Positions 1-64,000 of a stretch of DNA of 64,000 nucleotides are shown here, in pieces; positions within the stretch are counted from its first letter, which is position 1, and each line of letters opens with the position of its first letter. The stretch lies in the sequence record NC_007023.1; one strand, given 5' to 3'. A program made the translations under genes and the position numbers. A model generated the notes under the pieces. It did no database searches. It was not told the DNA's origin and saw nothing but the letters and a program-made list of their open reading frames with translations. This DNA comes from Escherichia phage RB43.

Positions 1-939
1 TTAGTAGTGACTGAACCCTGCGGTTACATCGGTCATCACCTGATAACGACATACACGCATTTTGGCGTTGTCGTAATCTACTGGAATTGCTACCACATCG
101 CGAGGGTTAGCCTTAACGTGGATCACGCGCCCACGTCCACCGCCATAGTGAGGAAGATATGATTTAGCGGCAACATGCAAACCACACGAGCAAGTTTTGG
201 TTTTGTCTTCGTCTACCTGGTTGCGAGGCATTTTGACGATAGCACCAGGGCTGTTATCAAACTTGCCTGTTGCCATGTCTTTATAGTCTTCGCTAACACG
301 TTTCCATGCGTAGAAATCACCATCATCAGCCAGTTCGATATCGTTATGCACCAGGAAGCCATAAAGCTGATACACAGCATCACGGGACGGGTTTTGCATC
401 AGCTTTTCGAAGAAGTTCACCAGGTGTTCATACGGACGTTCATTATACATTTCACGAACGATTCGTTGGGTGATCCCTCCATCGAAAACGACATCTTTAT
501 ACAGCACTTTATGTCCGACGATCTTAATATTGCCTTTGCTGTACACTTTCAGGGCTTGCTTAGTGTTCAGCAATGCGGCTACACCTTCGATATCGCCTTT
601 AGTCAACAGCGCGTGTGCCTTTTCGAAGTTCGGGTGAGTAGAATCAGCAGTCAGGATTTCGCCGTTGATTACCAGAGTAATGAATGATTCAGAACCAATC
701 ATTTTCGAACTCACATCCGTTTTCGGTAGTGCTTTCGATTCTTCCTGCTCATACTTCGCGTGTTGTTCGGTAATAACGCGCCCGATGGTTCGGACGCTTA
801 CACCAAATTGTTTAGCCAGTGCGGTTTTGTTTGCGCTGGTTAGAAAGCCCTCATAGACTGCTTTCTTTTGTACATCATCGAGGATCTTAACAGTTCTCAT
901 TATTTCCACCGTATTAATTTTACCATAATCATCAGTCAT
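1..939 (-). CDS. rIIB: rIIB-like protein (C-terminal 312 codons of the continuous 1049-aa rII ORF)
   Basis: Internal ATG at 939..937 preceded by GGAAGA; HTH-like ALAKQFGVSVRTIGRV near N-term; conserved C-terminal FYAWK/FDNSPG/HPRD motifs; 312 codons to TAA at 3..1, the length I recall for T4 rIIB; no stop separates it from rIIA part. Confidence 0.55.
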   Translation of the reverse strand: MTDDYGKINTVEIMRTVKILDDVQKKAVYEGFLTSANKTALAKQFGVSVRTIGRVITEQHAKYEQEESKALPKTDVSSKMIGSESFITLVINGEILTADSTHPNFEKAHALLTKGDIEGVAALLNTKQALKVYSKGNIKIVGHKVLYKDVVFDGGITQRIVREMYNERPYEHLVNFFEKLMQNPSRDAVYQLYGFLVHNDIELADDGDFYAWKRVSEDYKDMATGKFDNSPGAIVKMPRNQVDEDKTKTCSCGLHVAAKSYLPHYGGGRGRVIHVKANPRDVVAIPVDYDNAKMRVCRYQVMTDVTAGFSHY

Positions 940-3150
940 CGCTTTATCTTCCAGAATATACCGGATTTGATAGCCATCACTGTTTCTCAGGATTCGAGCA
1001 ATTAACGGATTGCGTTTAGCGAAAATCTCATATTGTTCGTCAACGCGTTCAATCATTGCATGTTCCATTTCTTCATGTCGGGCCTGTGCCACACGAATAG
1101 ACGGGTTCTTTGCTTCTGTCGTTTCACCGTCTTCTGTAGTCTGCATCAACACTTTACCATCAAGCGTGTTCAGAATATTGTATCGACGCGCATCATAACG
1201 GTTTTTAACCATGCGATCAAGGCTAATACCCAACTTTTCATATAGCTCTTTAACGGAATCACGGTACTTTTTCGAAACAAAAGCCGGATACCAGTTAGGT
1301 TTCATTTCTTTTGCAGTCTTGCAGAACAATTCAGCAAGGAACGTATCAAGACAAATCATGCTGCTGTCTGGGATCTTATTCCATAACGAATTACGGAGTG
1401 TATACACCACACGAACACCAGAGATTTCCATCACAGTAGCCAGGTTATTCATGATGTTTGACATCGAGAAGTTATTCGACTCACTCAACGAACTGTAATC
1501 ATCAACACCATACAGACGCAATGCGTATGCAGATTCGAGGTTGACAAACTCCGCTTTCGTGAGGAACAAATCTTCTTTGTTCAAATCGCCATTGATCCCG
1601 ACCGTGTAACGGTATGCTGTCGGCGTTTTCGGACGCGGTTCGGAATCTTTATCGATTGTTTCGCGTGTTGCTCTCCAGCGACGGCGATCCTCAGTATACA
1701 CTTCCAGTTCTTCCGTCATTTCACTGGTTTTCAGATAAACGATTTCAGATTCATCATAGTAACCGTTTTTGATGAAGTTCTGTAAATTATCCTGATTTCT
1801 GTTCGGATCGTATTCAATAAAGTTCATACGGTAAGTTTTGTGAAGCATACAGTACCCGATAGCATACGCACGTACAGACTTCGCGTTGTTATCGTTCTGT
1901 AACAGATACAGGTTTCTTTGCTTCCACGGGTGCAGCATACGCGTAATATCCTGGCGGCGCATGGTTTCAGATTTATACGCGTCGTAACGACGACCAGAAC
2001 CTGTGCGCTCAAAACTGCAATCTTTACCGTCATACACGTTCGCCCAGTATCCCCAGATCTGCATACTGGTGACCAGGTCTTTACTATTGAAGTGCATCAC
2101 CAGTTCAGCAAGGGTATTTTTCCCTACTTTAAACTGCTTATCACGGGTAACGAAAGTCTGCAACAGCGTTGGTAAATTTTGATACCAAATAACCTTTTCA
2201 CGCGTCGTTTTCAGTTTAGCAAATTCTGCTGATAGTTCTGAATAATACTGGTCGTTGATTGCTCCGAGTCGATCCATGATAACTTTCTTGGTGATCTTAT
2301 CAAGGCTTAACTCTTCGCGTGACGGCATGAAATCCAGAGAACCCAGCGGAAAATCCAAAATGTACGCATAGCTACTGTTCTGGTAGCAATAAAACAGGGA
2401 TTCTCTGAACATATCCAGGTCAATAGGATAGCAAATGTTACCCATACGCGCATACAAACCGGAATAATGCTTTGACTTATAACTGATGATCCCGCGATTA
2501 TTTGCTTCTGTCGGTTGCCAGTTGATATCCAGTTGAACACCAATAAAGCGAGGACGAATAGTTGTAAACGCTTCGTACACACGAGCGGCTTCACGTTCCC
2601 ATTCTGGGATATCTTCGACGTTAACCGGAACTGTTACCTGAACGCCGTTAGGTTCATCAGTTTCTACAGCATACAGAGGGTCAATGTACGGTTCGCCGTC
2701 TTCATTGAGGTAAGCAGTATAACCGCGCTTCATGCCGTCCTGAATTGATTCTACGGTGAATGTTGAGGTGTAGCAGAACGGTGATTTGCTACCCAGCCCC
2801 AACGCCCCGATCAGGTCGTCGGTGTCGGTTTTGGTTGATTCGAAATAAACGGTGAATACTTCGTTCACCATGTAATCACTCAGGCCAGTACCGTAATCAC
2901 GAACGATGAAACGAGGATCGAGAACAGTCGGTAACTGAACGTCAAAGCGATCCATGTTACCCGCTACGATATGACCATCAATCGCGTTACAAGAAATCTC
3001 ACGAATGATTGCGCGGATCTTGTATTTGTAGATTGTGGATGAAAGGATTTTGAACGCTTTCTTACCTGCTCTCATTCCAAAAGCTCTACGGCTTCCAGAC
3101 TCGATACCTACACGATGAACTGTGCTTGCTTGGCTTTCGCGTAACTTCAT
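940..3150 (-). CDS. rIIA: rIIA-like protein (about 737 codons, reads in frame into rIIB)
   Basis: ORF track 1..3150; N-terminal ATPase-like motifs (NAIDGH, DYGTGLS, GLGSKSPF) resembling T4 rIIA. Confidence 0.7.
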
Positions 3151-3160
3151 TGTTTATATC

Positions 3161-3394
3161 TCACTTGTTGAAAATAATGTTTTCGCATGAATACTTTGTC
3201 GGTTTCTTGTCGATACCGTATTCAAGCGGTGTACACATACGATCCATATAATCGTAAATTTCTTGTTTTCGTTTTTCTTCCTTTTTCATTTCAAGGATAC
3301 CAAAAACGATAGCAGTCACAAAACACATAGCGATAGTTGAAAGAATAACGATAGCTACATATTTTGATGTGTTTGGTGCGCTGTATGGTCTCAT
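3161..3394 (-). CDS. small membrane protein (hypothetical)
   Basis: 77-aa ORF with hydrophobic helix VAIVILSTIAMCFVTAIVFGIL; ATG overlaps upstream stop (ATGA). Confidence 0.4.
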   Translation of the reverse strand: MRPYSAPNTSKYVAIVILSTIAMCFVTAIVFGILEMKKEEKRKQEIYDYMDRMCTPLEYGIDKKPTKYSCENIIFNK

Positions 3395-3933
3395 TGTAAC
3401 ACCTTTGCAAATTCCTGTGAAGTCAGTTTACGGGCAACTAAACGCCCTTTTGTTGATGCTTTATGGCCTACCATATACATCGTTGAAATGTTGCGCTTTC
3501 CTGATTGAATCTCATTATACATCTTTTCAGGCATGGTTGATTGATAAACTTCACCGTTTGATGTTTTCAGGAACATCGCGTAAACATGGTCATCTTTCTT
3601 TTCGATGATTTCTTTTTCACGAACACGAACCTTAGATGATGTTGGTTTAGCACCCAATTCAATAGCCTTTCTTTGCCATGCAGGTCCGTGTCCAGCACCA
3701 TAACCAACAAGGGCATGTGCGATTTCGTGCATAAGAGTATCTAAAATGCACTCGTAGGTATCTTCTTCAACATGTTTCCGGCGTAACTGGATCTCTCTTT
3801 TGGAGTAACTGCAACAACCCAGAGTAGTTTTCAAACGTCCATTAATTTTGAATGACCAATCAGACAAACCATGTTTAGCCATGATGCTTTTGGCCCAAAG
3901 AATAATTTCCATGTCACTACGAGTTTTGAACAT
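3391..3933 (-). CDS. SprT-like zinc metalloprotease domain protein
   Basis: HExxH motif (MHEIAHAL) plus Cys cluster; start MFKTRSD with AGGAGGA 6 nt upstream. Confidence 0.6.
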   Translation of the reverse strand: MFKTRSDMEIILWAKSIMAKHGLSDWSFKINGRLKTTLGCCSYSKREIQLRRKHVEEDTYECILDTLMHEIAHALVGYGAGHGPAWQRKAIELGAKPTSSKVRVREKEIIEKKDDHVYAMFLKTSNGEVYQSTMPEKMYNEIQSGKRNISTMYMVGHKASTKGRLVARKLTSQEFAKVLQ

Positions 3934-4005
3934 TTTACATCCTCCTAATCGGTAGCGGGAGTAATATAACAAAAAAGCCCCTGCATCGCAAGGGCTTAAT
4001 GTAAA

Positions 4006-5296
4006 TTATTTCAATTTCTTCGAAAGTTCTTTCAAATCATTGAGATATTCAATTTTCGGGGTTGTCTCTTCCCAGTATTTCAGTTGCTTGCGCAATTCAT
4101 TTGCTTCATCTTCCAGCTTTTGACGTTCGTCAGTAGTTAGATGATAGGATGTTCATCGCAACCAGTATTTCGGCGTGGTTTTCGCAACCCTTCCATGTTG
4201 ATACGAATTGAACCGCTTCACTACGACTCAAGCCCTTCAACGAGTCAGGAGATTCAATCATCTGGTCGATAAATTCAACCTTAGCCAGCGCCCTTGCAAG
4301 TGCTTCCTTCGCTTCCTGTATGCGTTTTTCGATGCGCTGTTGATAAACCGTCATACGGATATCAACGAAATCTTTCAACAACGTTTCAGGACGTTCATAT
4401 GAATGCAACTTACCATTGAAGATAACGTTGATGTTCGGGTTTGAGTTCTCAATCAATCCAAAATCTTTCAGGATCTTTTCATGGGTAAGCCCGTTGGCAT
4501 ACTCACGTTTAAGGGTTATCTCATAGCGAAAATCTTCTTTCGATAGATCCTTATAGCTTACGATACACCCTTTCTCTTCCAGCTTATCCAGAATCGCAAT
4601 ATATTTCACGCGATCATACTTGACCGGAATCTCAGTGATCACCAGTTTAGTTTTACCCTGGAGTTCGTACTTACCGTACATTGTCCCGTCTACAATGTCA
4701 CCTTTAAATTGTGGATATTTCAGGTCAAGCGTGAAATCTTTCCCGTTCAGGTAACTAACACATCCATTCAGAACCGAAACCGGATCATGTGGTGGAATGT
4801 TTGTCGCGTATCCTTTCGCGATCCCTCTGAACCCGTTAACCAACACCATAGGAATGATTGGCAGATAATAGGCTGGCGGTAGGTGTTCAGGATCTTCATG
4901 CGGGATTGTTAAATCTTCGTCCATGTAGATAGCCTTGAACAGCGGAGACAGCTTACAGTAAATGTAACGAGGTGCGCCAGGCTTCTTAACCAGACGGGAA
5001 CCAAAGAACCCATCACGATCGAAAAGCGGGATATTATTGCACCAGTGCGCCGCCATGAGAGACAACGCTTCTTCAACGGATGTTTCCCCGTGGTGATACC
5101 CGTATATTGCAACACCGCCAGCAATAGATGCTACTTTCTGGAAGCCTGAACCTCCTTTCGCTGCTGAATGCACGAAGAAACGGTGAACGGGTTTGAACCC
5201 GTCTACCAGGTGCGGGATAGCACGAGAATAAATTGTGTAAAGGGCAAACGTAAGCCCTTCAACCTGTACAACGTCTTTAATACTTCTTTCCATCAT
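4006..5296 (-). CDS. 52: DNA topoisomerase II medium (GyrA-like) subunit gp52, reading frame broken near 4133-4152
   Basis: N-term AIPHLVDGFKPVHRF GyrA signature; 388-aa ORF 4130..5296 ends prematurely and a coding-like +1 frame (DERQKLEDEANELRKQ...KKLK) continues to TAA at 4008..4006. Confidence 0.7.
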
Positions 5297-7185
5297 TTCA
5301 CCGAAAATTTATGTTTTCCGTCAACCCAGTCTTTACGCGGATCGGACTCTTCACCGAAACACAGTTCCAGAACGTCTTTGTAATCGTCGCCCAGTACGAT
5401 TGTATCGTATTTTAACTGGTCGCCCAACACGCGATCGTAATCTGATTTACGCAAAGAACCCAGACCTTTGATGTATCGTACCTCTTTCGCTTTGTCGCGG
5501 AAAGGTACAAAATCGTCCATAGAGTAGAACCATTTTTCATCTTTTCCGATTTTAGCAATGATAATCGGTGTACGGATATACCGGATCTTTTTCTTCTCGA
5601 ACAACTCAGGCCAACGACTAAAGAACGCAATCAGTAGGGTGAGAATATCGCCCCCGTCAACGTCCGCATCCACCATGATCCCGATATTGTCGTATGCCAT
5701 TTCGGAAGAGTCGCCTGGATGGAGATTCAGGATCGCCATTAACTCGAATAACTCTTTGTTTTTGAGAATGTCGGTAAAGCTCATTCCCCAGGTGTTCAAC
5801 GGTTTGCCACGTAGCGGAAATGCGCCTTGTGTCTCTTCGTTTCTGCACTCGATAAACTGCCCTACAGCGGAATCACCTTCGGTCAGAAACAAAGTGGTTT
5901 CGACTCCATCGGTATCAATCCCTGATGCGGGAACATGTTTTGCAATCTTCGCCTTTTTCGCTTTCTTTTTCGCTTTCGTAATTGCTGCGGCTTCTGCTGC
6001 TTGCTTGCGAATAAGAGCGGATTCAATGATCGGAGTGATTATTTCAGAAGTATCCATAATCTGCTTCGCGATCTTTTTGTAATTCAATCCGGCGTGATTG
6101 TTGAACTCTCCAGCAGTATTGGTCAGTTTTTCTTTCGTCTGACTGTCAAAAGCTGGTGCATTGAAGTTATGCAAAAACACGACCAAAGTCAAGCATTCTT
6201 TTACACGGGCTTTCGGGATCTCGATAGCGTGTTTCTTCTTGATCATCGGTTCCAGTTCGGCATAGATACCATCAATCATACAATCGACGTGTACGCCACC
6301 GTTTTTTGTGTCCAGACCGTTGACGAATGATTTTTGTTTGAATCCGTCTTCTGTGCTCGCCAGGATGAAACTAATTTTGTTGTTTGTCTGCGTGATTGTG
6401 CTGTCGCCATACATCGCGCCATACATCGCAAACTTATTCGGTAATGTTTCACCGTTGTATGTGAATTTAACCGAAGGGAACGCCACTGCAAGCGCCATAA
6501 GGCGATCTTTGATGACTTCCTTTGTTTCTTCGTCGATGCCATCAACACCGAAGATTGAGAAATCAGGGGTAAACTTAACAGTGGTTCCCTGTTCTTTCGT
6601 CGGGCTTGTACGGTAATCCATGTTCTGTGCGCCGTCAGTACAGTTGATCGTGACTTTGCGCTTACCGTTGGATGTTTCACCGATAAAGATTGAACTGTAA
6701 CAGTTCGTCAGGAAAGAACCTACACCGTTCATCCCCATTGTTACGCGGTTTTCATCATCGAAGTTTGAACCAGATTTTGCCATAGTCCAGGCTGCAACAG
6801 GTTTAGGAACAATTTTCCCTTCTGGTGTTCTCACGTCATCTTGTGGAATACCGCGCCCGTTATCTGAGATTGTCACCAGATTATGATCAATCTTCACTTC
6901 GATTCTGTTCGCGAATTTAAAATCTGTACGGATCGCTTCGTCGATTGAGTTGTCGAGAATTTCATTGATGATTTTCACCAGACCTTCGACATATTCCACT
7001 TTGCGGAATTTACCCATGATGAAGCGTTCGTGTGCTTCGCGGTTCACTGAACCCACATACATGTTAGGACGTTTGCGAATGTGATCGCGGTCACTCAGGC
7101 AGAAAGATTCATCAACCTTTACGCCTTTTGGCGTTTCCGGTACTTTCTGCGGTTCGTCTTCGTCCATTAAGAAATCTAAACTCAT
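5293..7185 (-). CDS. 39: DNA topoisomerase II large (GyrB-like) subunit, gp39 and gp60 equivalents in one ORF
   Basis: GHKL ATPase motifs (ILDNSIDEA, ISDNGRGIP) and Toprim motif (TEGDSA) in one 630-aa protein; ATG at 7185 after AAAGAGGTG. Confidence 0.85.
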   Translation of the reverse strand: MSLDFLMDEDEPQKVPETPKGVKVDESFCLSDRDHIRKRPNMYVGSVNREAHERFIMGKFRKVEYVEGLVKIINEILDNSIDEAIRTDFKFANRIEVKIDHNLVTISDNGRGIPQDDVRTPEGKIVPKPVAAWTMAKSGSNFDDENRVTMGMNGVGSFLTNCYSSIFIGETSNGKRKVTINCTDGAQNMDYRTSPTKEQGTTVKFTPDFSIFGVDGIDEETKEVIKDRLMALAVAFPSVKFTYNGETLPNKFAMYGAMYGDSTITQTNNKISFILASTEDGFKQKSFVNGLDTKNGGVHVDCMIDGIYAELEPMIKKKHAIEIPKARVKECLTLVVFLHNFNAPAFDSQTKEKLTNTAGEFNNHAGLNYKKIAKQIMDTSEIITPIIESALIRKQAAEAAAITKAKKKAKKAKIAKHVPASGIDTDGVETTLFLTEGDSAVGQFIECRNEETQGAFPLRGKPLNTWGMSFTDILKNKELFELMAILNLHPGDSSEMAYDNIGIMVDADVDGGDILTLLIAFFSRWPELFEKKKIRYIRTPIIIAKIGKDEKWFYSMDDFVPFRDKAKEVRYIKGLGSLRKSDYDRVLGDQLKYDTIVLGDDYKDVLELCFGEESDPRKDWVDGKHKFSVK

Positions 7186-7230
7186 ATTCACCTCTTTATT
7201 AGTTCAGTCATTATATAGGGTTCTATGAAA

Positions 7231-7252
7231 AAGAAAACCCCTTTCGGGGTTT
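7231..7252 (-). terminator. rho-independent terminator hairpin
   Basis: Minus strand ACCCCGAAAGGGGT followed by T-run immediately after stop of 7251..7460 gene. Confidence 0.55.
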
Positions 7253-7460
7253 AAGCATCTTTGATTTTTTGAAGAATGGGTATCAGTTCTTCAACTTGCA
7301 TTCGTGTTAACGCGATCTCAAAACCATATTGATTAATTCGCGTGATTTGAGACACCGATTCTGAATCAAATTCAATAACCAGTCCATCACAATACTCTTG
7401 CGGTTGAAACCCATCGGCATATCCGTAATCATCGGGTATGGTTTCGGTTATTTTAGACAT
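7251..7460 (-). CDS. hypothetical protein (69 aa)
   Basis: ORF with ATG (MSKITETIP) 8 nt after AAAAGGTGG. Confidence 0.4.
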   Translation of the reverse strand: MSKITETIPDDYGYADGFQPQEYCDGLVIEFDSESVSQITRINQYGFEIALTRMQVEELIPILQKIKDA

Positions 7461-7614
7461 AGGGAAAACCACCTTTTACCATTTGGGGCTTGTCAACTGT
7501 TCGATGTGCTTCGCCTCCACATTCACAGTCTTTTGGTGCATCACGGGTCGCAATGCTGGACATTTTACTGAATTCTTTTTCGCACTTGGTGCATTTATAG
7601 GTATATGTTGGCAT
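7453..7614 (-). CDS. zinc-ribbon protein (FmdB-like CxxC...CxC)
   Basis: MPTYTYKCTKCEKEF...CECGG; start overlaps upstream stop (TAATG). Confidence 0.45.
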   Translation of the reverse strand: MPTYTYKCTKCEKEFSKMSSIATRDAPKDCECGGEAHRTVDKPQMVKGGFPYV

Positions 7615-8045
7615 TAATAAATCTCTGACAATGGAATAAAACGGATCGGGGTTGCGGCTTTGCTGAAAACACATTGAGTCTTTCCAGCAAACAGGAGATC
7701 AGTTTCATACACCATACAGATATATCCCTGATGCTCCAGAATTTCCCGCTCCCAGCTATCGAACCATTTAGACAACTTCTGCAATGAAGAGAAGCCGAAA
7801 AGATAGCTACGATAATTTTTACCATGTTTTGCAAGGTTACGCATTAAACGTTCGTCGTCATATGGTGGTATGTGGCGTTCATCGGAACAGCTAAAGTTCA
7901 AGCCAAATTCGATTCCATGCATATCAAGATATTCATGCAAATCATCATCGTCCGAAACATAACCGTTATACGGCCCTAACTGTTTGCACCAACCGTCATA
8001 TGACGAAAAGATAGACGCTTTCAATTCAACGCGATAAACCAACAT
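7614..8045 (-). CDS. hypothetical protein (143 aa)
   Basis: ORF with GAGGA 7 nt upstream of ATG. Confidence 0.5.
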   Translation of the reverse strand: MLVYRVELKASIFSSYDGWCKQLGPYNGYVSDDDDLHEYLDMHGIEFGLNFSCSDERHIPPYDDERLMRNLAKHGKNYRSYLFGFSSLQKLSKWFDSWEREILEHQGYICMVYETDLLFAGKTQCVFSKAATPIRFIPLSEIY

Positions 8046-8065
8046 GATTCGATCCTCGTAATTGA

Positions 8066-8734
8066 TTAACTACAAGTAGAGTACCACTTATCTAATTTCT
8101 TATCAAGCAGTTTATTGATCACTTGCGCAATTTCCGTTGTTCCGTGGGTTGTGTTCAGTTCCAGATAGATGACATCCAGAGCACACACGATCGCATCAAC
8201 ACTTTCTTCTACGATATTGCCCCCGCGTTGAGGCTGAACCAGGCATTCGGAAATTTCCCCGACTTCTGCCGATAGGTGATGAACAACATCACTCTTTGTG
8301 CGTTTCTTGACCTGATGTGCAACTTTAAAAAATTTGTCAAGCACAACAGAGGAATTTTCACGCGGGACGATCTCGCCTCCAGCATTTGATTCTACCATCG
8401 TTTTCTCGACAACATTTGATTCTTCCATCATTTTCTTGAATGCACTTGGAGTAATGATATCTTTATCTTCCGGCGCTTCGATTTCGTTCATGGAGACATA
8501 TACAGGATTAAACATTGAATCCATGATATCAACCGTAACCGGACAGGAGACACCCTCAAGATAAACTGAGTTCGGCATGACCATGCAGATTTTACGCGGT
8601 GCGTTGAAGTCCATCGGATTCTTTCGCAACTCTTCATAGACACGACGAACCGGGTCTGTCTGTTTAACCATCTGTACAACTGCGAGAAAAATCGATTTCG
8701 GGGCGTACATGTCGCCTACTTTATACTTGCTCAT
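8066..8734 (-). CDS. hypothetical protein (222 aa)
   Basis: ORF; internal ATG (MSKYKVGD) preceded by AAAGG. Confidence 0.5.
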   Translation of the reverse strand: MSKYKVGDMYAPKSIFLAVVQMVKQTDPVRRVYEELRKNPMDFNAPRKICMVMPNSVYLEGVSCPVTVDIMDSMFNPVYVSMNEIEAPEDKDIITPSAFKKMMEESNVVEKTMVESNAGGEIVPRENSSVVLDKFFKVAHQVKKRTKSDVVHHLSAEVGEISECLVQPQRGGNIVEESVDAIVCALDVIYLELNTTHGTTEIAQVINKLLDKKLDKWYSTCS

Positions 8735-9005
8735 TAACAATACCTTTATAGTAACCAAAAATAAAACAGTTCACGGTCGGACGTTCGCCAGGGAAGTGAA
8801 CACATTGCATGATGCGTTCTGCCATTAAAACATCGTCAAGATAAACACACGTTGTTTCTTCGTTATAATGACTGTCATATGATGTACGCTTAACCATACC
8901 AGGCAAACCAGCAATGTGCATGAATTTAGCGTTGCTGCACGGCTTTCCTGGTTTATCGTCGTAACATAAAACTACATTAGTTTTGCTGTTTTTTGGTCTG
9001 CTCAT
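8721..9005 (-). CDS. hypothetical protein (94 aa)
   Basis: ORF, ATGA overlap with upstream gene stop. Confidence 0.45.
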   Translation of the reverse strand: MSRPKNSKTNVVLCYDDKPGKPCSNAKFMHIAGLPGMVKRTSYDSHYNEETTCVYLDDVLMAERIMQCVHFPGERPTVNCFIFGYYKGIVNEQV

Positions 9006-9592
9006 TTGTTCACCACATCATTATATGTTGTTAAGTTCCATTCATGCACTTCCGGTACTTTGGAATAGTGATCCAGGAAGATTAGCTGTACTTGCATAAC
9101 ACTAGCACGATTCATATTGAACAGGAAGCGTTGAGGGGAAGAAATACACAGGTAATCTTCTGTTGTTCCTCTGCTCGCGGTAAATTCTTTTGTTTCGCCA
9201 CCATCAAATTTTGCATAAACGGTCGTGGAGAAGTACGGCGCATAAAGATTACGTTTTTCATCGTCAGTAATCGCGCTAAAACAGGCGCTGACGAGTTTTC
9301 CGCTACCTTCCCTTGTGATGGTGAAGGTCGTTCCCTTCGTGCGTCCTAAGACGTTCACAACGCGATCTGTGACATCACCGAAAGCATTCGTATAGTTCAC
9401 GGTTTCTACAAACCCATTATCGCGACGTTCCTGCAACATCTTTTCGTGTTGTTCAGCGGCGTCTTTCTCCGCTGCTTGTTCTGCTGCTTGATAAACCAGT
9501 TTATTCGGATCTCTTGATTGCCACGCAAAGAAAAACACTCCAGCGGCTATCAGTCCGAAAATTGTCCATCGTGCGGTTCCTGATAGTTTCAT
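9002..9592 (-). CDS. membrane-anchored hypothetical protein (196 aa)
   Basis: N-terminal TM helix WTIFGLIAAGVFFFAW; AGGAACAG before ATG. Confidence 0.5.
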   Translation of the reverse strand: MKLSGTARWTIFGLIAAGVFFFAWQSRDPNKLVYQAAEQAAEKDAAEQHEKMLQERRDNGFVETVNYTNAFGDVTDRVVNVLGRTKGTTFTITREGSGKLVSACFSAITDDEKRNLYAPYFSTTVYAKFDGGETKEFTASRGTTEDYLCISSPQRFLFNMNRASVMQVQLIFLDHYSKVPEVHEWNLTTYNDVVNK

Positions 9593-9628
9593 TTTCTGTT
9601 CCTGAAATGGGGCCGAAGCCCCCTTAGA

Positions 9629-9958
9629 TTAACGTAAGTATTTGACATACCCAGACGCATCGATGCTGTTTTCTGGGTTGTTGTAGATGTTACCACGAAT
9701 ACCCTTAGCAGGTGCTTTCCAGCCAGCGGCTTTGTAGATATTCCCGTCATTATCCAGGAATCCGGCAACTGAACGCTGGTTGAACATTTCACCAGTTTCT
9801 TTGTTGCGAGTATCCTGCACGATGCGGTGATACTTACGACCTTTCTCCAGAGTGAAAACAGTTTCAAACGGAGAATCCTGGAAACGTGCGTTACGAGCAA
9901 CGAACATCGCGTTCAGGTAAGGTGCTGCGGCGTTAGCGAGAGTTTCAAAAGTATTCAT
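9629..9958 (-). CDS. hypothetical protein (109 aa)
   Basis: ATG (MNTFETL) 7 nt after AAGGAGA; preceded by conserved promoter-leader cassette. Confidence 0.5.
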   Translation of the reverse strand: MNTFETLANAAAPYLNAMFVARNARFQDSPFETVFTLEKGRKYHRIVQDTRNKETGEMFNQRSVAGFLDNDGNIYKAAGWKAPAKGIRGNIYNNPENSIDASGYVKYLR

Positions 9959-9990
9959 GGTAAATCTCCTTAGTTCGTTTCGATGTGTGT

Positions 9991-10019
9991 ACTGTATCAA
10001 AGTCGGTATTTTAAAGCAA
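9991..10019 (-). promoter_or_regulatory. promoter (TTGCTT-N17-TACAGT; -35 region also matches MotA-box TGCTTTA) with conserved leader
   Basis: Read on minus strand; followed by leader GTACACACATCGAAACGAAC shared with three other genes. Confidence 0.45.
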
Positions 10020-10024
10020 GCGTT

Positions 10025-10237
10025 TTATTGATTTTCGAGCAAATAATTTAAATGGGCTTTCAGTGCCGGAAGTTCAGCAATATGATTCTGCTTAACTTTC
10101 TCATACTCTTTACGTTCCCACGGTTCCAGATCAGAAGCCAGTGCTTCATTGCAGTATGCGATCCCACGTTCCGCGTCTTGAACCATTTGGGTCCACTGTT
10201 TTACCGCTTGTTGGTGCATTGAACCGTTAACCATCAT
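10025..10237 (-). CDS. hypothetical protein (about 70 aa)
   Basis: ORF; ATG 8 nt after AGGGGAGGAA. Confidence 0.4.
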   Translation of the reverse strand: MMVNGSMHQQAVKQWTQMVQDAERGIAYCNEALASDLEPWERKEYEKVKQNHIAELPALKAHLNYLLENQ

Positions 10238-10461
10238 AATCATTTCCTCCCCTTGTTTTGATGGGATAACTATATCAAAGCTACCCCGCGAAGTCTTTAG
10301 CAAAAAGTGCTATGAATGCACCCAATTTCCGATCGCTACGATAAAGCAGGTAATGAAAGGTGCATTACAGAAAAAGTAGATCCCGTAATCAAATTCGGGA
10401 AGTTTAAAATTGTGGGCTGCGAGATAAACAAAGTTAGCAAACACCCACAAAGAAAAGACGA

Positions 10462-10686
10462 TCAAGAATTCGAACATAAATCAACCTGTTTTCCCTGATA
10501 CCATTTCGGGAATGTAACCTTTTCAATCAAGATCCGCGCCAGGTTGTAACTGTCACCGAAGAGAAGAACCCCGAACAATGGGTCTTTTTTAATATCACCC
10601 TTACCGACTGTTCTCATATGCCCTTGATGAATCACGGTGTCGCCCACCGTGATATCTTTGATACTGACTTTTGTTACATGATACAT
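10462..10686 (-). CDS. hypothetical protein (74 aa)
   Basis: ORF track only. Confidence 0.3.
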   Translation of the reverse strand: MYHVTKVSIKDITVGDTVIHQGHMRTVGKGDIKKDPLFGVLLFGDSYNLARILIEKVTFPKWYQGKQVDLCSNS

Positions 10687-10835
10687 ACGATAACCTCAGC
10701 GAGTTTAGCAGGTTTTGCTTCTGGTCTGATTTTCAGAGCATCATTTAAATTGTTTTCAACCATCGCTACTGCGTCTTTTTCGTTGAACCCGTTTTTAACC
10801 AGGGCTTTAACTACTTTGGCTTCTAAGTTTTTCAT
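10674..10835 (-). CDS. hypothetical small protein (53 aa)
   Basis: ATG (MKNLEAKVV) directly after conserved leader ...CGAAACGAAACAGACAAAGGAACGCATC. Confidence 0.4.
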   Translation of the reverse strand: MKNLEAKVVKALVKNGFNEKDAVAMVENNLNDALKIRPEAKPAKLAEVIVCIM

Positions 10836-10871
10836 GATGCGTTCCTTTGTCTGTTTCGTTTCGATGTGTGT

Positions 10872-10900
10872 AATATACTGCATATCGAAATTCGGGTCAA
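10872..10900 (-). promoter_or_regulatory. sigma70-like promoter (TTGACC-N17-TATATT) with conserved leader
   Basis: Read on minus strand; followed by TACACACATCGAAACGAAACAG leader. Confidence 0.5.
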
Positions 10901-10908
10901 TACCCAAA

Positions 10909-11394
10909 TCAAAGAAAATCGTATTTTTCTTTTAATTTTTCGTAATACGTACCCCATGCGGCTTCGTCGTTAATGATCTCAGTACCGAACCGATAAGCAC
11001 GTTTTCGCAGTTCGAAACGTTCACGGATACGCTCAACATTGATTTTCACTGATTCCGGCGTGGGTTTCCAGTCTGCACAAAGATGACGATGAAACAAGGA
11101 GTTTAACAACGGACTAAGATCGAAATCTTCATATGTTCCGTCCATGTATTCTTTACCATTACGTGCGAGGTATTCAGCACGTAATGCAGCATGACGATCG
11201 CGAAGGTATCCCAGCTTATTGTAAAAGAAGGTTACGTGTCCAGTTCCCAGCGTATACACAGCAGGTATTTTAGACAGGTTGATTTTTGCCTTACCGGATA
11301 AAACGGCATTGGGAATGCGCGGGAGTTCGCGGAGTTCTGCGATCAGGTGTTCGTTCAGCAGAAGAGAAGGATCGATTGTGTTAATACGTGTCAT
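10909..11394 (-). CDS. denV: pyrimidine dimer DNA glycosylase (endonuclease V)
   Basis: MTRIN... N-terminus and GHVTFFYNKL motif resemble T4 DenV; GGAGG SD. Confidence 0.8.
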   Translation of the reverse strand: MTRINTIDPSLLLNEHLIAELRELPRIPNAVLSGKAKINLSKIPAVYTLGTGHVTFFYNKLGYLRDRHAALRAEYLARNGKEYMDGTYEDFDLSPLLNSLFHRHLCADWKPTPESVKINVERIRERFELRKRAYRFGTEIINDEAAWGTYYEKLKEKYDFL

Positions 11395-11422
11395 AATTGC
11401 CTCCGTTTGTGTATGTGCGTAA

Positions 11423-11460
11423 TATACAAAAAAGCCCCCTGCATTGCAAGAGGCTTCTTT
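11423..11460 (-). terminator. terminator hairpin of the GCCC-TGCA/TGCA-GGGC family with embedded -35 and downstream TATATT
   Basis: Minus strand AAGCCTCTTGCAATGCAGGGGGCTTTTTTGTATATT. Confidence 0.5.
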
Positions 11461-11474
11461 AGCAAAAAGTGCTA

Positions 11475-11771
11475 TTATCTCAATAGTCGTTTACGAATAC
11501 CGCCATCACGGGTTTGGTCGTAAATCGCTTTTGCTTCTACTATTGTCTTTTTCAGTGTATGGCTTTCCCCGTGTCCGGTAAAATAGAACTCAACGAACCC
11601 TTCGTAAAGGTTTACATGGGTCGTCACACCTTCACCACGGAAGTGTTTCACAAACTGGCGCGTATTATACTTAAACCAATCATGGGCTTCCCCGTGTCTG
11701 TATAAGGAGTGGATCACAAATGCACCACCAACACTAATCAGAATAAGGCCAATTACTATAAGAGCGTTCAT
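11475..11771 (-). CDS. membrane protein (98 aa, hypothetical)
   Basis: N-terminal TM helix ALIVIGLILISVGGAFVI. Confidence 0.45.
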   Translation of the reverse strand: MNALIVIGLILISVGGAFVIHSLYRHGEAHDWFKYNTRQFVKHFRGEGVTTHVNLYEGFVEFYFTGHGESHTLKKTIVEAKAIYDQTRDGGIRKRLLR

Positions 11772-11977
11772 TATTTTCCCCTGTTCACAGACTGACGATG
11801 CAGCGCACGGTTGATGCGCGGTGCTTTATATGGTTTTACTTTGTATGGAGTCGGTTCTTCGTATGGAATTCGACTACACAAATCAACACAAGGTGTATTA
11901 ACCCAACGAATAGAATCAATCAGGCAACTTACCAGAGTGCGGCTAATCATAGTACCACCTAATACAGCTATACGCAT
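11771..11977 (-). CDS. hypothetical protein (about 68 aa)
   Basis: ORF 11771..12013 trimmed to ATG after GGGG; weak. Confidence 0.3.
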   Translation of the reverse strand: MRIAVLGGTMISRTLVSCLIDSIRWVNTPCVDLCSRIPYEEPTPYKVKPYKAPRINRALHRQSVNRGK

Positions 11978-11984
11978 AAAACCC

Positions 11985-12128
11985 CCTATCGTGCCGCCAG
12001 AAGACGAAGCCATTCACCCAACCAAACGATCGCCTCGTAAGACAACCATAATCCGATTGATACAATCGAAATCATACCAATAATTGCAAATGCGAATAGA
12101 ACCTTAAACCCTTCTTTCAAATCAAACA
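11985..12128 (-). CDS. small hydrophobic peptide (47 aa)
   Basis: Not in ORF track (<60 aa); AAGAGGA 6 nt before ATG; MFDLKEGFKVLFAFAIIGMISIVSIGLWL... Confidence 0.35.
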
Positions 12129-12167
12129 TAAATTGTCCTCTTTTGTCTCAGTCCCTATAAAATAACA

Positions 12168-12197
12168 AAGCCCCTGCACGAATGCAAGGGCTTTTTA
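12168..12197 (-). terminator. terminator hairpin (same family) with embedded -35 TTGCAT
   Basis: Minus strand AAAAAGCCCTTGCATTCGTGCAGGGGCTTTGTTATTTT after LysM gene stop. Confidence 0.55.
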
Positions 12198-12479
12198 TTA
12201 TAATTCTGTCATTTGGGGAAGTTTCAGAACCATACCAGGAAGAATATGACTGGCATTCTTAACTGTATCTCGATTCAGCTTTGCGATGGTGCGCCAGCGT
12301 TCACCGCATCCATACAGATTATACGCAATAGAATACATTGTATCGCCAGGCTGAACGATGTATTCACCATATTCAGTTGTAATTAAAGCAGGGTTCATTA
12401 CTCGATCGAACATCTGTACTTTTGCTTCATCCAATGTTTTAGCACGTACAGATATACCAGCAAATGTTAATTTGATCAT
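12198..12479 (-). CDS. LysM domain protein
   Basis: YIVQPGDTMYSIAYNLYG...ILPGMVLKLP LysM pattern; GAGGAA SD; ATGA overlap with dexA stop. Confidence 0.6.
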   Translation of the reverse strand: MIKLTFAGISVRAKTLDEAKVQMFDRVMNPALITTEYGEYIVQPGDTMYSIAYNLYGCGERWRTIAKLNRDTVKNASHILPGMVLKLPQMTEL

Positions 12480-13150
12480 CGTTTCCTCGGAAAACTAAGT
12501 TCGTCAGTTTCTTCTTCGGTCGGCGGTTCTTCCAACCCCATTGCATAACGCATAGCATAGATTAGCATCAACGCATCTTTTGCGCAATCGTGAATTGAGT
12601 TGTGCATCACAAAACCATTCAAAATACCTTTACGCAGAGGACAGGTAGAAGCCCCACGGGTTAACAGTCGGTTTTCAATGGCTGTACGCACATCACGGCT
12701 ATTCCAGAACACGGTCGGCATATCATCAAAGATATCAACCTTCCCTGTCATCTTGCGCACCACGTCAACCAGGATACCGCGATCGAACTCAGGGCCACGA
12801 ACATAATCGAGTGATTGCCAACGGCTTACACCATCTGCTTTCAAGTCCTCGAAAAACTGTTTATGCCCTTCGTACAGGTCTATATCATCAGGCGAAGGTT
12901 TCAGAATAACACGGGCTTCTTCGCTTTGCTGTTTCCACCAATCGGATCGTTGATTTGTCTGCAATGCGATCTGGTTGCTTACGCAAATCAAATTTATACT
13001 TTTTACCGGCGGTGACACCAGTTCTTCGAACGTTGGCGGGTTGTGCGGATCATCGATAAACGGAACGTAAGACAGTTCGACGATTTTACCGTTTGGTGAT
13101 GGTCCTACAGTTTCGTAGTCCCATACATAATCAACGTAAAGATGCGTCAT
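12476..13150 (-). CDS. dexA: exonuclease A (DnaQ-like DEDDh 3'-5' exonuclease)
   Basis: DxE motif (VWDYETVG) and H-x4-D (HDCAKD); sits next to dda as in T4. Confidence 0.7.
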   Translation of the reverse strand: MTHLYVDYVWDYETVGPSPNGKIVELSYVPFIDDPHNPPTFEELVSPPVKSINLICVSNQIALQTNQRSDWWKQQSEEARVILKPSPDDIDLYEGHKQFFEDLKADGVSRWQSLDYVRGPEFDRGILVDVVRKMTGKVDIFDDMPTVFWNSRDVRTAIENRLLTRGASTCPLRKGILNGFVMHNSIHDCAKDALMLIYAMRYAMGLEEPPTEEETDELSFPRKR

Positions 13151-13442
13151 GGTGAATCCTTCTATATTCAGTCATGAAGCCAGCCAACGCAAGAGCTACT
13201 TTCGGAGTGATATCAAATTCGCTAATTTCTTCGCCACATAATGATTGCATACCGAACTGACGCAAACCACAGTTGTAGATCGATTGTTCGAGTCGTTTTG
13301 CATTTTCAACGGCTTCCACAAATTCACACAGATAATCATAATCAACATGTAACGGGATTTGTTCGCGGGGGGTCTTTAAAATCAGATCTGCAATCAGGTC
13401 CGCATGAAGACGAGATAATTTCATAGAGATATCAGTTTTCAT
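13131..13442 (-). CDS. hypothetical protein (103 aa)
   Basis: ATG after GGGAAGG; TAATG overlap with upstream gene. Confidence 0.45.
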   Translation of the reverse strand: MKTDISMKLSRLHADLIADLILKTPREQIPLHVDYDYLCEFVEAVENAKRLEQSIYNCGLRQFGMQSLCGEEISEFDITPKVALALAGFMTEYRRIHHDASLR

Positions 13443-13750
13443 TAGAAACCTTCCCAAAGTTCTTTTTTCTCGTATACGTTGCGAGTCATACGGAGGATCG
13501 CAACAACAACGGTGTATTCTTCGTAAGTCAGTTCTATATCTTTAGTGATATCTTTCCATGTTACGCAAGGCCCGTTAGGACTATAGATCCCGATGTTTTT
13601 ATTTGCGTTTCTGATGAACTCCAAACGGCGAATTACTTCATTTAGGTCAGCGCTGGAATACATACCAATCATTCCGCGTCCTTCATCACCAATACGCGCA
13701 ACGCCTCTCAGAATTTCATCAATATCGTTCGCTTTTAAAATAATTTTCAT
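13442..13750 (-). CDS. hypothetical protein (102 aa)
   Basis: Start taken at ATG after hairpin GGGGCTTTTGCCCC and GAGG. Confidence 0.45.
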   Translation of the reverse strand: MKIILKANDIDEILRGVARIGDEGRGMIGMYSSADLNEVIRRLEFIRNANKNIGIYSPNGPCVTWKDITKDIELTYEEYTVVVAILRMTRNVYEKKELWEGF

Positions 13751-13775
13751 AATAACCTCAAAGGGGCAAAAGCCC

Positions 13776-15107
13776 CTATACATAATCAACGGTATAACGT
13801 GCGCGGGTAACGCCCACGTAGATTAATTGTTTACACAGGTCGTAATCAGCGAAAGCGTAAGCATCGCGTGTGTACATGTAAGCATGGTCATACGTGCTTC
13901 CCTGTGCTTTATGGTACGTACAAACAGGAAGAGGCTTAACGTCCTGAAACTTGTTTTTAATCGCCCAGAATGAATGCCACGGGGCTTTATAACCTGTCTG
14001 CTGCTTGATGCGCTTATAGTTGCTCGCGACATAAGCCAGATAGTTCCCCAGACGTTCTTTCATCACCGGATCAACAACAACCTGAATCTGTGCTTCCTGT
14101 TCTTCTTCTAAGGATACCGTTTTCAAAAGGTAATAGTCAATAGAAATTTTCTCGTCGCACTTTTCAGCCTTAATGACTTCGGTTCGCGGGACAATTTCAA
14201 GAACACGAATCTTTTCGTTGTTGTTGTAAATGATCTCGGTGAATATCTGCCCGTTTAAACGCATTTCCTGAACTAACGGTTCCTGCATCACGATCACTTC
14301 ATCGAGAATAAAAGGTTGCGTTGTTTTGTACAGGTGTTTTCGGATCGTTGCGTTCAGTTTGTCTACGTTGTCGTTGGTGTAGGCAAACATACGGTTTTCC
14401 ATCAGGTCATCAGGCGTTTTCACACGACGAAAATACTGTTTCAGGAAGTCTACAGCGTTCGCATGTTGGAATACGCCCATATCCCCGACCGACATCGGTT
14501 TAAGCATCTTACCATCGCGTACAGCGCGTGAAACCTGAATGATTGGGTTTCCTTCTGCCTGTCGCATGATTTTATCAAGACGAATAACGTCAAAGATTTC
14601 TTCATCAAAGAATGGTGATAGTTCGGTTCGTCCATCAGCATTCACCGGACGGATCTGATCTTTGTCACCCAATCCCAGAATAACCGCATGGCTGGGAATA
14701 GTTCGCTTAATGATGCGAAACATTTCGTGATCAACCATCGATACTTCTTCAACAACAAACACACGACATTCAGACAAATCAGGCGCTTTTTTACCGCGTT
14801 GTTGTTCGAATACGCGGATCTCTTCATTAGTCACAGGGCTAATTTTCAAAGCAGAATGAATCGTCGTTGCATCCATACCTGTAGCCGCTGCGAGTACGTT
14901 TTTAGCCTGGTGCGTCGGGGCTGTTAACCACAACCCGCTAATCCCCATACTTTTTAGGGTTTCGAAGATAAACTTCACCAGCGTAGTTTTACCAACACCA
15001 GGGCCACCCGTGATTGTGGTATGCACCTTGTTTTGAATGTTTTTAATTACTCGATCATGACCTTTCTTCTGGTCATCACTCAGATCATCAAATGTTAACT
15101 CGTTCAT
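13776..15107 (-). CDS. dda: Dda DNA helicase (SF1)
   Basis: Walker A GGPGVGKTT; overall colinear with T4 Dda; 443 aa. Confidence 0.9.
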   Translation of the reverse strand: MNELTFDDLSDDQKKGHDRVIKNIQNKVHTTITGGPGVGKTTLVKFIFETLKSMGISGLWLTAPTHQAKNVLAAATGMDATTIHSALKISPVTNEEIRVFEQQRGKKAPDLSECRVFVVEEVSMVDHEMFRIIKRTIPSHAVILGLGDKDQIRPVNADGRTELSPFFDEEIFDVIRLDKIMRQAEGNPIIQVSRAVRDGKMLKPMSVGDMGVFQHANAVDFLKQYFRRVKTPDDLMENRMFAYTNDNVDKLNATIRKHLYKTTQPFILDEVIVMQEPLVQEMRLNGQIFTEIIYNNNEKIRVLEIVPRTEVIKAEKCDEKISIDYYLLKTVSLEEEQEAQIQVVVDPVMKERLGNYLAYVASNYKRIKQQTGYKAPWHSFWAIKNKFQDVKPLPVCTYHKAQGSTYDHAYMYTRDAYAFADYDLCKQLIYVGVTRARYTVDYV

Positions 15108-15391
15108 ACTTTGAGTATTACCCCTTGAATTTTCGAATTCTCAATAAACCAACGCATTTCTTTTTTCTGTTCCTCGGTAGCCGGAAGCATTTCAGTTTTA
15201 CGGAATAAACTAAAACGTGATCCATCAGGCACGTAATCAATTTTTGTTTGATAGCAATTGCGAATGAACTGCAATTTAGCATTTGCTGAGTTCTGATCAA
15301 GGAACAGTTCAGGCGGTTTTCCGTTTTCGATGTAGGGAATAGTAAACCCTTCTTTGTCTTTGGTAACAATAATATAGTATTTGTCAATCAT
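15104..15391 (-). CDS. hypothetical protein (95 aa)
   Basis: ORF translationally coupled (ATGA) on both sides. Confidence 0.5.
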   Translation of the reverse strand: MIDKYYIIVTKDKEGFTIPYIENGKPPELFLDQNSANAKLQFIRNCYQTKIDYVPDGSRFSLFRKTEMLPATEEQKKEMRWFIENSKIQGVILKV

Positions 15392-15573
15392 CTTTCTCGC
15401 CCCTCATATATGACGTAGAATAAACCTATAAACCATAATATTGATACTACAGCCAACAGGGGTTTGTTGTCAACACCGTTTACATGGAAAACGCACCATC
15501 CAAAGAGATACGTTATCACCGCGCATACAATGTATGACATTAAAAATATTATGTAGAGCGCGGTGATATCCAT
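15388..15573 (-). CDS. small membrane protein (61 aa)
   Basis: Two hydrophobic helices. Confidence 0.45.
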   Translation of the reverse strand: MDITALYIIFLMSYIVCAVITYLFGWCVFHVNGVDNKPLLAVVSILWFIGLFYVIYEGRER

Positions 15574-16106
15574 TAGTAGTTGTTAGCCCAACGACGCAGG
15601 TTTTCAGCCTGTTTCAGAGCATACAGCTTATAGATGGTTTCCGCATCCATACCCAGCGCAAGGAACTTGCACATGAAGAAATGCCACTGGTCGATCATTT
15701 CGAACAGGATTTCCAGTTTATCTTCTTCGCTCATTTCAGCGAATACCTGGTTACGCAGTTCCTGATGATTTGCTTTCCACGGCTTCCAGACACCAGAAGC
15801 AGGTTTAACACCGCGAGACATACCACCCAGAGCGGTGTAGAGTTCGCGGGTCTCGTCTGCGATCGCATCATCTTGCAGTTTCAACCAATCCAGAATTTCA
15901 CCACAGGTTTTCAGTCCATCAGGACGCGGAACCCAACTGAGGGTATCAGAAAGGCTTTGCTGTGCATGATCCTGTAGATCCAGCATAGATTGCAGAGGGT
16001 CGCCATTACGTGCCAGCACTTTTTTGTATTCATTATCAACAAATTCCAGATCGGCAGGATTTACCAGGTGCGCACAGGAATTAAAAACAGGAGTTTTATC
16101 AGTCAT
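15573..16106 (-). CDS. 56: dCTP pyrophosphatase gp56-like (MazG-like)
   Basis: Segments CAHL, ELYTALGGMSRG, EILFEMIDQWHF resemble T4 gp56. Confidence 0.7.
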   Translation of the reverse strand: MTDKTPVFNSCAHLVNPADLEFVDNEYKKVLARNGDPLQSMLDLQDHAQQSLSDTLSWVPRPDGLKTCGEILDWLKLQDDAIADETRELYTALGGMSRGVKPASGVWKPWKANHQELRNQVFAEMSEEDKLEILFEMIDQWHFFMCKFLALGMDAETIYKLYALKQAENLRRWANNY

Positions 16107-16600
16107 TTATTTGTCTCTTCATTATGAAAATTGCCGAAAATATCTTTTGCGGCATCATTGTAAGCGGCTTGTGCTTCTTCAACAGTTGCAAACGAACCTA
16201 AATGTTTTCTTTTGCCCTTGTATTGAATACTTGCAGAAAATCGGCTACCGCGAGGGTATACACCAATAGAACCGCTTGTGTTGTTTTTGCGTTTGTTGAT
16301 GTGGTTTGCATTGTTTTCCGCTGTACTTGCAGGACGCAGGTTATCAGGGAAGTCTCCTACATCGACACCTTTGATATGGTCAATCATATCAGGAAGATAC
16401 CCGAAACGCGAGTAAAATATAACACGATGTCGCATATATTTCACGCCTTTTGTTTCTATACGAGTATATCCCTTTTTGGTTTTCGTCCCAGCTTCCATAT
16501 CATTTTTAAGCCAGTAAACCTTTCCGGTATTGTAATCTATTCTAACCTTAGTCAGAAGATCCTTTATACCATCTATTTCTTTTTCGGACTTCGATCCCAT
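16103..16600 (-). CDS. HNH homing endonuclease with AP2-like DNA-binding domain
   Basis: HRVIFYSRFGYLPDMIDHIKGV HNH core and C-terminal GVYPRGSRFSASIQYKGKRKHLGSFATVEEA; overlaps primase 3' end by 28 nt. Confidence 0.7.
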   Translation of the reverse strand: MGSKSEKEIDGIKDLLTKVRIDYNTGKVYWLKNDMEAGTKTKKGYTRIETKGVKYMRHRVIFYSRFGYLPDMIDHIKGVDVGDFPDNLRPASTAENNANHINKRKNNTSGSIGVYPRGSRFSASIQYKGKRKHLGSFATVEEAQAAYNDAAKDIFGNFHNEETNK

Positions 16601-17601
16601 TGGTTGAATCTCAATTTTGCAGTTAAACCGGACACTGTATTTTCTTTCAGATACTTCGCAATGTCTGCTTTTGTAGCACCATCACTTTTAATCATTTCGT
16701 TGATATCTTTCGAAGGCCAGGGGCATTTATCCCATAACACGACCTTTTCTCCAGCATCAATCAATTTTTTTAACCTTGCGGTAGTATCTGGATGATGTCG
16801 TTCATTGTCAAGTACCCAAACACGCATATTTTTATAGGGAACCTCAGACAGTGCTAACTGTCCACCAGTGATCGCACCAGCATTATCAACAAACAAGCTA
16901 TCCAATGGCCCTTCAAGGAAGTAAACAGTTTTCAACGGATCGATGGTATCTTGACCATATATTTTCGTTGACTGTTCACATGCTTTGATAGTCATGTATT
17001 TTGCTGCTGCATTGTCACGCAAAGCACGTCCCTGGAATGATTCGATTTTACCTTTGTTGTCGAAGATAGGAATCACTAAGCGCGGTTCATCCTTCGGCAA
17101 TGGGTATGAATCAGGGTTAACAGAATTAACCAGGTGTTGCCATTGACGCGTAAACCAGAGGCGATCATATTTGTCTTTAGGTATGTGACGACCTGCAACA
17201 TACTTAACGATAGGATGATTTTCAGGTAACGTGTCCAGACGTTCACAGAACTGCAATTCAGGAATGTATTTCTTTTCTTCCTTCGGCGGTTCTGTATGTG
17301 TTGTTTTGGTTTGTTTGCGATCCTTGAACGATTCCATAAGATAATCCCTGTAATCGTCAGGGTAATAATCTTTAAGGAACACAGTAAACGGTCGGTTATA
17401 CCCACAGTTAAAACAACCACAGTTCATGTGATCGCCTTTCTTCGACGGATAGATCCAGAAACGTTTTTTGTGTTTGTCTTTCATGGAGTCGCCACAAATC
17501 GGACAACGGGAATGGATGCTCAATGCACCACCCCGTCGAACGATTTCACTTTGTGGTAATGATCCCATGATACGAGTCGCAAACTCAATATCAAGATACA
17601 T
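16573..17601 (-). CDS. 61: DNA primase gp61
   Basis: Zn finger CPICGD...CFNCGY and primase core; 342 aa. Confidence 0.85.
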   Translation of the reverse strand: MYLDIEFATRIMGSLPQSEIVRRGGALSIHSRCPICGDSMKDKHKKRFWIYPSKKGDHMNCGCFNCGYNRPFTVFLKDYYPDDYRDYLMESFKDRKQTKTTHTEPPKEEKKYIPELQFCERLDTLPENHPIVKYVAGRHIPKDKYDRLWFTRQWQHLVNSVNPDSYPLPKDEPRLVIPIFDNKGKIESFQGRALRDNAAAKYMTIKACEQSTKIYGQDTIDPLKTVYFLEGPLDSLFVDNAGAITGGQLALSEVPYKNMRVWVLDNERHHPDTTARLKKLIDAGEKVVLWDKCPWPSKDINEMIKSDGATKADIAKYLKENTVSGLTAKLRFNQWDRSPKKK

Positions 17602-17751
17602 TTTTACCTCTTTATACCGATTTTAGTAGCTCTTGCTTCGAGCAATCGATCAAGATATGATTTAGCCGCTCCCATATTCGGATGTCTATTGACAAAATCG
17701 CGAGCATTTACAATTCTTTCTTCGATTCGTTTTAGAGGAAGTTTAACAAAC

Positions 17752-18252
17752 TCATTCGGTTGTTTCAACATCTTTCATGATTTTCCGTTTACGTTTGTAC
17801 GGACGAGTAGAACCCAGAACCTTTGGCCCTTTGTTCGTGATCGCGCCAGTGGTGACACCAGAAGCGATATTTTCTACGCTACCGCCTGAATCACCCGCGA
17901 CCATTTCTTCGTTCATGATTTGACGCATTTCCGGCATGTTCAACATGATCAGTTCGTGGTCGGCTTCTGTCAGATTATAACGGCTACGCAACGAATCGTA
18001 CATACTCGTTAAGTTCATGAATCCAGACATATAAGGAACCGCGTTTAAACGGCGCTTGATGTGTCTTACAGAGCGATGGAATGGGGAATATGCTTCCTGT
18101 TCTTCCTTCGTCTTAGGGTTCTTGATTACTTCCCCTTGACCGTCCAGAATACCCAGCTTGTATGCTGTCCATTCAGTCCAGGGCTTTTTCAGTAGGCGAA
18201 TCATTCGCACACTGTAAGTTAAATCCATGTTTTTTACTAATTGGTCGCTCAT
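17752..18252 (-). CDS. hypothetical protein (166 aa)
   Basis: ORF track; basic C-terminal tail. Confidence 0.45.
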   Translation of the reverse strand: MSDQLVKNMDLTYSVRMIRLLKKPWTEWTAYKLGILDGQGEVIKNPKTKEEQEAYSPFHRSVRHIKRRLNAVPYMSGFMNLTSMYDSLRSRYNLTEADHELIMLNMPEMRQIMNEEMVAGDSGGSVENIASGVTTGAITNKGPKVLGSTRPYKRKRKIMKDVETTE

Positions 18253-18257
18253 AGTCT

Positions 18258-19037
18258 TTACTCTATTGTGAAAGTGAAAAGGTTTTGTGCGGGTTCTGGT
18301 TCGTTGAATTCCATACAGACAACTTCACACAAAGGCTTAACGCCTTTCCAATCCTCCAGATAGTACGATGTATCGACTCCGCATCCTGGGTGCATTTCAA
18401 GGCCAGTTTCATCAAGAAACTTTTTACATTTTGATGACGTTGTTGATTCGTTCTGCTGGAAGTATTGAGCACCAGAATAACGAAAGTTAGCCGACATTTG
18501 AGGAATAATGAACGTACCCGCACGGGCAATCTGTGACGCACGTTCAATAACCTTATATTCAAATTCTGCCCCAGTATACTTACCCTTAAAATCGGATGTC
18601 TTTATCTTCCCGAAAGGTGGATTGCTGATCGCCATATCAAACAGAGTATCAAACTCAGTCGTTAACGCGTCTGCATTAATCCAGGTCGCTTCCGGTACGA
18701 TACGCTTACCCAACTTATAGTATGTATGGTTCAACTCAACACAGACGATTTCACGCGGTTTTGCGTACATCATCATATGAATCATCGCGAAGGATAGCCC
18801 ACCGATACCAGCACAGAGATCAACAACACTTCCGCTTGTGCAAGCATCGATCGTGAAATCGCGAGCAAGCCCGATCGGGGTAAAGAATGCCCCTAACTCA
18901 GAATTATTCGTAAAAGCACCTTCATGGAAGTTCTCAATAATGAATAACTTCTCTTCATAGGTTAGTGCTTTGTCAGACTCCACCAGATCCATTATCTGAT
19001 TGTGTTTCTTCGTTTCCGCTTTTGTTAACTTCGCCAT
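18258..19037 (-). CDS. DNA amino-methyltransferase (N6-adenine type)
   Basis: Motif I VVDLCAGIGGLSFA and motif IV NPPFG. Confidence 0.7.
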   Translation of the reverse strand: MAKLTKAETKKHNQIMDLVESDKALTYEEKLFIIENFHEGAFTNNSELGAFFTPIGLARDFTIDACTSGSVVDLCAGIGGLSFAMIHMMMYAKPREIVCVELNHTYYKLGKRIVPEATWINADALTTEFDTLFDMAISNPPFGKIKTSDFKGKYTGAEFEYKVIERASQIARAGTFIIPQMSANFRYSGAQYFQQNESTTSSKCKKFLDETGLEMHPGCGVDTSYYLEDWKGVKPLCEVVCMEFNEPEPAQNLFTFTIE

Positions 19038-19365
19038 TGTTCCAACTATACAATAATGTTGATTCGTTTGGATAGAATTCCCACCCGTCTACATATCCTG
19101 TTTCCCAGTCAGTAGTTTGGTCAAAACCACAGATCCATTCATACACACCAGGCGGCATGTCAACGGAATCAGGAAGCCCGATATCTTCCGCACTGCGTCC
19201 ACATTCAAAGAATGAATCATGTATGTTTGGTCGAGATAATACCGTAACGTAACCTTCGTCGTCAATAGCCACAATCCATTTCGAACTATGAGGACTATCG
19301 AAAACTGGTTCTTCTGCATCAGGGATTGCTTGCATTTCCGCGTTTCCCCAGTCAAAATTGTTCAT
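18973..19365 (-). CDS. acidic hypothetical protein (130 aa)
   Basis: ORF track; overlaps MTase start by 64 nt so one boundary is uncertain. Confidence 0.4.
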   Translation of the reverse strand: MNNFDWGNAEMQAIPDAEEPVFDSPHSSKWIVAIDDEGYVTVLSRPNIHDSFFECGRSAEDIGLPDSVDMPPGVYEWICGFDQTTDWETGYVDGWEFYPNESTLLYSWNNGEVNKSGNEETQSDNGSGGV

Positions 19366-19592
19366 TTCACTAAACCCTCTTTCAAACCTTCTTTGATTGC
19401 TTTAAGAACACCAATGAACGCATCTTTACCGCCCATAGCACCGATGATAAGCATAAGCCCCATTACAAACCCTGCTGCTGCGATCCTGAAAAGGTTCCAT
19501 GCAAACGGGATAGCCATTAAAACCAACCACGGGAACGGGAATCCCATCAGCGCGTTCAGAACAAGTAAGATAAAAGCGATTGCAAGTTTCAT
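19362..19592 (-). CDS. small membrane protein (76 aa)
   Basis: ATG after AAGGAGGA; two TM helices. Confidence 0.5.
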   Translation of the reverse strand: MKLAIAFILLVLNALMGFPFPWLVLMAIPFAWNLFRIAAAGFVMGLMLIIGAMGGKDAFIGVLKAIKEGLKEGLVK

Positions 19593-19656
19593 GATGTCCT
19601 CCTTTTGTTTAATATAAGGTATCACTTTTCACATGTGATTGCAATACCTACAGATA

Positions 19657-19680
19657 CAAAAAAGCCCCGAAAGGGGCTTT
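19657..19680 (-). terminator. rho-independent terminator
   Basis: AAAGCCCCTTTCGGGGCTTTTTT on minus strand. Confidence 0.6.
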
Positions 19681-19684
19681 AATT

Positions 19685-19942
19685 TTATGCTTTGTTGATA
19701 AGATACCGAAGAACGTTTTTCGCCTGAACTTCGTTACAGCACAGTTTGAAATCTGGGTCGATTGGGAGGAAGCTCCAAAGAAACTCAACGCTACCTTCGA
19801 CATCAGCTTTAGCGCTTTTCAGCATTTCAACCAGTAAACCTCTGTTTACTACGCTGTTGACTACTGCATCGAAATAACCGCTGCTGAAATCCAGGTTAGG
19901 ATTCATCACTTCATCGTATGGGTTGTTCAGTAATGCGTTCAT
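19685..19942 (-). CDS. hypothetical protein (85 aa)
   Basis: AAAGGAGA SD. Confidence 0.45.
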   Translation of the reverse strand: MNALLNNPYDEVMNPNLDFSSGYFDAVVNSVVNRGLLVEMLKSAKADVEGSVEFLWSFLPIDPDFKLCCNEVQAKNVLRYLINKA

Positions 19943-20225
19943 GGGTATCTCCTTTTAATCTATCGTTGTCTACGGGAGACATATTATCATACTGACTACC
20001 CGTGTCAACAACTTTTAGATATCGGGAATTTTTTGCGATCCATCGCGTTAAAGCAGGGAAGATACCCGCAACAGCAATCAGCACGAACACCCATGCTGCG
20101 AATTTAATCACCGCCAGCAGAATGAGCGGAGAGAATACCAACCACCAGGACGCGGTAGCCATAAGCCCAACTTGAGCGAGTTTCAAAGCAAGCAGGATCA
20201 GGAAGATGATAGTTAAAGTTTTCAT
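19911..20225 (-). CDS. membrane protein (104 aa)
   Basis: Two TM helices; AAAGGT SD. Confidence 0.45.
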   Translation of the reverse strand: MKTLTIIFLILLALKLAQVGLMATASWWLVFSPLILLAVIKFAAWVFVLIAVAGIFPALTRWIAKNSRYLKVVDTGSQYDNMSPVDNDRLKGDTHERITEQPIR

Positions 20226-20254
20226 AGTTTACCTTTAAGGGGGCTTTCGCCCCG

Positions 20255-21691
20255 TTAGAATTCAATGTTCATAGATTTTGCGGCTTCGGCTAACTTACTT
20301 CTGTTACCCTCTGCCTGTTTTACCATAGCGCCTTGTGCTTCTTCAACTGTTTTCGGCATCTGACGACCTTTATAATCAGATTTAAAGCCGATATCGCTGT
20401 TATCTGTATCCATCCAGCGCTGATTTCCTTTGCGAACTTCAAGTTTGAAATGGTTGAAATGATTCTTATCACCATAACGAGACTTGATTTGCTTAAACAT
20501 TTGCAAGCCCTGTTCGGCTAGTTCATCCGTTTCAATCACCGCTAACATGAAGTCGGCAGTAGCTGGCAAGCCAGCAGATTCCGCAACATCACCCATGCTA
20601 ATATCAGAAGCATCCCACGCGTTACGAGTGGTTTGCGCACCTGTCCACATCACAGCATTAGTTTCTACAGCTAAACCACGAAGTTCTTCGGCAATCGCTT
20701 TAACTAAAATGTAAGTGTTTTCAGCACCACGCACACGGGTTGATGCACAGATCCCCAGGTAATCGACAATAATAACATCGGGAACAAAGTTCTTCTTCAA
20801 TTTAAGCTCTTTAATAAGCGCTTTGAAGTGGTTCGCGTTTGCCCCTGCTGTTGGGTATTGCTTGACGATTAAACGCCCGACCTTGCTTTGTTTAAGGCGT
20901 TCCATGCGGTTTTTATAATCCGCGTACTGTATATTACCGTTATCGATATCGTCCATCGACACATCAAGAAGGTTAGCATCGATACGTTTAGAACAAACGT
21001 GTTCAGCCATTTCCATACTGATATAGAGAACGTTTTTACCCGATTGCAGATAATCAGCAGCAAGAGAACAAAGCCCCAGCGATTTACCAACGTTAACACC
21101 AGCCATAAGGATGTTCAATGTTCCTCGTTCCGCACCGCCTTTTGTAATGGCGTTCAGGATCGGGATATTGAACGGGATTTTCATCGCCTTAGACTGATAA
21201 AGCATCCAGCGCTTTTCGTAGTCTTCGAAGTAATCATGACCGACCGAACTATCGAAGCTAATCGCCAACGCCTCAGCCATGATATCAGGGATAGCCCCAA
21301 CGTCAGGGATTTTATTGTTGCGTTCACCAGCAGGTTTTTCAGCGTTTGCCTGGATCTCGATTGCGCGTGACAAAGCGCGGTACATCGCTTTATCTTTGCA
21401 GTACGTTTCTGTTTCCTTCATCAACCAATCCAAATCTTCCGGCGCATTCTTCATGCTGCGGATCATCTTCTTGGTGTCTTCGTATACTACATCACTCAGG
21501 CTCTTTTTCTCAAGCGCAACTTCCAACGCAGTTTGTGAAGGAATGCTGTTGAATTCCTGAACGTGCTTATCCATTAAATCATAAAGGACTTGCGCGTTAC
21601 CTTCGAAGTAGTCGCGTTTTAAATGGGGCCATGCCTGAACAAAATACGTTCCGTTAAAAACCAGATTTGAAAATATTGTTTCGACGATCAT
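20255..21691 (-). CDS. 41: replicative DNA helicase gp41 (DnaB-like)
   Basis: Walker A GVNVGKS and long colinear similarity to T4 gp41. Confidence 0.9.
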   Translation of the reverse strand: MIVETIFSNLVFNGTYFVQAWPHLKRDYFEGNAQVLYDLMDKHVQEFNSIPSQTALEVALEKKSLSDVVYEDTKKMIRSMKNAPEDLDWLMKETETYCKDKAMYRALSRAIEIQANAEKPAGERNNKIPDVGAIPDIMAEALAISFDSSVGHDYFEDYEKRWMLYQSKAMKIPFNIPILNAITKGGAERGTLNILMAGVNVGKSLGLCSLAADYLQSGKNVLYISMEMAEHVCSKRIDANLLDVSMDDIDNGNIQYADYKNRMERLKQSKVGRLIVKQYPTAGANANHFKALIKELKLKKNFVPDVIIVDYLGICASTRVRGAENTYILVKAIAEELRGLAVETNAVMWTGAQTTRNAWDASDISMGDVAESAGLPATADFMLAVIETDELAEQGLQMFKQIKSRYGDKNHFNHFKLEVRKGNQRWMDTDNSDIGFKSDYKGRQMPKTVEEAQGAMVKQAEGNRSKLAEAAKSMNIEF

Positions 21692-21700
21692 TATTACCTC

Positions 21701-22006
21701 TTAAACCAGATTGGCGAACATTTGAAAGAAATTGTACAGCTTTACTTTCAACGCCGCCCATAAGGTCTTTTCAGGCTTTGGGAGATTTGGCTTTATTTGT
21801 GCATAGATTGCGTCGTGAACCAACGGGATCAATGCTTCTTTATCGTCGTCAGGTGTACTGAATTCAACTTTCAGACCGTTGTCCCAATAAACCTTATGGA
21901 TGTACACCAAATGAGGAACATCGTGTTCATCGTTGATCAGCAATTCCTGAATAACATCTTGCATTGCTTCATCAAGAATCTTTTTTGTTTTCTGTTCAAT
22001 TTCCAT
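21701..22006 (-). CDS. hypothetical protein (101 aa; occupies gp40 position)
   Basis: Position between uvsX and 41. Confidence 0.4.
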   Translation of the reverse strand: MEIEQKTKKILDEAMQDVIQELLINDEHDVPHLVYIHKVYWDNGLKVEFSTPDDDKEALIPLVHDAIYAQIKPNLPKPEKTLWAALKVKLYNFFQMFANLV

Positions 22007-22043
22007 AATTCACCTTTTGGAAGGGGGCTTATGCCCCCTAATA

Positions 22044-23204
22044 TTACATGATCGGTTCTTCGTCTTGATCGATTCCGATATCATCAGGGATATCGTCATC
22101 TAAATCAATTTTATTTGATTCAGGTTCATCAGTCGAATAAAGATCTTCAAGTGCTGCACCGTCCGTGATTTCCTTATCTGGAATACGGTACTTATCCTGA
22201 ATTGCATCGAGGAAAGGTTGATGTGTAAACAGAGGTCGCCAGAACTCGATAGAGTTGGTTTCTGATTCACGCCATTTCTTTTCTTCAAGTTCCAGTTCAC
22301 CCGTTTCAGTGTTCAGGAACGCACGACCGCGCCAACCTTTTGTTGGAGTCTGAACAAAGTTCATTTCCATCGCAAGATCCAGAAGACCAGAATACATACT
22401 GATACCGCCCTCATAGGTAACATGCAGCGGGAATTTTGATTTTTCTTTCACGAAACGAGATTTCTCGATATTCATGATGAAGTCATACCCGACCACTTCG
22501 GTTCCCTCTTTCACCTGCTGTTTACCCAGAATGATCGCGGTGTCTGCTGAATACATCAGACCAGTACCACCAGAAATGACCTTCTTACTGTACATTTCCT
22601 GTGTATCGTAGGTGTGACAGATACAGACCATCGGAATATCCAGATCAGCCAGGTAAGGCGTTACCATACGGAACATACCTTTAAGGGCTTTAGCTCGCGT
22701 CATATCCTGCTTATCGTTGTCTGAAAGCGCATCAGCCAGTTCTTTTTTACTTGCTGTGTTGCCTACTGAGTCAACGAAGATAATTACCTTATCGCCGCGT
22801 TCAAGAGCGTCAAGCTGGCTTACGACATCGTTTCGCAGTTGTTCAACAGTAGTGATACGAGTATACACCACACGGTCAGGATCAACGCCCATTGATTTCA
22901 GGTAAGACTTCGTTACGCCTTTTTCTGAATCGTAGAACAAACAGACCGCATCCTCATTAGCTTTGAGGTACGCAGAAACCGTCACCAAACCCAGATTCGA
23001 TTTAAAGTGTTTTGACGGGCCAGCAAACAGAGTCAAGCCGGAAGTCAGACCACCATCGAACGCACCAGAAAGTGCGAGGTTGAGGATCGGTACACGAGTA
23101 CGAGTTTTGGTAATGTTATTGAAAACATCGCTTTCAGATAAAATTGCAGCAGATTGGCTATTCGAGTTTTTAATCAGTTTTTTCAGTAGTGCTTTATTTG
23201 ACAT
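22044..23204 (-). CDS. uvsX: UvsX recombinase (RecA-like)
   Basis: LFAGPSKHFKSN Walker A region; colinear with T4 UvsX. Confidence 0.9.
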   Translation of the reverse strand: MSNKALLKKLIKNSNSQSAAILSESDVFNNITKTRTRVPILNLALSGAFDGGLTSGLTLFAGPSKHFKSNLGLVTVSAYLKANEDAVCLFYDSEKGVTKSYLKSMGVDPDRVVYTRITTVEQLRNDVVSQLDALERGDKVIIFVDSVGNTASKKELADALSDNDKQDMTRAKALKGMFRMVTPYLADLDIPMVCICHTYDTQEMYSKKVISGGTGLMYSADTAIILGKQQVKEGTEVVGYDFIMNIEKSRFVKEKSKFPLHVTYEGGISMYSGLLDLAMEMNFVQTPTKGWRGRAFLNTETGELELEEKKWRESETNSIEFWRPLFTHQPFLDAIQDKYRIPDKEITDGAALEDLYSTDEPESNKIDLDDDIPDDIGIDQDEEPIM

Positions 23205-23283
23205 TTATTTTTCCGGTTTATATACACGCATAATATAATCCTCACAAGTTTATATAAAAGGGGCATTTCTGCCCCATCAGGTC

Positions 23284-25989
23284 TTACCAGTCATCACCAA
23301 ACAATGTGTTCAGGGATGCGCGTTTTTCGTAGTCAATTTTACATGCTTCCGTGATGTTTTTCAACGGACTAATCACATGTTTTTCAAATAATCCGTTGTA
23401 GTCTACCCATTTGAGAATATCACTTTCAATCTCATTTGGTAAACGACTACCGGATTGCCATGCAATGCAATCAGATTGCCACGGATTTTTATCACGTAAA
23501 GGCAGAACCATAACCTTTTCACCTTCCATAATCTGCGTGATTCCTTGAATCCCGCGAGTAAGACGGTTGAAGAACAGAACACCTTTGATGTGGTTCGGAG
23601 TTCCTTTAATTGGATGCCCCGTACCATCATTGTATTTCGTGATATTATTAGCAGATGATACACCAGCAATCTCTCGATAGTCAAGCGCCTTATACTCTTC
23701 TTCAAACACTTTGAAAGATTCGTGTAATGACTCTTCACCTTCTTGCAGAATGCGACGGATCGCTTCCTTTAAGAATACTTTAACTGCTGTTGGTGTACTG
23801 CTTCGCTGGGTTTCCATTCCCATGATTTTCAGCTTAGGCTTTTCATAGCGGGTTCCTTCGGAGTCCCACACGTTAGCCGCATAGCGTTTTTTCGCAGTCC
23901 AGAAACTACCCAATCCTTTCGATCCCAGAGGTGGCCCAGAAATGATTTCGCGATCCATAAACATCAAGTGTTCGACGTTGTTCATGTACTCGCATAGTTC
24001 GCGATAGCCCTTATCAATGATAGGTTCCATGCGCTCACGACTGAACTTATCCAGGAAATCAACCCAATGGTTGTTATCTCTGAACTTACTTTCACCACCA
24101 ACTTTCTCGATCACGTTATCCATACACACGTAAATTGAATCCGTGTCACAGTAACGCACGTATGCGTAATCGGTAGTGTTGCACAACTGGTTCAGGTATT
24201 CGTTAACTTTACGCTCAATCCACTGAATAGCCAACTGCCCGAACATGGTGATCGCGCTGGCGTTTCGGATATCAAAGTATCTGAAATGCTCGTTACCCAA
24301 CGCACCATAAAGGGAGTTGATACTGATTTTACGGTTAAGCTGTGCGGTGTTGGCCTGTGCGATCTTCTTCTCACAAACTTTCTTCACTGCTTTGAGCATT
24401 TGCTTAGTTAACGTTTTCAGTACCGCTTTCGATTCATCACTGAAATCAGAATAGAAATCGAAATCAGGATCGATCATTTGGTTGTGCGCGTCTGTCAGGT
24501 GTTCGAGTTCATGCTTGATTAATTCAAGATTTCGCTCACCTGCCATCATTCGTTTTTTCCACATCTTACGCTGATCAAATACTTTCTTGATCTCGACGGG
24601 GATCACGCCTTTAATGTCACGCCTGAACATCCACCCGTTAGGAGAGCAGCTAAATTCATCGCTAGGACGTGGAGCGGTCTTATTGATATATTCATCCAAA
24701 GGACGCACCGCGAAGCTGTTAGCGATTGTCTCAGGGCTTATATTCACCTGTCTGATGATAGACGGATACAGGCTGGTTAAGTCGAACGATACAATGTATT
24801 TGTATGGAGCGACAACCGGATCTTTAACATATGCGCCGTCATACGGGGTTTTCGTATGTCGTTTGTTTTCTGGTATCGCAATCTTATCTTCACGCAACGA
24901 GTTGTATATAATAGCGTCCCACGTTTTCAACGGAGACATAACCCCAGGGAAGTTAATTTTTGCGTAGTACGCAACAGACAGAACCAGTTCAATAAAGTTA
25001 CGCTTACCGTCGATATCAAGTACGCGAATAACATCAACGATGTTGTACGTGATGTACGTCTGGTGATCCTTCTGACGCAGTTCAGACAGAGAACCTTCGT
25101 AATCAACTTTGTTTTTGCCTGTTTCGTACTCAGCGATCGCGCCCAGAGAGTAAGACGGTTGCGGGGTGAAACTGAACTTTTTATAAAGATCCATCCCATC
25201 CATTTGAGACACGCCATAAATTTCGTATCCCAACTGTTCGTTTCCGTACTGGTCTGTTGTCGTCTTCGCTGTTACCTTACCGAACGGGCTAAAATGACGA
25301 ACCACGTTTTGCCCGAAAATGTTCAGGTAACGTGTGATGATGTAAGCGATATCGAATTTGTTCGAGTTCCAACCAGTAACAATTACTGGGGTTCTTTCTT
25401 TCCAATCCTTGATGTATGCAGACATCAAAGATTTTTCAGTCTGGAATGCACGATAAACGATTTTCTTCAAATCCTCTTCGCTGATTTCCTTTTCAGTATC
25501 AACTTTAGAGGCTACCCATTCATCTAAACCACCTTCAACTAGGTCATACACAAAGAACTTATCTTCAACACTATCATAGTGTGTGATTGCGTCGATTGCG
25601 TATTTTGCTTCGCGTGGATCGGGGAACTCAGGCGCTGTAACTTCGATATCGAGCGAGGCAATGCGAATACGTTCGCGGTTATATTCGATCTCATTTCGAT
25701 AGGTGTCGGAAATGTACGCCAACCTGAAATCGTCCATACCCAGCGCTTCCATACCAACATCTTTCATGCGCTGCATCCAGTTTTTAGCATCCTTGATGCA
25801 ATCAAACTTTTTCTTTATGCAGGTTTTGCCATAGATATCTTTATACGGCGAGTCAGTACCCGCCATAGCGTGTTGAAACAACGTAGGTTCATACTTTGTT
25901 TTACGAACTTGTTCGCGTCCGTCTGCGTCGATGAAGCGCTCATAGATATGATCGCCCATTTGTTCGACTGATAGATAAAATTCATTCAT
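23284..25989 (-). CDS. 43: DNA polymerase gp43 (family B)
   Basis: 901 aa; exo motifs and polymerase motifs (SLYPSII, YCDTDS) colinear with T4 gp43. Confidence 0.95.
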   Translation of the reverse strand: MNEFYLSVEQMGDHIYERFIDADGREQVRKTKYEPTLFQHAMAGTDSPYKDIYGKTCIKKKFDCIKDAKNWMQRMKDVGMEALGMDDFRLAYISDTYRNEIEYNRERIRIASLDIEVTAPEFPDPREAKYAIDAITHYDSVEDKFFVYDLVEGGLDEWVASKVDTEKEISEEDLKKIVYRAFQTEKSLMSAYIKDWKERTPVIVTGWNSNKFDIAYIITRYLNIFGQNVVRHFSPFGKVTAKTTTDQYGNEQLGYEIYGVSQMDGMDLYKKFSFTPQPSYSLGAIAEYETGKNKVDYEGSLSELRQKDHQTYITYNIVDVIRVLDIDGKRNFIELVLSVAYYAKINFPGVMSPLKTWDAIIYNSLREDKIAIPENKRHTKTPYDGAYVKDPVVAPYKYIVSFDLTSLYPSIIRQVNISPETIANSFAVRPLDEYINKTAPRPSDEFSCSPNGWMFRRDIKGVIPVEIKKVFDQRKMWKKRMMAGERNLELIKHELEHLTDAHNQMIDPDFDFYSDFSDESKAVLKTLTKQMLKAVKKVCEKKIAQANTAQLNRKISINSLYGALGNEHFRYFDIRNASAITMFGQLAIQWIERKVNEYLNQLCNTTDYAYVRYCDTDSIYVCMDNVIEKVGGESKFRDNNHWVDFLDKFSRERMEPIIDKGYRELCEYMNNVEHLMFMDREIISGPPLGSKGLGSFWTAKKRYAANVWDSEGTRYEKPKLKIMGMETQRSSTPTAVKVFLKEAIRRILQEGEESLHESFKVFEEEYKALDYREIAGVSSANNITKYNDGTGHPIKGTPNHIKGVLFFNRLTRGIQGITQIMEGEKVMVLPLRDKNPWQSDCIAWQSGSRLPNEIESDILKWVDYNGLFEKHVISPLKNITEACKIDYEKRASLNTLFGDDW

Positions 25990-26302
25990 TACGTTTTTCT
26001 TTCTCCGCGTTTAATCGTATCAGAAATGATACACCAGCCAGCTTGATCAGATCAAGTGAACGCTGTGCAGAATCACGAAGGGGTTTATGTTCTTCAATCG
26101 AACTCAACTGATTTACCAGCAGTGTATATTCATTCATGATACGTTTATAGAAATTGGGGAAGTAGTCCTGTGCGTAATTATAGGTACGCAGATCAGAGAG
26201 ATTGCAAGTCAGAGACAGATCGATTTCGTCGCGGTGCAGACGGATAATCAAATGGTCGTCTGTTTTGAGAGATTTAAGAATTTCTTCAATACTAATTTTC
26301 AT
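25982..26302 (-). CDS. hypothetical protein (106 aa)
   Basis: ORF between regA and 43. Confidence 0.45.
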   Translation of the reverse strand: MKISIEEILKSLKTDDHLIIRLHRDEIDLSLTCNLSDLRTYNYAQDYFPNFYKRIMNEYTLLVNQLSSIEEHKPLRDSAQRSLDLIKLAGVSFLIRLNAEKEKRNE

Positions 26303-26330
26303 AATTTAGTCCTCATAATTGGTGTACAAC

Positions 26331-26369
26331 CAATATAACAAAGCCCTTGCAGAAATGCAAGGGCTTTTT
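26331..26369 (-). terminator. terminator hairpin (same family) with embedded -35 TTGCAT and downstream TATATT
   Basis: Minus strand AAAAAGCCCTTGCATTTCTGCAAGGGCTTTGTTATATTG. Confidence 0.55.
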
Positions 26370-26371
26370 GA

Positions 26372-26740
26372 TTAATGTCCGATCCGGTACTTGTATTTCA
26401 AAGTCCATTCGGCTTTTTGTGCGTGGGTCAGTACGCGGAAGTTGTTTTCTTCGGAGAATTTCAGATCAGGTGTAAGGATCTTAATCATCCCCCACTCTTC
26501 CAGAAGTCTCGCAATGTTGTTGCGGCGCAATTCGTCGTCTTCGGTCATATCAACCTGGCGACCATCCAGTTTCAACAGTTCTTTGAAGTGCGTAATGAAA
26601 TAGCGCCCTTGCTTCTGTAGAATATGGCACGATTGCCACAACATTTTCTTTTTGTTATTTGCGATCCCGATACGGGTCAGCGTTTCGCGAATTTTTAAAA
26701 AACTGTCGTCGCTGGACAGCTTGATTTCGAGCATGTTCAT
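26372..26740 (-). CDS. regA: translational repressor RegA
   Basis: 122 aa; ETLTRIGIANNK..LWQSCHILQK..DGRQV colinear with T4 RegA. Confidence 0.85.
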   Translation of the reverse strand: MNMLEIKLSSDDSFLKIRETLTRIGIANNKKKMLWQSCHILQKQGRYFITHFKELLKLDGRQVDMTEDDELRRNNIARLLEEWGMIKILTPDLKFSEENNFRVLTHAQKAEWTLKYKYRIGH

Positions 26741-26743
26741 ATA

Positions 26744-27316
26744 TCACCATTTCTTTATTAATTGTTCAACCTTTTTCTGGTCAGTTTTATTTTTCACAAC
26801 AACAGCCAACACAGATAAAGCAACTTTCATATTTTTACGCTTCCACTCAGAAAGTTTATCCAACGATTTGAGTTCTTCGTAATACTCCATTGCTATACGT
26901 GTATTTACACCATACCGTTTTTGGAGAACATACAAGATAACTTTCATTTCGTTATCTTCGGTGAGTTTAGCCCACGCCCCGAATCGCTTACCTTTGCGCA
27001 CGGTATGCAAATAATAATTAAAGTGCGCCTGGTCAGGTAGACCGGAACCAATCATATTCATTGTGTATGCAGGGATCAGCGTGTCGATGTGCTGGCTCAT
27101 TGCATTGTCAATAAAATACTTGTCATAGGTATCGAGTCCGGCAATTACCAGAGGTTTCTTGCCGTCATTCAACTCTTCCAGGATCATGAACAAGGTGTTT
27201 TCCTTGTCCTTCCCGTAACCTTTTACAAGTTCTTCGATCTTGTCCCAATCTTTAGAACGCCAGGCCGCTTCATGTTCGTTCAATTCATCTTCATCGAGAA
27301 AAGCAGCCAGTGACAT
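26744..27316 (-). CDS. 62: clamp loader small subunit gp62
   Basis: Position and similarity (NEHEAAWRSKDW, MNMIGSGLPDQAHFNY). Confidence 0.8.
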   Translation of the reverse strand: MSLAAFLDEDELNEHEAAWRSKDWDKIEELVKGYGKDKENTLFMILEELNDGKKPLVIAGLDTYDKYFIDNAMSQHIDTLIPAYTMNMIGSGLPDQAHFNYYLHTVRKGKRFGAWAKLTEDNEMKVILYVLQKRYGVNTRIAMEYYEELKSLDKLSEWKRKNMKVALSVLAVVVKNKTDQKKVEQLIKKW

Positions 27317-27318
27317 AA

Positions 27319-28317
27319 TCAGCCCTCCCAGGCTAGGGTAAGCATTAAACCCATGAACAGGTATTGCAGGTGAATTTCTTTGTTAATCGCCAGCCCGTAC
27401 TGTGCGTTGTTTTCGCCTACTGCCTGAATCAAAGCAACTTTAGATTCGTTGGTAACAATCGGGTAAACCGCGTCCAGCAATTTAGCAAGGAACGTTTCAT
27501 ACTCAGGCGCATACTTAATCGCTTCGGATCGCAGCGCTTTGAAGTTTTTCGTTTTAAGCGCCTCAATCACTGGTGTGATGTCCGAACCTACGATCTCACT
27601 GAGAATACCAGCATCGATTTTACCGCGCTTAGAATAGAACCCAAGAGCTTTTACGATGGATCGTGCATCAGGGTAGTGTTTCTTAACGAACGCAGCGATA
27701 ACCTGTTGGTCATACTCGATTCCTTCGATTTCCAGAATACCAAAGCAACGTTTAATCATTTGCTTCATCAGATCAATACGTTCTTCTTTAGAAGGAGAAC
27801 CGAATTTAATCGGAGGACAGCGAGACAACAGCGCCGGATGAATACCGTTAATGTTGTTAGCACTAACAATAACCGTTACGTTTTTGCTGTATGCTTCGAT
27901 AAAGCTACGCATGTGCTTCTGTGCTTCTGCCATACCAGGTCGATCGAATTCGTCAATAAGGATGATTTTACCGCCTTTCTTCTGAGTCATTGAGGATGCA
28001 AAGCGATCCAAATCAGAACGGATAAAGTTGACACCACAATCGGAACCGTTAACAAACATCACTTCTGCATCAACTTCCGCACCCAGAACCAGCGCAAGTG
28101 TGGTTTTACCAGTACCAGGGGAATCAGAAACCAGTGTCATGTTGTCGATGCGACCAGACTTGATAAACCCACGCATAATTTCTTTATCAGCAGCAGGAAG
28201 AATACATTCATCAATCGTGGTCGGTCGGTAGCGTTGATCCCATGCGAATTCATCAGGAGATTGGGAAATTTTGCCGTATTTGGTTTCGATCAGTTGTACG
28301 TTTTCACTAAGTTCCAT
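27319..28317 (-). CDS. 44: clamp loader ATPase gp44 (AAA+)
   Basis: Walker A SPGTGKTT, DEFD Walker B, SRC motif. Confidence 0.9.
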   Translation of the reverse strand: MELSENVQLIETKYGKISQSPDEFAWDQRYRPTTIDECILPAADKEIMRGFIKSGRIDNMTLVSDSPGTGKTTLALVLGAEVDAEVMFVNGSDCGVNFIRSDLDRFASSMTQKKGGKIILIDEFDRPGMAEAQKHMRSFIEAYSKNVTVIVSANNINGIHPALLSRCPPIKFGSPSKEERIDLMKQMIKRCFGILEIEGIEYDQQVIAAFVKKHYPDARSIVKALGFYSKRGKIDAGILSEIVGSDITPVIEALKTKNFKALRSEAIKYAPEYETFLAKLLDAVYPIVTNESKVALIQAVGENNAQYGLAINKEIHLQYLFMGLMLTLAWEG

Positions 28318-28340
28318 AATATTACCTTCAATTTATTATC

Positions 28341-28359
28341 AAAAAGGGGCCGAAGCCCC
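28341..28359 (-). terminator. rho-independent terminator
   Basis: GGGGCTTCGGCCCC followed by TTTTT on minus strand. Confidence 0.6.
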
Positions 28360-28371
28360 ATTCATACTATC

Positions 28372-29035
28372 TTACTTGAACTGGCTGGTTGCTTCAAGTA
28401 CAACCACGTAGGCAACGCCATTTTCGGAAGAGAATTTTGCAGCGCCCTGTGCGGAGATCAACTTTGTAATCGCTGTTGATGAACTGCATGTTGTCAATTT
28501 TCATATCGAAATTGAAAACGTTGTCACCTTCATACTCACCAACTTCAACAGAGAATGTTGATTGGCTTTCTTTACTTTTCGCGGTGATTACCAGTTTGCC
28601 GTTGATTGGTTCAACAGACAGGTCGGTCAGTTTCATCATGCGTGATGCTTTGATCAGCTTTTCGAAATCGTTAGCGCTAATCTGGAAAATCAGATCCGCT
28701 ACAGGCATTTGCAGACGCTTTTTAGGTTTGACGATAGTCGTCGGATCACATGAACGCTCAACGATTTTCATTTTCTCTCCGCGAATAACGATTTCGCCAG
28801 TGGACAGATCGTGTTTTACGTCAGCATCAGTACCAACAACGTTCATCATGTTCAGGAATGAGTTCAGATCGTAGATACCTACATCTTCGTCGATTACATC
28901 GGGAATTTCGGCTTCCGCATAAACCACGCTGTTAATAGATTTCGTCATAATGAACGAACCTTTGGTCAGCATAATAGACGGGTTGATCTGGGAGAAGTTT
29001 TTCAGGATATCAATTGTTTGTTTTGAGAATTTCAT
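28372..29035 (-). CDS. 45: sliding clamp gp45, C-terminal frame broken at homopolymer 28445-28447
   Basis: N-term MKFSKQTIDILKNF as T4 gp45; listed ORF ends in non-homologous tail RCKILFRKWRCLRGCT, while +1 frame gives GAAKFSSENGVAYVVVLEATSQFK ending TAA 28374..28372. Confidence 0.8.
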
Positions 29036-29055
29036 ATTCAACCTATAGTATTCAA

Positions 29056-29340
29056 TTAGGCAAAAGTGCCGTTAATCAGAGTTGCTACTACATTATCAGC
29101 AGCGTTATCGAGTAATTTCTTGCTTTCGGATTCGTTGACTTTATTACCCGCTTCGCGAGCGTCCAGAACTAATCCACGGTGTACAGCTAAAACTGCTTCA
29201 TCGACACGTTTATAATGCTCGAAGCGTTCAGCTTGAGGCATAGCAGAAAACATCGCCTTTACTTGTCCAGGCACTTTACCTACCCATGCTTTACGAACAT
29301 TGTTCAGGTGTGCAACATATACATTTTGTTCTAAATTCAT
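29056..29340 (-). CDS. hypothetical protein (94 aa)
   Basis: ORF track. Confidence 0.45.
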   Translation of the reverse strand: MNLEQNVYVAHLNNVRKAWVGKVPGQVKAMFSAMPQAERFEHYKRVDEAVLAVHRGLVLDAREAGNKVNESESKKLLDNAADNVVATLINGTFA

Positions 29341-29387
29341 AATTACCTCAAACTTTCAGAATTGGGGGCTTTCGCCCCCGTTAAGCA

Positions 29388-30368
29388 TTACAGATCCAGC
29401 AGTTTATCCAGGTCGTCATCACCGGAAGTGTTATCCAGATCAAACGGAGTATCGTCTTCTGGTACAGAACCACCAACATTCAGTTGATTGACACCGCCAG
29501 ATTCTTTAACACTACCGGACTGATTGCCATTATCGAAGTTTTTCAGATCCGCGTCAAATGAGTTTAACTCGCTATCCAAATCAGCACCAGCGCTTGAACC
29601 AGCACCCATTGCAGCACCGCCACCGAATACTTTGGTGAACTTCGCGGTCAGTTCAGCAGTAGGCTTAAACTGATCAGGTGCGGTAATAGGACGGAGGTCG
29701 CTCATACCTTCGAAAATCGCTTTCTGAACTGCTTCATCGTCGATACCTTTAATCGGGCCAGGTACACCGAATGTGCTGTCGTCATAGTTAGGCCAGTCGC
29801 CTACTTTCTTCGCTTTCAGGGTGAAGTTAGCACCAGCGAACGGACAGGTTACAGCAATACCAGGTTCATCCAGATCAGGGTTGCCAGCGATGGTTGCGGT
29901 GATTTTATCCATAATCTTCTTACCGAAGCGGAATTTAAACACTTTACCTTCGTTTTCTGGATTGCCTGGATCTTTAATTACCAGAATGTTAGCCCAGAAT
30001 GATTGTTTACGTCCGATTTGCCCCAACAGTTTATCGGCTTCACCGCCTTTGTTGGCTTTTGCTTTTTCGAACAGGTCGTTATCAGTAATATACTGACATA
30101 CAGGACAACCATCATAATCACCGTGAGTAGACGGGCAATTTTCGATATACCACTGATTCTGTTTTTTGAATGAATGGTTGACGATACGGACGAATGCTAA
30201 TTCATCATCGGAGCGGTTAGGCAGGAAACGAATCACTGCGGAACCGTTTTTCTGTGCATCCAGAGTTAATTTCCACTCTTTTTCGTCTTTCTGAAAACCG
30301 GAGGAACCTTTCAGGGCTGCAACTTGTTCTTGAAGTTTAGTTGGATCTTGACGTTTGAAAAAGGACAT
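29388..30368 (-). CDS. 32: single-stranded DNA-binding protein gp32
   Basis: EWKLTLDAQKNGSAVIRFLP, zinc ligands, acidic C-terminal tail; colinear with T4 gp32. Confidence 0.9.
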   Translation of the reverse strand: MSFFKRQDPTKLQEQVAALKGSSGFQKDEKEWKLTLDAQKNGSAVIRFLPNRSDDELAFVRIVNHSFKKQNQWYIENCPSTHGDYDGCPVCQYITDNDLFEKAKANKGGEADKLLGQIGRKQSFWANILVIKDPGNPENEGKVFKFRFGKKIMDKITATIAGNPDLDEPGIAVTCPFAGANFTLKAKKVGDWPNYDDSTFGVPGPIKGIDDEAVQKAIFEGMSDLRPITAPDQFKPTAELTAKFTKVFGGGAAMGAGSSAGADLDSELNSFDADLKNFDNGNQSGSVKESGGVNQLNVGGSVPEDDTPFDLDNTSGDDDLDKLLDL

Positions 30369-30371
30369 ATA

Positions 30372-31037
30372 TTATTTCTCGTTTAGTTTAATTAAGGTTT
30401 GTTTCATTAAGTTTCGGTATTTTACGATTTCTTCGTTACTGATTTCAACTAATTTTCTGTACGCGTTTAGTTTTTTGCTAAATTCATTCCAGACGAAATC
30501 TGTAGCAATTTCATCGTGTTTATTTATGATGTCTAAAAACGAATCGAGGATCAAGAAAGATTCGTAAGAAATCACCCCTGATTGAACGAGTTTACTGATA
30601 TAAGAAGTGGACGATTTAACGCTATACTGAAACACCGTTGATAGGGGTATACCTTTCATGCGGGAAAATTCATACAGGTTTTTTACATCTTCCACGAAAA
30701 TATTATCAATTCGTCGCAACTTACCAATGTATTGACGATAAAACACGATCGTATCTTCGTCTACATCCCCAACCCAAAAGTCGGGGTTAGCCACCATATT
30801 GCAGAGTAGTATAAGGTAAATCTCCTTGAAAGTAAACCTTTCGGCTAACTTTGTGAAAAAATACCTATCTTTTCTCTTTTGGAACGCTTGTTCAGTGATC
30901 TTTATTTCCCATTTGTACTTGATCGCGTCATACCTTCCCGCAAAGTGATTTTTCATCACCAGATACAGTTTGTATACCGCAATCGGTTTCAAACGGGAAT
31001 TAGCGTCTGAACTTCCAAACGGGGTTTTAAATTTCAC
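30372..31037 (-). CDS. 59: helicase loader gp59
   Basis: AVYKLYLVMKNHFAGRYD..FFTKLAERF colinear with T4 gp59. Confidence 0.85.
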   Translation of the reverse strand: MKFKTPFGSSDANSRLKPIAVYKLYLVMKNHFAGRYDAIKYKWEIKITEQAFQKRKDRYFFTKLAERFTFKEIYLILLCNMVANPDFWVGDVDEDTIVFYRQYIGKLRRIDNIFVEDVKNLYEFSRMKGIPLSTVFQYSVKSSTSYISKLVQSGVISYESFLILDSFLDIINKHDEIATDFVWNEFSKKLNAYRKLVEISNEEIVKYRNLMKQTLIKLNEK

Positions 31038-31285
31038 ATGAAATCATCCAGAGTTTGCGTTGTTGTGTGGTCTTTAGCCACAGAAGGACGCAACAAATTA
31101 TTTTTGATTGCTTCATCGCTAATCTTGTCAATGATAGCTTTCGGAACAGTTTTATTCAACATGGAATAGTCGATACTATTTTCATCCATCCACTGTAACG
31201 TTGCTTCCATGTAGGTTGCCCCTTCTGAGGCAACCAGATTTTCGATGTACAAGCCTACTTCGGTTTTATTTCCGATTTCGCTCAT
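31034..31285 (-). CDS. 33: late transcription co-activator gp33
   Basis: 83 aa; C-terminal IIDKISDEAIKNNLLRPSV resembles T4 gp33; position upstream of 59. Confidence 0.65.
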   Translation of the reverse strand: MSEIGNKTEVGLYIENLVASEGATYMEATLQWMDENSIDYSMLNKTVPKAIIDKISDEAIKNNLLRPSVAKDHTTTQTLDDFM

Positions 31286-31286
31286 T

Positions 31287-31550
31287 TTACGCCTTATCGA
31301 TCACATCGTAAAGTTCGATCAGTTCGTTGTTTTGTTCTTCGAACTCGGTACGCGCCTGGTTGTGATACAGGTTGAACAGCTTGCTAAACGTTTTACCGTC
31401 GATGCCGTAGTCAGTTTTCGCTTTGGATTTGATATCTTTCAGCGTACCCTGATGAATTTCGATCTGGGTTTTGACGTTGGAAGCATCTTTGATCATGTCT
31501 TTGATTGCTTTGGCAATATCAGGGTTTTCTTGCAGTAATTCTACACTCAT
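31287..31550 (-). CDS. dsbA: dsDNA-binding protein DsbA
   Basis: YGIDGKTFSKLFNLYH..ELIELYDVI resembles T4 DsbA; position between rnh and 33. Confidence 0.6.
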   Translation of the reverse strand: MSVELLQENPDIAKAIKDMIKDASNVKTQIEIHQGTLKDIKSKAKTDYGIDGKTFSKLFNLYHNQARTEFEEQNNELIELYDVIDKA

Positions 31551-31559
31551 TTTGTTACC

Positions 31560-32495
31560 TCAAAAATCACTTAATTTTTCATACATACGGACAAGTTTGT
31601 TTTCCATGAAGTATTTCTCCATTTTGGCCTTGTTGCCCGTTTTCGGATTATTGTACGCTTTTTCAATTTCATCTGCAACATCTTTTGGAATAAAATCGAA
31701 ATCTCGTAGTTCTTCGTTTTCTCTGTACCGTGCGGCCCATTCAGGGGTCATGTGTACAGTTGGGTCGTCGGCTTCAAGCCACAATTCAAGTTCGTTCGCA
31801 CGAATTTGCGGTGCTCGTTCACCTTCCACTTTCGTAACAATATAGTCGTTTCTCATTTTAATACAAGCGATACTATCTTTTTTATCGCCCTTAATGATCT
31901 TCATACGTAAATCATTACGAGGTGTACCATACTTCGGCGTAACCCATTTCTTCTGGGTAGGCGACCATTGTCGAACACCTTGATATTTTTGCAGTGCCGT
32001 AAAGTCGCTATCTGCTGATACAATCAGGACTCGCTTACCTTGCGCTACTGCGTTTTTTGTAACGACACCTATAATATCATCGGCTTCTGCGAAGTCAACC
32101 CTCAAGCCTTTGTACGGAAGATTTTCGCGGATCTCGTCGTAAGTCGGGTGAAGGAAACCGTTCAAAAAATCCCAGTCCCATTCAGATTCCGCGTGTTCCA
32201 TTTGTCGTTTCTTTTTGTAGTACCAGGCTTTACTTCTTCGCCAATACTTGTTATCATCAAAGGCTAAGACAATTTCTGGATACTCACCTTTGAATTTAAC
32301 CACGTTGTACCGGATTGTGTCAAGAACAATGTGACGAATAATTTGTTGATTGATGTCTTTCTGGTCTTTCGGCTTGAAGTTGTTCATCAACGTCGCTACC
32401 GAAAGGTTCGATATATCTACACACATCACATCAACAGGATCGTCGTCATTACTCATAAGACTGTTCAGATTGAACATGCTTGCAAATGAAGACAT
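31560..32495 (-). CDS. rnh: RNase H (5'-3' exonuclease, FEN-like)
   Basis: 311 aa colinear with T4 RNase H (ADDIIGV, SADSDF, GDKKDSIA). Confidence 0.85.
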   Translation of the reverse strand: MSSFASMFNLNSLMSNDDDPVDVMCVDISNLSVATLMNNFKPKDQKDINQQIIRHIVLDTIRYNVVKFKGEYPEIVLAFDDNKYWRRSKAWYYKKKRQMEHAESEWDWDFLNGFLHPTYDEIRENLPYKGLRVDFAEADDIIGVVTKNAVAQGKRVLIVSADSDFTALQKYQGVRQWSPTQKKWVTPKYGTPRNDLRMKIIKGDKKDSIACIKMRNDYIVTKVEGERAPQIRANELELWLEADDPTVHMTPEWAARYRENEELRDFDFIPKDVADEIEKAYNNPKTGNKAKMEKYFMENKLVRMYEKLSDF

Positions 32496-32525
32496 ATCAA
32501 TACCTCTTGTTGTTGAATGGTGATG

Positions 32526-32553
32526 ATTATAGTGATCACTTTTTCAAAGTCAA
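32526..32553 (-). promoter_or_regulatory. sigma70-like promoter (TTGACT-N16-TATAAT) for rnh operon
   Basis: Read on minus strand upstream of rnh SD AGAGGT. Confidence 0.5.
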
Positions 32554-32572
32554 TAGATCACTTCAAGATTCT

Positions 32573-32711
32573 GAGCGAAGCGAAGGACACGAACGTAGTG
32601 AGTGTCTAACTACAGAACTACACTTTTAAATTTTTATATTTTATATATAGAGAAAAATGTAGTTTTTGGTATGTTTTTTAACCAATATTACCTATCCGTT
32701 TCGCTTCGCTC
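32573..32711. repeat. 12-bp perfect inverted repeat pair (GAGCGAAGCGAA / TTCGCTTCGCTC) flanking 115-bp AT-rich core
   Basis: Arms at 32573-32584 and 32700-32711; extra CGCTTCG copy at 32719-32725. Confidence 0.7.
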
Positions 32712-32762
32712 ACGGAAACGCTTCGCGTTGTTTTTATTAAATAATATAGATTGGAAGTAGGT

Positions 32763-32791
32763 TTGAAACCCGTAATTCCATCAGCTATAAT
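32763..32791 (+). promoter_or_regulatory. sigma70-like promoter (TTGAAA-N17-TATAAT) for gene 55
   Basis: Near-consensus hexamers 26 nt upstream of gp55 ATG. Confidence 0.55.
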
Positions 32792-32816
32792 GAATGTATT
32801 CAATTTGGAGAATATA

Positions 32817-33332
32817 ATGACTACTAAGATTTATGCAGATAATGATAAGCTGTATCCGGTAATGTGTAAGTGGAAACAGCAGATCCGTGAAACTGGTGAT
32901 CGCAAAATGCCTGATGAACTGGGTATTGCAATCATGAACATCGCTCATGGTTTAGCCCGTCGATACAACTTCAACCGTTATTCCGAAGATTGGAAAATGG
33001 ATATGATCGATGATGGTATTTCCGCTACGATTTCCGGTTTACATAATTTTGATGAAACCAAATATACAAACGTTTATGGGTATATCAACAAGGCTTGCTG
33101 GCAAGCGTTTGTAACCCGCATTCTTTACGAGAAGAAAGAGAACGCGAAAAAATACAAATACTTCCTGGAACACGTTTACGATAGTGACGATACTGATATG
33201 ACCGCGATAGCTGATGAAACTTTCATTCAGGATATCCATGATAAACTTAATCAGTACGAAGAGTCTGCGAAAAAACCTAAAGATAAAATCGAGGTTGTGG
33301 ACGAATCGCCAACTTTGGAAATGTTTCTATGA
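32817..33332 (+). CDS. 55: late sigma factor gp55
   Basis: ATG after GGAG; GLHNFDETKYTN and DETFIQDI colinear with T4 gp55. Confidence 0.85.
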   Translation: MTTKIYADNDKLYPVMCKWKQQIRETGDRKMPDELGIAIMNIAHGLARRYNFNRYSEDWKMDMIDDGISATISGLHNFDETKYTNVYGYINKACWQAFVTRILYEKKENAKKYKYFLEHVYDSDDTDMTAIADETFIQDIHDKLNQYEESAKKPKDKIEVVDESPTLEMFL

Positions 33333-33556
33333 AAATTAAAATTGACCTGAACAAAATTTTAGCAGATGCTGACAACGAAATTGATCTGCTTCCTTACCTT
33401 GTGAAATTAGAGTTGCAGAACGTAGGTGTTCCCGTTATCATCGACCCTACTGATGTACGAGATCCAGACTTCGCTATAGAAAGTGGACGTTTGGACTATG
33501 TAATAAATGCCGATACAATGATCATGGAGATCACTTACTATGAACAAGCAGCATGA
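33329..33556 (+). CDS. hypothetical protein (75 aa)
   Basis: ORF track; ATGA coupling. Confidence 0.45.
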   Translation: MKIKIDLNKILADADNEIDLLPYLVKLELQNVGVPVIIDPTDVRDPDFAIESGRLDYVINADTMIMEITYYEQAA

Positions 33557-33887
33557 AGTATTAGACGAAGTGGCGCACGAGAAAACAGCAACAGAACTTC
33601 GTGAAGAAGAACTGGAATCCCTGAAAGGTACGCGTGTTGAACAGGAAGCGCTACGCAAAGCACAGAAGTATATGCGTAAGAACCGCGCTGAATGGAAACG
33701 ACTTCACAACCACGCTGAAAATGCCCTGTTTGATGGTAACAAAGCACAGTATGTGTACGCTATCAAAAAGATGCGTGATATGCTCAAACAACCATACAAC
33801 GATGAACTGATTGAAACGATGTGGATCACTTCAAATCAACAGCTTAAAGATCTGTTCGTCATGGCTTCTGAAAAATACGGTAAATAA
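33540..33887 (+). CDS. hypothetical protein (115 aa)
   Basis: ORF track. Confidence 0.5.
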   Translation: MNKQHEVLDEVAHEKTATELREEELESLKGTRVEQEALRKAQKYMRKNRAEWKRLHNHAENALFDGNKAQYVYAIKKMRDMLKQPYNDELIETMWITSNQQLKDLFVMASEKYGK

Positions 33888-33906
33888 ACCCCTTCGGGGG
33901 TTTTTG
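33887..33906 (+). terminator. rho-independent terminator
   Basis: AAACCCCTTCGGGGGTTTTT. Confidence 0.6.
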
Positions 33907-33914
33907 AGGTTCTT

Positions 33915-34934
33915 ATGAATTATGTTTTAATTGGTGATACACATGCAGGACTTCGCCAGGATAACCCCTGGAACGAAGAAAACCTGTATGCGGTATTCAA
34001 ACAGATTGTAGAATATTGCAAAGAAAACGGGATCACTCGCGGTTTCCATGCTGGCGATTTCTTTGATGTTCGAAAAGCAACCACACAGACAACGATGAAC
34101 TTCGTTCGTGAAAAGCTGGTTCCTCTTCTGATTGAGGCGGGGATCACGCTGGATGTTCTGGTCGGCAACCACGATTGCCAGTTTAAAGACCGTATACGCC
34201 CCAACGCGCCACGCGAGATATTAAGTCAATACGAATGTTTCAATGTCATTGATGAACCGACTACGGTTGATTTAGGCAACGGGAATTCGATCGACCTGAT
34301 ACCGTGGATCTGTCAGGAAAACAGTCACAGGATTTTCGAGTTTATCAAACAGTCAAAATCGAATTACTGCCTGGGACACTTCGAACTGTCTGGTTATTAT
34401 TTCTACAAGAACAGCAAAGCCGATCATGGGCTAGAACCTGATTTCTTGAAGAAGTACGAGCGCGTTTATTCTGGACACTATCACCACGCTAACGAGGGTG
34501 ATAACGTGTTTTACATTGGTACGCCTCTGACTATGAGCGCGAACGATGAAGACGAAACACGGGGTTTCTATGAATTTACTGGTTCCCCTGAACTAACGTT
34601 CATTGCAAATCCAGTTTGCCACCATCGCCGGATCATGTATCCTTCACAAAAGGATGTCGATTTAGAACAGTTCCGTAATTGTTCTGTACGTCTGATTGTC
34701 AGTGAAGTTGACAGCGGTCTTGCCAAGTTCCAAACCAAGATCGAAGAAATTGCACATGAAATCAGCATCATCGACAAAATCCAGACTGATTCGAACGTCG
34801 ATACAGATTTTGAGATCAAGACCGTTCGTGGCCTGATCGGGGAATACATCGCTAACATGCAAATAAGCGACGACGAAAAAGAAGACGTTAACAAGCTGAT
34901 AAGTGAACTTTACGCGGAGGTGTCAAGTGCATGA
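33915..34934 (+). CDS. 47: recombination endonuclease subunit gp47 (Mre11-like)
   Basis: Phosphoesterase motifs GDTHAG, GDFFD, GNHD. Confidence 0.9.
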   Translation: MNYVLIGDTHAGLRQDNPWNEENLYAVFKQIVEYCKENGITRGFHAGDFFDVRKATTQTTMNFVREKLVPLLIEAGITLDVLVGNHDCQFKDRIRPNAPREILSQYECFNVIDEPTTVDLGNGNSIDLIPWICQENSHRIFEFIKQSKSNYCLGHFELSGYYFYKNSKADHGLEPDFLKKYERVYSGHYHHANEGDNVFYIGTPLTMSANDEDETRGFYEFTGSPELTFIANPVCHHRRIMYPSQKDVDLEQFRNCSVRLIVSEVDSGLAKFQTKIEEIAHEISIIDKIQTDSNVDTDFEIKTVRGLIGEYIANMQISDDEKEDVNKLISELYAEVSSA

Positions 34935-35202
34935 ACGATATGAAAAATATTTTGGGGAAACCCCATTATATTTGCCACTGCTTACAACGTTCGGTATTGA
35001 CCATATTGTAAGCAAAAGCGATGATAGTGTATGCTTGACGTTCGTTAAAGATAACTGGCATTCTTCAAGAACGTTTTCTATCCTGATGCTTGATGCGTTA
35101 GACGATGATACATTGTCATACGCTCTTGAGGTCGAACTCGTTAATATGGTTGCAGAACTTAGTGAAGGTATTTTAAGTGAAACTAAACTTCAAAAAAATT
35201 AA
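34931..35202 (+). CDS. small protein (gp46.1 position), frame uncertain
   Basis: ATG 34931 overlaps gp47 stop (ATGA) but stops after 26 codons; 99-aa ORF 34903..35202 lies in -1 frame. Confidence 0.3.
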
Positions 35203-36880
35203 GTATCAGAATATTCTGTCGGTCGGGAATACCCCGATCGAACTCGAATTCGATACTGCAAAGAAAACCCTGATTACGGGTAAAAATGGTGGTGGTAAAT
35301 CCACACTGATCGAAGCGTTGACGTATGCTCTTTTTGGTAAGTCATTTCGTGATCTAAAAGTCGGGCAACTGGTAAACAGTGTCAACAAAAAGAAATGCCT
35401 TGTTGAACTCGAAATTGAATATGGCAAAGACTCGTACAAAATTGTACGTGGACAGAAGCCGAAGGTATTCGAGATCTGGAAAAACGGCGATAAGTTAGCA
35501 GAAGATTCGGCATCGGGTGATTATCAATCTCAGCTTGAATCCATGCTCAATATTAACCTGGTTGGATTCAAACAGGTAATCGTGTTGGGTACTGCTGGTT
35601 ATACTCCATTCATGGAACTGAGAACACCGGATCGCCGTAAACTGGTTGAAGACCTGTTGTCGCTATCGGTTATCAGTGAAATGGATAAGCTGAACAAATC
35701 ATATGTTCGTGGTGTTAATCAGCAGTTGGATACCCTGTCTATGCAGGTGAACCACATCCAGCAGCAGATCGCTACACACCAGCGCTTCATTGATGAACAG
35801 CGAGCTAAAGCGAACCAGAACAACGCACGATACAAAGAGATCTACGATAGTCACGTTGAAACCGCGAAGAACATCAAAGCACAGCTTATGCAGTTGCAAG
35901 CGGAGATCGCAGAAACGGTGATCACTGGTGCAGACCGAACGGAAGATATAAACAAACTCCGTGATGGTTATACGCGCCTCTCTATGACTGTAGAACAGTT
36001 TAAAAAGCTGGAAGTGATGTATCAGAAAGGTGGTGAGTGTCCGGCCTGTAAACAGGCGATTAAGCCCACTCCTGAACGCATGGAAGAGATCGCCAACAAT
36101 ATCAAAGCTGGTACACAACGATTAACGCTGATCAAAACCAAACAGGACGAGTTGCAAGGCATTATGAACGAGTTGCTTCAACAGCAACGCGCACTGAATG
36201 CTATGAAAACGAAATACGAAGCCCTGAAAGGTACTTTACAAAACGAAGTCGCCAACGCTAAACGCGCACAAGCTATTATGGAACAGGCAAGCGCGGAAGT
36301 CGTTATTGACGAAGAACCCGTTAAGCAGTTGCAGCAACAAGAAACAGAACTGAATGATAAACGTCAAGGATACGTGAAAGAAAAATATATCCGTGGTATC
36401 GTTACGGATATGTTAAAAGATTCAGGTGTGAAAGCCAGTATCGTAAAACGATATATTCCGTACTTCAATAAACAGATTGCGTATTATCTGAATCTGTTGG
36501 GTGCTGATTATCAATTTACACTGGATGATGAATTCAACGAATCGATCAAATCTCTGGGACGCGATGATTTTAGTTACGCATCATTCAGCCAGGGTGAACG
36601 CGCACGAATCAACCTATCAATTCTGTTTACATGGCGCGATGTAACAAGTAAAGTCTCCGGCGTGGATCTGTCTCTGCTGGTACTTGATGAAGTGTTTGAT
36701 GGGCCACTTGATAAAGAGGGTTCATTTGCGATTAAATCACTTCTGGATTCTGTCGATGGTAACGTTATTGTCATCAGTCATCAGGATCTTGATCCGCAAG
36801 ATTTCGATCGACACATCATCATGTCTAAGGTTGGACGGTTCACAAAACCATCAATCAAAGATATGGCGGTATCATGTTAG
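35177..36880 (+). CDS. 46: recombination ATPase gp46 (Rad50/SbcC-like)
   Basis: Walker A GKNGGGKST, coiled coil, CxxC hook (CPAC), signature FSQGE, Walker B LLVLDE. Confidence 0.9.
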   Translation: MKLNFKKIKYQNILSVGNTPIELEFDTAKKTLITGKNGGGKSTLIEALTYALFGKSFRDLKVGQLVNSVNKKKCLVELEIEYGKDSYKIVRGQKPKVFEIWKNGDKLAEDSASGDYQSQLESMLNINLVGFKQVIVLGTAGYTPFMELRTPDRRKLVEDLLSLSVISEMDKLNKSYVRGVNQQLDTLSMQVNHIQQQIATHQRFIDEQRAKANQNNARYKEIYDSHVETAKNIKAQLMQLQAEIAETVITGADRTEDINKLRDGYTRLSMTVEQFKKLEVMYQKGGECPACKQAIKPTPERMEEIANNIKAGTQRLTLIKTKQDELQGIMNELLQQQRALNAMKTKYEALKGTLQNEVANAKRAQAIMEQASAEVVIDEEPVKQLQQQETELNDKRQGYVKEKYIRGIVTDMLKDSGVKASIVKRYIPYFNKQIAYYLNLLGADYQFTLDDEFNESIKSLGRDDFSYASFSQGERARINLSILFTWRDVTSKVSGVDLSLLVLDEVFDGPLDKEGSFAIKSLLDSVDGNVIVISHQDLDPQDFDRHIIMSKVGRFTKPSIKDMAVSC

Positions 36881-37065
36881 AACGTGAGTTCGATTTAAAG
36901 ACCTCTCCCGAAGTGGATAGGTATTATCTACACAACGAACTGTTGGAAGAAAAACACGTTGTTACTATGGAAGATGTCAAAGAAGCCTTTAAAGACAATC
37001 AGTTAGAGCTAACGCGAATACTGAATAACAAATCGTCTGTATGGTTTCTTGAAAAAATCTATTGA
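36874..37065 (+). CDS. hypothetical protein (63 aa)
   Basis: ORF track; overlaps gp46 end. Confidence 0.4.
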   Translation: MLEREFDLKTSPEVDRYYLHNELLEEKHVVTMEDVKEAFKDNQLELTRILNNKSSVWFLEKIY

Positions 37066-37091
37066 CACCTGAACATAAATACCTTAAAGTT

Positions 37092-37125
37092 GCCCGTGTA
37101 CTGAGTTGCACGGGCTTTTATTTTG
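37092..37125 (+). terminator. rho-independent terminator
   Basis: GCCCGTGTACTGAGTTGCACGGGC followed by TTTTATTTT. Confidence 0.55.
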
Positions 37126-37136
37126 AGGAACGGAAA

Positions 37137-37850
37137 ATGATTAACGAAAAAATGACACATCGCGAAGCGTTGGAAATCTTAGGGGCTACTGGTACTGAAT
37201 CCAAAGCCGAAATGTCCAAACTCTTCAAACGTGCTTCTCTGCGTAATCACCCCGATCGTGGTGGTAGCACAGAACTCATGCAAAAAATTAACCAGGCATA
37301 TGACGTAGTAACGAGAACAAACAGTTCTGGCGAAACTATGATGGATATGCGAGCGCGTCACGCAGCGAATAAAAAAGCGTGGGAAGAAAAACTGGATGCG
37401 TATTTTGTTGTTGCTAAGAACTATTTCAGCACGAAATTTAACGCACAGGAATTCGCTGAATACTTCACCAAATACACCGGACAACCGACGACCTTCACAC
37501 AGGAAGTCAAGAAAGATACAATTTCCGTATCTGCTGTGTTCCGTTTCACTTCTGGTGATGCTCACTTTGATTTCGCTTTCTACTGCAAGCCGGAAGAAGG
37601 TAAAGGTTTGATGTCTCCTGATGCAAGCGCATTGGGTAGTGTTTCTGTCAATACTCTGGTATTGGTTGGAACCAAAAAACATAAAATGGCAAGCCGTGAA
37701 TATCAATGGGGCAAAAACCCAGATAAGATCACACCAGAAAGCCTGTTCCCGTCCAAGAAACTTGCATCAATTTTCAGCCCGACACAAAAGAACCTCAAGT
37801 TCAAACGTGCTGACTATATGACTTCTTTCCGCAAGCACTTAGACGCATAA
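37137..37850 (+). CDS. J-domain (DnaJ-like) protein
   Basis: ATG after GAGGAA; EALEILG...KLFKRASLRNHPDRGGS with HPD tripeptide. Confidence 0.65.
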   Translation: MINEKMTHREALEILGATGTESKAEMSKLFKRASLRNHPDRGGSTELMQKINQAYDVVTRTNSSGETMMDMRARHAANKKAWEEKLDAYFVVAKNYFSTKFNAQEFAEYFTKYTGQPTTFTQEVKKDTISVSAVFRFTSGDAHFDFAFYCKPEEGKGLMSPDASALGSVSVNTLVLVGTKKHKMASREYQWGKNPDKITPESLFPSKKLASIFSPTQKNLKFKRADYMTSFRKHLDA

Positions 37851-37913
37851 ATTAGCGGTAATGATATCTATGTTCCTGTAGGCGACCTGAAAGTTCGTTT
37901 CTATCGTCATGTA

Positions 37914-38834
37914 ATGATGCGTAAAGGTGCGTATGTGTTTAGTGCGGTATACGACCCAGCGGTAAGTAAATTCCGTTCTGCTGCAAACCTTCGCGGTACT
38001 ATGTTTGAAGACGAAGACGGCGCATGTTTGGATATGATTATCGACACTTTCAAAGAAATGCAGAAAGCAAAACCGAACGTTAACGGTATTGTCGGTATCA
38101 TTGACAAGATGAACGCAGAATTCGCAGCGGGACACCGTTCAGCATCTTTCGTCAAACGTATGGCACAGCAAGCAGCAGCACCGAAGCCGGAAGAAAAGCC
38201 GAAACGCACTGTTAACCGTATCAGCAAAGATGATTATTTCAACGCATTGAAACAAGCGGGTGCAACATTCCGTAGCAACTACGGTGAGTTTGATAACGGC
38301 GCTGGATTGACTTTCCACTTCAAACGCGAGATCAGCAACCGTAAAGGCTTCTGGAGTTTCAGCAGTTTTAATTTCATGCACTCTGGTCAACGTCATGTTG
38401 AATGGTTGAAAGATATCGACATTGACGAAGACAGCAAAGGTGCAAGTATCGGTCTGATGGTTGATACTCTGAAACAGTTGCGTGGTGTTGCTGATTGGTA
38501 TACTGCAAGAAAGATCCTGGAAGCGATGCGCGACAACTTCAAAGCTGGTAAGTTCTCCGCACCACACGTTAAGAAAGAAGCCGAACAGAAACGCACTGAG
38601 GCGCAAGCTAAGGACGAGTTAGGCGCACAGCCTACCAAACCCCAGGAAGCAAAGAAAGAAGCCCCAGCAGTTGATAAGGCTCATGAGGCGCAAATGGCTA
38701 AAGAGAAAGCACAGATGAATGCAACCATTCGTTCTATGCTCTCCGCTCTGGTTAAAGCTGGACGCAAAGACACGCCGGAAGAAATTAAAAAAGCAGTTGA
38801 TGAAGCAATCGCTCTCTGGCGCTTGAAACACTAA
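37914..38834 (+). CDS. hypothetical Lys/Ala/Glu-rich protein (306 aa)
   Basis: ORF track; same frame as J-domain gene, separated by single TAA and 63 open nt; no clear SD. Confidence 0.45.
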   Translation: MMRKGAYVFSAVYDPAVSKFRSAANLRGTMFEDEDGACLDMIIDTFKEMQKAKPNVNGIVGIIDKMNAEFAAGHRSASFVKRMAQQAAAPKPEEKPKRTVNRISKDDYFNALKQAGATFRSNYGEFDNGAGLTFHFKREISNRKGFWSFSSFNFMHSGQRHVEWLKDIDIDEDSKGASIGLMVDTLKQLRGVADWYTARKILEAMRDNFKAGKFSAPHVKKEAEQKRTEAQAKDELGAQPTKPQEAKKEAPAVDKAHEAQMAKEKAQMNATIRSMLSALVKAGRKDTPEEIKKAVDEAIALWRLKH

Positions 38835-38850
38835 CTGATTGTGTTATACT

Positions 38851-38880
38851 GGGAACTGTTGAAAAGCAGTTCCCTTTTTT
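38851..38880 (+). terminator. rho-independent terminator
   Basis: GGGAACTGTTGAAAAGCAGTTCCC followed by TTTTTT. Confidence 0.6.
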
Positions 38881-38894
38881 ATGAGGAAAATACT

Positions 38895-39221
38895 ATGAGT
38901 TGTCCAACATGGGCGCATTTTGAAAATTTGAAAGAAGGTACGCAGAAACGCGTGTATATCAATCTGGGTTGGATTCCTCCAAGTGATTTTGAATTATCCG
39001 TAATTCTGGTCAATGCCAGCAAAGAGATCAACGAAACTTTCGAATGGGAAAGACTTACTTTGCCTGTTCATCCAGGGTTCTTTATGTCCCGTGAAAAGTT
39101 CGAAGAAATGAAACGAGCGGTAGAATGTATCAATGGGTTTACTACGCCATCTCTACGTATGCACTACCGGAACCTATTCACCCTGAAAAAAGCATGGGAA
39201 ATCGCGGAGGTTGAATTATGA
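38895..39221 (+). CDS. hypothetical protein (108 aa)
   Basis: ATG after GAGGAAAA, downstream of terminator. Confidence 0.45.
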   Translation: MSCPTWAHFENLKEGTQKRVYINLGWIPPSDFELSVILVNASKEINETFEWERLTLPVHPGFFMSREKFEEMKRAVECINGFTTPSLRMHYRNLFTLKKAWEIAEVEL

Positions 39222-39499
39222 TTATTCAGGTATCCGTACAGGGTAACACTCTGACAGTAACCAATTCCATTATGACCGCTATGGCTGCATGTCGTGATCA
39301 TGTATTGACAACGCCGCCTGTGACTGAAATTTTGGAAATTGATATATGGCACGGTGGTGTAATTTCTGGATCTTATGGATTCACACCACTGGAAGAAAAT
39401 TTAAACACAATGGAAGAATGGTTATATGGGAAATTGTACACCAATGAAACTACCAAAGCATACGACGCTGTTAACTCGCGAAAAACTACATTCTGTTGA
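39218..39499 (+). CDS. hypothetical protein (93 aa)
   Basis: ORF track. Confidence 0.4.
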   Translation: MIIQVSVQGNTLTVTNSIMTAMAACRDHVLTTPPVTEILEIDIWHGGVISGSYGFTPLEENLNTMEEWLYGKLYTNETTKAYDAVNSRKTTFC

Positions 39500-39701
39500 A
39501 TGGAGTCCCTTAGACGTGATGATCTTTGATATCGAATCACGGATCATCAATGCTCGTATGAACGGATTAGGAATCTTTTCTGTTGAATTCGAAAAGATTC
39601 GCGGTTATAATGCTGAATGTAAAAACAAGTTACGCGTCATGGTGGAAGCAATGGGCTACATCGTGGATATTGAAGACAATAAAATGTGGATCGGATTATG
39701 A
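39426..39701 (+). CDS. hypothetical protein (start uncertain)
   Basis: ORF track; stop overlaps frd ATG (ATGA). Confidence 0.35.
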   Translation: MGNCTPMKLPKHTTLLTREKLHSVEWSPLDVMIFDIESRIINARMNGLGIFSVEFEKIRGYNAECKNKLRVMVEAMGYIVDIEDNKMWIGL

Positions 39702-40279
39702 GCAAAGTAAAAGCAGTTTTCGCAGTCGGTAATGACGCATATGACGAAGATTTTGCGTTTGGCTACCAGCAGGGTTTACCGTGGGGACACTGCAAAGAGG
39801 ATTTGCAGAACTTCAAAGCAGAAACCGCAAATAGTGTCCTGATCATGGGTGCAAACACTTTTACTTCTCTGCCTGGTAAATTGCCAGGGAGAGTTCATTG
39901 CGTTCTGTCTGCATCCGGTCAACGTTTGGTAACGAAGAACGGGAATACCGCTGATTACATTATTCACTGTGGCGGGTTGTCTGCTGCAATCGACGTGATG
40001 AAAGCAACGCATCCAGATAGTGATGTGTGTATCATTGGTGGTAAGGGGTTGCTTCTGGAAGCAATCAATAATACACTGGTTGATGAATTAGTCATAACTC
40101 ACGTTTATGGACATCGTGTGTATAATGCACCAGCGTTTAAACGTGATGTTTCGTTTAGCGTCAAAGAATTCTATGATGCAGTCTTGAAGTACGGATATTG
40201 TGATTTTGAAACTATCCATATTCACGACAACGAACGCGTTGCAAAACTCGTAATTGATCGATATACGAAAAAGGCATGA
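39698..40279 (+). CDS. frd: dihydrofolate reductase
   Basis: GLPWGHCKEDLQNFKAET and IMGANTF DHFR motifs. Confidence 0.85.
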   Translation: MSKVKAVFAVGNDAYDEDFAFGYQQGLPWGHCKEDLQNFKAETANSVLIMGANTFTSLPGKLPGRVHCVLSASGQRLVTKNGNTADYIIHCGGLSAAIDVMKATHPDSDVCIIGGKGLLLEAINNTLVDELVITHVYGHRVYNAPAFKRDVSFSVKEFYDAVLKYGYCDFETIHIHDNERVAKLVIDRYTKKA

Positions 40280-40280
40280 A

Positions 40281-41138
40281 ATGAAACAGTATCTTGATAT
40301 TATCAGGTTGGTTCTGGCAAATGGTGTTGAATCAACCGACCGCACTGGTGTAGGTACTATCCGTATCTTTGGTGCGCAAACCCGCTGGAACCTCGCAGAA
40401 GGTTTCCCAGCAACGACCAGCAAACAGCTATTCTTCAAACCGTGTAAGCATGAATTGCAATGGTTCCTGTCCGGTTCTACTAACGTTGATGAACTACGTG
40501 AAATGACCTGGGGAATAGGAAGCGATAAACGCACTATTTGGGACGATAACTACGAAAATCAGGCTAAATCGCTGGGATACTCTCATGGTTATCTGGGGCC
40601 AATCTACGGTCATCAATGGCGTTCGTTCGGTGGTGATTTGTATGGAAATCACAGCGTTGACCAGATTGCTCGGATCGTCAACGAACTGAAAACCACACCA
40701 GACGATCGCGGGATCATCGTTTCCGCATGGAACCCTGTTGATCTGGATAAAATGGCATTGCGTCCGTGTCACTGTTTCTTCCAGTTCGTCGTAATCAACG
40801 GTAAACTGTCTCTACAGTGGTATCAGCGTTCGGTTGATGTCTTCTTAGGGTTGCCGTTCAATATCGCCTCCTACGCTCTCCTGACGCATATTATCGCTGA
40901 TATTTGCGGGTACGAAGTAGGTGATCTGGTTTGGACAGGTGGTGATGTCCATATCTACAAAAACGCAATCGAGCAAGCGAAAGAACTATTGAAGCCGGAA
41001 CGTGAACCGTTACCGCTTCCGACCCTCTACATGCCGAAGGTAAATAGCTTACTTGATTTGGATCAAGAATTCTTTGACTCCATCCATTTGAAAGATTATA
41101 ATCATCACGGCTCGCTAAAAGCAGCTATGGCAGTATAA
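40281..41138 (+). CDS. td: thymidylate synthase
   Basis: Canonical ThyA motifs (DRTGVGT, ALRPCHCFFQF, YQRSVDVFLGLPFNIASYALL); uninterrupted. Confidence 0.9.
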   Translation: MKQYLDIIRLVLANGVESTDRTGVGTIRIFGAQTRWNLAEGFPATTSKQLFFKPCKHELQWFLSGSTNVDELREMTWGIGSDKRTIWDDNYENQAKSLGYSHGYLGPIYGHQWRSFGGDLYGNHSVDQIARIVNELKTTPDDRGIIVSAWNPVDLDKMALRPCHCFFQFVVINGKLSLQWYQRSVDVFLGLPFNIASYALLTHIIADICGYEVGDLVWTGGDVHIYKNAIEQAKELLKPEREPLPLPTLYMPKVNSLLDLDQEFFDSIHLKDYNHHGSLKAAMAV

Positions 41139-41140
41139 AC

Positions 41141-41164
41141 AAAAGGGGCGAAAGCCCCTTTCTT
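41141..41164 (+). terminator. terminator-like hairpin
   Basis: AAAAGGGGCGAAAGCCCCTTTCTT. Confidence 0.5.
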
Positions 41165-41178
41165 AACAAGGTAAGATA

Positions 41179-43434
41179 ATGAGTGAAATTAAGACAGTAA
41201 TTAAATCTTCTGGTGTAAGTCAGCCGTTCGAAAAAGAAAAACTGTTTAAAGTCCTGAATTGGGCCAGTGTTGGAAAGAATATTGATGTTAACGCATTCCT
41301 TGAAAGTGTCGTTGACCTGCTTCGTGATGGTATGACTACCAAACAGATCCAGGGCGTAGCTATCAAATATGCAGCGGATCGTATTTCCGTAAAAGAACCA
41401 GATTGGCAGTATGTAGCGGCGAACCTCGAAATGTTCGCACTTCGTAAAACCGTTTACGGGCAATTCGACCCGATTCCATTTTACGAACACATCACTAAAC
41501 TGGTTGATGCTGGGAAGTACGACAAAGAAATCTTAACCAAATGGACTAAAGCGGATATCGAATATTTCGAAGAGAATATTAAGCACGATAAAGATTTTGA
41601 ATTCTCTTACGCTGGCGTACAGCAGTTGATCGGGAAATATCTGTTGCAGGATCGCACCAACGGTGACATCTACGAAACACCGCAATATGCGTTTATGCTG
41701 ATTGCTATGTGTCTGCATCAGGACGAACCGCGAACCCTGAGCGCATTTAATCATGTTGTCGATTTCTACAACGCAATTTCGGATCGTAAGCTGTCGTTAC
41801 CTACGCCTATTATGGCTGGTGTGCGTACTCCTACGCGTCAGTTTTCCAGTTGCGTAGTGATTGAATCAGGTGATTCACTGGGTTCTCTGAATGCTGTAAC
41901 CTCTGCGATCGTGAAGTATATTTCACAACGCGCGGGTATCGGTGTTAATGCTGGACACATTCGCGCAATGGGTTCTAAAATCCGTGGTGGTGAAGCAGTA
42001 CATACAGGCGTGATCCCGTTCTGGAAACATATTCAGACAGCGGTTAAATCCTGTTCACAAGGTGGCGTTCGTGGTGGTGCTGCAACGTTGTATTATCCGA
42101 TCTGGCATTTGGAAGTTGAAAACCTGCTGGTTCTGAAAAACAACAAAGGTGTTGAGAATAACCGTATTCGTCACCTGGATTATGGCGTTCAGCTTAACGA
42201 TTTGATGTATAAGCGTTTAATCAATAACGATTACATCACACTGTTCAGCCCTGACGTTGCAAATGATCGCCTGTATGATGCTTTCTATCAAGCTGATCAG
42301 ACTGAGTTCGAAGAACTCTATACCAGTTTGGAAAAAGACCCAACGGTACGCAAGAAACGCATTAAAGCAGCAGACTTATTCCAGTTGCTTGTTCAGGAAC
42401 GCGCACAGACCGGACGCAAATATATTTTCAACAGTCATCACGTCAACCAGCAGGGCAGTTTCTCCGTTCCTGTTCGTATGTCGAACCTTTGCTGTGAAAT
42501 TGCGATCCCAACGTCACCTCTGGATGATGACGACAAGTTAGCAGGTGAAATCGGACTGTGTACGCTTATGGCTATCGTTCTCGATAACGCTGATGTAAGC
42601 GAATTCCCAGCCCTTACACGTATTGCAGTACGCGCACTGGATAACCTGTTGGATTACCAGAACTACCCTGTTGCGGCGGCTCTGAAAGCTAAACAGCGTC
42701 GTTCTCTGGGCGTTGGTATCACCAACTATGCTTCGTGGTTGGCAAGTAACTATTGCGACTACTCAGAAGCATACGCCGGAAACGTTCATGAACTGATGGA
42801 AGCGTTTCAATATAACCTGTTGGTTGCCTCTATGGAACTGGCGAAAGAACGCGGTGCATGTGGACTGTTCCATGAAACAAAATATGCACAAGGGCTGTTA
42901 CCGATCGATTGGTACTGCAAAACCGTGGATGAACTCGCGTTACCTGTGTATAATTGCGATTGGGAATGGTTGCGCGGCGAAATCAAAAAATATGGCTTGC
43001 GTAACTCAACTCTTTCCGCTTTAATGCCATGTGAGAGTAGTTCTCAAGTAAGCAACTCAACAAACGGGATTGAACCGCCTCGCGGTCCTGTGAGTGTGAA
43101 ATCTTCGAAAGAAGGTTCATTCAACCAGGTAGTACCGAACCAGAACGATCAGATTGATTTCTATGATTATCTCTGGACAATGGCAAAACGCGGTAATAAA
43201 GGTTATCTGTCTCATGTTGCTGTTATGCAGAAGTTTGTTGATCAAGCGATCTCTGCAAACACCAACTATGATCCGGCTAACTTCCCAGATGGTAAAGTGA
43301 AATCTGAAACCATCATTGATGACCTGCTTTATGCGAACTACTACGGCGTGAAAACTCTGTATTATCACAACACCCGCGACGGTGCAGGTGAAGACGAAGC
43401 AGAAGCCGATGATTGCGTAGGCTGTAAGATTTGA
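41179..43434 (+). CDS. nrdA: ribonucleotide reductase large subunit
   Basis: 751 aa; ATP-cone N-term; class Ia catalytic motifs. Confidence 0.95.
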   Translation: MSEIKTVIKSSGVSQPFEKEKLFKVLNWASVGKNIDVNAFLESVVDLLRDGMTTKQIQGVAIKYAADRISVKEPDWQYVAANLEMFALRKTVYGQFDPIPFYEHITKLVDAGKYDKEILTKWTKADIEYFEENIKHDKDFEFSYAGVQQLIGKYLLQDRTNGDIYETPQYAFMLIAMCLHQDEPRTLSAFNHVVDFYNAISDRKLSLPTPIMAGVRTPTRQFSSCVVIESGDSLGSLNAVTSAIVKYISQRAGIGVNAGHIRAMGSKIRGGEAVHTGVIPFWKHIQTAVKSCSQGGVRGGAATLYYPIWHLEVENLLVLKNNKGVENNRIRHLDYGVQLNDLMYKRLINNDYITLFSPDVANDRLYDAFYQADQTEFEELYTSLEKDPTVRKKRIKAADLFQLLVQERAQTGRKYIFNSHHVNQQGSFSVPVRMSNLCCEIAIPTSPLDDDDKLAGEIGLCTLMAIVLDNADVSEFPALTRIAVRALDNLLDYQNYPVAAALKAKQRRSLGVGITNYASWLASNYCDYSEAYAGNVHELMEAFQYNLLVASMELAKERGACGLFHETKYAQGLLPIDWYCKTVDELALPVYNCDWEWLRGEIKKYGLRNSTLSALMPCESSSQVSNSTNGIEPPRGPVSVKSSKEGSFNQVVPNQNDQIDFYDYLWTMAKRGNKGYLSHVAVMQKFVDQAISANTNYDPANFPDGKVKSETIIDDLLYANYYGVKTLYYHNTRDGAGEDEAEADDCVGCKI

Positions 43435-43438
43435 TAAT

Positions 43439-43457
43439 GCCCCTTCGGGGGCTTTTT
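43439..43457 (+). terminator. terminator-like hairpin
   Basis: GCCCCTTCGGGGGCTTTTT. Confidence 0.55.
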
Positions 43458-43470
43458 ATAAGGTAAACTC

Positions 43471-44646
43471 ATGTTAACAGTAATGAACACAAACCCCGAT
43501 CACAAACACTTAGAACAGCCAATGTTCTTCGGTGAAGATACTGGGGTTGCCCGATATGAAGAACAAAAACATCGCGTATTCGAAACTTTGACTGAAAAAC
43601 AACTGTCATTCTTCTGGCGACCGGAAGAAGTGGATCTGTCGATCGACCGTATGCAGTATGCAAAAATGCCGGAACACGAGAAAATCATTTTTGATTCTAA
43701 CCTGCAATATCAAACCCTGTTAGATACCATTCAGGGACGTGGCCCTAACCTGGCGTTTCTCCCGATTGCCTCTGATGTTTCAATGGAAACGTGGATCGAA
43801 ACATGGGCTTTCAGTGAAACAATTCATAGCCGCAGTTATACACACATTCAGCGTAACTTGCATATCGACCCGGCTAAAGAGTTCGACAAAATCCTTCGTA
43901 ACGAAGCGATTATGAAACGTTCGGCTTCAATGACAAAATATTACGATGACCTGATCGCAGAATGTCATGAACTGAAAAACATCGTTCTCAAGATCGAAAT
44001 GATGACATCCCACGGATACCCAGACGAATCGATCGCTGAATACGAACAGAAACGCAAAGAGCAAATGCGCAAATGTAAGGTTGCTCTTTATCTGTGTATG
44101 CACGCTGTCAACGCTCTGGAAGCGATTCGTTTCTATGTCTCGTTTACCTTTACGTTCAACTTTGCCGAACAGGGCAAGATGGAAGGTAACGCAAAGATCA
44201 TGCGTCTGATTGCCCGTGATGAAGCACTTCATCAGAAAGGTACTCAAAGCAAGATCCGACTCTGGCAGATGGGTAAAGATGACCCAGAAATGGCAGAAAT
44301 CGCGTATCAGTACGAAGAAGAAGCAACACAGATTTTCCTCGAAGTTTACGAGCAGGAAAAAGAATGGGCTGAACACTTATTCAGTATTGGTGATGTTGAC
44401 GGCGTGACACTGAAAAGTACAATCGCCTATATCGAACACTTAACCGACCAACGTATGCGAGCGGTTGGGTTACAGTCTCCGTTTAAACCGAGTCCTAACC
44501 CGTATCCGTGGATGAACAAATGGTTGAAGTCTGACAACGTTCAGGTAGCCCCGCAAGAGGTTGAAGTAAGTTCTTACCTGGTTGGCAACCTCAACACCGA
44601 GATCAGCGACGAAGCCTATGCAAAATGGCGACAAAAATACGCGTAA
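43471..44646 (+). CDS. nrdB: ribonucleotide reductase small subunit
   Basis: QLSFFWRPEEVD, WAFSETIHSRSYTHI, YLVGNL C-term; close to E. coli NrdB; uninterrupted. Confidence 0.95.
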   Translation: MLTVMNTNPDHKHLEQPMFFGEDTGVARYEEQKHRVFETLTEKQLSFFWRPEEVDLSIDRMQYAKMPEHEKIIFDSNLQYQTLLDTIQGRGPNLAFLPIASDVSMETWIETWAFSETIHSRSYTHIQRNLHIDPAKEFDKILRNEAIMKRSASMTKYYDDLIAECHELKNIVLKIEMMTSHGYPDESIAEYEQKRKEQMRKCKVALYLCMHAVNALEAIRFYVSFTFTFNFAEQGKMEGNAKIMRLIARDEALHQKGTQSKIRLWQMGKDDPEMAEIAYQYEEEATQIFLEVYEQEKEWAEHLFSIGDVDGVTLKSTIAYIEHLTDQRMRAVGLQSPFKPSPNPYPWMNKWLKSDNVQVAPQEVEVSSYLVGNLNTEISDEAYAKWRQKYA

Positions 44647-44655
44647 GGACATAAC

Positions 44656-45213
44656 ATGATTGATGCGATTCCCGTTTATACGGGAGTCCATCACAATCTA
44701 TACGCATACCTGGCGGGTTGTGTTGATTGTGATGGATGGATTAGTGAAAAAGGAAAGAATGGTTATCTGGTTGGGCTTACACAGCATATTCAACTATGGG
44801 ATGATATGGTTAGCATTCAATCTGATTTGATTAACGATGGTGTTGATGCAAAATTATATGAAAGAACCAGTAGAACAGGATTAGGTAATACGTTGATGTG
44901 CAACCTAATTATTCAAAAATCATCGGATCTCTTGATTCTGTTACCGAGAATCATTCCATACCTTCGATTTAAAAAGCAAAAAGCAGTTGACGCATATTTT
45001 AATTTGTGTAAACATTCAGATCTTAATGCAAGTTCATCCGATAATGATATGAAAGGAAGTAAACGAAAGTATTGGAAGCCGGAAGAAATATCCGAACTAA
45101 TTCGTTTACATTCGGAGGGTTACAACAACCCAGCGATAGGGATTAAAATGAATCGTTCTACCGATTCAATAAGTCATAAGTTGCATCGGTTGGGTATCAT
45201 GAGAAACGAATGA
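44656..45213 (+). CDS. LAGLIDADG-family homing endonuclease-like protein
   Basis: YLAGCVDCDGWIS matches LAGLIDADG motif; C-terminal HTH-like segment. Confidence 0.6.
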   Translation: MIDAIPVYTGVHHNLYAYLAGCVDCDGWISEKGKNGYLVGLTQHIQLWDDMVSIQSDLINDGVDAKLYERTSRTGLGNTLMCNLIIQKSSDLLILLPRIIPYLRFKKQKAVDAYFNLCKHSDLNASSSDNDMKGSKRKYWKPEEISELIRLHSEGYNNPAIGIKMNRSTDSISHKLHRLGIMRNE

Positions 45214-45620
45214 TGGAATCGAAAGTTTATAGAATGTCTCTTGACAAATGCGGTCGAATAGACCGCAGTTTTATCAAGTGTGGTGAGTTAAGAAATTGCG
45301 TTTACTGTATTGAAATCGACGGCGTGATCGTGTATGTTGGTAAAGCAAAAGACATGTGGAAGCGATTAGATACGTACAGGAATTCAAAATACTGGAGGGA
45401 AGCAAACCCCAGCAACATTTTGAAAACCGCACGTCTGGAAATGGCAATCAAAAAACGTAAGCGTGTGAATCTCATTGTGACAACACACGATGAAGAGACA
45501 TATCATGATTATGAAATCAACATGATCCGAAAAATCAATCCTGAATGGAACAAACAGCATTATGACAAAGCTAACAAAAAACCAGAAAACACTCTTCAAC
45601 CAATTGATGAAGCTGTGTAA
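45210..45620 (+). CDS. GIY-YIG nuclease domain protein
   Basis: CVYCIEIDGVIVYVGKAKD...R...E GIY-YIG pattern; ATGA overlap with preceding gene. Confidence 0.6.
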   Translation: MMESKVYRMSLDKCGRIDRSFIKCGELRNCVYCIEIDGVIVYVGKAKDMWKRLDTYRNSKYWREANPSNILKTARLEMAIKKRKRVNLIVTTHDEETYHDYEINMIRKINPEWNKQHYDKANKKPENTLQPIDEAV

Positions 45621-46719
45621 CGAAACCGAATGCTTTTACTTTATTGATCAAAAAACCGTAATGCAGACCCACGTTCGCATTTTCAACTATCGTATGGCGA
45701 GTTATTCCGATTGGTTGAAACCTGGTGCGCTGGAATGTCGCGGCATTATGTTTGCAATGGATGGGGATACCCCCGTAAAACTCGTCAGCCGTCCTATGGA
45801 GAAGTTTTTCAACTACGCCGAGGTAAAGGCATGGGAAGCACTTAAAGAGGCTCCTGTGACGATTGGCGACACCGTAGTTGATGTGATGATTAAGGAAGAT
45901 GGTTCCCTGATCTCTACATTCTGTGATTCCGGCTATCTGGGCGTTAAGTCAAAAGCGTCTGTACAGTCTGAACAGGCTATGGACGCAATGAGCGTGATCC
46001 AAACTAACCGCGCATTGTTCGAACGCCTTACAGAACTGGTTCGCGATGGATTCACCGTCAACATGGAATACGTCGCACCAACTAACCGTATTGTAATTGG
46101 TTATCAAGACCCTGCTGTTGTGATTCTGAACATTCGCAACAACGATACAGGTGAATACGTACCGTATCAGGATATTTTTGCTGATGCTGTGTTGCGTCCT
46201 TACCTGGTTGAACGTGAGAAAATCGAAATCACCGATCTGGATGCGTTTATTGCAGATGCGTACACGAAAGAAGGTTTCGAGGGATACGTAATCAAGACGA
46301 ACAAAGGTTTTGTGAAAGCAAAAACAAACTGGTACGTGAATCTTCACCGCACGAAGGATAGCATCACCAATAACAAAGATTTGTTCTTAAATATTGTTGA
46401 TAACACAGTTGATGACCTGAAACAATTATTCCTGGATGATACATATTCACTCAAGAAAATTGATGCGTTTGAAACTATGTTCCTCGATAGTCTGAATCGC
46501 CTGTCTGCAAAAGCATTCAAGGCGATTGAAGATACTAAAGGATTGTCCCGTAAGGATTACGCAATCAAACTGAGTTCGGATTTAACCCCAGATGGGCGCA
46601 TTATCTTTGGCCCGATGATGCGATATTTCGATGATACCGATAAACAAAAATTGGTTGATAACATCGTTTCTCTGATGGTTAAAAATTACGAACAGTTCAT
46701 ACCGGAAGAGTATAAATGA
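45562..46719 (+). CDS. rnlA: RNA ligase 1
   Basis: ALECRGIMF, KEDGSL (ligase lysine), APTNRIV, EGYVIK colinear with T4 RnlA. Confidence 0.85.
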   Translation: MTKLTKNQKTLFNQLMKLCNETECFYFIDQKTVMQTHVRIFNYRMASYSDWLKPGALECRGIMFAMDGDTPVKLVSRPMEKFFNYAEVKAWEALKEAPVTIGDTVVDVMIKEDGSLISTFCDSGYLGVKSKASVQSEQAMDAMSVIQTNRALFERLTELVRDGFTVNMEYVAPTNRIVIGYQDPAVVILNIRNNDTGEYVPYQDIFADAVLRPYLVEREKIEITDLDAFIADAYTKEGFEGYVIKTNKGFVKAKTNWYVNLHRTKDSITNNKDLFLNIVDNTVDDLKQLFLDDTYSLKKIDAFETMFLDSLNRLSAKAFKAIEDTKGLSRKDYAIKLSSDLTPDGRIIFGPMMRYFDDTDKQKLVDNIVSLMVKNYEQFIPEEYK

Positions 46720-47042
46720 ACATACCAGCTTTACCAAAGTTAAGTTCTTTGGTATGGCCTGTGATTGTGGGGCTATCTTTGATAGCCCTTTTTTATATTG
46801 CAGTCGATACCAAAATAGAAAACAGACAATTGTCTAATGATATCAAAGCATTACAAGCTGATATCAAGAAAGTCAAAGAGACAAACAACACCAACACAGT
46901 GATATACGTAGAGCAAAAGGCGAAGGATCAGCAACTGGTGAAAGATGCGGGACGTAAAGATCTGTTATTCAAAAAGCCAGGACTGATTGAAATCAAGATC
47001 AACAAATCATTCGAAGAGTATATGGAGGAATTCGATAAATGA
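46716..47042 (+). CDS. i-spanin-like protein
   Basis: N-terminal TM then coiled coil; upstream of lipoprotein gene. Confidence 0.5.
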   Translation: MNIPALPKLSSLVWPVIVGLSLIALFYIAVDTKIENRQLSNDIKALQADIKKVKETNNTNTVIYVEQKAKDQQLVKDAGRKDLLFKKPGLIEIKINKSFEEYMEEFDK

Positions 47043-47365
47043 AAATCTCCGTGTTAGTCCTTATCATCGGCGCTCTGTTGGTTGGGTGTGCTGAAAAGCC
47101 CCCAGAAAAGGTTTTACCGACCTTACCTGCTAAAGTGAATCCGGTTGATGTTAAATGGAAAGTGATCGCAGAAGTACGGGAAATCGACGGGAAGAAATAT
47201 CTCGTTATGCCGTTTGACGGAAACCCATATGTTGCGCTATCATATCCAGACTCATTGGTTTTTCGTAGCTGGATGAATGATGTCAAGCGACAGAAAGATC
47301 AAACCGATAATATCCTATGTACAGTGGGATACCCAGAAAAATGTAAGTTGAGAAATTTAAAATGA
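47039..47365 (+). CDS. o-spanin-like lipoprotein
   Basis: Signal peptide with lipobox LLVGC. Confidence 0.5.
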   Translation: MKISVLVLIIGALLVGCAEKPPEKVLPTLPAKVNPVDVKWKVIAEVREIDGKKYLVMPFDGNPYVALSYPDSLVFRSWMNDVKRQKDQTDNILCTVGYPEKCKLRNLK

Positions 47366-48249
47366 ATCTGATTATTACTGTAGGCGTACCAGGTAGCGGT
47401 AAAACTACTTGGGCGAAAGAGAAAGCGCGTGAAATGGGGAACACGTTGACTGTTTCCCGTGATGACATCCGTCGAACCCTTTACTGTGCTGGCGGCGATC
47501 TCACAGGATACCGCTTCACCGAAGAGAAAGAAAACCTGGTCACTAAGTTACAGGCAGACATCGTGTTAAACGCTCTTGCTTCTGGTAAGAATGTGATTGT
47601 GCATAACACGCACCTGAAAAAAGGCGACCATGTTTACTGGAAAGAAATCGCGAAGTATACGAAAGTAGATTTTCACATCGAATGGATGGATGCTGATATC
47701 GTTGAACTTCTGAAACGCAACCATAAACGCGGTGTAAATGCTTTACCTGTTTCCCGCTTATGGGAAATGTTCGAACAGTACCGTAAATTACGCGGTTGGG
47801 TTCCGGCTATGCAGTTTGCAGATCCGAGCAAACCGAAATGCGTTATCTTTGATGTTGACGGTACTCTGACCAAAGTCGGACAGCGTAGCCCGTATGACTT
47901 CACGAAGGTAATCGACGATCCTGCTAACCCTCCGGTTCAGGAACTGTTCAGGATGTATAAAGCCGCTGGTTATGCCTGTGTTGTTGTATCGGGGCGTGAA
48001 GGTACGGAACAATGCGCACATGATACCAAAGCAAGCCTTACTGCGTATGATGTTGACCTGAGTGATGGTATTTTCATGCGTGAAGAAGGTGATCATCGTC
48101 ACGATTTTTACGTAAAAGAGCAAATACTTGTTGAAAAGATTCTCGATAAGTATTATCCTGTTCTTGCAGTGGACGACCGAGACACCCCAGTAGGGATGTG
48201 GAGAATGAACGGAATTCCGTGCTTCCAGGTTGATTACGGCGACTTTTAA
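47362..48249 (+). CDS. pseT: polynucleotide kinase/3'-phosphatase
   Basis: Walker A GVPGSGKTT; phosphatase DVDGTL; colinear with T4 Pnkp. Confidence 0.9.
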   Translation: MNLIITVGVPGSGKTTWAKEKAREMGNTLTVSRDDIRRTLYCAGGDLTGYRFTEEKENLVTKLQADIVLNALASGKNVIVHNTHLKKGDHVYWKEIAKYTKVDFHIEWMDADIVELLKRNHKRGVNALPVSRLWEMFEQYRKLRGWVPAMQFADPSKPKCVIFDVDGTLTKVGQRSPYDFTKVIDDPANPPVQELFRMYKAAGYACVVVSGREGTEQCAHDTKASLTAYDVDLSDGIFMREEGDHRHDFYVKEQILVEKILDKYYPVLAVDDRDTPVGMWRMNGIPCFQVDYGDF

Positions 48250-48256
48250 AAAACAG

Positions 48257-48285
48257 TTGACAGTGAGTGCGGGTATGATAAGATA
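48257..48285 (+). promoter_or_regulatory. sigma70-like promoter (TTGACA-N16-TAAGAT)
   Basis: Upstream of SD AAAAGGAG and ATG 48310. Confidence 0.4.
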
Positions 48286-48309
48286 CTCGCACACAAAAGG
48301 AGATATATT

Positions 48310-48574
48310 ATGATCGAACGTGAAAATGTAAATGTTATGGTTGAACTGGGTGATCGTGTTAAAGTTGACAATCCTGTAGATTTGCAACTAAATTAACCAG
48401 TTAGGCCAACGTCTTGTTGATCGGCTTCCTGCTGGTTATAATGTGAAACTTGTCCGTGACGGTCAGTTCTCCTTCCTGTTGGGGATCATTAGTCAACGTG
48501 GTATCGTTGAACAACAGTTCGGAATCCAATGGAATCCGGTATCTAAATTTGTTACTTGGGCTGGTGTCCTATGA
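48310..48574 (+). CDS. small protein, frame broken at AAA run near 48390
   Basis: ATG ORF stops after 28 codons; +1 frame continues 60 codons and ends TGA overlapping next ATG (ATGA). Confidence 0.3.
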
Positions 48575-48840
48575 ATGAAACAAAAAATCCGAGTGATATA
48601 GTTGAGGTTCATGAAGCATGGATTCTCACTGATAAAGATAAGGTTCGGTATGGCTGTCTGTTCGGTTTAGTGTGTTTAGACCCAGAAGTAGACATAATGA
48701 CTAGCCCGATTGTATCTTATAGTCATCCAGCGAACACGGAATTTGTTGAAGTGATTACGCGATCTGGTAGCACGTATCGCGTAGTAAATCCAGATTCTGA
48801 TTTCATGAAGCAGTTATTAACCGTGATGGATGACAAATGA
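48571..48840 (+). CDS. hypothetical protein (89 aa)
   Basis: ATG 48571 (MNETKNPSDI). Confidence 0.45.
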   Translation: MNETKNPSDIVEVHEAWILTDKDKVRYGCLFGLVCLDPEVDIMTSPIVSYSHPANTEFVEVITRSGSTYRVVNPDSDFMKQLLTVMDDK

Positions 48841-49037
48841 AAAATGTTATCGTAGCGGCAGTGATAATGTGCATCATATCCATTATACTTGTTATAATGA
48901 GCACACCAAACAAACCGACTTCTAAGATAACACCATATCAGTCGAGCAAGACAGAAGAAAGCTCTTGCTCGATGCCAATGTGTGAATCGTTGGGTGGTCA
49001 TGATGCAATTGCTTTACAAGTTATGTTTGGAGATTAA
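48837..49037 (+). CDS. small membrane protein (66 aa)
   Basis: TM helix VIVAAVIMCIISIILVIM. Confidence 0.45.
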   Translation: MKNVIVAAVIMCIISIILVIMSTPNKPTSKITPYQSSKTEESSCSMPMCESLGGHDAIALQVMFGD

Positions 49038-49562
49038 ATGAAATTACTTCATATGATCCGCGCCATAAAGCAAAGTCAGGGTTCTCGATGTATATCGAAC
49101 CGTGTAGGCGCTGTTATTGTAATGAATGGGCGTGTGGTTTCACAGGGTACGAATAATACGGTTGATTCTGATTGTCGATGCGCCGATCATAACAATCATA
49201 TGCTGAATGATGAAGGTAAGTTGAAAGCAATTCATCGACCAGAACATTCAGCATGGTCGAACGATAACGAAATTCACGCTGAAATGAAAGCGTTGCTAAG
49301 TGCTCATACTAATGGTATCATGCTTAATAACGCAGAGTTATACACAACCGCTTCACCGTGTCCGAACTGTGCAAAACACATCGAATGGTATGTTGCGATT
49401 GGTGCAATAACTTCTGTATATTTCCTCGATAAATACGATCGTGGTAATGATGAATGGATTTCGCGTTTGCAAAAATATGGTTGCAAAGTGGAACAAATTA
49501 AACGGGAAAAGTTGGAACCTCATATCAACTTTTCTAATGTAGTGTTTAACAACAATGAGTAA
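49038..49562 (+). CDS. cd: dCMP deaminase
   Basis: Zinc-binding HAEMKAL and PCPNCA motifs. Confidence 0.85.
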   Translation: MKLLHMIRAIKQSQGSRCISNRVGAVIVMNGRVVSQGTNNTVDSDCRCADHNNHMLNDEGKLKAIHRPEHSAWSNDNEIHAEMKALLSAHTNGIMLNNAELYTTASPCPNCAKHIEWYVAIGAITSVYFLDKYDRGNDEWISRLQKYGCKVEQIKREKLEPHINFSNVVFNNNE

Positions 49563-49566
49563 CAAA

Positions 49567-49911
49567 ATGTCTGAACTGAAAGTAAAAGCATCTTTTGAAT
49601 ATGTGATTATCGAAACTGTCGCGCGTCCTGCTGGTTCCGAAATCGTTTCAGAATCTGGATTCCTTATTGGAATTCGTCAGCAAGGCGAAGAACCGATTTC
49701 TGGTAAAATCGTTTCTGTAGGGCCGGATGTACCGGAAGAAAAAGCAAAAGAACTGTTGGGTAAAATGGTTCCTCTTCCGAAAGGTCATATGGCAAATGTT
49801 CCTGATCCAGATTTGGTGAAGGGTGTTATTAGCGCGGAAGATGCACGTACCAAAGAAGTAAAATACGTTTCCGCACATTATAAAGCTGTTCAAGCAATTT
49901 ACGAGATCTAA
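49567..49911 (+). CDS. 31: co-chaperonin gp31 (GroES-like)
   Basis: MSELKVKASFEYVIIE...VSVGPDVPEE resembles T4 gp31; follows cd as in T4. Confidence 0.7.
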   Translation: MSELKVKASFEYVIIETVARPAGSEIVSESGFLIGIRQQGEEPISGKIVSVGPDVPEEKAKELLGKMVPLPKGHMANVPDPDLVKGVISAEDARTKEVKYVSAHYKAVQAIYEI

Positions 49912-49913
49912 TC

Positions 49914-50165
49914 ATGGCTAAATCTATTCAAGCAATTATCGCTGATACTGTCAGCAAGTCTAAAAAACTGTTTGACAAAGGCGATATCCTGGAAGCCCCC
50001 GCGCGTATTGACGTGATGACAGCAATGATCATCGATGCGCATCAGGGTAAACTTAAATCCCGTGCCGATGAAGTCATGGCATACATCGTCCAGTTCGAAG
50101 ACGTATGTAAGTATGCGAAAGGTGTAGATCCGCTGGTACAAGAAATTTACCGTAAGCAGTTCTAA
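49914..50165 (+). CDS. hypothetical protein (83 aa)
   Basis: ORF track. Confidence 0.45.
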   Translation: MAKSIQAIIADTVSKSKKLFDKGDILEAPARIDVMTAMIIDAHQGKLKSRADEVMAYIVQFEDVCKYAKGVDPLVQEIYRKQF

Positions 50166-50171
50166 AAATTT

Positions 50172-50248
50172 GGCCCTTTAGCTCAATTGGTAGAGCGAAC
50201 CCCTCATAAGGGTGTGGTTTCCGGTTCGAGTCACGGAAGGGGCCACCA
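50172..50248 (+). tRNA. tRNA with CAU anticodon (Met, or Ile2 if lysidine-modified)
   Basis: Cloverleaf by hand: acceptor GGCCCTT/AGGGGCC, D-arm GCTC-AATTGGTA-GAGC, anticodon loop CTCATAA, T-loop TTCGAGT, 3' ACCA; T-stem carries one extra base. Confidence 0.6.
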
Positions 50249-50407
50249 AATTAGGGTGCTGGCGCAATGCCGTTAAATGGTTCCGAATATGCAACCGTAT
50301 CTTATGGGATCGGCTCTGTTGGTATCGGGTAATAGGTTCCCTGGAATGCAGGGTGAAGTAAAGAAACTCCCAGCCCACAAATTAAATTAAACTTAAAGAG
50401 AAATGAA

Positions 50408-50836
50408 ATGAATACATCTGGTCTGATTACCCTGTTTAAACTGGCTCCGAAAATGCGTGATATTCTTGTGCATCCTCATGGACACTATAACGAAGAACTC
50501 ATGCGACTATTTCAAGAAGAAATTCCTGATTTTGAACGCGTGTTTGGTGATGCGCTTACCGCATATTCTACACAGGGTTATCTTGCAGCACCGTTAGTAA
50601 ACAACCCCGAAGAATATCGACGGACTTATTTCAACTGGCAGATTATTACACTGATTAAGCGTAGCGGCATTACCCCGACAAACTACAAGCTTTTAACAGT
50701 TGACGCGTCGAAATTTTTGATCCAATATATGATCACGGGTGGATTCAAAAACGAACTCGTACCAGTTGATAATGATGCGTTGCTGGAAGAATTCGACGAC
50801 GCAAAACATTTAATCGATGCAATGAAATCTATGTGA
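50408..50836 (+). CDS. hypothetical protein (142 aa)
   Basis: ORF track; AAAGAGAAA before ATG. Confidence 0.5.
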   Translation: MNTSGLITLFKLAPKMRDILVHPHGHYNEELMRLFQEEIPDFERVFGDALTAYSTQGYLAAPLVNNPEEYRRTYFNWQIITLIKRSGITPTNYKLLTVDASKFLIQYMITGGFKNELVPVDNDALLEEFDDAKHLIDAMKSM

Positions 50837-50843
50837 GGTTTAT

Positions 50844-51125
50844 ATGCAGTTTCGTGAAAAGATGCTATATCATCCAGACGGACATTTTGAGCAAGTATTT
50901 GTTCCGATGTCTCCGGTTAAATTCAAAGAACCCTACGGCGTTACTTTTAAAGAGTGGAAATCAAACCTCCATAAAGACGACTACCGGAAGAAATTCAAAT
51001 TTAATGAATGCTACGTTGAAGATGATCCCTATGATCAGGACGTGTGCGGGGAAACAAACCCAATCATTGAACGAACACCGGAAGAACTTTACGAATCTGT
51101 AATAACCGCAGCATACGAAATTTAA
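50844..51125 (+). CDS. hypothetical protein (93 aa)
   Basis: ORF track. Confidence 0.5.
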   Translation: MQFREKMLYHPDGHFEQVFVPMSPVKFKEPYGVTFKEWKSNLHKDDYRKKFKFNECYVEDDPYDQDVCGETNPIIERTPEELYESVITAAYEI

Positions 51126-51166
51126 TCAACAGGCTATCTTCGGATAGCCTTTTTTCTGGAGAAACT

Positions 51167-51733
51167 ATGCGCTATTTAAAATACGCAAGCTGGATCTTAC
51201 TGGTTCCGGTAGACATTATCACAGGTGTTCTTGCTATCCTGTTAGCCCCCTTTGTGGTTCCGTTCTATGATGAAAAAGTAGGACATCTGCCTAAAGGGTT
51301 CCGATGGATGGAAACCTATGATAACCCGATTGATGGTGACGGTGGACACATCGAACGCTGGAAAGATATTCGCAAATGGGGCGCTGTCGGTGTCTATGCT
51401 CAACGTGTGGCGTGGCTATGGCGTAACAAGGCGTATAACTTCGCGTATCATGTGTTGGGGCGTGAGTCTATATCACACACCTACTGGAAAGGAAACAAAC
51501 TGGTAGACAGCAGTTCAAGCGATCCTAAACATCATGGCTTCCTGGTGATGTGGAACGAATCTGCGTGGGGTGTATTCGGTTTCGTGCCGTGGCTACGTAT
51601 CCATAACATTCAATTCTGTCTGCGTGTCTATTGCGGGTGGAAACTGAAATCGGAAGTAAACAACCCAGACAACAAAGACCGTGTGATGCTGGCATTCCAC
51701 ATCAACCCGTTCCGGTTCTATAAAATCAAGTAA
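51167..51733 (+). CDS. membrane protein (188 aa)
   Basis: N-terminal TM helices. Confidence 0.5.
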   Translation: MRYLKYASWILLVPVDIITGVLAILLAPFVVPFYDEKVGHLPKGFRWMETYDNPIDGDGGHIERWKDIRKWGAVGVYAQRVAWLWRNKAYNFAYHVLGRESISHTYWKGNKLVDSSSSDPKHHGFLVMWNESAWGVFGFVPWLRIHNIQFCLRVYCGWKLKSEVNNPDNKDRVMLAFHINPFRFYKIK

Positions 51734-51742
51734 AGGTAATAT

Positions 51743-52105
51743 ATGAAAGCGTATCAAATTTTAGAAGGTTTACATACTGGTACTATCTATCTGGAAGAAG
51801 GAAACGATGTTCGGATCGTAGTATCAAAAACTCTCGAAGTGGATTCAGTGATCGGAAAATCTCGCGTTGTACCATTCGCAAAACGTGAAGTTGATATTGA
51901 GTTTCAACCGACTGTTAAAGTTGAAGGTGGACAGCACCTAAACGTGAATGTGCTACGTCGCGAAACCCTGGAAGATGCTGTGAAACATCCTGAGAAGTAC
52001 CCACAGTTAACGATCCGCGTTTCAGGTTATGCAGTTCGCTTTAATGCACTGACTCCAGAACAACAGCGCGACGTTATCGCCAGAACCTTTACGGAAAGCA
52101 TGTAA
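51743..52105 (+). CDS. grcA: autonomous glycyl radical cofactor (GrcA/YfiD-like)
   Basis: C-terminal 70 aa nearly identical to E. coli GrcA as I recall it, including glycyl-radical signature RVSGYAV. Confidence 0.8.
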
Positions 52106-52329
52106 TGTCTATTGAAGATATCAAGGGGTATAAACCCCATACTGATGAAAAAATTACGATCGTGAATCGTATCAAAGCAGCAGAAAATGAACTGGGTGCT
52201 ATCCTGGATGATCTTGATAAACGATATTCAGGTGATTACGCCTGTTCAGATCTGGAATCACACACAGAAAAAGAACTTGATGAAATGCTCGAACGTACAC
52301 ATCAAATTCAATGGCAAAAGACCGACTGA
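52105..52329 (+). CDS. hypothetical protein (74 aa)
   Basis: ORF track; ATGA coupling to grcA-like gene. Confidence 0.45.
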   Translation: MSIEDIKGYKPHTDEKITIVNRIKAAENELGAILDDLDKRYSGDYACSDLESHTEKELDEMLERTHQIQWQKTD

Positions 52330-52392
52330 AAGAAGCCTCTATGTGGGCGTGTCGTGCGGTGTTCCAGCCAGAAGAAAACTATTAAAATCAAG

Positions 52393-52419
52393 CCGTTGCC
52401 GAAAGGTGACGGCTTTTTT
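52393..52419 (+). terminator. rho-independent terminator
   Basis: GCCGTTGCCGAAAGGTGACGGC followed by TTTTTT. Confidence 0.55.
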
Positions 52420-52485
52420 CGTTTATATCGAAAATAATGCTTGCGTTGAATCCGGCTTTCTTGTATCTTTAACCACGTAGGCAAG

Positions 52486-52543
52486 ACAACTTAACTTTGA
52501 GGATGACATTATGAACAACTTAACTTTGAGGATGACATTATGA
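52486..52543 (+). repeat. perfect tandem duplication of 29 bp containing SD and ATG
   Basis: ACAACTTAACTTTGAGGATGACATTATGA at 52486-52514 and 52515-52543. Confidence 0.85.
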
Positions 52544-52828
52544 AAACTTACAACATGAAAGACCTGGTTGCTTCAAAACTCGTCGTGAAGCCCGTGCGTA
52601 TGTTCTGGCGGCTGGTAAAAATACCTCTGCTGTAATCGACCTGGGTACTGATAAAGAGGTTGGTGCTCGTTGGGCCGCTGTTGTGGTTATCGCTGTCCCT
52701 GTTACCCCTGCTAAAACTCTGGTTCTGGGTGCTCGCAATAGCGAAACTTTGAACACCAGCACTTGCAATAACAGAGGAGTTCATAGTGTCAAAGTGTTCA
52801 AACGTCGCAGCATTGGTGCGAGGGCTTA
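52511..52828 (+). CDS. internal-protein-like gene (MKTY N-terminus), frame broken
   Basis: ATG 52540 gives MKTYNMKDLVASK... but stops after 31 codons; 94-codon frame without start runs 52536-52828 and ends TAA overlapping next ATG. Confidence 0.3.
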
Positions 52829-53038
52829 ATGATGGTAAATTTCAAAGCAGGTGATCTTATTTCACCAAAGAACCGAGAATGCATTAAAGAGTTCCCATAT
52901 TGGGAAAATCTGGAGATTGTATCTTTCTGCTCTGATTTGTGTGAAGCGGTAGTACGTCAAAAGGATGGTTGGATGTGTAATCATTTTAACCTCGACCCAG
53001 AATTTGGTGAAGAGTTCGAAGTTGTTGGGAGTGTATGA
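52829..53038 (+). CDS. hypothetical protein (69 aa)
   Basis: ORF track; TAATG coupling. Confidence 0.45.
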   Translation: MMVNFKAGDLISPKNRECIKEFPYWENLEIVSFCSDLCEAVVRQKDGWMCNHFNLDPEFGEEFEVVGSV

Positions 53039-53039
53039 A

Positions 53040-53162
53040 ATGAGCAAAACCAAAGAATTAGAACAGAAAGTATTGGGGTTCATGAGTAACAGCGAAGATC
53101 GCTATGCGAAACACCTCATTGTTGAACTGATCACCGAGTACGCCGCCGTGACAAAGAGATAA
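53040..53162 (+). CDS. hypothetical small protein (40 aa)
   Basis: ATG 1 nt after upstream TGA. Confidence 0.3.
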   Translation: MSKTKELEQKVLGFMSNSEDRYAKHLIVELITEYAAVTKR

Positions 53163-53240
53163 AGATCTGAAAGATGAAAAGCGTGTGGTTCGCGAGGTTG
53201 TTGTAGAACCAGTTGAATACAACTTTGGCCCTGGTGGTGC

Positions 53241-53471
53241 ATGATGCGATATGGTAAAAAAGACTATGTTCTTATAGTCGGTCAGCAATACGTAAAGCGT
53301 GATTTCTTCGGCGAACTGTTCCTTTCGAACAATCCTGAATTGATGTACTCATTCGAAACGGAAGAAGACGCGTATATTGCTAAGAACAACAGCAGAAATG
53401 CAGATATTCGTAACTTTGCTCGCGTATACGAGCGCAACACTTTAATAACTTACGAGGCATGTGATCAATGA
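53241..53471 (+). CDS. hypothetical protein (76 aa)
   Basis: ORF track. Confidence 0.45.
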   Translation: MMRYGKKDYVLIVGQQYVKRDFFGELFLSNNPELMYSFETEEDAYIAKNNSRNADIRNFARVYERNTLITYEACDQ

Positions 53472-53698
53472 AATACGTTTTAGAATATTGCGAACATGAG
53501 TTCACCGAAGACATGATGAACAAAATGCGGGTGTATAACCAAAATATTACCAGCATCACCCCTGTTACAGCTTGTCGTGAATTCGTGGGTTATTCGTTTA
53601 CGATTTACACAAATTCAGAAGATGACGCAACCGCATATCTGAAAAGCATTAATGCAATCTTCGACAAATTCGAAAAAGTATGGAAGGTAGGTTACTAA
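53468..53698 (+). CDS. hypothetical protein (76 aa)
   Basis: ORF track; ATGA coupling. Confidence 0.45.
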   Translation: MKYVLEYCEHEFTEDMMNKMRVYNQNITSITPVTACREFVGYSFTIYTNSEDDATAYLKSINAIFDKFEKVWKVGY

Positions 53699-53859
53699 TG
53701 AATTTTATCAACGCAGCATACAAGAAATTTTCGACGCGCTGGAAGCCTGGAAGACACGCACAGACGTTTCTATCACTTCGGCATCCAACGGTACTACATA
53801 CGACCGTTACGACCCTTCTCGTGGCTTACACAAGCCGTATGAGACTAAGGAATCAAAAT
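53698..53859 (+). CDS. small protein, frame broken near T-run 53703-53706
   Basis: ATG overlaps upstream TAA; coding-like -1 frame (QEIFDALEAWKTRTDVSITSASNGTTYDRYDPSRGLHKPYETKESK) ends TGA overlapping next ATG. Confidence 0.3.
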
Positions 53860-54154
53860 GAAGTATTACGGGTTTAAAACGAGTCATTACGGTAAAGCGT
53901 ACCGAACTGATAACATCGATCGCAAACGTCCGTATTATGATTCTCTGGTACGTGCAGGTCGTAAACGTGCTCGCCAGGAAGGGAAGAAGGAAGGAGAAGA
54001 CCGTGGTTGATAATTCAGATCTGAATGAAGCACTTCGTTCTATTACTGCGAATACTAAACCGAAAAAGAGAACAGGAGAAATCATCTTTTTATGTGTATG
54101 GTATTTTGTGTTTAGCTTTGTTGTTGGCGCTGCATTTGCGAAATGGTTCTTATA
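53859..54154 (+). CDS. small basic protein with C-terminal TM, possibly frame-broken near 54005
   Basis: MKYYGFKTSHYGK... 50 codons, then +1 frame encodes hydrophobic tail IIFLCVWYFVFSFVVGAAFAKWFL. Confidence 0.3.
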
Positions 54155-54595
54155 ATGGATATCGGATCAGGTAGTCAATACCCATCATGCGCATTGAGCA
54201 ACTTTGCACCGCATCCGTTTACATTCGACGGGGTAGAATGTGCATCAATGGAGGGCTTTTTACAAAGTCTGAAATTTAGCAATCCAGATATGCAAGCGCA
54301 TGTGTGTACTCTGGTCGGTAAAGCCGCGAAGTTCAAAGGCAAAAAGAAAAAATGGTGGACAACTCAAACCCTGTATTGGAAGGGTATTCCGATACATCGT
54401 GAATCCGAAGCCTATCAGATCCTTATCGAAAACGCGTACAATGCGTTGTTCCTGAATGAAGGGTTTCGCCGTGCGCTGAAAGCAACCGGAAAAAGTACCT
54501 TGACTCATTCAATGGGAAAGAATAAGATGAATGAAACGGTGCTCACTGAACGTGAGTTTGTGCGAAATTTAACCCGACTAAGGGATCTGTTATGA
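54155..54595 (+). CDS. NADAR (YbiA/DUF1768-like) domain protein
   Basis: N-terminal LSNFAPHPFTFDGVECASMEGFLQSLKF matches NADAR core pattern SNF..P....DG......E..FQ..KF. Confidence 0.55.
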   Translation: MDIGSGSQYPSCALSNFAPHPFTFDGVECASMEGFLQSLKFSNPDMQAHVCTLVGKAAKFKGKKKKWWTTQTLYWKGIPIHRESEAYQILIENAYNALFLNEGFRRALKATGKSTLTHSMGKNKMNETVLTEREFVRNLTRLRDLL

Positions 54596-54857
54596 GTGAA
54601 AAAGAAAGAGTAGAATGCGTGTTCCTGTTCAAAGGCGCGATTAATCCATTAGCGTTACTGTATGCACAACATGCATTACGTTCAACGTTGATTCAGAGTG
54701 TTATCTATAAAGGCAGGTGTGTATTATGTTACCATCGGCGCAAATAACATGGTTGTTATTGAATCCTATGTTAAGGAATGCGCATCAAACGGCGTTGTCT
54801 TTGATAAAGTCGATTTTGATGCTGGGGTAGATGCTGTTTATATGTATAAGGGTTGAT
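54592..54857 (+). CDS. small protein, frame broken near 54700
   Basis: ATG overlaps NADAR stop; two consecutive frames each coding-like. Confidence 0.3.
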
Positions 54858-55055
54858 ATGAGTTACGTAGTTTATTTTGATTGTTCGGATCTCGATCCGT
54901 TCGTTCTTCAACAGGCAAAGAAATATCATCAAGATGTCGTTGGCATTGGTGTAACAAATGATGATATGTTGTGCATCGAATTTGAATATTATCGGACATT
55001 TGAGCGTGAACAATTCCTGGGTGAATTGAATGCATTCAAAAGTACCCTTTCTTGA
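54858..55055 (+). CDS. hypothetical protein (65 aa)
   Basis: ATG (MSYVVYFD) after TGATATG. Confidence 0.4.
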   Translation: MSYVVYFDCSDLDPFVLQQAKKYHQDVVGIGVTNDDMLCIEFEYYRTFEREQFLGELNAFKSTLS

Positions 55056-55073
55056 TCGTTATGAGGTTATATC

Positions 55074-55586
55074 TTGACAGAACTTGATGAACTCATTGAC
55101 AGTTTACGAATAGATTTCGAAGCTGGTAAGTGTTTCTGGGCTAAGAAGATAACCAAAAAGACTGTTGTTGGAGAAGAAGCGGGTTCCGTCCGTCCCGATG
55201 GTTATTGTAGAATCCGGTTCAAAGGAAAATATTACTACCGTCATCGAGTCATCTTTTATGCACGGAATAGGTTTCTTCCTGACGTTGTTGACCACATAAA
55301 AGAGGTTGACAATGGCGACGGTGTAGGTAATATTCAGGCAGCAACTCATCAACAGAATATGATGAAACAAAATATCAATTCGTTGAATAAATCTGGTTGC
55401 CCTGGTGTATCATGGGATACACAAAGAAACAAATGGCTTTCCACTATTAAAAAGGATGGAAAGAATATCTATATAGGTCGGTTTGCGTCTTATGATGACG
55501 CGGTTACTGCCCGAATTAACAAAGAAAAAGAACTATTTGGAAACTTTTATAATGAGCACAAACGCAAAGCCTGTAATTCTGACTGA
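55074..55586 (+). CDS. HNH homing endonuclease with AP2-like domain (paralogue of 16103..16600)
   Basis: YYRHRVIFYARNRFLPDVVDHIKEVD and GVSWDTQRNKWLSTIKKDGKNIYIGRFASYDDA. Confidence 0.7.
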   Translation: MTELDELIDSLRIDFEAGKCFWAKKITKKTVVGEEAGSVRPDGYCRIRFKGKYYYRHRVIFYARNRFLPDVVDHIKEVDNGDGVGNIQAATHQQNMMKQNINSLNKSGCPGVSWDTQRNKWLSTIKKDGKNIYIGRFASYDDAVTARINKEKELFGNFYNEHKRKACNSD

Positions 55587-56181
55587 TATTGACGGGATCG
55601 CCGTAAAATGGCAGTCGGGGTTGCCGTTCTTTTTGTCTAAACACAATATGCCTACTGATATTGCTCTGGACATGGTCACCGATGAAAGATTTCGTGATAT
55701 GACCGAAATATTCGGGTGTGATCACCAACTGGCTAAAATCCTGATGGAAGAATATAACAACAGTTCGTTTATTCGCTATCTAAGCGCGTATGACGATGCG
55801 TTAGTTGTGATCAACCGTCTGAAAGCCAAATATGATTTCGTCGCTGTCACGGCGCTGGGAACCACTCCTACGGCAAGTCTGAACCGTATTGCAAACCTGA
55901 ACACATTGTTCCCGTCTGCATTTCGTGAAGTGATGGTCGTCGGGCATGGTGAAACAAAAACACATCGTTACCTGGAAGCGAAAGCCAAATACGGATCGCG
56001 GTTGGTTTGCTTTGTTGATGACCTTGCGGTAAACTTAAACGAGTGTCATAACGTTATCAGTCAGTTGCCGTTATTTCACATGTTGCGTGGTGAACGTGAA
56101 CAACCAAATGTTCCGCACAGTATCGTAAAATCATGGTTTGAAATTGAAGAGAAATTAGATGATCTTATCAATATTGAATGA
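55552..56181 (+). CDS. HAD-superfamily hydrolase (possible 5'(3')-deoxyribonucleotidase)
   Basis: Motif I ILTDIDGI, motif IV CFVDDL; start overlaps HNH gene 3' end. Confidence 0.5.
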   Translation: MSTNAKPVILTDIDGIAVKWQSGLPFFLSKHNMPTDIALDMVTDERFRDMTEIFGCDHQLAKILMEEYNNSSFIRYLSAYDDALVVINRLKAKYDFVAVTALGTTPTASLNRIANLNTLFPSAFREVMVVGHGETKTHRYLEAKAKYGSRLVCFVDDLAVNLNECHNVISQLPLFHMLRGEREQPNVPHSIVKSWFEIEEKLDDLINIE

Positions 56182-57682
56182 ACTTGCATCGACTCTGAAA
56201 ACCTCAGAGAAGGAAGCAATTTTAAAACGTAATGCAAACAACCTATTGTTGAAAGAGATTTTCCGAATTACGTACACAAAACAGATTATGTTCTATGTGC
56301 GTAAGTTTCCCCAGGTGGACGGCAAACCAGGAACAACCCCGCTATCAAATGCAATCGCGGACCTGATGTCCGATTTAGCATCGCGGAAGTATACAGGTAA
56401 TGCAGCCCGCGATCGCCTGATGGATATTGTGTCATCAGTAAACGAGAACGATCGCGAAGTGTTGCGCCGTATCATTAACCGCGATCTTGAATGTGGTGCG
56501 GGTACAACTCTGCCAAACCGCGTATGGAAGAAACTTATTCCAGAACAGCCTCAATGCCTCGCTACGCCGTTTAGTGAAAAAGCCTTAAAACGTATTCGCT
56601 TCCCTGCTTACTCTCAGCTTAAAGCCGATGGTGCGCGTTGTATGTCGGATCTGTTAGAAGACCAGATTCGCAAAGCAACCCGCGCTGGAAATGAGTATAC
56701 AGGTTTGGTTGATCTGGATAAGGATTTGAAAAAGATCCGCGAATATCTGGGTTATGATGTTGTGCTGGATGGAGAATTGATTTATGTCCCTACTGAAAAA
56801 GCTGTTATCGAACCTGCAAGCGGGATTCCTTTTAGTCTTGCTGGGTTTATGGATGATGACGACGATGATATTTCTGGTCTTGTGGCAGATGTTCGACGGG
56901 AAACTACCGAGAACGAAACACTGGAAGAAGCGAAACGCGAAGAGGGCAACGGGATTGTAAACAAATCCCTGAAAGGCACTATTAGCGACGAAGAACAGCG
57001 CAACATTGTATATGTTGTCTGGGACATCATACCGTATGAAGTTTATTATGGCGATGCTCCGAGTGTTCAACCGTATTGCGATCGTTTGTCTATCCTGGAT
57101 GGTGCTCTGGCTGGTTCTGGGGTATCGTGTGTTAAGTTAATCCCTTCTCGCGTTGTGTATAACATTGCAGAAGCAAAACTGGATTACAACAACTATCGAA
57201 ATGACGGTAAAGAGGGTTCTATCCTGAAAAATACCGATTTCGTCTGGAAGGATTCACGCGTTGCGGACCAGGTTAAGTTGAAGAACAAAACCCCGATTGA
57301 ACTACGGATCATCGACGTATACGCGCATACCAAAGAACCCCATAAAGTAGGTGGTTTTGTGGTTGAAGACTTATCAGGCGAAGCCAGGACAAACACAGGT
57401 TCCGGTCTGACTGATACAGACTACCGCTATGATGAAGATGGTATTACGCGTGTGTATATCCCGTTAGAAGAACGCGGAGAACTGGATCGCGAATACATCA
57501 TGGCGAACAAAGATGACTATATCGGCGCTATCGTCGAAATGGAAGTTGACGGACTCCAGAAGTCTAAGACGCGTAAGAAGGGCGAACCTGAATACAGTTT
57601 CTTCTTACCAATCATCAAGAAGATTCGACGCGACAAGACCGAACCGGATGACATTCACGTTATCTTTGCAGATTTGTTTTAA
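56159..57682 (+). CDS. 30: ATP-dependent DNA ligase
   Basis: MILSILNELAS N-term, KADGAR adenylation motif, colinear with T4 ligase. Confidence 0.9.
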   Translation: MILSILNELASTLKTSEKEAILKRNANNLLLKEIFRITYTKQIMFYVRKFPQVDGKPGTTPLSNAIADLMSDLASRKYTGNAARDRLMDIVSSVNENDREVLRRIINRDLECGAGTTLPNRVWKKLIPEQPQCLATPFSEKALKRIRFPAYSQLKADGARCMSDLLEDQIRKATRAGNEYTGLVDLDKDLKKIREYLGYDVVLDGELIYVPTEKAVIEPASGIPFSLAGFMDDDDDDISGLVADVRRETTENETLEEAKREEGNGIVNKSLKGTISDEEQRNIVYVVWDIIPYEVYYGDAPSVQPYCDRLSILDGALAGSGVSCVKLIPSRVVYNIAEAKLDYNNYRNDGKEGSILKNTDFVWKDSRVADQVKLKNKTPIELRIIDVYAHTKEPHKVGGFVVEDLSGEARTNTGSGLTDTDYRYDEDGITRVYIPLEERGELDREYIMANKDDYIGAIVEMEVDGLQKSKTRKKGEPEYSFFLPIIKKIRRDKTEPDDIHVIFADLF

Positions 57683-57700
57683 ATAGCACTTTTTGTTAAA

Positions 57701-57737
57701 GAAGCCCCTTGCGTAAGTGAGGGGCTTTTGTTATTGT
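57701..57737 (+). terminator. terminator hairpin (GCCCCTTGCG...GGGGC) with embedded -35 TTGCGT and -10 TATTGT 17 bp later
   Basis: GAAGCCCCTTGCGTAAGTGAGGGGCTTTTGTTATTGT. Confidence 0.55.
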
Positions 57738-57774
57738 ACACACATCGAAACGAAACAGACAAAAGGAACATCCC

Positions 57775-58044
57775 ATGAACATCAATAAAGAACTCGAAGG
57801 CAAAGTAATCAACCTGGCAGACCGTGCGCGGTTTGAAAAGCTGGCTAATGGTGGTGAATCTCTGGGTGATGCAGTAGCATTATTCGAAAGACTTCGTGTT
57901 AAACGTGTTGTAGATGGCTGGGTTATCGCTCTCCCTGTTGCAGACGAAGACAAAGCGGTTTACGATCCTGTTGCCGATTCATGGGATATTGAAATCTGTC
58001 TGGTTAATATTGAAGTAGAACTTTGCTTCGAGGAAGAAAAATAA
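57775..58044 (+). CDS. hypothetical protein (89 aa)
   Basis: ATG preceded by conserved leader ACACACATCGAAACGAAACAGACAAAAGGAACATCCC. Confidence 0.5.
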   Translation: MNINKELEGKVINLADRARFEKLANGGESLGDAVALFERLRVKRVVDGWVIALPVADEDKAVYDPVADSWDIEICLVNIEVELCFEEEK

Positions 58045-58057
58045 TTAATTAAACCAC

Positions 58058-58086
58058 TTGCACATCGCGAGGGGTTTTGATACATT
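58058..58086 (+). promoter_or_regulatory. sigma70-like promoter (TTGCAC-N17-TACATT) with conserved leader
   Basis: Followed by CCATATCGAAACGAAAGGAG leader and ATG 58116. Confidence 0.5.
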
Positions 58087-58115
58087 ACCCATATCGAAAC
58101 GAAAGGAGAAACATC

Positions 58116-58295
58116 ATGAAAGTTATGCACACTGCGAACCAACTTCAAAACGGCAACTACGCGATCCACGATGCTATCGGTGCGCTGGTTGGGGTTTATC
58201 TTCCTGGTAGCAAATACCTTGAAGTTAGTGGGAATACCTTTACTGATGTTGAAAACATCGAAGCAGCAATGGAAATCATTGGTGAACTGAAATGA
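58116..58295 (+). CDS. hypothetical protein (59 aa)
   Basis: ATG 7 nt after AAAGGAGAA. Confidence 0.45.
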   Translation: MKVMHTANQLQNGNYAIHDAIGALVGVYLPGSKYLEVSGNTFTDVENIEAAMEIIGELK

Positions 58296-58483
58296 GCAAG
58301 AAACTCGAAACATGGGAAACCATCAGCGAAGATCCGAATCTTCGTTGGTGTTGTGCGAAAACTGGTTTTGATGCTGCATGGGGTGCTACTCCAGAACAGG
58401 CGCGAGAAAACTGGGAACATCAGCAAATGTTCTTTGCGCATAAAACCCCATTCAATTATGACGGGAGTCACATAGCAGCATGA
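58292..58483 (+). CDS. hypothetical protein (63 aa)
   Basis: ORF track; ATGA coupling. Confidence 0.4.
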   Translation: MSKKLETWETISEDPNLRWCCAKTGFDAAWGATPEQARENWEHQQMFFAHKTPFNYDGSHIAA

Positions 58484-58788
58484 AAGAGCTAAATCTATCA
58501 AAAGAAGAAGTTGAAAAGCGGATTGCCGAAGGACTTGAAGTGATCAAGTCTATCGACTGGGGAAAAGTGATTGATTCAATGCCTGATATCCCTGATACGA
58601 TTTGCCTTAATTGTGGGCGATCCGTAATGGTTGGAAAGTGCTGTGATAATCAGAATATCGTTATCATGGAAAGGAAAGAAGTTTCACCGGAAGTGTGGGA
58701 TCAGATTCAAGAAATCATCAAAAACCCACCAAAACCGACGAAACGTTTACGCGAACTTATGAGCAGGACACCACGTTATGAAAAATGA
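58480..58788 (+). CDS. hypothetical Cys-cluster protein (102 aa)
   Basis: CLNCGRSVMVGKCC. Confidence 0.45.
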   Translation: MKELNLSKEEVEKRIAEGLEVIKSIDWGKVIDSMPDIPDTICLNCGRSVMVGKCCDNQNIVIMERKEVSPEVWDQIQEIIKNPPKPTKRLRELMSRTPRYEK

Positions 58789-59155
58789 ACCAAGCAAAAC
58801 TGTGCGCCTTATCCGTTGGGAAGGTAACGAACTCCGTTATGAAGACGGCGATCGTGAATTCGTTCATGAAATGCTGGCGCACAATCTGGGATTGAAAAAC
58901 GCTAACCTGGTGCAGATGCAGCAGACAGCAGATCCCGACACATGGCAATGTGTTATTGTCGAACTGAACCCTAACAAGGAATACACAGAAGATGAACTCT
59001 TTGTGCTTGTTCAGGACGTTCCAGCGCGTCAGAAATGCTTTATGATCGACATGCCACGGGAAAACTATGAGAACATCAAGAAAGCCCGTCAGAAGCCCAT
59101 ACACAACGTATTTGATTTGTTTATGGGCTATCATGAGGAACCGGAAACGGCCTAA
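58778..59155 (+). CDS. hypothetical protein (125 aa)
   Basis: ORF track. Confidence 0.45.
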   Translation: MKNEPSKTVRLIRWEGNELRYEDGDREFVHEMLAHNLGLKNANLVQMQQTADPDTWQCVIVELNPNKEYTEDELFVLVQDVPARQKCFMIDMPRENYENIKKARQKPIHNVFDLFMGYHEEPETA

Positions 59156-60255
59156 GCCTCGCTTGTTTTGCTGTCGTCGTTAGTCGATGCCGCCACCTGT
59201 ACACATTCTAATGTTTGCAGGTGGAAATCTTTTGATACGTCACGAATACATTCAACAATCAAATATTTTCCCGCGTATTCGTCGCCTAATACTTCAATTA
59301 ATGCCCCCACTTTTACATCCATTCGACCTTGATTAATATCAAACTTAATCCGTTTTTCATAGCTGGACAGCAACTGACATTTAACCGCCTGGAATGGCTG
59401 GCCTTGTTTGTCTGGGTTCTGAAAGTTGGTATCATATACCGCGTTTCGGTTCATGGTGATCCACGCGTTCTCTATGTCTGTACTTGCGAGGATATCGCTA
59501 TACAGCTTTTTATCTGTCATTGAGAAGCTAAAGAAACTTGCATCACCTAATAATGTGGTGTTATCCTTATACGTAATGTATTCGCCTTTGGTAAACACCA
59601 GCGAATCACCTAAAAACGGGTTGCTCACGTTATACTTGTAAGCCTTGATCGGGGTTTGTGCAAGGATCTCCGTATTACTTTTCATAAAGATACCGGAACC
59701 ATCTTCCCACAAATAACAGAAGTCGGACGAATCAACGCTCTGACCATTATCCCTGATGTAATCAAACACGGTTTCATATGTCCCGCTTAAACATGCCGGA
59801 GGTATACGCACGTTTGATGCGTCAATCGTTGGGGTGATCAGTTTCTTATCGTTGTATAGTGCCGTCATGCACTCTGTAATCGTCTGTACGGCGTTATTAC
59901 TGAATGAACGGGAAAACTTACGACGAAACACCGTATGCACCGGAGAAAGGTTTAGGCGCAATATAGAGCGGTTCATATCATCCGTTTCTACGTTCGAATA
60001 CAGAACACCATAGTAATGCTGTTCCAACGTCTGATTATACTGGAAGGATACCTGTATGATCGGTTTCTCTGTCAACTGATAGATTAACTGGTTATCATAT
60101 ATCTGCATCAATGTTTCAGAAGTCCCGTTGATTATGGTCTTCTCACTCATTGAGACAAGGGCAGGTAGCAATTCAAGATAGACGTTATCAGCAAACTTTT
60201 CATATGTTGGATATAATTTAACCGATACGACACGGTTTATAACTTTATTGGACAT
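59152..60255 (-). CDS. baseplate hub-like structural protein (possible gp27 homologue)
   Basis: 367 aa, GGAGGA SD, divergent from gp28/29/48/54-like genes; similarity to T4 gp27 is a weak recollection. Confidence 0.4.
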   Translation of the reverse strand: MSNKVINRVVSVKLYPTYEKFADNVYLELLPALVSMSEKTIINGTSETLMQIYDNQLIYQLTEKPIIQVSFQYNQTLEQHYYGVLYSNVETDDMNRSILRLNLSPVHTVFRRKFSRSFSNNAVQTITECMTALYNDKKLITPTIDASNVRIPPACLSGTYETVFDYIRDNGQSVDSSDFCYLWEDGSGIFMKSNTEILAQTPIKAYKYNVSNPFLGDSLVFTKGEYITYKDNTTLLGDASFFSFSMTDKKLYSDILASTDIENAWITMNRNAVYDTNFQNPDKQGQPFQAVKCQLLSSYEKRIKFDINQGRMDVKVGALIEVLGDEYAGKYLIVECIRDVSKDFHLQTLECVQVAASTNDDSKTSEA

Positions 60256-60315
60256 TAGACATCCTCCCTTTATTCTATTTACTAAATAGTAAATATCGGG
60301 ATACTTGAGGCGATT

Positions 60316-60891
60316 ATGAAAAGAAAGAACACACTTGATAAATTTATGGTTACTCGTTTAAACATCAAGAACAGCAAGAACAAAACTGTTACCTTGCCTA
60401 CTGGTGAAGAAGTCACGATCCCGCGTCTGGGTTATCGTCATTTCACCCAGATTAAAGCAATGAAAGACCCTATGCAGTTACTTGATTATATCATCAACGA
60501 GATTAAACCACGCGATCTAACAGCAGCAGAAACCGAATTCCTTTTGATTCATTTGCACTATCATAACGATGATAAAGCAATGGAAGCATTGAAAGAGATC
60601 GGCATTAATCTTGATGATATGAAAATCAGTGAGGCTAAGTATGAATACACTTTCGATAACATCAAATTGGTATTCAATAAACCGACCCTGATGCTGGATG
60701 AACTTTCATTACTAATTAAAGAAGCATACGACAACGGGCAACCGATCGAGCTTACGGACGAAAACCGGATTCAATTAATTAACAGCCTGTATCGTTATGA
60801 ATATGACGAGGTAAAACGTGGCGTACTCCAGGAAGTATATATTGTGCATGAGGGGAAAACCATCAAAGGGCTTAACATCATCGGTGAATGA
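60316..60891 (+). CDS. baseplate hub subunit gp28-like (position-based)
   Basis: 191 aa immediately upstream of gp29-like gene. Confidence 0.35.
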   Translation: MKRKNTLDKFMVTRLNIKNSKNKTVTLPTGEEVTIPRLGYRHFTQIKAMKDPMQLLDYIINEIKPRDLTAAETEFLLIHLHYHNDDKAMEALKEIGINLDDMKISEAKYEYTFDNIKLVFNKPTLMLDELSLLIKEAYDNGQPIELTDENRIQLINSLYRYEYDEVKRGVLQEVYIVHEGKTIKGLNIIGE

Positions 60892-62625
60892 TAATGGCTA
60901 AAAACCCATATTACAGCGACGAACAACGTCGCAGGATGCAAAATCCACAACAGCCACAACCCACCGTTCGTAAGATTAACGCAACGTTGGATAAGGCTTC
61001 AATGAACGAATTGAAGGACATCAACAATAACACTCTTGAAACCGCGCTGAATACGCTGGATATCAAAGAGGGTATGAAGTCCTTTGAAGATAGATTTAAA
61101 GACAAATTTGCAGGGTTTAAAGAGCAATTCGAACAGGATCAGGAACCTCTTGCAGAACAGTTACCTGATTTTGTCGGCCCCGCACGACCTGCATCACTGA
61201 CAGACAACAGCACAACCACTGTTGACAATTCCGTTAGTGTAAGAAACCATCCGTTTAGCAAGCTGGAAGAACATACAGGCACTATTGCAGAAGCGATAAC
61301 ATCGTTTATCGCTCTTGCAAGCAAGAAGCCGGAACCAGCACCTGAACCGGAACCCGTGCCGGAAGAAGAACCAGAAGTTGATAAGACGAAGAAGAAAATT
61401 CGTGATAAAGACAAAGACGAGAAGAAATTCAGTAAACGTGTATTAGCATTGCTTGATTCAATCAAAAACAATACATCAGGGATACTGTCTCGCTTTATTG
61501 GTTATTCACTCGAAGCACTGGCTAAATTCGCTAAGTGGACATTGATTATTGGTAGCATTGTATTCGCGATCGACGTTCTGGCTAAGGTTGTTCAGAAGTG
61601 GTTCCAGGATATTCTAAGCGAGGGTGAAGCCTCGAAAGAATTGTTCGGATCATATTTCAAGAACATCAAAACACTTGCTGAAAAAATCAATGATGGTCTG
61701 GAAAACTTCGATATGAGCAATCTGGGCGACTCACTGAAAAATCTCTTTTTGGAACCGTTCAAAGTTCTGGGTGATACGATTAAAACCGCTATCACTGAGG
61801 GTATCGGTAATCTGATTTACGCACTGGGTGAATATACCGGATCGGAAACCATTACTGATGCAGGGCGCGGAATGAAAGTATCTGCGTTGCGTGATAAACA
61901 GAAATATGGTTTAGAGATTGATCAGGATGACCTGATTATGCTCAAAGAGCAAGAAATTCAGGATCAGAAAGATAAGATTGTTGAAGCCCGTTCTCAACTT
62001 ACGGATCAGGTTAAAGCGACACAGGGCGCGTTCTCCTATAGTTTCGGGAAGCAGACAGACGCACAGAAAGCATTGTCTAAGCAACTCGAAGAAATGCGCG
62101 ATCGTGTTTCTCTGGAAGAACAGATCACGAAGGAGAAAGAAAAGGAACTCCAGATGCTGAAAGACAACCCTACTCTGTTAAAAGAGCAGGTGCAGAAGGA
62201 GAACACCGAGAACCGGAAACGTGTTGATGATTCTAAGCAGATCGAAGCAGCACAGCAGACAAGCTAAACCAAAAGCCGAAAGCGAGTTTGATCGAGGTGA
62301 AGAAATTTTGGGTAAAGACGATATCACCGCGAAAGATAAAGAGTTGATGGATAAGATCATGGAATCTCTTGAAGAGAAAAATGCTACCCAAAAACTCGAC
62401 GAAGACGATCGCGAAAAATATCGTGCGATGCTGGAACAATGGCAGAACAAGATTGCAGTAGTACCGGAAAGCAGCGCACCAATTGACAAGCAACCGGAAC
62501 CTGTGAGAGCACCAGTTGATGCAGTTGCTTCTAACAACGTCCAGGTAAACCAAAAAACAGTTAATAACATGGTACAACATTCAGTACAACGCACTGAACG
62601 TAAGCCATTGATTGCATTAGCATAA
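60888..62625 (+). CDS. 29: baseplate hub / tail-length protein gp29-like, frame broken near 62259-62267
   Basis: 459-aa ORF 60888..62267 plus +1 frame continuation to TAA 62623-62625 totals about 579 aa; coiled coil and hydrophobic segment; precedes gp48/gp54. Confidence 0.55.
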
Positions 62626-62636
62626 GGGAAATTTAC

Positions 62637-63722
62637 ATGAAAATCAAAGTATTACAAGACACTGTGCAATCATTTGCTGAAATAAAAAATGCTGGCATCC
62701 CCTCTGGGGGTGCTACAACCACGAAAAACGCATTGAGTCAACCTATTGTAACAGCGGAATTTCCTTCCCAACGTGCAGCAGGTATTGATAACGCGTACAA
62801 CGCATCAAGCCTGTATAATAACGGCTTGCTGTTTACTGCATATGATTTCACTGGTGGTCTTGCACCAGGTAGCAAAGATAACTATCGTTCATTACGTCAA
62901 GCAGCACAGAACGCAAAACAGATATTAAGCGCTAACACAGGTAATGTTCGATATAAACAGGTTTTGAATACCCGTACTATGGGTACATTGAACCCGATTT
63001 GTCAAATACTTTTACCTCGAAGCCTTAACGACAACGAAGTAAACAGCCACCGTTACCAGGATGCAACCGATAGTATCGTTGCTAAAGGTTTGTCCCGTGC
63101 GGTGTCTAACGTTATCTGGGGTGCTGTAGAATCGGTTTCTGGTGGTATTCTGGCAGACCGTAGGGAAGCGATCGATATTGGTACGAAAGCAGCGTTTCAA
63201 GGCTCCGATAAACGTACAAAGATGTATTACAATACATTCGTAATCGAAAGCCGTTATGATCTGCTTGAACTGATTAAAATCTATTACCTGTTTACTGTTC
63301 TGGGTTATGGTACTACGTCAGGTGGTACACCTGCTGAACTGGCTGGCCTTGTTAAAACGGCGTATAACAATACAGCGTCTAAAGTGGCTAACGTGTTTGC
63401 ACCATCCAGCAACCAGACAACAGCAAGCGATTTCAATGACAGTATCGGTGATCAGATTGTTGACTTCGTATCGAACGTTGAGGTTATTAAATCGCCTCCA
63501 GTATGGTTTATTCGTGATTTCCAGACAGGTGACAGTCTACGCTTCCCGCATTCTACATTCGGGCCAGCAGGTATTACCAGCGTTCGTTTCGGGCGTACTA
63601 TGGATAATATCGTAAATACATTAAGAGAGTCACCCAATACACCGATATCCGTTGAAATCGAAATTCAGTTTATGGAATTGATCGACATGCGTCAAGATTC
63701 TATTTTCGATGTTCAATACTAG
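62637..63722 (+). CDS. 48: baseplate tail-tube junction protein gp48-like
   Basis: 361 aa, AAGGGAA SD; size and position as T4 gp48. Confidence 0.55.
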   Translation: MKIKVLQDTVQSFAEIKNAGIPSGGATTTKNALSQPIVTAEFPSQRAAGIDNAYNASSLYNNGLLFTAYDFTGGLAPGSKDNYRSLRQAAQNAKQILSANTGNVRYKQVLNTRTMGTLNPICQILLPRSLNDNEVNSHRYQDATDSIVAKGLSRAVSNVIWGAVESVSGGILADRREAIDIGTKAAFQGSDKRTKMYYNTFVIESRYDLLELIKIYYLFTVLGYGTTSGGTPAELAGLVKTAYNNTASKVANVFAPSSNQTTASDFNDSIGDQIVDFVSNVEVIKSPPVWFIRDFQTGDSLRFPHSTFGPAGITSVRFGRTMDNIVNTLRESPNTPISVEIEIQFMELIDMRQDSIFDVQY

Positions 63723-63730
63723 GGGGAATA

Positions 63731-64000
63731 ATGTTTTATAGCGTAGATGAATTCTTATCTGGAATGGCAAACAAAGATTTTCAACGCAGCAACTTGTTTA
63801 GCGTTGTGTTCGCCACGAGTCCAGCATCACGCATTCTTGATAGCACGATCGGAAGTATTCGAGATACGTTGATTGACGGCACAATGAGTTCAATCAACGC
63901 GAACAACCCGAACGAGTTCATGAACGCTATCACAGGGGGTGTAAGCAAATTATTCAGCTATACAGTTGATAAAGCGATTATGTCCCTCAACAAAACAGGA
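63731..64000 (+). CDS. 54: baseplate protein gp54-like (5' partial, continues beyond window)
   Basis: ATG after AGGGGG; ORF open to window end. Confidence 0.5.
   Translation, partial: MFYSVDEFLSGMANKDFQRSNLFSVVFATSPASRILDSTIGSIRDTLIDGTMSSINANNPNEFMNAITGGVSKLFSYTVDKAIMSLNKTG

Follow-up and report, generated by a model that had tools for sequence, protein, structure and literature searches.

The repeated leader of small early genes in phage RB43 is probably the start-site and 5′ UTR part of a PeSL-type promoter cassette

Four leader copies and the genes behind them

The stretch analyzed here, referred to below as the window, comprises 64,000 nucleotides of Escherichia phage RB43 (NC_007023.1), a T4-like phage (Pseudotevenvirus) with which it shares 100% identity, and its numbering is that of the published RB43 coordinates. 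Around gp39-denV-dexA-dda, small genes are preceded by the same short sequence, TACACACATCGAAACGAA, of which the window holds three exact copies, at 9974-9991 (−), 10855-10872 (−) and 57737-57754 (+), and a fourth with two mismatches, TACCCATATCGAAACGAA, at 58086-58103 (+); we refer to them as copies A to D. Dinucleotide shuffles of the window gave 0.04 motif matches on average, and none of 100 shuffles reached four. An earlier note on this DNA had described the order promoter, leader, SD and ATG upstream of the ATGs at 9958 and 10835 and a recurrence of the leader on the other strand. The sequence bears out both, with the recurrences, placed there at 57738 and 58091, being off by 1 and 5 bases. 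The genes behind the copies are unrelated ORFans, which belong to different PHROGs, all of the unknown function category, and the 5′ UTR of about 32 nt is identical throughout between copies B and C.

The whole RB43 genome contains five exact and two diverged copies of the motif. All seven lie on the coding strand, 10-25 nt 5′ of an annotated CDS, with a −10 hexamer directly 5′ and an SD and ATG 3′. The sole further match at up to three mismatches, inside a CDS, is no more than expected by chance, and no promoter-less copy was found in the 180 kb genome. Some matches of an 18-mer in IMG/VR fell in GC-rich coding sequence of unrelated contigs and were judged to be chance. The composite element to which the motif belongs, the cassette, is present at least 16 times in RB43; copies A-D and the sister cassettes in the window (E-I) are listed in Table 1.

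Table 1. Cassettes in the window and the genes that they precede; promoters and start positions (+1) are predicted.
Feature	Coordinates	Strand	Details
Copy A, promoter	9991-10019	−	−35 TTGCTT 10014-10019; 17-bp spacer; TGa-extended −10 TACAGT 9991-9996
Copy A, discriminator and leader	9959-9990	−	ACACAC 9985-9990; +1 A 9984; leader ATCGAAACGAACTAAGGAGATTTACC
Copy A, SD	9966-9971	−	AAGGAG, within the leader
Gene behind copy A	9629-9958	−	109 aa; DUF7717 / phrog_5014; ATG 9958-9956
Copy B, promoter	10872-10900	−	TTGACC 10895-10900; 17 bp; TATATT 10872-10877
Copy B, discriminator and leader	10836-10871	−	ACACAC 10866-10871; +1 10865; leader ATCGAAACGAAACAGACAAAGGAACGCATC
Gene behind copy B	10674-10835	−	53 aa; phrog_9411; ATG 10835-10833
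Copy C, upstream half	57682-57743	+	element aaATAGCACtttTTGtTAAAg (21 nt, 57682-57702); hairpin; T-run; −10; discriminator ACACAC 57738-57743
Copy C, promoter		+	−35 TTGCGT 57709-57714; TGt-extended −10 TATTGT 57732-57737
Copy C, leader	57744-57774	+	ATCGAAACGAAACAGACAAAAGGAACATCCC; +1 57744; ATG at 57775
Gene behind copy C	57775-58044	+	89 aa; phrog_7207
Copy D, upstream half	58051-58092	+	−35 TTGCAC 58058-58063; TGa-extended −10 TACATT 58081-58086; discriminator ACCCAT
Copy D, leader	58093-58115	+	ATCGAAACGAAAGGAGAAACATC; +1 58093; ATG at 58116
Gene behind copy D	58116-58295	+	59 aa; phrog_14120
Cassette E	10235-10314	−	TAGCAC element; TGaTATAGT; discriminator TATCCC; diverged leader ATCAAAACAAGGGGAGG; heads gene 10025-10237
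Cassette F (denV promoter)	11392-11476	−	TAGCAC element; GC hairpin/terminator; TATATT; discriminator ACGCAC; leader ATACACAAACGGAGG
denV (endonuclease V)	10909-11394	−	flanked by cassettes F and B
Cassette G	12127-12195	−	GC hairpin; TATTTT; ATAGGG followed by ACTGAGACAAAAGAGG
Cassette H	3963-3997	−	GC hairpin; TGtTATATT; leader unrelated
Cassette I	26332-26383	−	GC hairpin; TATATT; leader unrelated

Copies A, C and D correspond to the predicted early promoters Pe:10033 (9983-10033, listed in the supplement), Pe:57694 (57694-57744) and Pe:58043 (58043-58093) of Nolan et al. (2006), while copy B is missing from that list. The −35 and −10 hexamers are separated by 17-bp spacers 5′ of all four copies. 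By folding, copy C has a 13-bp GC hairpin (57700-57729) that contains the −35 and is followed by a T-run, and copy D a shorter and weaker GC hairpin that also carries the −35, with a T-run present. The hairpin of copy B, of 9 bp, is weak and overlaps the −35, and a clean T-run is absent; in copy A no hairpin was found, the whole 61-nt upstream region folding at −1.5 kcal/mol. The 21-nt element of the TAGCAC type is present in copy C and absent from A, B and D. As copy A has neither hairpin nor TAGCAC element and the hairpin of copy B is weak, these two are minimal versions of the cassette. Strong hairpins recur in sister cassettes F, G, H and I, those of F, G and H matching published TransTerm terminators; for cassette F, both a promoter (Pe:11463) and a terminator (11434-11454) are in the list of Nolan et al. 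(2006).

The conserved block is anchored to the −10 hexamer

The cassettes follow one order, namely TAGCAC element (in some copies TAGCAC-N4-TGYTAAA), optional GC terminator hairpin, extended −10, leader and SD, with the motif making up the 3′ half. The predicted transcription start, read from the sequence, lies 7 nt after the −10, on the A of ATCG. The promoter 3′ ends given by Nolan et al. (2006), which are their start positions, fall on this A in copies C and D and one base beyond it in copy A; a full-text search of the literature for 5′-end mapping in RB43 or its relatives found none. With the start predicted there, ACACAC, the first six bases of the motif, would be an untranscribed discriminator and ATCGAAACGAA(ACAGACAAAAGGAAC) the 5′ UTR.

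The position of the block was examined in 45 non-redundant cassettes, chosen solely by a TAGCAC element and a TAnnnT hexamer and hence blind to the leader. A −10-like hexamer ends exactly 6 nt 5′ of the conserved block in 43 of them. Information content, 0.2-0.7 bit at −6 to −2, rises to 1.1-1.7 bit over most of the stretch from −1 to +10 and decays beyond. The distance from TAGCAC to ATCG is 49/50 or 59/60 nt, depending on the absence or presence of the inserted hairpin, and the two spacing classes are about one helical turn apart. The distance from the motif to the ATG varies, with UTRs of 18-49 nt, whereas that to the −10 is fixed.

These measurements bear on the claim of the earlier note that the transcribed leader, rather than only the promoter, is conserved, and that this suggests a shared post-transcriptional signal such as a regulator-binding or processing site. 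Conservation does extend past the −10, occurs before unrelated genes and exceeds neutral expectation: in the orthologous leader of the gene at 10835, two of 31 columns vary across nine genomes, compared with 23 of 53 third-codon positions (p=4e-4). The ACACAC part, however, is untranscribed discriminator by the predicted start, and the block is anchored to the −10 and start site and not to the ATG. The motif is unstructured, lacks an Rfam match and is always attached to a promoter; never being found away from one, it is not a free-standing processing site. The interpretation in the earlier note is thus supported in part, but a dedicated regulator-binding or processing site is not. On such a reading, the leader would be an mRNA site, at +1 to +12, recognized by a trans-acting post-transcriptional factor, such as an endoribonuclease, a protein bound to the 5′ end or one that represses or activates translation, and early genes would be co-regulated through it. 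We hold this to be quite improbable: it would suit an 11-12-nt conserved island (−1 to +11) beside a variable discriminator, conserved beyond synonymous sites and common to unrelated genes and several phage families, but not a site whose position is set by the −10 instead of the SD or ATG, that always comes with a promoter and without structure, and that in T1-like phages amounts to a loose preference, a poor fit to specific binding. Nor do we know of a common regulator of RB43-like, T1-like and POP18-like phages.

The 5′ UTR itself is A-rich, U-poor and unstructured. Over the 45 cassettes its composition is 51% A and 11% U, and 91% of the UTRs were less stable on folding than their shuffles. 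Minimum free energies of the four leaders in the window range from −1.1 to −4.0 kcal/mol, values equalled or bettered by 176-195 of 200 shuffles. No leader matched Rfam, either in the whole window at gathering score or in 9900-11500 at E<=1; the only match in the window was a tRNA elsewhere. A structured cis-regulatory RNA (riboswitch, leader or thermosensor) is rejected by the folding and Rfam results. Sequestration of the SD in read-through RNA was also considered, since pairing is possible there between CUUUUUGU in the TAGCAC element and ACAAAAGG in the leader; it was rejected, as element variants (CGAAT/CGATT) have no compensating change in the leader.

Two other classes of promoter were examined and rejected. 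The Mot box of MotA-dependent middle promoters, (a/t)(a/t)(a/t)TGCTTtA, is centred at −30, lies 11-13 bp from the −10 and needs a motA gene, while the TTGC(T/A/G) of the cassettes, at 17 bp, has the spacing of a sigma-70 promoter. A sigma-54 promoter (TGGCAC-N5-TTGC) does not fit the TAGCAC element on direct reading: an A mostly stands in place of the first G, and the distance from G to GC is too short by 2 bp. RB43 was reported to have no motA and no middle-promoter consensus (Nolan et al., 2006), and a phage that lacks MotA-type middle control could conceivably use another switch. Positions +1 to +12 might be a DNA operator, at which a phage or host protein lying over the start would shut off or time a subset of early promoters. 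The fixed position over the transcription start, the tandem CGAAA-CGAAA repeat within the motif and the label 'putative middle promoters' that the annotators of KP27 gave to such sites are all compatible with an operator. Nevertheless we regard it as very unlikely, as the +1 to +12 block is not palindromic, no candidate for a protein that binds it emerged, and the motif is common to phages of unrelated gene content, with loose conservation in the T1-like ones. A search of 5,426 complete E. coli genomes gave no match to the motif, which is therefore not a known host operator; a host origin is rejected on the same count.

Indel junctions within the cassette and relatives in other phages

Comparison with related phages located two gene losses or gains at the cassette. 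denV is missing in Lw1, RB16, IME-CF2 and L038, with the junction exactly between TATATT and ACACAC-ATCG. In contig L035 the gene at 10025-10237 is missing, the junction lying between TATAGTTATCCC and ATCGAAACGAAACAG, and cassette E is fused directly to a leader of the copy A type. At locus B, IME-CF2 has cassette C in its version with the hairpin, a swap between loci. The discriminator is uniform within a genome and differs between genomes, being ACACAC in RB43 and KP27 and GTGTTC/GTATTC in a 142-kb contig and KMI9. These comparisons indicate that recombination between copies has given rise to indels and replacements in RB43-like phages.

The repeat belongs to a known kind of element, the composite, recombining early-promoter cassettes termed PeSLs (Arbiol et al., 2010, PMC2839356; Comeau et al., 2014, PMC4122927). 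Like PeSLs, which run from an upstream stop codon and AT-rich region to the SD and ATG, RB43 cassettes have a sigma-70-type early promoter, joined in part of the copies to an overlapping GC stem-loop or terminator, are repeated in hyperplastic early regions before ORFans and are associated with indels. A predicted early promoter of the PeSL kind, for which an AT-rich or UP-like upstream region is expected, precedes all four window copies, three of them in the published prediction, and the 3′ end is the SD and start codon of the next gene. The stem-loop varies, C and D having a hairpin with a T-run and B a hairpin without a clean one, and copy A departs from PeSLs in lacking it. The archetypal RB49 PeSLs have a leader of the same style (TAnnnT-N5C followed by ATCAAGACAA...), while the RB43 family has a sequence of its own, in which the −35 (TTGC) lies within the hairpin, the −10 is TGnTATATT and the leader is ATCGAAACGAA. 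PeSL mini-circle crossovers were mapped between the −10 and the SD/ATG (Arbiol et al., 2010). RB43 PeSLs receive a passing mention in this literature, at the g43 locus, and the two papers mention neither conservation of the leader and start site nor a link to T1-like phages; full-text searches with motif strings and T1-like promoter motifs gave nothing relevant.

A near-identical leader occurs in Webervirus AYM, where a relic of an RB43-group gene lies behind the cassette, and in Pectobacterium phage POP18. T1-like phages share the architecture of the cassette. Their intergenic 21-nt direct repeat, aaATAGCACnnnTTGnTAAAA, was considered as a stoperator, an enhancer site or an UP element in the paper on TLS (PMC11447400), in which the downstream TAnnnT-N6-ATC(G)AAAC part is not described. 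The T1-like repeat is oriented with transcription and precedes the start codon by about 76 nt; in RB43 a matching element is present in copy C (57682-57702), E and F and is absent from A, B and D, and the terminator hairpin often inserted in RB43 shifts it 10-11 bp further upstream. Taken alone, T1-like phages give a weaker start-region signal (0.5-1.3 bit), with ATCGAAAC or ATTGAAAC at only about one third of promoters. The paralogous promoters of AHS24 and TLS have nothing in common in spacer, discriminator or the sequence beyond +12, and C(−1)A(+1)TC with an A/C-rich start is still preferred.

The same observations weigh on the possibility that the leader has no function and is alike merely because the copies are recent duplicates homogenized by recombination or gene conversion. 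Two indel junctions within the leader, hairpin versions exchanged between loci, discriminators uniform per genome but not across genomes and the weaker T1-like start signal would all be expected from such a process. Homogenization of whole blocks would not, however, leave paralogues in AHS24 and TLS that share only a start preference, and T7 A1/A3 and RB49 PeSLs show a like style without homology elsewhere; we therefore find a purely passive origin unlikely.

The annotated experimental starts of T7 A1 and A3 read ATCGAGAGGG and ATGAAACGACAG. As in RB43, an A start follows a pyrimidine-rich discriminator and the first 10-20 nt are purine-rich and U-poor (A1 ATCGAGAGGGAC, A3 ATGAAACGACAG), but the T7 promoters have no extended homology to the RB43 cassette and a discriminator of 7 nt instead of 6 nt. 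In T5 and T7 promoters, positions +1 to +20 have an established role in late steps of initiation; the early promoters of T5 were reportedly the subject of work in the 1980s by Gentz, Kammerer and Bujard. Unstructured A/C-rich leaders that enhance translation, such as CA-repeat enhancers, offer a further comparison. The RB43 5′ UTR resembles them in being A/C-rich, G/U-poor and free of structure before the SD and differs in that its motif keeps a set position at the transcription start and none at the ribosome-binding site.

A probable portable early-promoter cassette

The repeated leader is best read as the start-site and 5′ UTR part of an ordinary, neat regulatory module and not as a new RNA switch. 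We consider it probable that the repeat makes up the downstream module of an RB43 early-promoter cassette that is portable, and that it is kept alike by function and recombination together. Host sigma-70 RNA polymerase would recognize the extended −10 (TGnTAnnnT), aided by the −35-like TTGC/TTGAC and, in some copies, by TAGCAC-N4-TGYTAAA, and ATCGAAACGAA... would be the initially transcribed sequence as well as the entire 5′ UTR. Judging by its composition, its lack of structure and the analogies above, this UTR most likely promotes efficient use of the start site, promoter escape and an open ribosome-binding site for any gene that follows. In copies C and D and many sister cassettes, the GC hairpin and T-run over the −35 and spacer may also end the upstream transcript. 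Because it is repeated, the cassette is a substrate for homologous recombination, which would insert, delete and swap small early genes by PeSL-type shuffling and, at the same time, keep the copies near-identical. As to the relative weight of selection and gene conversion, we infer from the weaker start signal of T1-like phages that near-identity in the RB43-like group may owe more to gene conversion and common ancestry than to selection at every single base.

A bolder and improbable extension is that C(−1)A(+1)UCGAAACGAA is a specific start-site or 5′-terminal tag that marks the early RNAs of virulent phages of enterobacteria which are otherwise unrelated (RB43-like Straboviridae, T1-like Drexlerviridae and POP18-like phages), read by a host or phage factor and travelling between families on a mobile cassette, of which the T1-like 21-base repeat would be the upstream half. 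Such a tag could favour escape, stability or translation of early mRNA, or time its shut-off.

The portable-cassette reading predicts the likely start points of four RB43 early transcription units and adds one promoter, that of copy B (10872-10900), to the published prediction. The compact terminator-promoter-5′ UTR unit is also a potential expression part. denV and the gene at 10025-10237 provide two clean comparative cases in which a gene was gained or lost at a junction within the −10/leader region. Both back PeSL shuffling as a model for the RB43 group, for which it has hitherto barely been described. The T1-like architecture and the leader in AYM and POP18 connect PeSLs with the 21-nt repeat between genes of T1-like phages and suggest an explanation for this repeat, as the upstream element of a promoter with an extended −10, a preferred ATC start and no canonical −35.

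Leader copies in the genome of RB43

The window is 100% identical to HE981739/HE858210 (RB43, a T4-like Pseudotevenvirus), and its coordinates agree with those in the supplementary data of the 2006 paper by Nolan et al. A motif search of the window reported TACACACATCGAAACGAA exactly at three positions (copies A, B and C) and with two mismatches, as TACCCATATCGAAACGAA, at a fourth (copy D), where 0.04 matches are expected by chance on average and none of 100 dinucleotide-preserving shuffles reached four. Reading of both strands confirmed the promoter-leader-SD-ATG layout that an earlier note had described before the ATGs at 9958 and 10835, among the topoisomerase gene, denV, dexA and dda of the early region, as well as its recurrence on the other strand near 57738 and 58091. 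All four copies show the same order of -35-like hexamer, 17-bp spacer, -10-like hexamer, motif, SD and ATG, and copies B and C have the whole -10-to-SD stretch in common. The 180-kb RB43 genome contains five exact and two diverged copies, all seven placed before gene starts and not at random positions (coding strand, 10-25 nt 5′ of an annotated CDS); no promoter-less copy was found in this genome, and one extra match with three mismatches, within a CDS, is at chance level. The products encoded behind copies A-D are small, mutually unrelated and of unknown function, and therefore the repeat is not a by-product of gene duplication. The 18-mer ATCGAAACGAAACAGACA is found also within GC-rich, apparently coding sequence of unrelated viral contigs of IMG/VR (L008, L013, L017, L021, L023, L030, L032), which we judged coincidence because these lack the promoter context.

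Positions of the leader copies, promoter cassettes and neighboring features (window coordinates unless another record is named)
Feature	Position	Strand	Remark
Copy A	9974-9991	-	ATG 9958; DUF7717/phrog_5014
Copy B	10855-10872	-	ATG 10835; phrog_9411
Copy C	57737-57754	+	ATG 57775; phrog_7207
Copy D	58086-58103	+	ATG 58116; phrog_14120
Copy B promoter, TTGACC-17-TATATT	10872-10900	-	
Pe:10033 (Nolan et al., 2006)	9983-10033		copy A
Pe:57694 (Nolan et al., 2006)	57694-57744		copy C
Pe:58043 (Nolan et al., 2006)	58043-58093		copy D
Cassette E	10235-10314	-	
Cassette F	11392-11476	-	denV promoter
denV (endonuclease V)	10909-11394	-	between cassette F and copy B
aaATAGCAC-N4-TGYTAAAG element	57682-57702 (+), 10292-10314 (-), 11454-11476 (-)		also throughout L049 and L051
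G-rich-discriminator cassettes	12153-12158; HE981739 ~66926, ~78803, ~100473 (outside window)		
Palindromic GC hairpin	19661-19680	both	
tRNA gene	50172-50244	+	Rfam RF00005, 40.1 bits
KP27 (L040) cassettes	287-315, 2338-2371, 2997-3025 of KP27		GenBank label 'putative middle promoter; discovered using MEME'

Cassette anatomy and the predicted start site

When the seven RB43 copies were aligned, the leader turned out to form the 3′ portion of a cassette of 80-90 nt. From 5′ to 3′ this reads (stop codon), aaATAGCAC-N4-TGYTAAAG, a GC hairpin with TTGC, a T-run, TGnTATATT, 6 nt, ATCGAAACGAA(ACAGACAAAAGGAAC), N and ATG. Scanning RB43 with a profile built from the upstream half alone yielded at least 16 hairpin promoters of this type, eight of them within the window. 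Seven of the 16 carry the ACACAC-then-ATCGAAACGAA leader, several others have related starts (GGGGGT/GTTGAAACAAAGGAG, AGGGGT/GTTGAAACGGAACAGACAAAAGGAAC, GGTCTT/GTCGAAACGAAACG and AGGGGT/ACTGAAACGAAAGGAG), and a few, denV's included, have unrelated leaders. A second cassette class has a G-rich discriminator, AGGGGT or GGGGGT, ahead of GTTGAAAC or ACTGAAAC; its GGGG might, in read-through RNA, base-pair with CCCC in one arm of the terminator hairpin. Elsewhere in the window lies a GC hairpin that is a perfect palindrome, AAAGCCCC-GAAA-GGGGCTTT, and has T-runs on both strands; it looks like a bidirectional terminator.

The ATCG block starts after exactly six variable bases 3′ of the -10 hexamer, which places its A at the canonical start position. 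The early promoters Pe:57694 and Pe:58043, predicted independently by Nolan et al. (2006), have this A as their last base and Pe:10033 ends one base beyond it, while the promoter of copy B is missing from their list of 43 early promoters for RB43. Based on this position and these predictions, the first six bases of the motif are predicted to be untranscribed discriminator, and ATCGAAACGAA... to be initially transcribed sequence and 5′ UTR. The claim that a transcribed leader is conserved, and not the promoter alone, is thereby narrowed: it stands beyond the discriminator, for sequence transcribed by prediction, and is not supported for the first six bases.

To relate the motif to its surroundings, cassettes were gathered from RB43, its relatives and T1-like phages by the TAGCAC element and a TAnnnT hexamer at the expected distance, leaving the leader sequence out of the selection. 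In the 45 non-redundant cassettes obtained, information is 0.2-0.7 bit at -6 to -2, rises to 1.65 bit at -1 (C), 1.74 at +1 (A), 1.59 at +2 (T) and 1.30 at +3 (C), and stays at 0.9-1.65 bit from +4 to +11 before decaying. When only the 33 T1-like sites are considered, the signal around the start is still there but lower (0.9 bit at -1, 1.3 at +1, 0.5-0.9 from +2 to +11), many sites having A/C-rich variants such as ATCAACCAACGA. The distance from the T of TAGCAC to ATCG is 49/50 nt without the hairpin and 59/60 nt with it, so that hairpin insertion shifts ATCG by about one helical turn relative to TAGCAC. The motif keeps its place relative to the promoter rather than to the ribosome-binding site: ATCG follows the -10 at a fixed distance, whereas the +1-to-ATG distance varies between 18 and 49 nt, with a single outlier of 105.

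The UTRs are rich in A (51%) and poor in U (11%), and in 91% the predicted fold is less stable than in shuffled sequences of matched composition; copies A-D have MFEs between -1.1 and -4.0 kcal/mol, which 176-195 of 200 shuffles equal or surpass in stability. An Rfam search of the window gave no match at the leaders; its sole match is a tRNA gene. In nine genomes with gene-10835 orthologues, picked by protein similarity, two of 31 leader columns are variable, compared with 23 of 53 third and 12 of 106 first or second codon positions (leader vs. third positions, Fisher p=4e-4). The earlier note had suggested from such conservation a shared post-transcriptional signal, for example a site on the RNA for regulator binding or for processing. 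Such a site fits poorly with a motif that is anchored to the -10, has no promoter-less copies, lacks structure and is loose in T1-like phages, though a factor recognizing +1 to +12, as RNA 5′ end or as DNA, might still be involved.

Recombination at the cassette and its relatives

PeSLs, the promoter-early stem-loop cassettes of T4-type phages, span the interval between the stop codon of one gene and the start codon of the next, contain a sigma-70-type promoter with an overlapping stem-loop and are concentrated in hyperplastic regions (PMC2839356, PMC4122927); for RB43, PeSL-like sequences were mentioned at the g43 locus alone (PMC2839356). RB43, Miller, CfP1 and two metagenomic contigs have the denV gene, which is missing from Lw1, RB16, IME-CF2 and contig L038, where RB43's denV hairpin promoter is joined directly to the copy B leader. 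Homology between the two groups ends exactly at (G)TATATT/ACACAC-ATCG, and both ends of the difference fall inside promoter cassettes. The flanks in IME-CF2 are 98.8% identical to RB43, yet the locus has the hairpin version of RB43's cassette C. Contig L035 lacks gene 10025-10237 together with its neighbor; there, cassette E runs directly into a leader and gene of the copy A type (TATAGTTATCCC/ATCGAAACGAAACAGAC...). These junctions agree with the PeSL model. The discriminator is uniform within a genome and differs between genomes (ACACAC in RB43 and KP27; GTGTTC/GTATTC in a 142-kb contig and KMI9).

Pseudotevenvirus and Slopekvirus phages carry the leader with its promoter at 4-7 sites per genome. 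The KP27 record labels such sites terminators and 'consensus' or 'putative middle' promoters; hexamer spacing in the 'middle promoter' cassettes, however, is sigma-70-like, and MotA is reported to be absent from RB43-group phages. Unexpectedly, the architecture is found also in Drexlerviridae (T1-like): Webervirus AYM, Warwickvirus tunus, Veterinaerplatzvirus, Rogunavirus AHS24 and Tlsvirus TLS. A near-identical leader occurs in AYM, the 155-kb Pectobacterium phage POP18 and 'Salmonella phage 19', and 913 phage records match a 101-nt AYM cassette. A search of 5,426 complete E. coli genomes gave no match to the cassette. AHS24 has about 13 TAGCAC promoters, six with ATCGA(A/G)ACGA, and TLS has 17. 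The TAGCAC element corresponds to the '21-base intergenic repeat' aaATAGCACnnnTTGnTAAAA of TLS, T1, Rtp and Rogue1, the function of which was posed as an open question by the TLS authors (PMC11447400). It holds a 5-bp inverted repeat, TAGCA/TGCTA, and lies 36-38 nt 5′ of the TAnnnT hexamer, or 47-48 nt with a GC hairpin inserted; this suggests an upstream element of a promoter without a canonical -35. At 345-520 of AYM (L043, a T1-like Klebsiella siphovirus), an RB43-type cassette with a near-identical leader is followed by the first nine codons of an RB43-group gene (MKLKRESIK vs. MKLVREAIK) and immediately 3′ by the next cassette, an arrangement suggestive of a remnant from exchange between families of phages.

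A probable portable early-promoter module

The best-supported view is that the repeat supplies the start site, the initially transcribed sequence and the 5′ UTR of a portable early-promoter cassette. Early promoters from several groups of virulent coliphages share a pyrimidine at -1, an A start and A/C-rich, U-poor, unstructured RNA, and this recurrence points to a functional preference. Four archetypal RB49 PeSLs start in the style of RB43's (TAnnnT-N5C, then ATCAAGACAA... and ATACCAAACGAAAG...), as do T7 A1 and A3, whose starts are annotated from experiment, ATCGAGAGGGAC and ATGAAACGACAG, each behind a pyrimidine-rich discriminator. By analogy with T5 and T7 promoters, reportedly studied by Bujard and colleagues, the benefit would lie in efficient use of the start site and in promoter escape, and an unstructured leader would keep the ribosome-binding site open for any downstream gene. 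The near-perfect 18-35-nt identity of the RB43 copies is beyond what such a preference requires, and is best explained by recent duplication and ongoing recombination or gene conversion among cassettes, given the indel junctions, the IME-CF2 hairpin swap and the genome-uniform discriminator.

Nolan et al. (2006) had already predicted three of the four promoters, the PeSL class was described in 2010 and 2014 (Arbiol, PMC2839356; Comeau, PMC4122927), and the upstream 21-nt repeat is known in T1-like phages (PMC11447400). In the searchable literature we found no earlier description of a cassette family of the RB43 group that has its own leader, the two clean indel junctions (denV and gene 10025-10237), the fixed -10/N6/ATC geometry or the link of T4-type PeSLs to the T1-like repeat. 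Rather than a new mechanism, the cassette offers useful regulatory anatomy, with a cross-family aspect that lends itself to testing.

Follow-up and report, generated by a model that had tools for sequence, protein, structure and literature searches.

A denV gene between the topoisomerase genes and dexA of phage RB43: a single-gene presence/absence cassette with the probable hallmarks of promoter-stem-loop shuffling

Escherichia phage RB43 carries a denV gene of the T4 endonuclease V family within a 549-bp cassette that is bounded by a short direct repeat, is present in a set of closely related genomes and is precisely missing from others. The combined evidence makes it likely that the gene specifies a working DenV-type enzyme, that the cassette is shuffled by recombination between promoter-early stem-loop (PeSL) elements, and that its unusual position reflects insertion of a separate denV lineage and not relocation of the T4 gene. 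The analysis covered 64,000 nucleotides of the RB43 genome (sequence record NC_007023.1), hereafter the window, together with sequence records of related phages.

The DenV protein and its gene neighbourhood

The denV coding sequence (positions 10909-11394, minus strand) starts with ATG and specifies 161 amino acids. Pfam, the PDB, PHROG and a structural model identify its product as a long-form DenV-type pyrimidine-dimer DNA glycosylase/AP lyase. It matched the Pfam family Pyr_excise (PF03013; E 2.7e-11, 44.1 bits versus a cut-off of 23), PHROG 1183 ('endonuclease V N-glycosylase UV repair enzyme', E 4.6e-45) and the T4 endonuclease V structure 2END (E 7.6e-16, residues 1-136 versus 1-131, about 37% identity), and it is the single DenV-like locus in the whole window. 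In T4 endonuclease V the N-terminal amine of Thr2 is the nucleophile, Glu23 is catalytic and arginines bind DNA. The RB43 protein begins with MTRIN..., followed by ...ELRELPR, and its Arg3, Arg22 and Arg26 align with residues of T4 DenV. Across 53 aligned homologues the invariant positions were M1, T2, R3, N5, E23, R26, H53, F57, R67, E74, R78 and R122, a set that includes both the nucleophile and the catalytic glutamate; R22, conserved in at least 90% of them, was nearly invariant.

An AlphaFold2 model built on the same 53-sequence alignment (pLDDT 93.7, pTM 0.87) adopts the all-alpha endonuclease V fold. When the model was searched against the PDB, the sole significant matches were four T4 endonuclease V entries (TM 0.87 by target length and 0.75 by query length, rmsd 2.3 Å); in the model, the 23 or so additional residues at the C-terminus fold into a beta-hairpin plus a helix. 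The earlier note on this DNA had called the gene a clear denV homologue, and family, residues and fold all bear this out. Given these matches and the model, we predict with high confidence that the protein is a functional pyrimidine-dimer glycosylase/AP lyase. Such an enzyme would recognise cyclobutane pyrimidine dimers, would cut the glycosyl bond with Thr2 (through its free alpha-amino group) as nucleophile and Glu23 as acid, and would then nick the abasic site, providing the phage with UV repair of its own.

The minus strand carries every gene from position 1 to about 33 kb of the window. Pfam matches and the annotation of near-identical records gave the order rIIA, a SprT-like gene (3391-3972), a gp52-type topoisomerase gene (4130-5296), the gp39+60-type gene for the topoisomerase II large subunit (5293-7191, with DNA_gyraseB, HATPase_c and Toprim matches), about ten small open reading frames, denV, four small open reading frames of which one encodes a LysM protein (12198-12479), dexA for exonuclease A (12476-13150; Pfam Rv2179c-like, PHROG 255), two further frames and dda (13776-15107). 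The placement of denV between the topoisomerase genes and dexA, as originally noted, is therefore confirmed by reading frames, Pfam and annotation, and the gp39+60 and dexA genes mark the two borders of a variable interval.

The neighbours of denV within this interval are small reading frames of unknown function. Upstream lies a 98-aa gene (11475-11771, minus strand; phrog_6661, function unknown), whose stop codon precedes the regulatory element described below. Downstream lies a 53-aa gene (10674-10835, minus strand; phrog_9411, function unknown), which in relatives without denV comes directly after the terminator/promoter element. A longer, 77-aa reading of this frame (10674-10907), which would abut denV, was set aside, since RB16, Margaery, GAP161 and KP27 all have homologues of 162 nt, which fits the 53-aa reading. 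We also rejected mobility driven by a homing endonuclease in RB43: a PHROG scan of the reading frames on both sides of denV, 10462 up to dexA, gave no HNH or GIY-YIG match.

Over 7.2 kb around denV the DNA shares 99.9% identity with the Pseudotevenvirus RB43 record HE981739 and 98-99% with CfP1, Miller and Xman, three phages of Citrobacter. HE981739, CfP1 and Miller served for comparison, and every RB43-type record has just one DenV-like place. Note that many public Pseudotevenvirus records already annotate the gene between 39 and dexA as endonuclease V.

Cassette borders and flanking regulatory sequences

Alignment of RB43 and CfP1 with IME-CF2 and RB16 revealed a single clean gap of 549 bp at about 10880-11428. 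The presence/absence cassette delimited by this alignment, by the junctions and by an empty-site search (10880-11428, minus strand) comprises denV, its 5' untranslated region with the Shine-Dalgarno sequence, and 30 nt of 3' sequence with a -35 box; its exact ends are ambiguous inside the flanking repeat. This direct repeat of 15 bp has an upstream copy GTATATTACGCACAT (11413-11427, minus strand), which holds the -10 box TATATT, and a downstream copy GTATATTACACACAT (10864-10878, minus strand), which holds the promoter-like -10 box of the next gene. The window has two copies of the 15-mer GTATATTAC[G/A]CACAT and no others.

On the coding strand, the order 5' of denV is stop - AGCACTTTTTGCTAAAGA - AGCCTCTTGCAATGCAGGGGGCTTTTTT - GTATATTACGCACAT - ACACAAACGGAGGCAATT - ATG(denV). 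Immediately past the stop of the upstream gene comes the repeated motif AGCACTTTTTGCTAAAGA (11456-11473, minus strand), itself a small hairpin, and folding and a terminator scan placed a terminator-type hairpin at 11429-11459 (minus strand) with a 14-bp stem that ends in a T-run (-22.8 kcal/mol, z -4.6, with 0/200 shuffles as good). A sigma-70-like promoter-like site, TTGCAA-17-TATATT (11421-11449, minus strand; 9/12 consensus matches), overlaps this structure, its -35-like TTGCAA (11449-11444) lying within the loop and 3' arm of the hairpin, and GGAGG and then the ATG of denV follow downstream. The order 3' of the gene is TGA - TTTGGGTATTGACCCGAATTTCGATATGCA - GTATATTACACACAT - CGAAACGAAACAGACAAAGGAACGCATC - ATG (53-aa gene). 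Consensus matching and junction comparison revealed a second sigma-70-like promoter-like site here, TTGACC-17-TATATT (10872-10900, minus strand), which takes its -35 from the cassette and its -10 from the repeat. Folding found no hairpin downstream of denV (z -1.65), so that just one flank constitutes a complete PeSL.

Promoter-like hexamer pairs between 7 and 16 kb numbered 16, against 19.0 +/- 5.8 in shuffled sequences. Since such pairs are not enriched, the promoter role rests on position, repetition and analogy, and we treat the promoter and terminator activities of the flanking elements as putative. At the hairpin ahead of denV, the records of CfP1 and Margaery show a terminator, and that of KP27 labels the counterpart element a 'middle promoter' that overlaps a terminator. 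Judged by eye, the motif TTTTTGCTAAAG, when taken as a MotA box of a middle promoter, has a spacing to TATATT unlike that of T4 middle promoters.

The element is itself repeated. The AGCACTTTTTGCTAAAGA motif has three copies in the window versus 0.08 expected, and motif search and folding identified a near-identical regulatory copy of about 90 nt (57685-57774, plus strand) with motif, hairpin, -10 region and 5' untranslated region ACACACATCGAAACGAAACAGACAAAAGGAAC. This copy lies just past the ligase gene, ahead of an unrelated 89-aa gene, and its hairpin reaches -22.4 kcal/mol (z -5.3). Composites of hairpin, T-run and -10 box numbered 7 in the window versus 0.7 in shuffles; others lie at 3997-3963 and 12194-12167.

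From this arrangement we propose that denV behaves as an autonomous single-gene cassette within the hyperplastic stretch that separates 39+60 from dexA. The gene, standing directly after a strong terminator hairpin, would be transcribed from its own sigma-70-like promoter, which overlaps that hairpin, and the second promoter-like site after denV would serve the next gene. Both sites share the 15-bp repeat at their -10 boxes, and recombination inside the repeat could insert or excise the exact 549-bp denV unit, an event equivalent to PeSL shuffling.

Presence, absence and exchange among relatives

By tblastn, 41 records contain RB43-type DenV (identity of 93% or higher); all are Pseudotevenvirus genomes of 175-180 kb, and no match fell at 60-90% identity. 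The gene occupies the dexA-side interval in every denV-positive Pseudotevenvirus record examined for which annotation was shown. Empty sites were sought with a 240-bp probe spanning the junction of IME-CF2. The probe matched as one unbroken piece in IME-CF2, RB16, Lw1 and GuL6, and it crossed the junction in GAP161, leE, leN, Invicta, Cronuts, JC03, EC-W1, YI837, EcRAM-01, KP13MC5-1, phi1_146010, PhiK2046, R2_1 and the Slopekvirus KP27. Empty sites thus occur in at least 14 phages, and the exact border of the indel is the regulatory element. Genes flanking the empty site of IME-CF2 are 99-100% identical to those of RB43, and searching the whole RB16 genome with six DenV types as queries found no DenV homologue (best E 0.68).

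The empty sites of GAP161, IME-CF2, RB16 and KP27 read hairpin-TTTT-GT(T)ATATTACACACAT-CGAAACG...-ATG (53-aa gene), the very sequence that a crossover within the 15-bp repeat should leave. The junction itself does not reveal whether any given phage gained or lost the gene. The suggestion of the earlier note that the gene is 'modular' was well founded: it is a single-gene, repeat-bounded indel cassette of 549 bp that 41 records have and close relatives precisely lack.

Sequence divergence also points to exchange. Between RB43 and Margaery, denV is 93.2% identical at the DNA level while dexA, the LysM gene and orf74 are 74-80% identical, and the gene upstream of denV in Margaery is altogether different from that of RB43. 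At third codon positions the identity is 87% for denV, compared with 58% for dexA, 53% for the LysM gene, 55% for orf74 and 68% for the 53-aa gene. This low synonymous divergence is not accounted for by selection on the protein and indicates that the cassette was exchanged among species of the genus far later than their backbones diverged. First and second codon positions of denV are 96-97% identical versus 87% for the third, a contrast that indicates purifying selection.

A large protein database contains intermediates (P0003-P0005) with 57-63% identity to RB43 DenV. One of them, P0004, is the DenV of L011, a 176-kb metagenomic contig related to RB43 with the order 41 ... 61 - 56 ... dda - orf - dexA - orf - denV - small ORFs - motB.2-like x2 - 39.2-like - topoisomerase x2 - SprT - rIIA. 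The placement between 39 and dexA is consequently common to a clearly more distant member of the RB43 lineage (Dda 73%, DexA 60% and DenV 60% identical to RB43), whose DenV has diverged in step with the neighbouring genes. Both flanks of denV in L011 carry near-identical CCCTTGACGAAAGTC(C/G)(G/A)GGG(C)TTTT(T)GTATTATAT elements (stem-loop/TTGACG/TATTAT).

The T4 position is a different one. In the T4 GT7 record the order is tk - vs - regB - vs.x - denV - ipII - ipIII - (e) - nudE, with vs.7 as the immediate neighbour of denV on the side opposite ipII, so the statement in the earlier note that T4 denV lies near ipII/e was correct. The RB43 gene does not occupy this e/ip - denV - vs - regB - tk location and is not a positional orthologue of T4 denV. 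Phage Miller, 98% identical to RB43 in the denV region and with an identical DenV, retains a T4-collinear block (rI - tk - small ORFs - vs - vs.1-like - ... - PhoH - endolysin - ... - nudix hydrolase - ... - 57B - 57A - 1 - 3 - 2 - 4 - 53 - 5) in which local tblastn with six DenV types found no denV, and RB16 has the same block. The T4-type slot therefore exists in RB43-type genomes and is unoccupied. CC31 (Karamvirus) and Potts1 (Marfavirus) have denV in the T4 slot; Aeromonas phage ZHF (Tulanevirus) has it between genes 61 and 56; and in the 255-kb Vibrio phage K567, presumably KVP40-like to judge by its size and an NMN-adenylyltransferase neighbour, it lies within a stretch rich in reading frames.

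Origin of the placement and comparison with known systems

RB43 DenV is 37-39% identical to the proteins of T4, CC31 and Potts1, 36% to that of ZHF and 33% to that of K567. Identity rises to 50% with DenV of Vibrio phage 11895-B1 and to 54% over the alignment (58% by BLASTP) with P0007, which is encoded on a 143-kb contig related to enterobacterial myoviruses of the rV5/phiTE/Hena1 type. A neighbour-joining tree of 76 DenV sequences (132 columns, 500 bootstraps, numpy implementation) grouped RB43 with P0001-5 at 94% support and, with P0006-14 added, at 89%. Together with Vibrio phage proteins these form a 'long-form' clade (80%) whose members have 146-170 aa, with one outlier of 274 aa, and share a C-terminal extension that the T4 type lacks. 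T4, CC31 and Potts1 form a separate clade with 100% support, and all deeper nodes fall below 50%. A split placing RB43 on the side of the phiTE-like and Vibrio types, with T4, ZHF and K567 on the other, was present in 98.6% of the bootstraps; a split uniting RB43 and T4 without the others appeared in 6.4%, a figure that is uninformative on unrooted splits. RB43 DenV was not recovered as the sister group of T4-type DenV in these bootstraps, in which the deep nodes are weak. The four DenV types of T4-like phages share 27-38% mutual identity and do not form a clade. Membership of RB43 DenV in the longer-form clade suggests that its position differs from that in T4 because a different denV lineage entered a different variable region. 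For the variable regions of T4-like genomes as a group, the simplest reading is that denV entered several times, or that other alleles replaced it.

This bears directly on the 'rearrangement' that the earlier note had read into the gene order, namely that in the RB43 lineage an ancestral T4-type denV left the e/ip/vs region for the 39-dexA region, diverging afterwards. We consider such a move unlikely. The proteins of T4 and RB43 are homologous and each gene sits in a variable region of a T4-like genome, and the tk-vs ... nudE block persists without denV, as a move would leave it. However, RB43 DenV is far closer to DenVs of phages that are not T4-like (50-60% identity) than to those of the T4 slot, it shares with the former a C-terminal extension foreign to the T4 type, and both the long-form clade and the near-constant bootstrap separation from T4, ZHF and K567 argue for a distinct lineage. 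Since the protein is short and the neighbour-joining tree draws on 132 columns only, with deep branches below 50%, divergence from one old T4-like denV retains a small share of probability. Insertion of a separate lineage is also preferred over the converse proposal, very improbable in our judgement, that a denV in the early-replication region is the original T4-like arrangement and that the T4 position by ipII is derived. That the divergent 176-kb relative has denV in the same 39-dexA interval, and that ZHF has it only a few kb away between 61 and 56, would be in keeping with such antiquity; the ZHF slot is nonetheless a different one and its protein only 36% identical, T4, CC31 and Potts1 share the e-denV-vs slot, and the four DenV types within Straboviridae are not a clade. 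The test named in the earlier note, that relatives might show the same placement as an ancestral arrangement, came out on both sides: the placement is shared within the RB43 lineage (Pseudotevenvirus and L011) but does not extend to either sister genus: in Slopekvirus, KP27 has a precise empty site, and in Krischvirus, RB49 reads 39 - orf - 39.2 - dexA with nothing more in between and no room for the gene.

A further objection would be that denV no longer encodes an active enzyme, or that a DenV-like protein was co-opted for some other function, so that its placement says nothing on repair. The C-terminus is 23 aa longer than that of T4 DenV, and the gene is evidently dispensable, as RB16 lacks it wholly. 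Yet the reading frame is full-length, every catalytic and DNA-binding residue is kept (the nearly invariant R22 included), the fold model is confident, the protein is conserved at 93% identity or more across 41 genomes, and the codon-position contrast reflects purifying selection. We find this objection scarcely credible.

More speculative, and on balance doubtful, is an extension of the preferred reading in which the long-form denV would be an actively circulating cassette of the mini-circle type that crosses, at microhomologies in promoter -10 regions, between unrelated phage families with hosts or habitats in common (RB43-like Straboviridae, rV5/phiTE-like myoviruses and marine Vibrio phages). 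If it were true, UV-repair capacity would be an often traded, environment-dependent trait and not a lineage character.

PeSL elements have been described from RB49/phi1, T4/PST and KVP40/nt-1, where shuffling was documented (Arbiol et al. 2010, PMC2839356; Comeau et al. 2014, PMC4122927). The stem-loops in these reports occur in hyperplastic regions, where they overlap the -35 and -10 boxes or lie between them, and by recombining, two PeSLs insert, delete or swap the enclosed reading frame, sometimes via mini-circles (PMC2839356, PMC4122927). Neither paper mentions denV; PeSL-like sequences of RB43 are mentioned only near gene 43 in the former (Arbiol et al. 2010, PMC2839356), and RB43 and RB16 are absent from the latter (Comeau et al. 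2014, PMC4122927). Literature searches on the denV (endonuclease V) gene of RB43 turned up no discussion of where it lies. Plasticity of hyperplastic regions and PeSL shuffling are thus already published, and denV is an ordinary example of them whose significance beyond bookkeeping is small. What it adds is a well-delimited illustration in which the function of the gene is known: the empty site is exact, a 15-bp repeat lies at the -10 boxes, and synonymous divergence is far below that of the flanks. Because UV sensitivity is easy to score, the cassette would be a convenient test case for PeSL exchange.

At denV the features that mark a PeSL are found as a composite of stem-loop and -35/-10 boxes, as repeated copies and as an exact indel border. 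Like published PeSLs, the element is intergenic and runs from an upstream stop codon through a stable stem-loop and sigma-70-like -35/-10 boxes to a Shine-Dalgarno sequence and start codon; it resembles in particular the published sub-class in which the stem-loop overlaps the -35 box and spacer, and it shares with PeSLs their occurrence as genomic repeats, their setting in a hyperplastic region and their coincidence with exact indel borders between close relatives. It differs in belonging to another sequence family (AGCACTTTTTGCTAAAGA + AAGCCYCTTGC...GGGGCTTTT + GTATATTAC) and in having a hairpin on the upstream flank only. The internal-protein (IP) locus adjoining T4 denV offers a second parallel, since it too consists of variable, shuffled accessory genes of T-even genomes, although locus and genes are others; polymorphism of the IP locus is cited by the PeSL authors as an earlier case of like plasticity (Repoila et al. 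1994, as quoted in PMC4122927).

For the enzyme itself, T4 endonuclease V (DenV; PDB 2END, 1VAS, 2FCC) shares with the RB43 protein the PF03013 family, the all-alpha fold, the MTRIN motif and Thr2, Arg3, Arg22, Glu23 and Arg26. It differs in length (138 aa versus 161 aa, the RB43 protein having an additional C-terminal beta-hairpin and helix), in sequence (37% identity, separate clade) and in genomic slot (vs-denV-ipII versus 39-dexA). The closer counterparts are the long-form DenVs of Vibrio phage 11895-B1 and its relatives and of the rV5/phiTE-like contigs, which match RB43 DenV in identity (50-58% across almost the entire protein), in length (154-164 aa) and in the C-terminal extension, whereas their carriers are not T4-like and surround the gene with unrelated flanking genes and regulatory sequences.

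A second copy of the denV-site regulatory cassette

A regulatory cassette of approximately 90 nt at 57673-57777 (+) repeats near-verbatim the element of the denV site when compared with the segments at 10836-10878 and 11413-11473 (-). The copy consists of a AGCACTTTTTGTTAAAGA motif, a hairpin, a -10 region, and a 5' untranslated region, ACACACATCGAAACGAAACAGACAAAAGGAAC, and is located 3' of the ligase gene (56159-57682) and 5' of an unrelated 89-amino acid gene (57775-58044). The loop of its hairpin is that of the IME-CF2 version of the denV-site element and not that of the RB43 version. For the homologous composites of hairpin and -10 region in KP27 (L016, 3615-3648 and 4366-4398), the annotation places a 'putative middle promoter' over a 'terminator', so these elements may act in either early or middle mode.

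Genes flanking denV

The start of the gene downstream of denV was called mechanically as a TTG, giving an ORF of 77 amino acids at 10674-10907 (-), and the annotation of CfP1 extends the gene to 210 nt, with a start that falls within the -10 box. Both versions were rejected as too long. Since the homologues in RB16, Margaery, GAP161, and KP27 all measure 162 nt, we place the start at the ATG at 10835, which yields a protein of 53 amino acids.

Near dexA, whose stop it overlaps, a gene at 12198-12479 (-) encodes a LysM-domain protein of 93 amino acids that carries the RefSeq label 'tail protein'. This gene is present in IME-CF2, GAP161, Margaery, and KP27 and missing in RB16, and is therefore a further presence/absence gene of the interval that holds denV. 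The RB16 genome (L019-L022) has many annotated HNH or homing endonuclease genes within or between core genes. The annotated positions fall between two genes (47 and 46, nrdA and nrdB, 2 and 4), ahead of 30, 6, and nrdD, and after 46 and 23.

The topoisomerase-rIIA side and the strand switch

A gene for a SprT-like metalloprotease-domain protein (3391-3972, -; PF10263, E = 2.1e-13) lies between rIIA and the topoisomerase genes, and a SprT-like protein is also encoded in the 176-kb metagenomic relative (L011, 14817-15365). The gp52-type topoisomerase subunit (4130-5296, -) directly adjoins a fused gp39+60 subunit (5293-7191, -). In T4, genes 52 and 39 are presumably far apart and gene 60 stands as a gene of its own; in that case, the adjacency seen here is a bigger departure from T4 synteny than denV itself.

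Elsewhere in the window, GC skew and AT skew both change sign near 32-33 kb (about 31-34 kb), where the lowest G+C (0.39) is also found and where genes switch from the minus to the plus strand, with rnh leftward and gene 55 rightward according to the CfP1 annotation.

denV slots in T4-like genomes

Aeromonas phages of the Tulanevirus type carry a further type of DenV, exemplified by ZHF, which is 36% identical to RB43 DenV and has an insertion after residue ~45. The ZHF gene (L009, 4001-4462) resides between the primase gene 61 and gene 56, a third denV slot in T4-like genomes. In the T4-collinear block of RB43-type phages that runs from tk and vs to nudE, a PhoH-like gene occupies the position that regB, vs.x, denV, and the ip genes hold in T4. 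For the endolysin of this block (Miller, L017 25104-25499; RB16, L019 27125-27520), the annotation gives a D-alanyl-D-alanine carboxypeptidase type rather than an e-type lysozyme like that of T4.

Follow-up and report, generated by a model that had tools for sequence, protein, structure and literature searches.

A probable orphan DNA adenine methyltransferase, possibly clamp-tethered, in the replication gene cluster of Escherichia phage RB43

Introduction

Between the primase and helicase genes of Escherichia phage RB43 lies an open reading frame with the sequence motifs of a methyltransferase, and this locus raises the question of what the encoded enzyme methylates and how it is brought to its substrate. 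An initial annotation of the stretch analysed here (64,000 nucleotides of sequence record NC_007023.1, hereafter the window) had read the gene as a DNA amino-methyltransferase at a position that has no methyltransferase in phage T4. The gene is of an ordinary phage class and is already annotated, yet uncharacterised. In the 2006 paper on the RB49 and RB43 genomes the homologue of RB49 appears as no more than a weak match to 'methyltransferase small domain' (PMC1524935), and a study of phage KP15 that sought modification genes missed its homologue (PMC5219037). The T4-like phages that lack hydroxymethylcytosine, namely those of the RB43, RB49 and KP15 types, have cytosines that are essentially unmodified (PMC2993671).

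Results and Discussion

Gene structure and genomic setting

The methyltransferase coding sequence (18258..19037, minus strand) runs from an ATG at 19037 to position 18258, stop codon counted in, and encodes a protein of 259 amino acids; it is defined by the ORF listing, a full-length match to the PHROG family phrog_3820 and an AlphaFold model. Its placement between primase and helicase agrees with the initial annotation: the genes for gp61 (16573-17601) and gp41 (20255-21691) flank it, both on the minus strand and both as annotated in phage RB16. The strand of the methyltransferase gene (minus) had not been given, nor had its motif X (GAFFTP) been mentioned. Two records of coliphage RB43 (Pseudotevenvirus) match the surrounding region (16500-21800) at 100% identity, and many relatives from Citrobacter, Cronobacter, Enterobacter and Klebsiella do so at 85-98%.

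The start of the gene overlaps the 3' end of an upstream ORF of 130 amino acids (18973..19365, minus strand), which matches phrog_4953, a family with no assigned function, as far as its final residue. Because residues 1-15 of the methyltransferase are kept in distant homologues of a 38-sequence alignment, the ATG at 19037 is taken to be the true start despite this overlap, and the RB16 annotation, which places the start of the homologue at Met16 and so dodges most of the overlap, is probably wrong. The two genes share 65 nt (18973-19037) out of frame; the conservation of both overlapping frames suggests translational coupling, and the genes are probably co-translated. The GC content of the methyltransferase gene (~0.43) matches that of its flanks and gives no sign of recent horizontal acquisition.

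Two further elements were observed near the gene. A strong GC-rich hairpin (AAAGCCCC-GAAA-GGGGCTTT, 19661-19680), with a run of T after it on the minus strand, resembles a terminator and precedes a gene block made up of small ORFs, the methyltransferase gene and genes 61.1 and 61; the KP15 annotation has a terminator and a middle promoter at the equivalent place. A promoter and terminator scan of the locus returned nothing beyond this hairpin upstream of the gene block, and its promoter matches were uninformative. An HNH homing-endonuclease ORF (16103-16600, minus strand; phrog_99, E=7e-46) has been inserted after gene 61, separating it from gene 56, and shares 28 nt with the gene 61 end. Genes 56 and 61 are directly adjacent in RB16 and KP15, which lack this endonuclease, and the same slot holds dam in T4.

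The claim that T4 has no methyltransferase at this position is literally correct, as none lies between its genes 61 and 41, but it is misleading, since T4 dam (16846-17625) adjoins gene 61 (17935-18963) on its opposite flank. The two methyltransferases have several features in common: each is an orphan of 259 amino acids from a T4-like phage, encoded by a gene that adjoins primase gene 61. They are nevertheless unrelated in sequence (BLASTP E=2.6), differ in motif order and lie on opposite sides of gene 61, and the RB43 protein is not a member of the alpha-class D12 family to which T4 Dam, a GATC enzyme, belongs. A relocated T4 dam was rejected as the origin of the gene, given this lack of similarity and the genuine T4-type Dam that RB43 encodes elsewhere, outside the window (HE981739 152592-153443; 53% identity to T4 Dam).

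The genomic context of the gene varies widely among phages. KP15, a Morganella phage, Phynn and POP12 carry it within the replication gene cluster at the same place as in RB43. In the Krischvirus phages RB49 (segment 1966-2805) and TB34 (segment 3001-3840), by contrast, the homologue is found between baseplate genes 8 and 9, in a late structural region and not in the replication cluster, which indicates that the gene has moved between T4-like genomes. The TB34 copy has terminators on its flanks. CC2, GAP32 and phiN3 have their homologues in still other contexts, while in lambdoid phages and prophages the family gene adjoins genes for ERF, a DnaB-like helicase and NinB/NinG. No neighbouring gene travels with the methyltransferase across the contexts compared, and the methyltransferase is thus an orphan. 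A two-gene module with the phrog_4953 ORF as specificity subunit was considered and rejected, as conservation of this ORF is confined to syntenic T4-like phages, and the homologues of RB49, CC2, GAP32, phiN3 and the lambdoid phages do not have it as a neighbour.

Catalytic domain and enzyme class

The motif I peptide reported by the initial annotation, VVDLCAGIGGLSFA, is present at residues 71-84 (18786-18827) of the intact minus-strand ORF, and so is the NPPF of motif IV (residues 139-142). All features of the protein given here are encoded on the minus strand. Motif X, GAFFTP, occupies residues 49-54 (18876..18893); in gamma-class N6-adenine DNA methyltransferases this motif contacts the methionine moiety of SAM. 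Motif I, DLCAGIGG (residues 73-80, 18798..18821), forms the SAM-binding glycine loop after strand beta1 according to both alignment and model, and the catalytic motif IV, SNPPFG (residues 138-143, 18609..18626), follows strand beta4. The order X, I, IV is that of the gamma class. Invariant positions, judged on the 38-sequence alignment with identity down to 48%, are F52, T53 and P54 in motif X, D73, C75, A76, G77, I78 and G79 in motif I, E101, and N139, P140, P141, F142 and G143 in motif IV. A further segment that resembles motif VI/VIII, FIIPQMS at the end of beta5 (residues 176-182, 18492..18512; I177, P179 and S182 invariant), falls inside a weak Pfam match to the DNA methylase domain Eco57I (residues 126-183, E=0.01, below threshold).

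The AlphaFold model (pLDDT 89.7, pTM 0.87) has low confidence only in the loop before motif X and in the last ~10 residues, and it shows a class I Rossmann SAM-binding fold that is closest to the N6-adenine methyltransferases. The gene is intact and orphan, with conserved catalytic motifs and an adenine-N6 methyltransferase fold. The ORF almost certainly encodes a methyltransferase, and the evidence supports a (D/N)PP(F/Y) amino-methyltransferase with gamma motif order. With regard to the amino-methyltransferase class, the initial annotation is borne out by motif order and fold; that the substrate is DNA, as it had also held, is likely.

Compared with gamma-class DNA methyltransferases such as M.TaqI, M.BseCI, CamA, the methylase domain of MmeI and type I HsdM, the RB43 protein is about half the size, has neither a C-terminal recognition domain nor an HsdS partner, shows marginal sequence similarity and is encoded by an orphan gene with no nuclease gene nearby. 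The model contains no discrete target-recognition domain, with just 16 residues following the last strand. An insertion of ~55 residues between beta5 and beta7 (residues 181-236, 18329..18497), delimited by the secondary structure of the model and by conserved residues (F185, S188, F207, T211, G220, D222 and W230), is the only candidate for what may be a miniature target-recognition region.

Family membership and the nature of the substrate

The match to phrog_3820 ('DNA methyltransferase') has E=2.1e-131 and pairs residues 1-258 of the protein with profile positions 1-254 of 255. A tblastn search found the homologue encoded in 285 phage records, among them Pseudotevenvirus, Slopekvirus, Krischvirus (RB49), Aeromonas phages, the jumbo phage GAP32 and Sinorhizobium phage phiN3, and large protein databases hold more than 1,000 homologues (415 clusters of 50% identity at E<1e-30). 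Some members are elaborated: P0131, P0141 and P0167 carry an additional C-terminal domain of ~130 amino acids, and P0143 and P0159 a Cys-rich domain followed by a terminal QLTLF or QLSLF.

Outside its own PHROG family the best profile match of the protein is to the DNA methyltransferase mad2 (E=2.9e-12, residues 34-181; E=4e-17 for the RB49 homologue) in PADLOC, a library of defence-system profiles, followed by PADLOC Type II MTases (E=3e-7). The enzyme differs from mad2 of the MADS system in that the alignment is restricted to the catalytic half (profile positions 258-396 of 492) and no defence-system partner genes accompany it. The Pfam MTS match is just at threshold and the NCBIfam matches are all far below their cut-offs; across the family, Pfam N6_Mtase matches 14 of 38 members and Eco57I 12 of 38 (E<=0.01).

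An N6-adenine methyltransferase of the METTL5/PH1948 or RsmC kind, acting on host or phage rRNA, tRNA or mRNA, has to be weighed against a DNA enzyme. Searched against PDB sequences, the family profile finds PH1948, Ta1320, RsmC and METTL5 first (E=2e-5 or weaker), so that the closest solved proteins by sequence are predicted or known RNA methylases, which counts against a DNA substrate. The fold by itself was rejected as a guide: the model resembles the DNA enzymes M.BseCI, MmeI, HsdM and TaqI as well as the rRNA enzymes METTL5 and Erm, with METTL5 (18.2), PH1948 (17.5) and Erm/KsgA (~16), aligned over ~160-175 residues, scoring as well as the DNA enzymes, and Foldseek returned the same mix. 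The DNA enzymes, however, align over the N-terminal helices of the model too, the PADLOC DNA-methyltransferase profiles (E=3e-12) beat every match to an RNA methylase, the FFTP motif X and the genomic context point to DNA, and the clamp-binding tails described below would make no sense in an RNA enzyme. METTL5 and PH1948/Ta1320 are furthermore compact proteins of ~200 amino acids that act with TRMT112 on rRNA, and they have no counterpart of the 48-residue N-terminal helical region, the 181-236 insertion or the C-terminal tail of the RB43 protein, which does not show homology across its whole length as a member of that type would. An RNA enzyme is consequently improbable. Even more remote is a protein methyltransferase of the HemK/PrmC type, which would modify glutamine N5 in a protein of host or phage. 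An NPPY/F motif is found in HemK and PrmC too, enzymes that were once misannotated as DNA methylases, there are weak matches to both (PrmC NCBIfam E=0.0016, HemK E=0.028), and homologues in some phage records bear the label 'release factor glutamine methyltransferase'; such an activity is nonetheless very unlikely here. Adenine-N6 methylation of DNA is favoured because of the PADLOC DNA profiles, the FFTP-type motif X, the replication and recombination gene context and the clamp-type tails.

C-terminal tails and the sliding clamp

Members of the family share a characteristic layout at the C-terminus: a linker that varies from 0 to ~150 residues, in many cases with abundant Pro, Ala and Glu, connects the final strand of the domain to a conserved terminal peptide. 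The tail of the RB43 protein (residues 246-259, EPEPAQNLFTFTIE, 18261..18302) has a Pro/Glu linker ahead of this peptide, is disordered in the model (pLDDT ~57) and is a putative ligand of the sliding clamp gp45. The pattern [LNFIT]F[TD]FxIE forms the very end of the protein in 15 of the 15 closest clusters, whose linkers differ in both length and sequence.

In other branches of the family the terminal peptide takes a familiar form. The textbook consensus for binding to the bacterial beta clamp is QL[SD]LF. A match to the pattern Q[LMFIV]x[LMIF]F occurs within 15 residues of the C-terminus in 56 of 268 family proteins, where ~0.1 would be expected by chance, most commonly as QLSLF (16) or QLDLF (12). 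The enrichment persists in a set of 150 cluster representatives (clusters of 50% identity; 21 tails, against 0.135 expected from shuffled tails) and among the top 120 matches (35 against 0.08), and the pattern was never found in the bodies of family proteins. The members with QL[SD]LF tails come from lambdoid phages and prophages, which encode no polymerase and rely on the host replisome.

T4-like phages have their own clamp, gp45, for which the C-termini of gp43, gp33 and gp55 are established, interchangeable ligands borne on variable linkers; the RB69 polymerase ends in MFDF, the peptide that was crystallised with gp45 (PMC2988020). In RB49 the methyltransferase homologue ends GTLSDLFDI and the DNA polymerase gp43, a known type of gp45 ligand, has the nearly identical end ASLTDLFDI, and these two are the only ones of 217 six-frame ORFs in the 49.5 kb examined whose tails have at least 4 of 8 matches. 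Morganella phage vB_Mm5 has a methyltransferase ending in QINVLEGI, with TLDFLEV in gp55 and SLTDVFDI in gp43. The tails of the family thus match the clamp ligands of whichever replisome the phage uses, and the resemblance to clamp-tethered enzymes extends to the exact beta-clamp consensus or to the tail of the phage's own polymerase (cf. PMC2988020). This family-wide occurrence of clamp-type tails lends support to a DNA substrate and suggests that methylation is coupled to replication. For the family as a whole, tethering to the clamp is a likely reading of these tails.

The case of RB43 itself is less clear-cut. Its methyltransferase ends in AQNLFTFTIE and lacks the consensus beta-clamp pentapeptide QL[SD]LF, and compared with gp43, gp33 and gp55 on T4 gp45, with the QL[SD]LF clients of the beta clamp and with eukaryotic DNMT1 on PCNA, this tail variant is atypical and its role as a ligand putative. 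The LFTF of RB43 and the TFDF of a relative are similar to the ends of certain gp43 proteins, namely LFDF in Pantoea phage Phynn and in a metagenomic relative and MFDF in RB69, but the match of the RB43 tail to clamp ligands is only partial (NLFTF against NTLFG, LFDF and MFDF). A regular expression was rejected as proof of a clamp motif in RB43: the pattern linking the tails is loose and was defined post hoc, and it matches 6 of 214 six-frame ORFs, including four in the window that are probably spurious.

These observations bear on whether the RB43 enzyme might instead be a free-standing orphan DNA adenine methyltransferase, with a tail that binds another partner or is simply a structural end. 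Such an enzyme would account for the lack of a close match between the RB43 tail (NLFTFTIE) and the phage's own clamp ligands, namely gp43 (SLNTLFGDDW, RASLNTLFGDDW, 23284..23316, minus strand, the comparator of established type), gp33 (TLDDFM) and gp55 (TLEMFL). The post hoc nature of the pattern speaks for it as well, as do the tail-less homologues of Aeromonas phage CC2, GAP32, phiN3 and a Vibrio phage, the existence of which indicates that the tail is not essential for activity. Against it, the RB43 tail has the known architecture of clamp ligands, a variable linker with an invariant end peptide throughout the closest clusters (cf. PMC2988020), and sister lineages of the enzyme bear unmistakable clamp motifs. 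The KP15 methyltransferase, moreover, ends in KSDLFTFTIE, and its SDLFTFTIE bridges the SDLFDI of RB49 and the RB43 form; gp43 of KP15 ends in SLNDLFGDW. Taken together, an untethered enzyme appears rather unlikely, and the clamp reading, which is strong for the family and for RB49, is suggestive for RB43. Tethering of the RB43 methyltransferase in particular is put forward tentatively, as a possibility slightly short of an even chance.

The proposed docking partner is encoded by gene 45 (28372..29041, minus strand), which in this record is split by a 2-nt deletion near 28480-28497 (GTTG--ATCTCC, compared with GTTGAAATCTCT in RB16). The deletion gives the clamp an out-of-frame C-terminus, with the normal ending in a separate ORF of 41 amino acids. 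The two bases are present in the two other records of RB43 and in every close relative, so the deletion reflects either an error of sequencing or a mutation peculiar to this stock.

A second adenine methyltransferase provides an independent comparison. The T4-type Dam proteins of RB43 and KP15 (KP15 segment 564-1415) have a C-terminal extension of 17 residues that is missing from the Dam proteins of T4 and RB49. In RB43 this extension ends in LTLDDLM, nearly the QTLDDFM of RB43 gp33, and in KP15 it ends in ETLDDLM, where gp33 ends in TTLDGFM. The Dcm-like C5 methylase of the RB43 phage type has no clamp-like tail. That a single phage type has two adenine methyltransferases, unrelated to each other, whose ends resemble clamp ligands makes coupling to gp45 more plausible, and an independent gain of a gp33-like tail by Dam of the RB43 type would suggest selection for clamp-coupled methylation.

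DNA modification and restriction

Krischvirus TB34 has a homologue of 47% identity whose polymerase-like tail is intact. HPLC-MS detected no modified nucleosides in TB34 virion DNA (PMC13390438), and the phage is sensitive to BREX (PMC11341690), which together indicate that any methylation is sparse and does not cover the sites concerned. The HPLC-MS assay was aimed at cytosine modifications and, the host being dam+, evidently did not register methylation at the level of Dam either. It thus rules out dense methylation of adenines but leaves room for a sparse kind confined to specific sites. Literature searches for methylome data on RB43, Slopekvirus and KP15 yielded nothing relevant, and no methylome of any family member was found. 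A putative anti-restriction role of the RB43 methyltransferase is a reasonable inference.

Proposed function and evolutionary implications

The explanation that best unites these observations, and one that is moderately probable as a whole, is an orphan DNA adenine methyltransferase that is probably tethered to the clamp. The enzyme would be a solitary SAM-dependent N6-adenine methyltransferase of gamma motif order, without a separate recognition domain, and would most likely methylate the phage DNA while this is being replicated or shortly afterwards. Its catalytic core (residues ~49-243) would bind SAM through motifs X and I and transfer the methyl group through NPPF, with the insertion as the only part that might recognise a sequence. 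The last 14 residues, a flexible linker and a conserved hydrophobic and acidic peptide, may dock on gp45, in which case the enzyme would move with the clamps that remain on freshly synthesised DNA. Such methylation would probably serve to shelter the phage from restriction-type defences of the host.

On a broader scale, the members of phrog_3820, in phages and prophages alike, may be adenine methyltransferases riding the replicative clamp, with a docking peptide repeatedly exchanged to fit the replisome at hand: QL[SD]LF for the host beta clamp in lambdoid phages, and a polymerase-like tail for gp45 in T4-like phages. This reading is about as likely as not. Literature searches returned no bacterial or phage DNA methyltransferase described as a clamp client and no earlier description of clamp-type tails in this family. 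If the tails do dock, these enzymes would be, as far as found in the literature, the first clamp-recruited DNA methyltransferases of bacteria or phages, and a new class of client for both the beta and the gp45 clamps; their recruitment would also explain how a fast-replicating genome is methylated before defences see the DNA. The family, encoded in several hundred phages, is an obvious candidate for how T4-like phages that lack hydroxymethylcytosine cope with restriction. If the proposal is true, DNA methylation in these phages would be coupled to the replication fork, as a prokaryotic counterpart of DNMT1 and PCNA.
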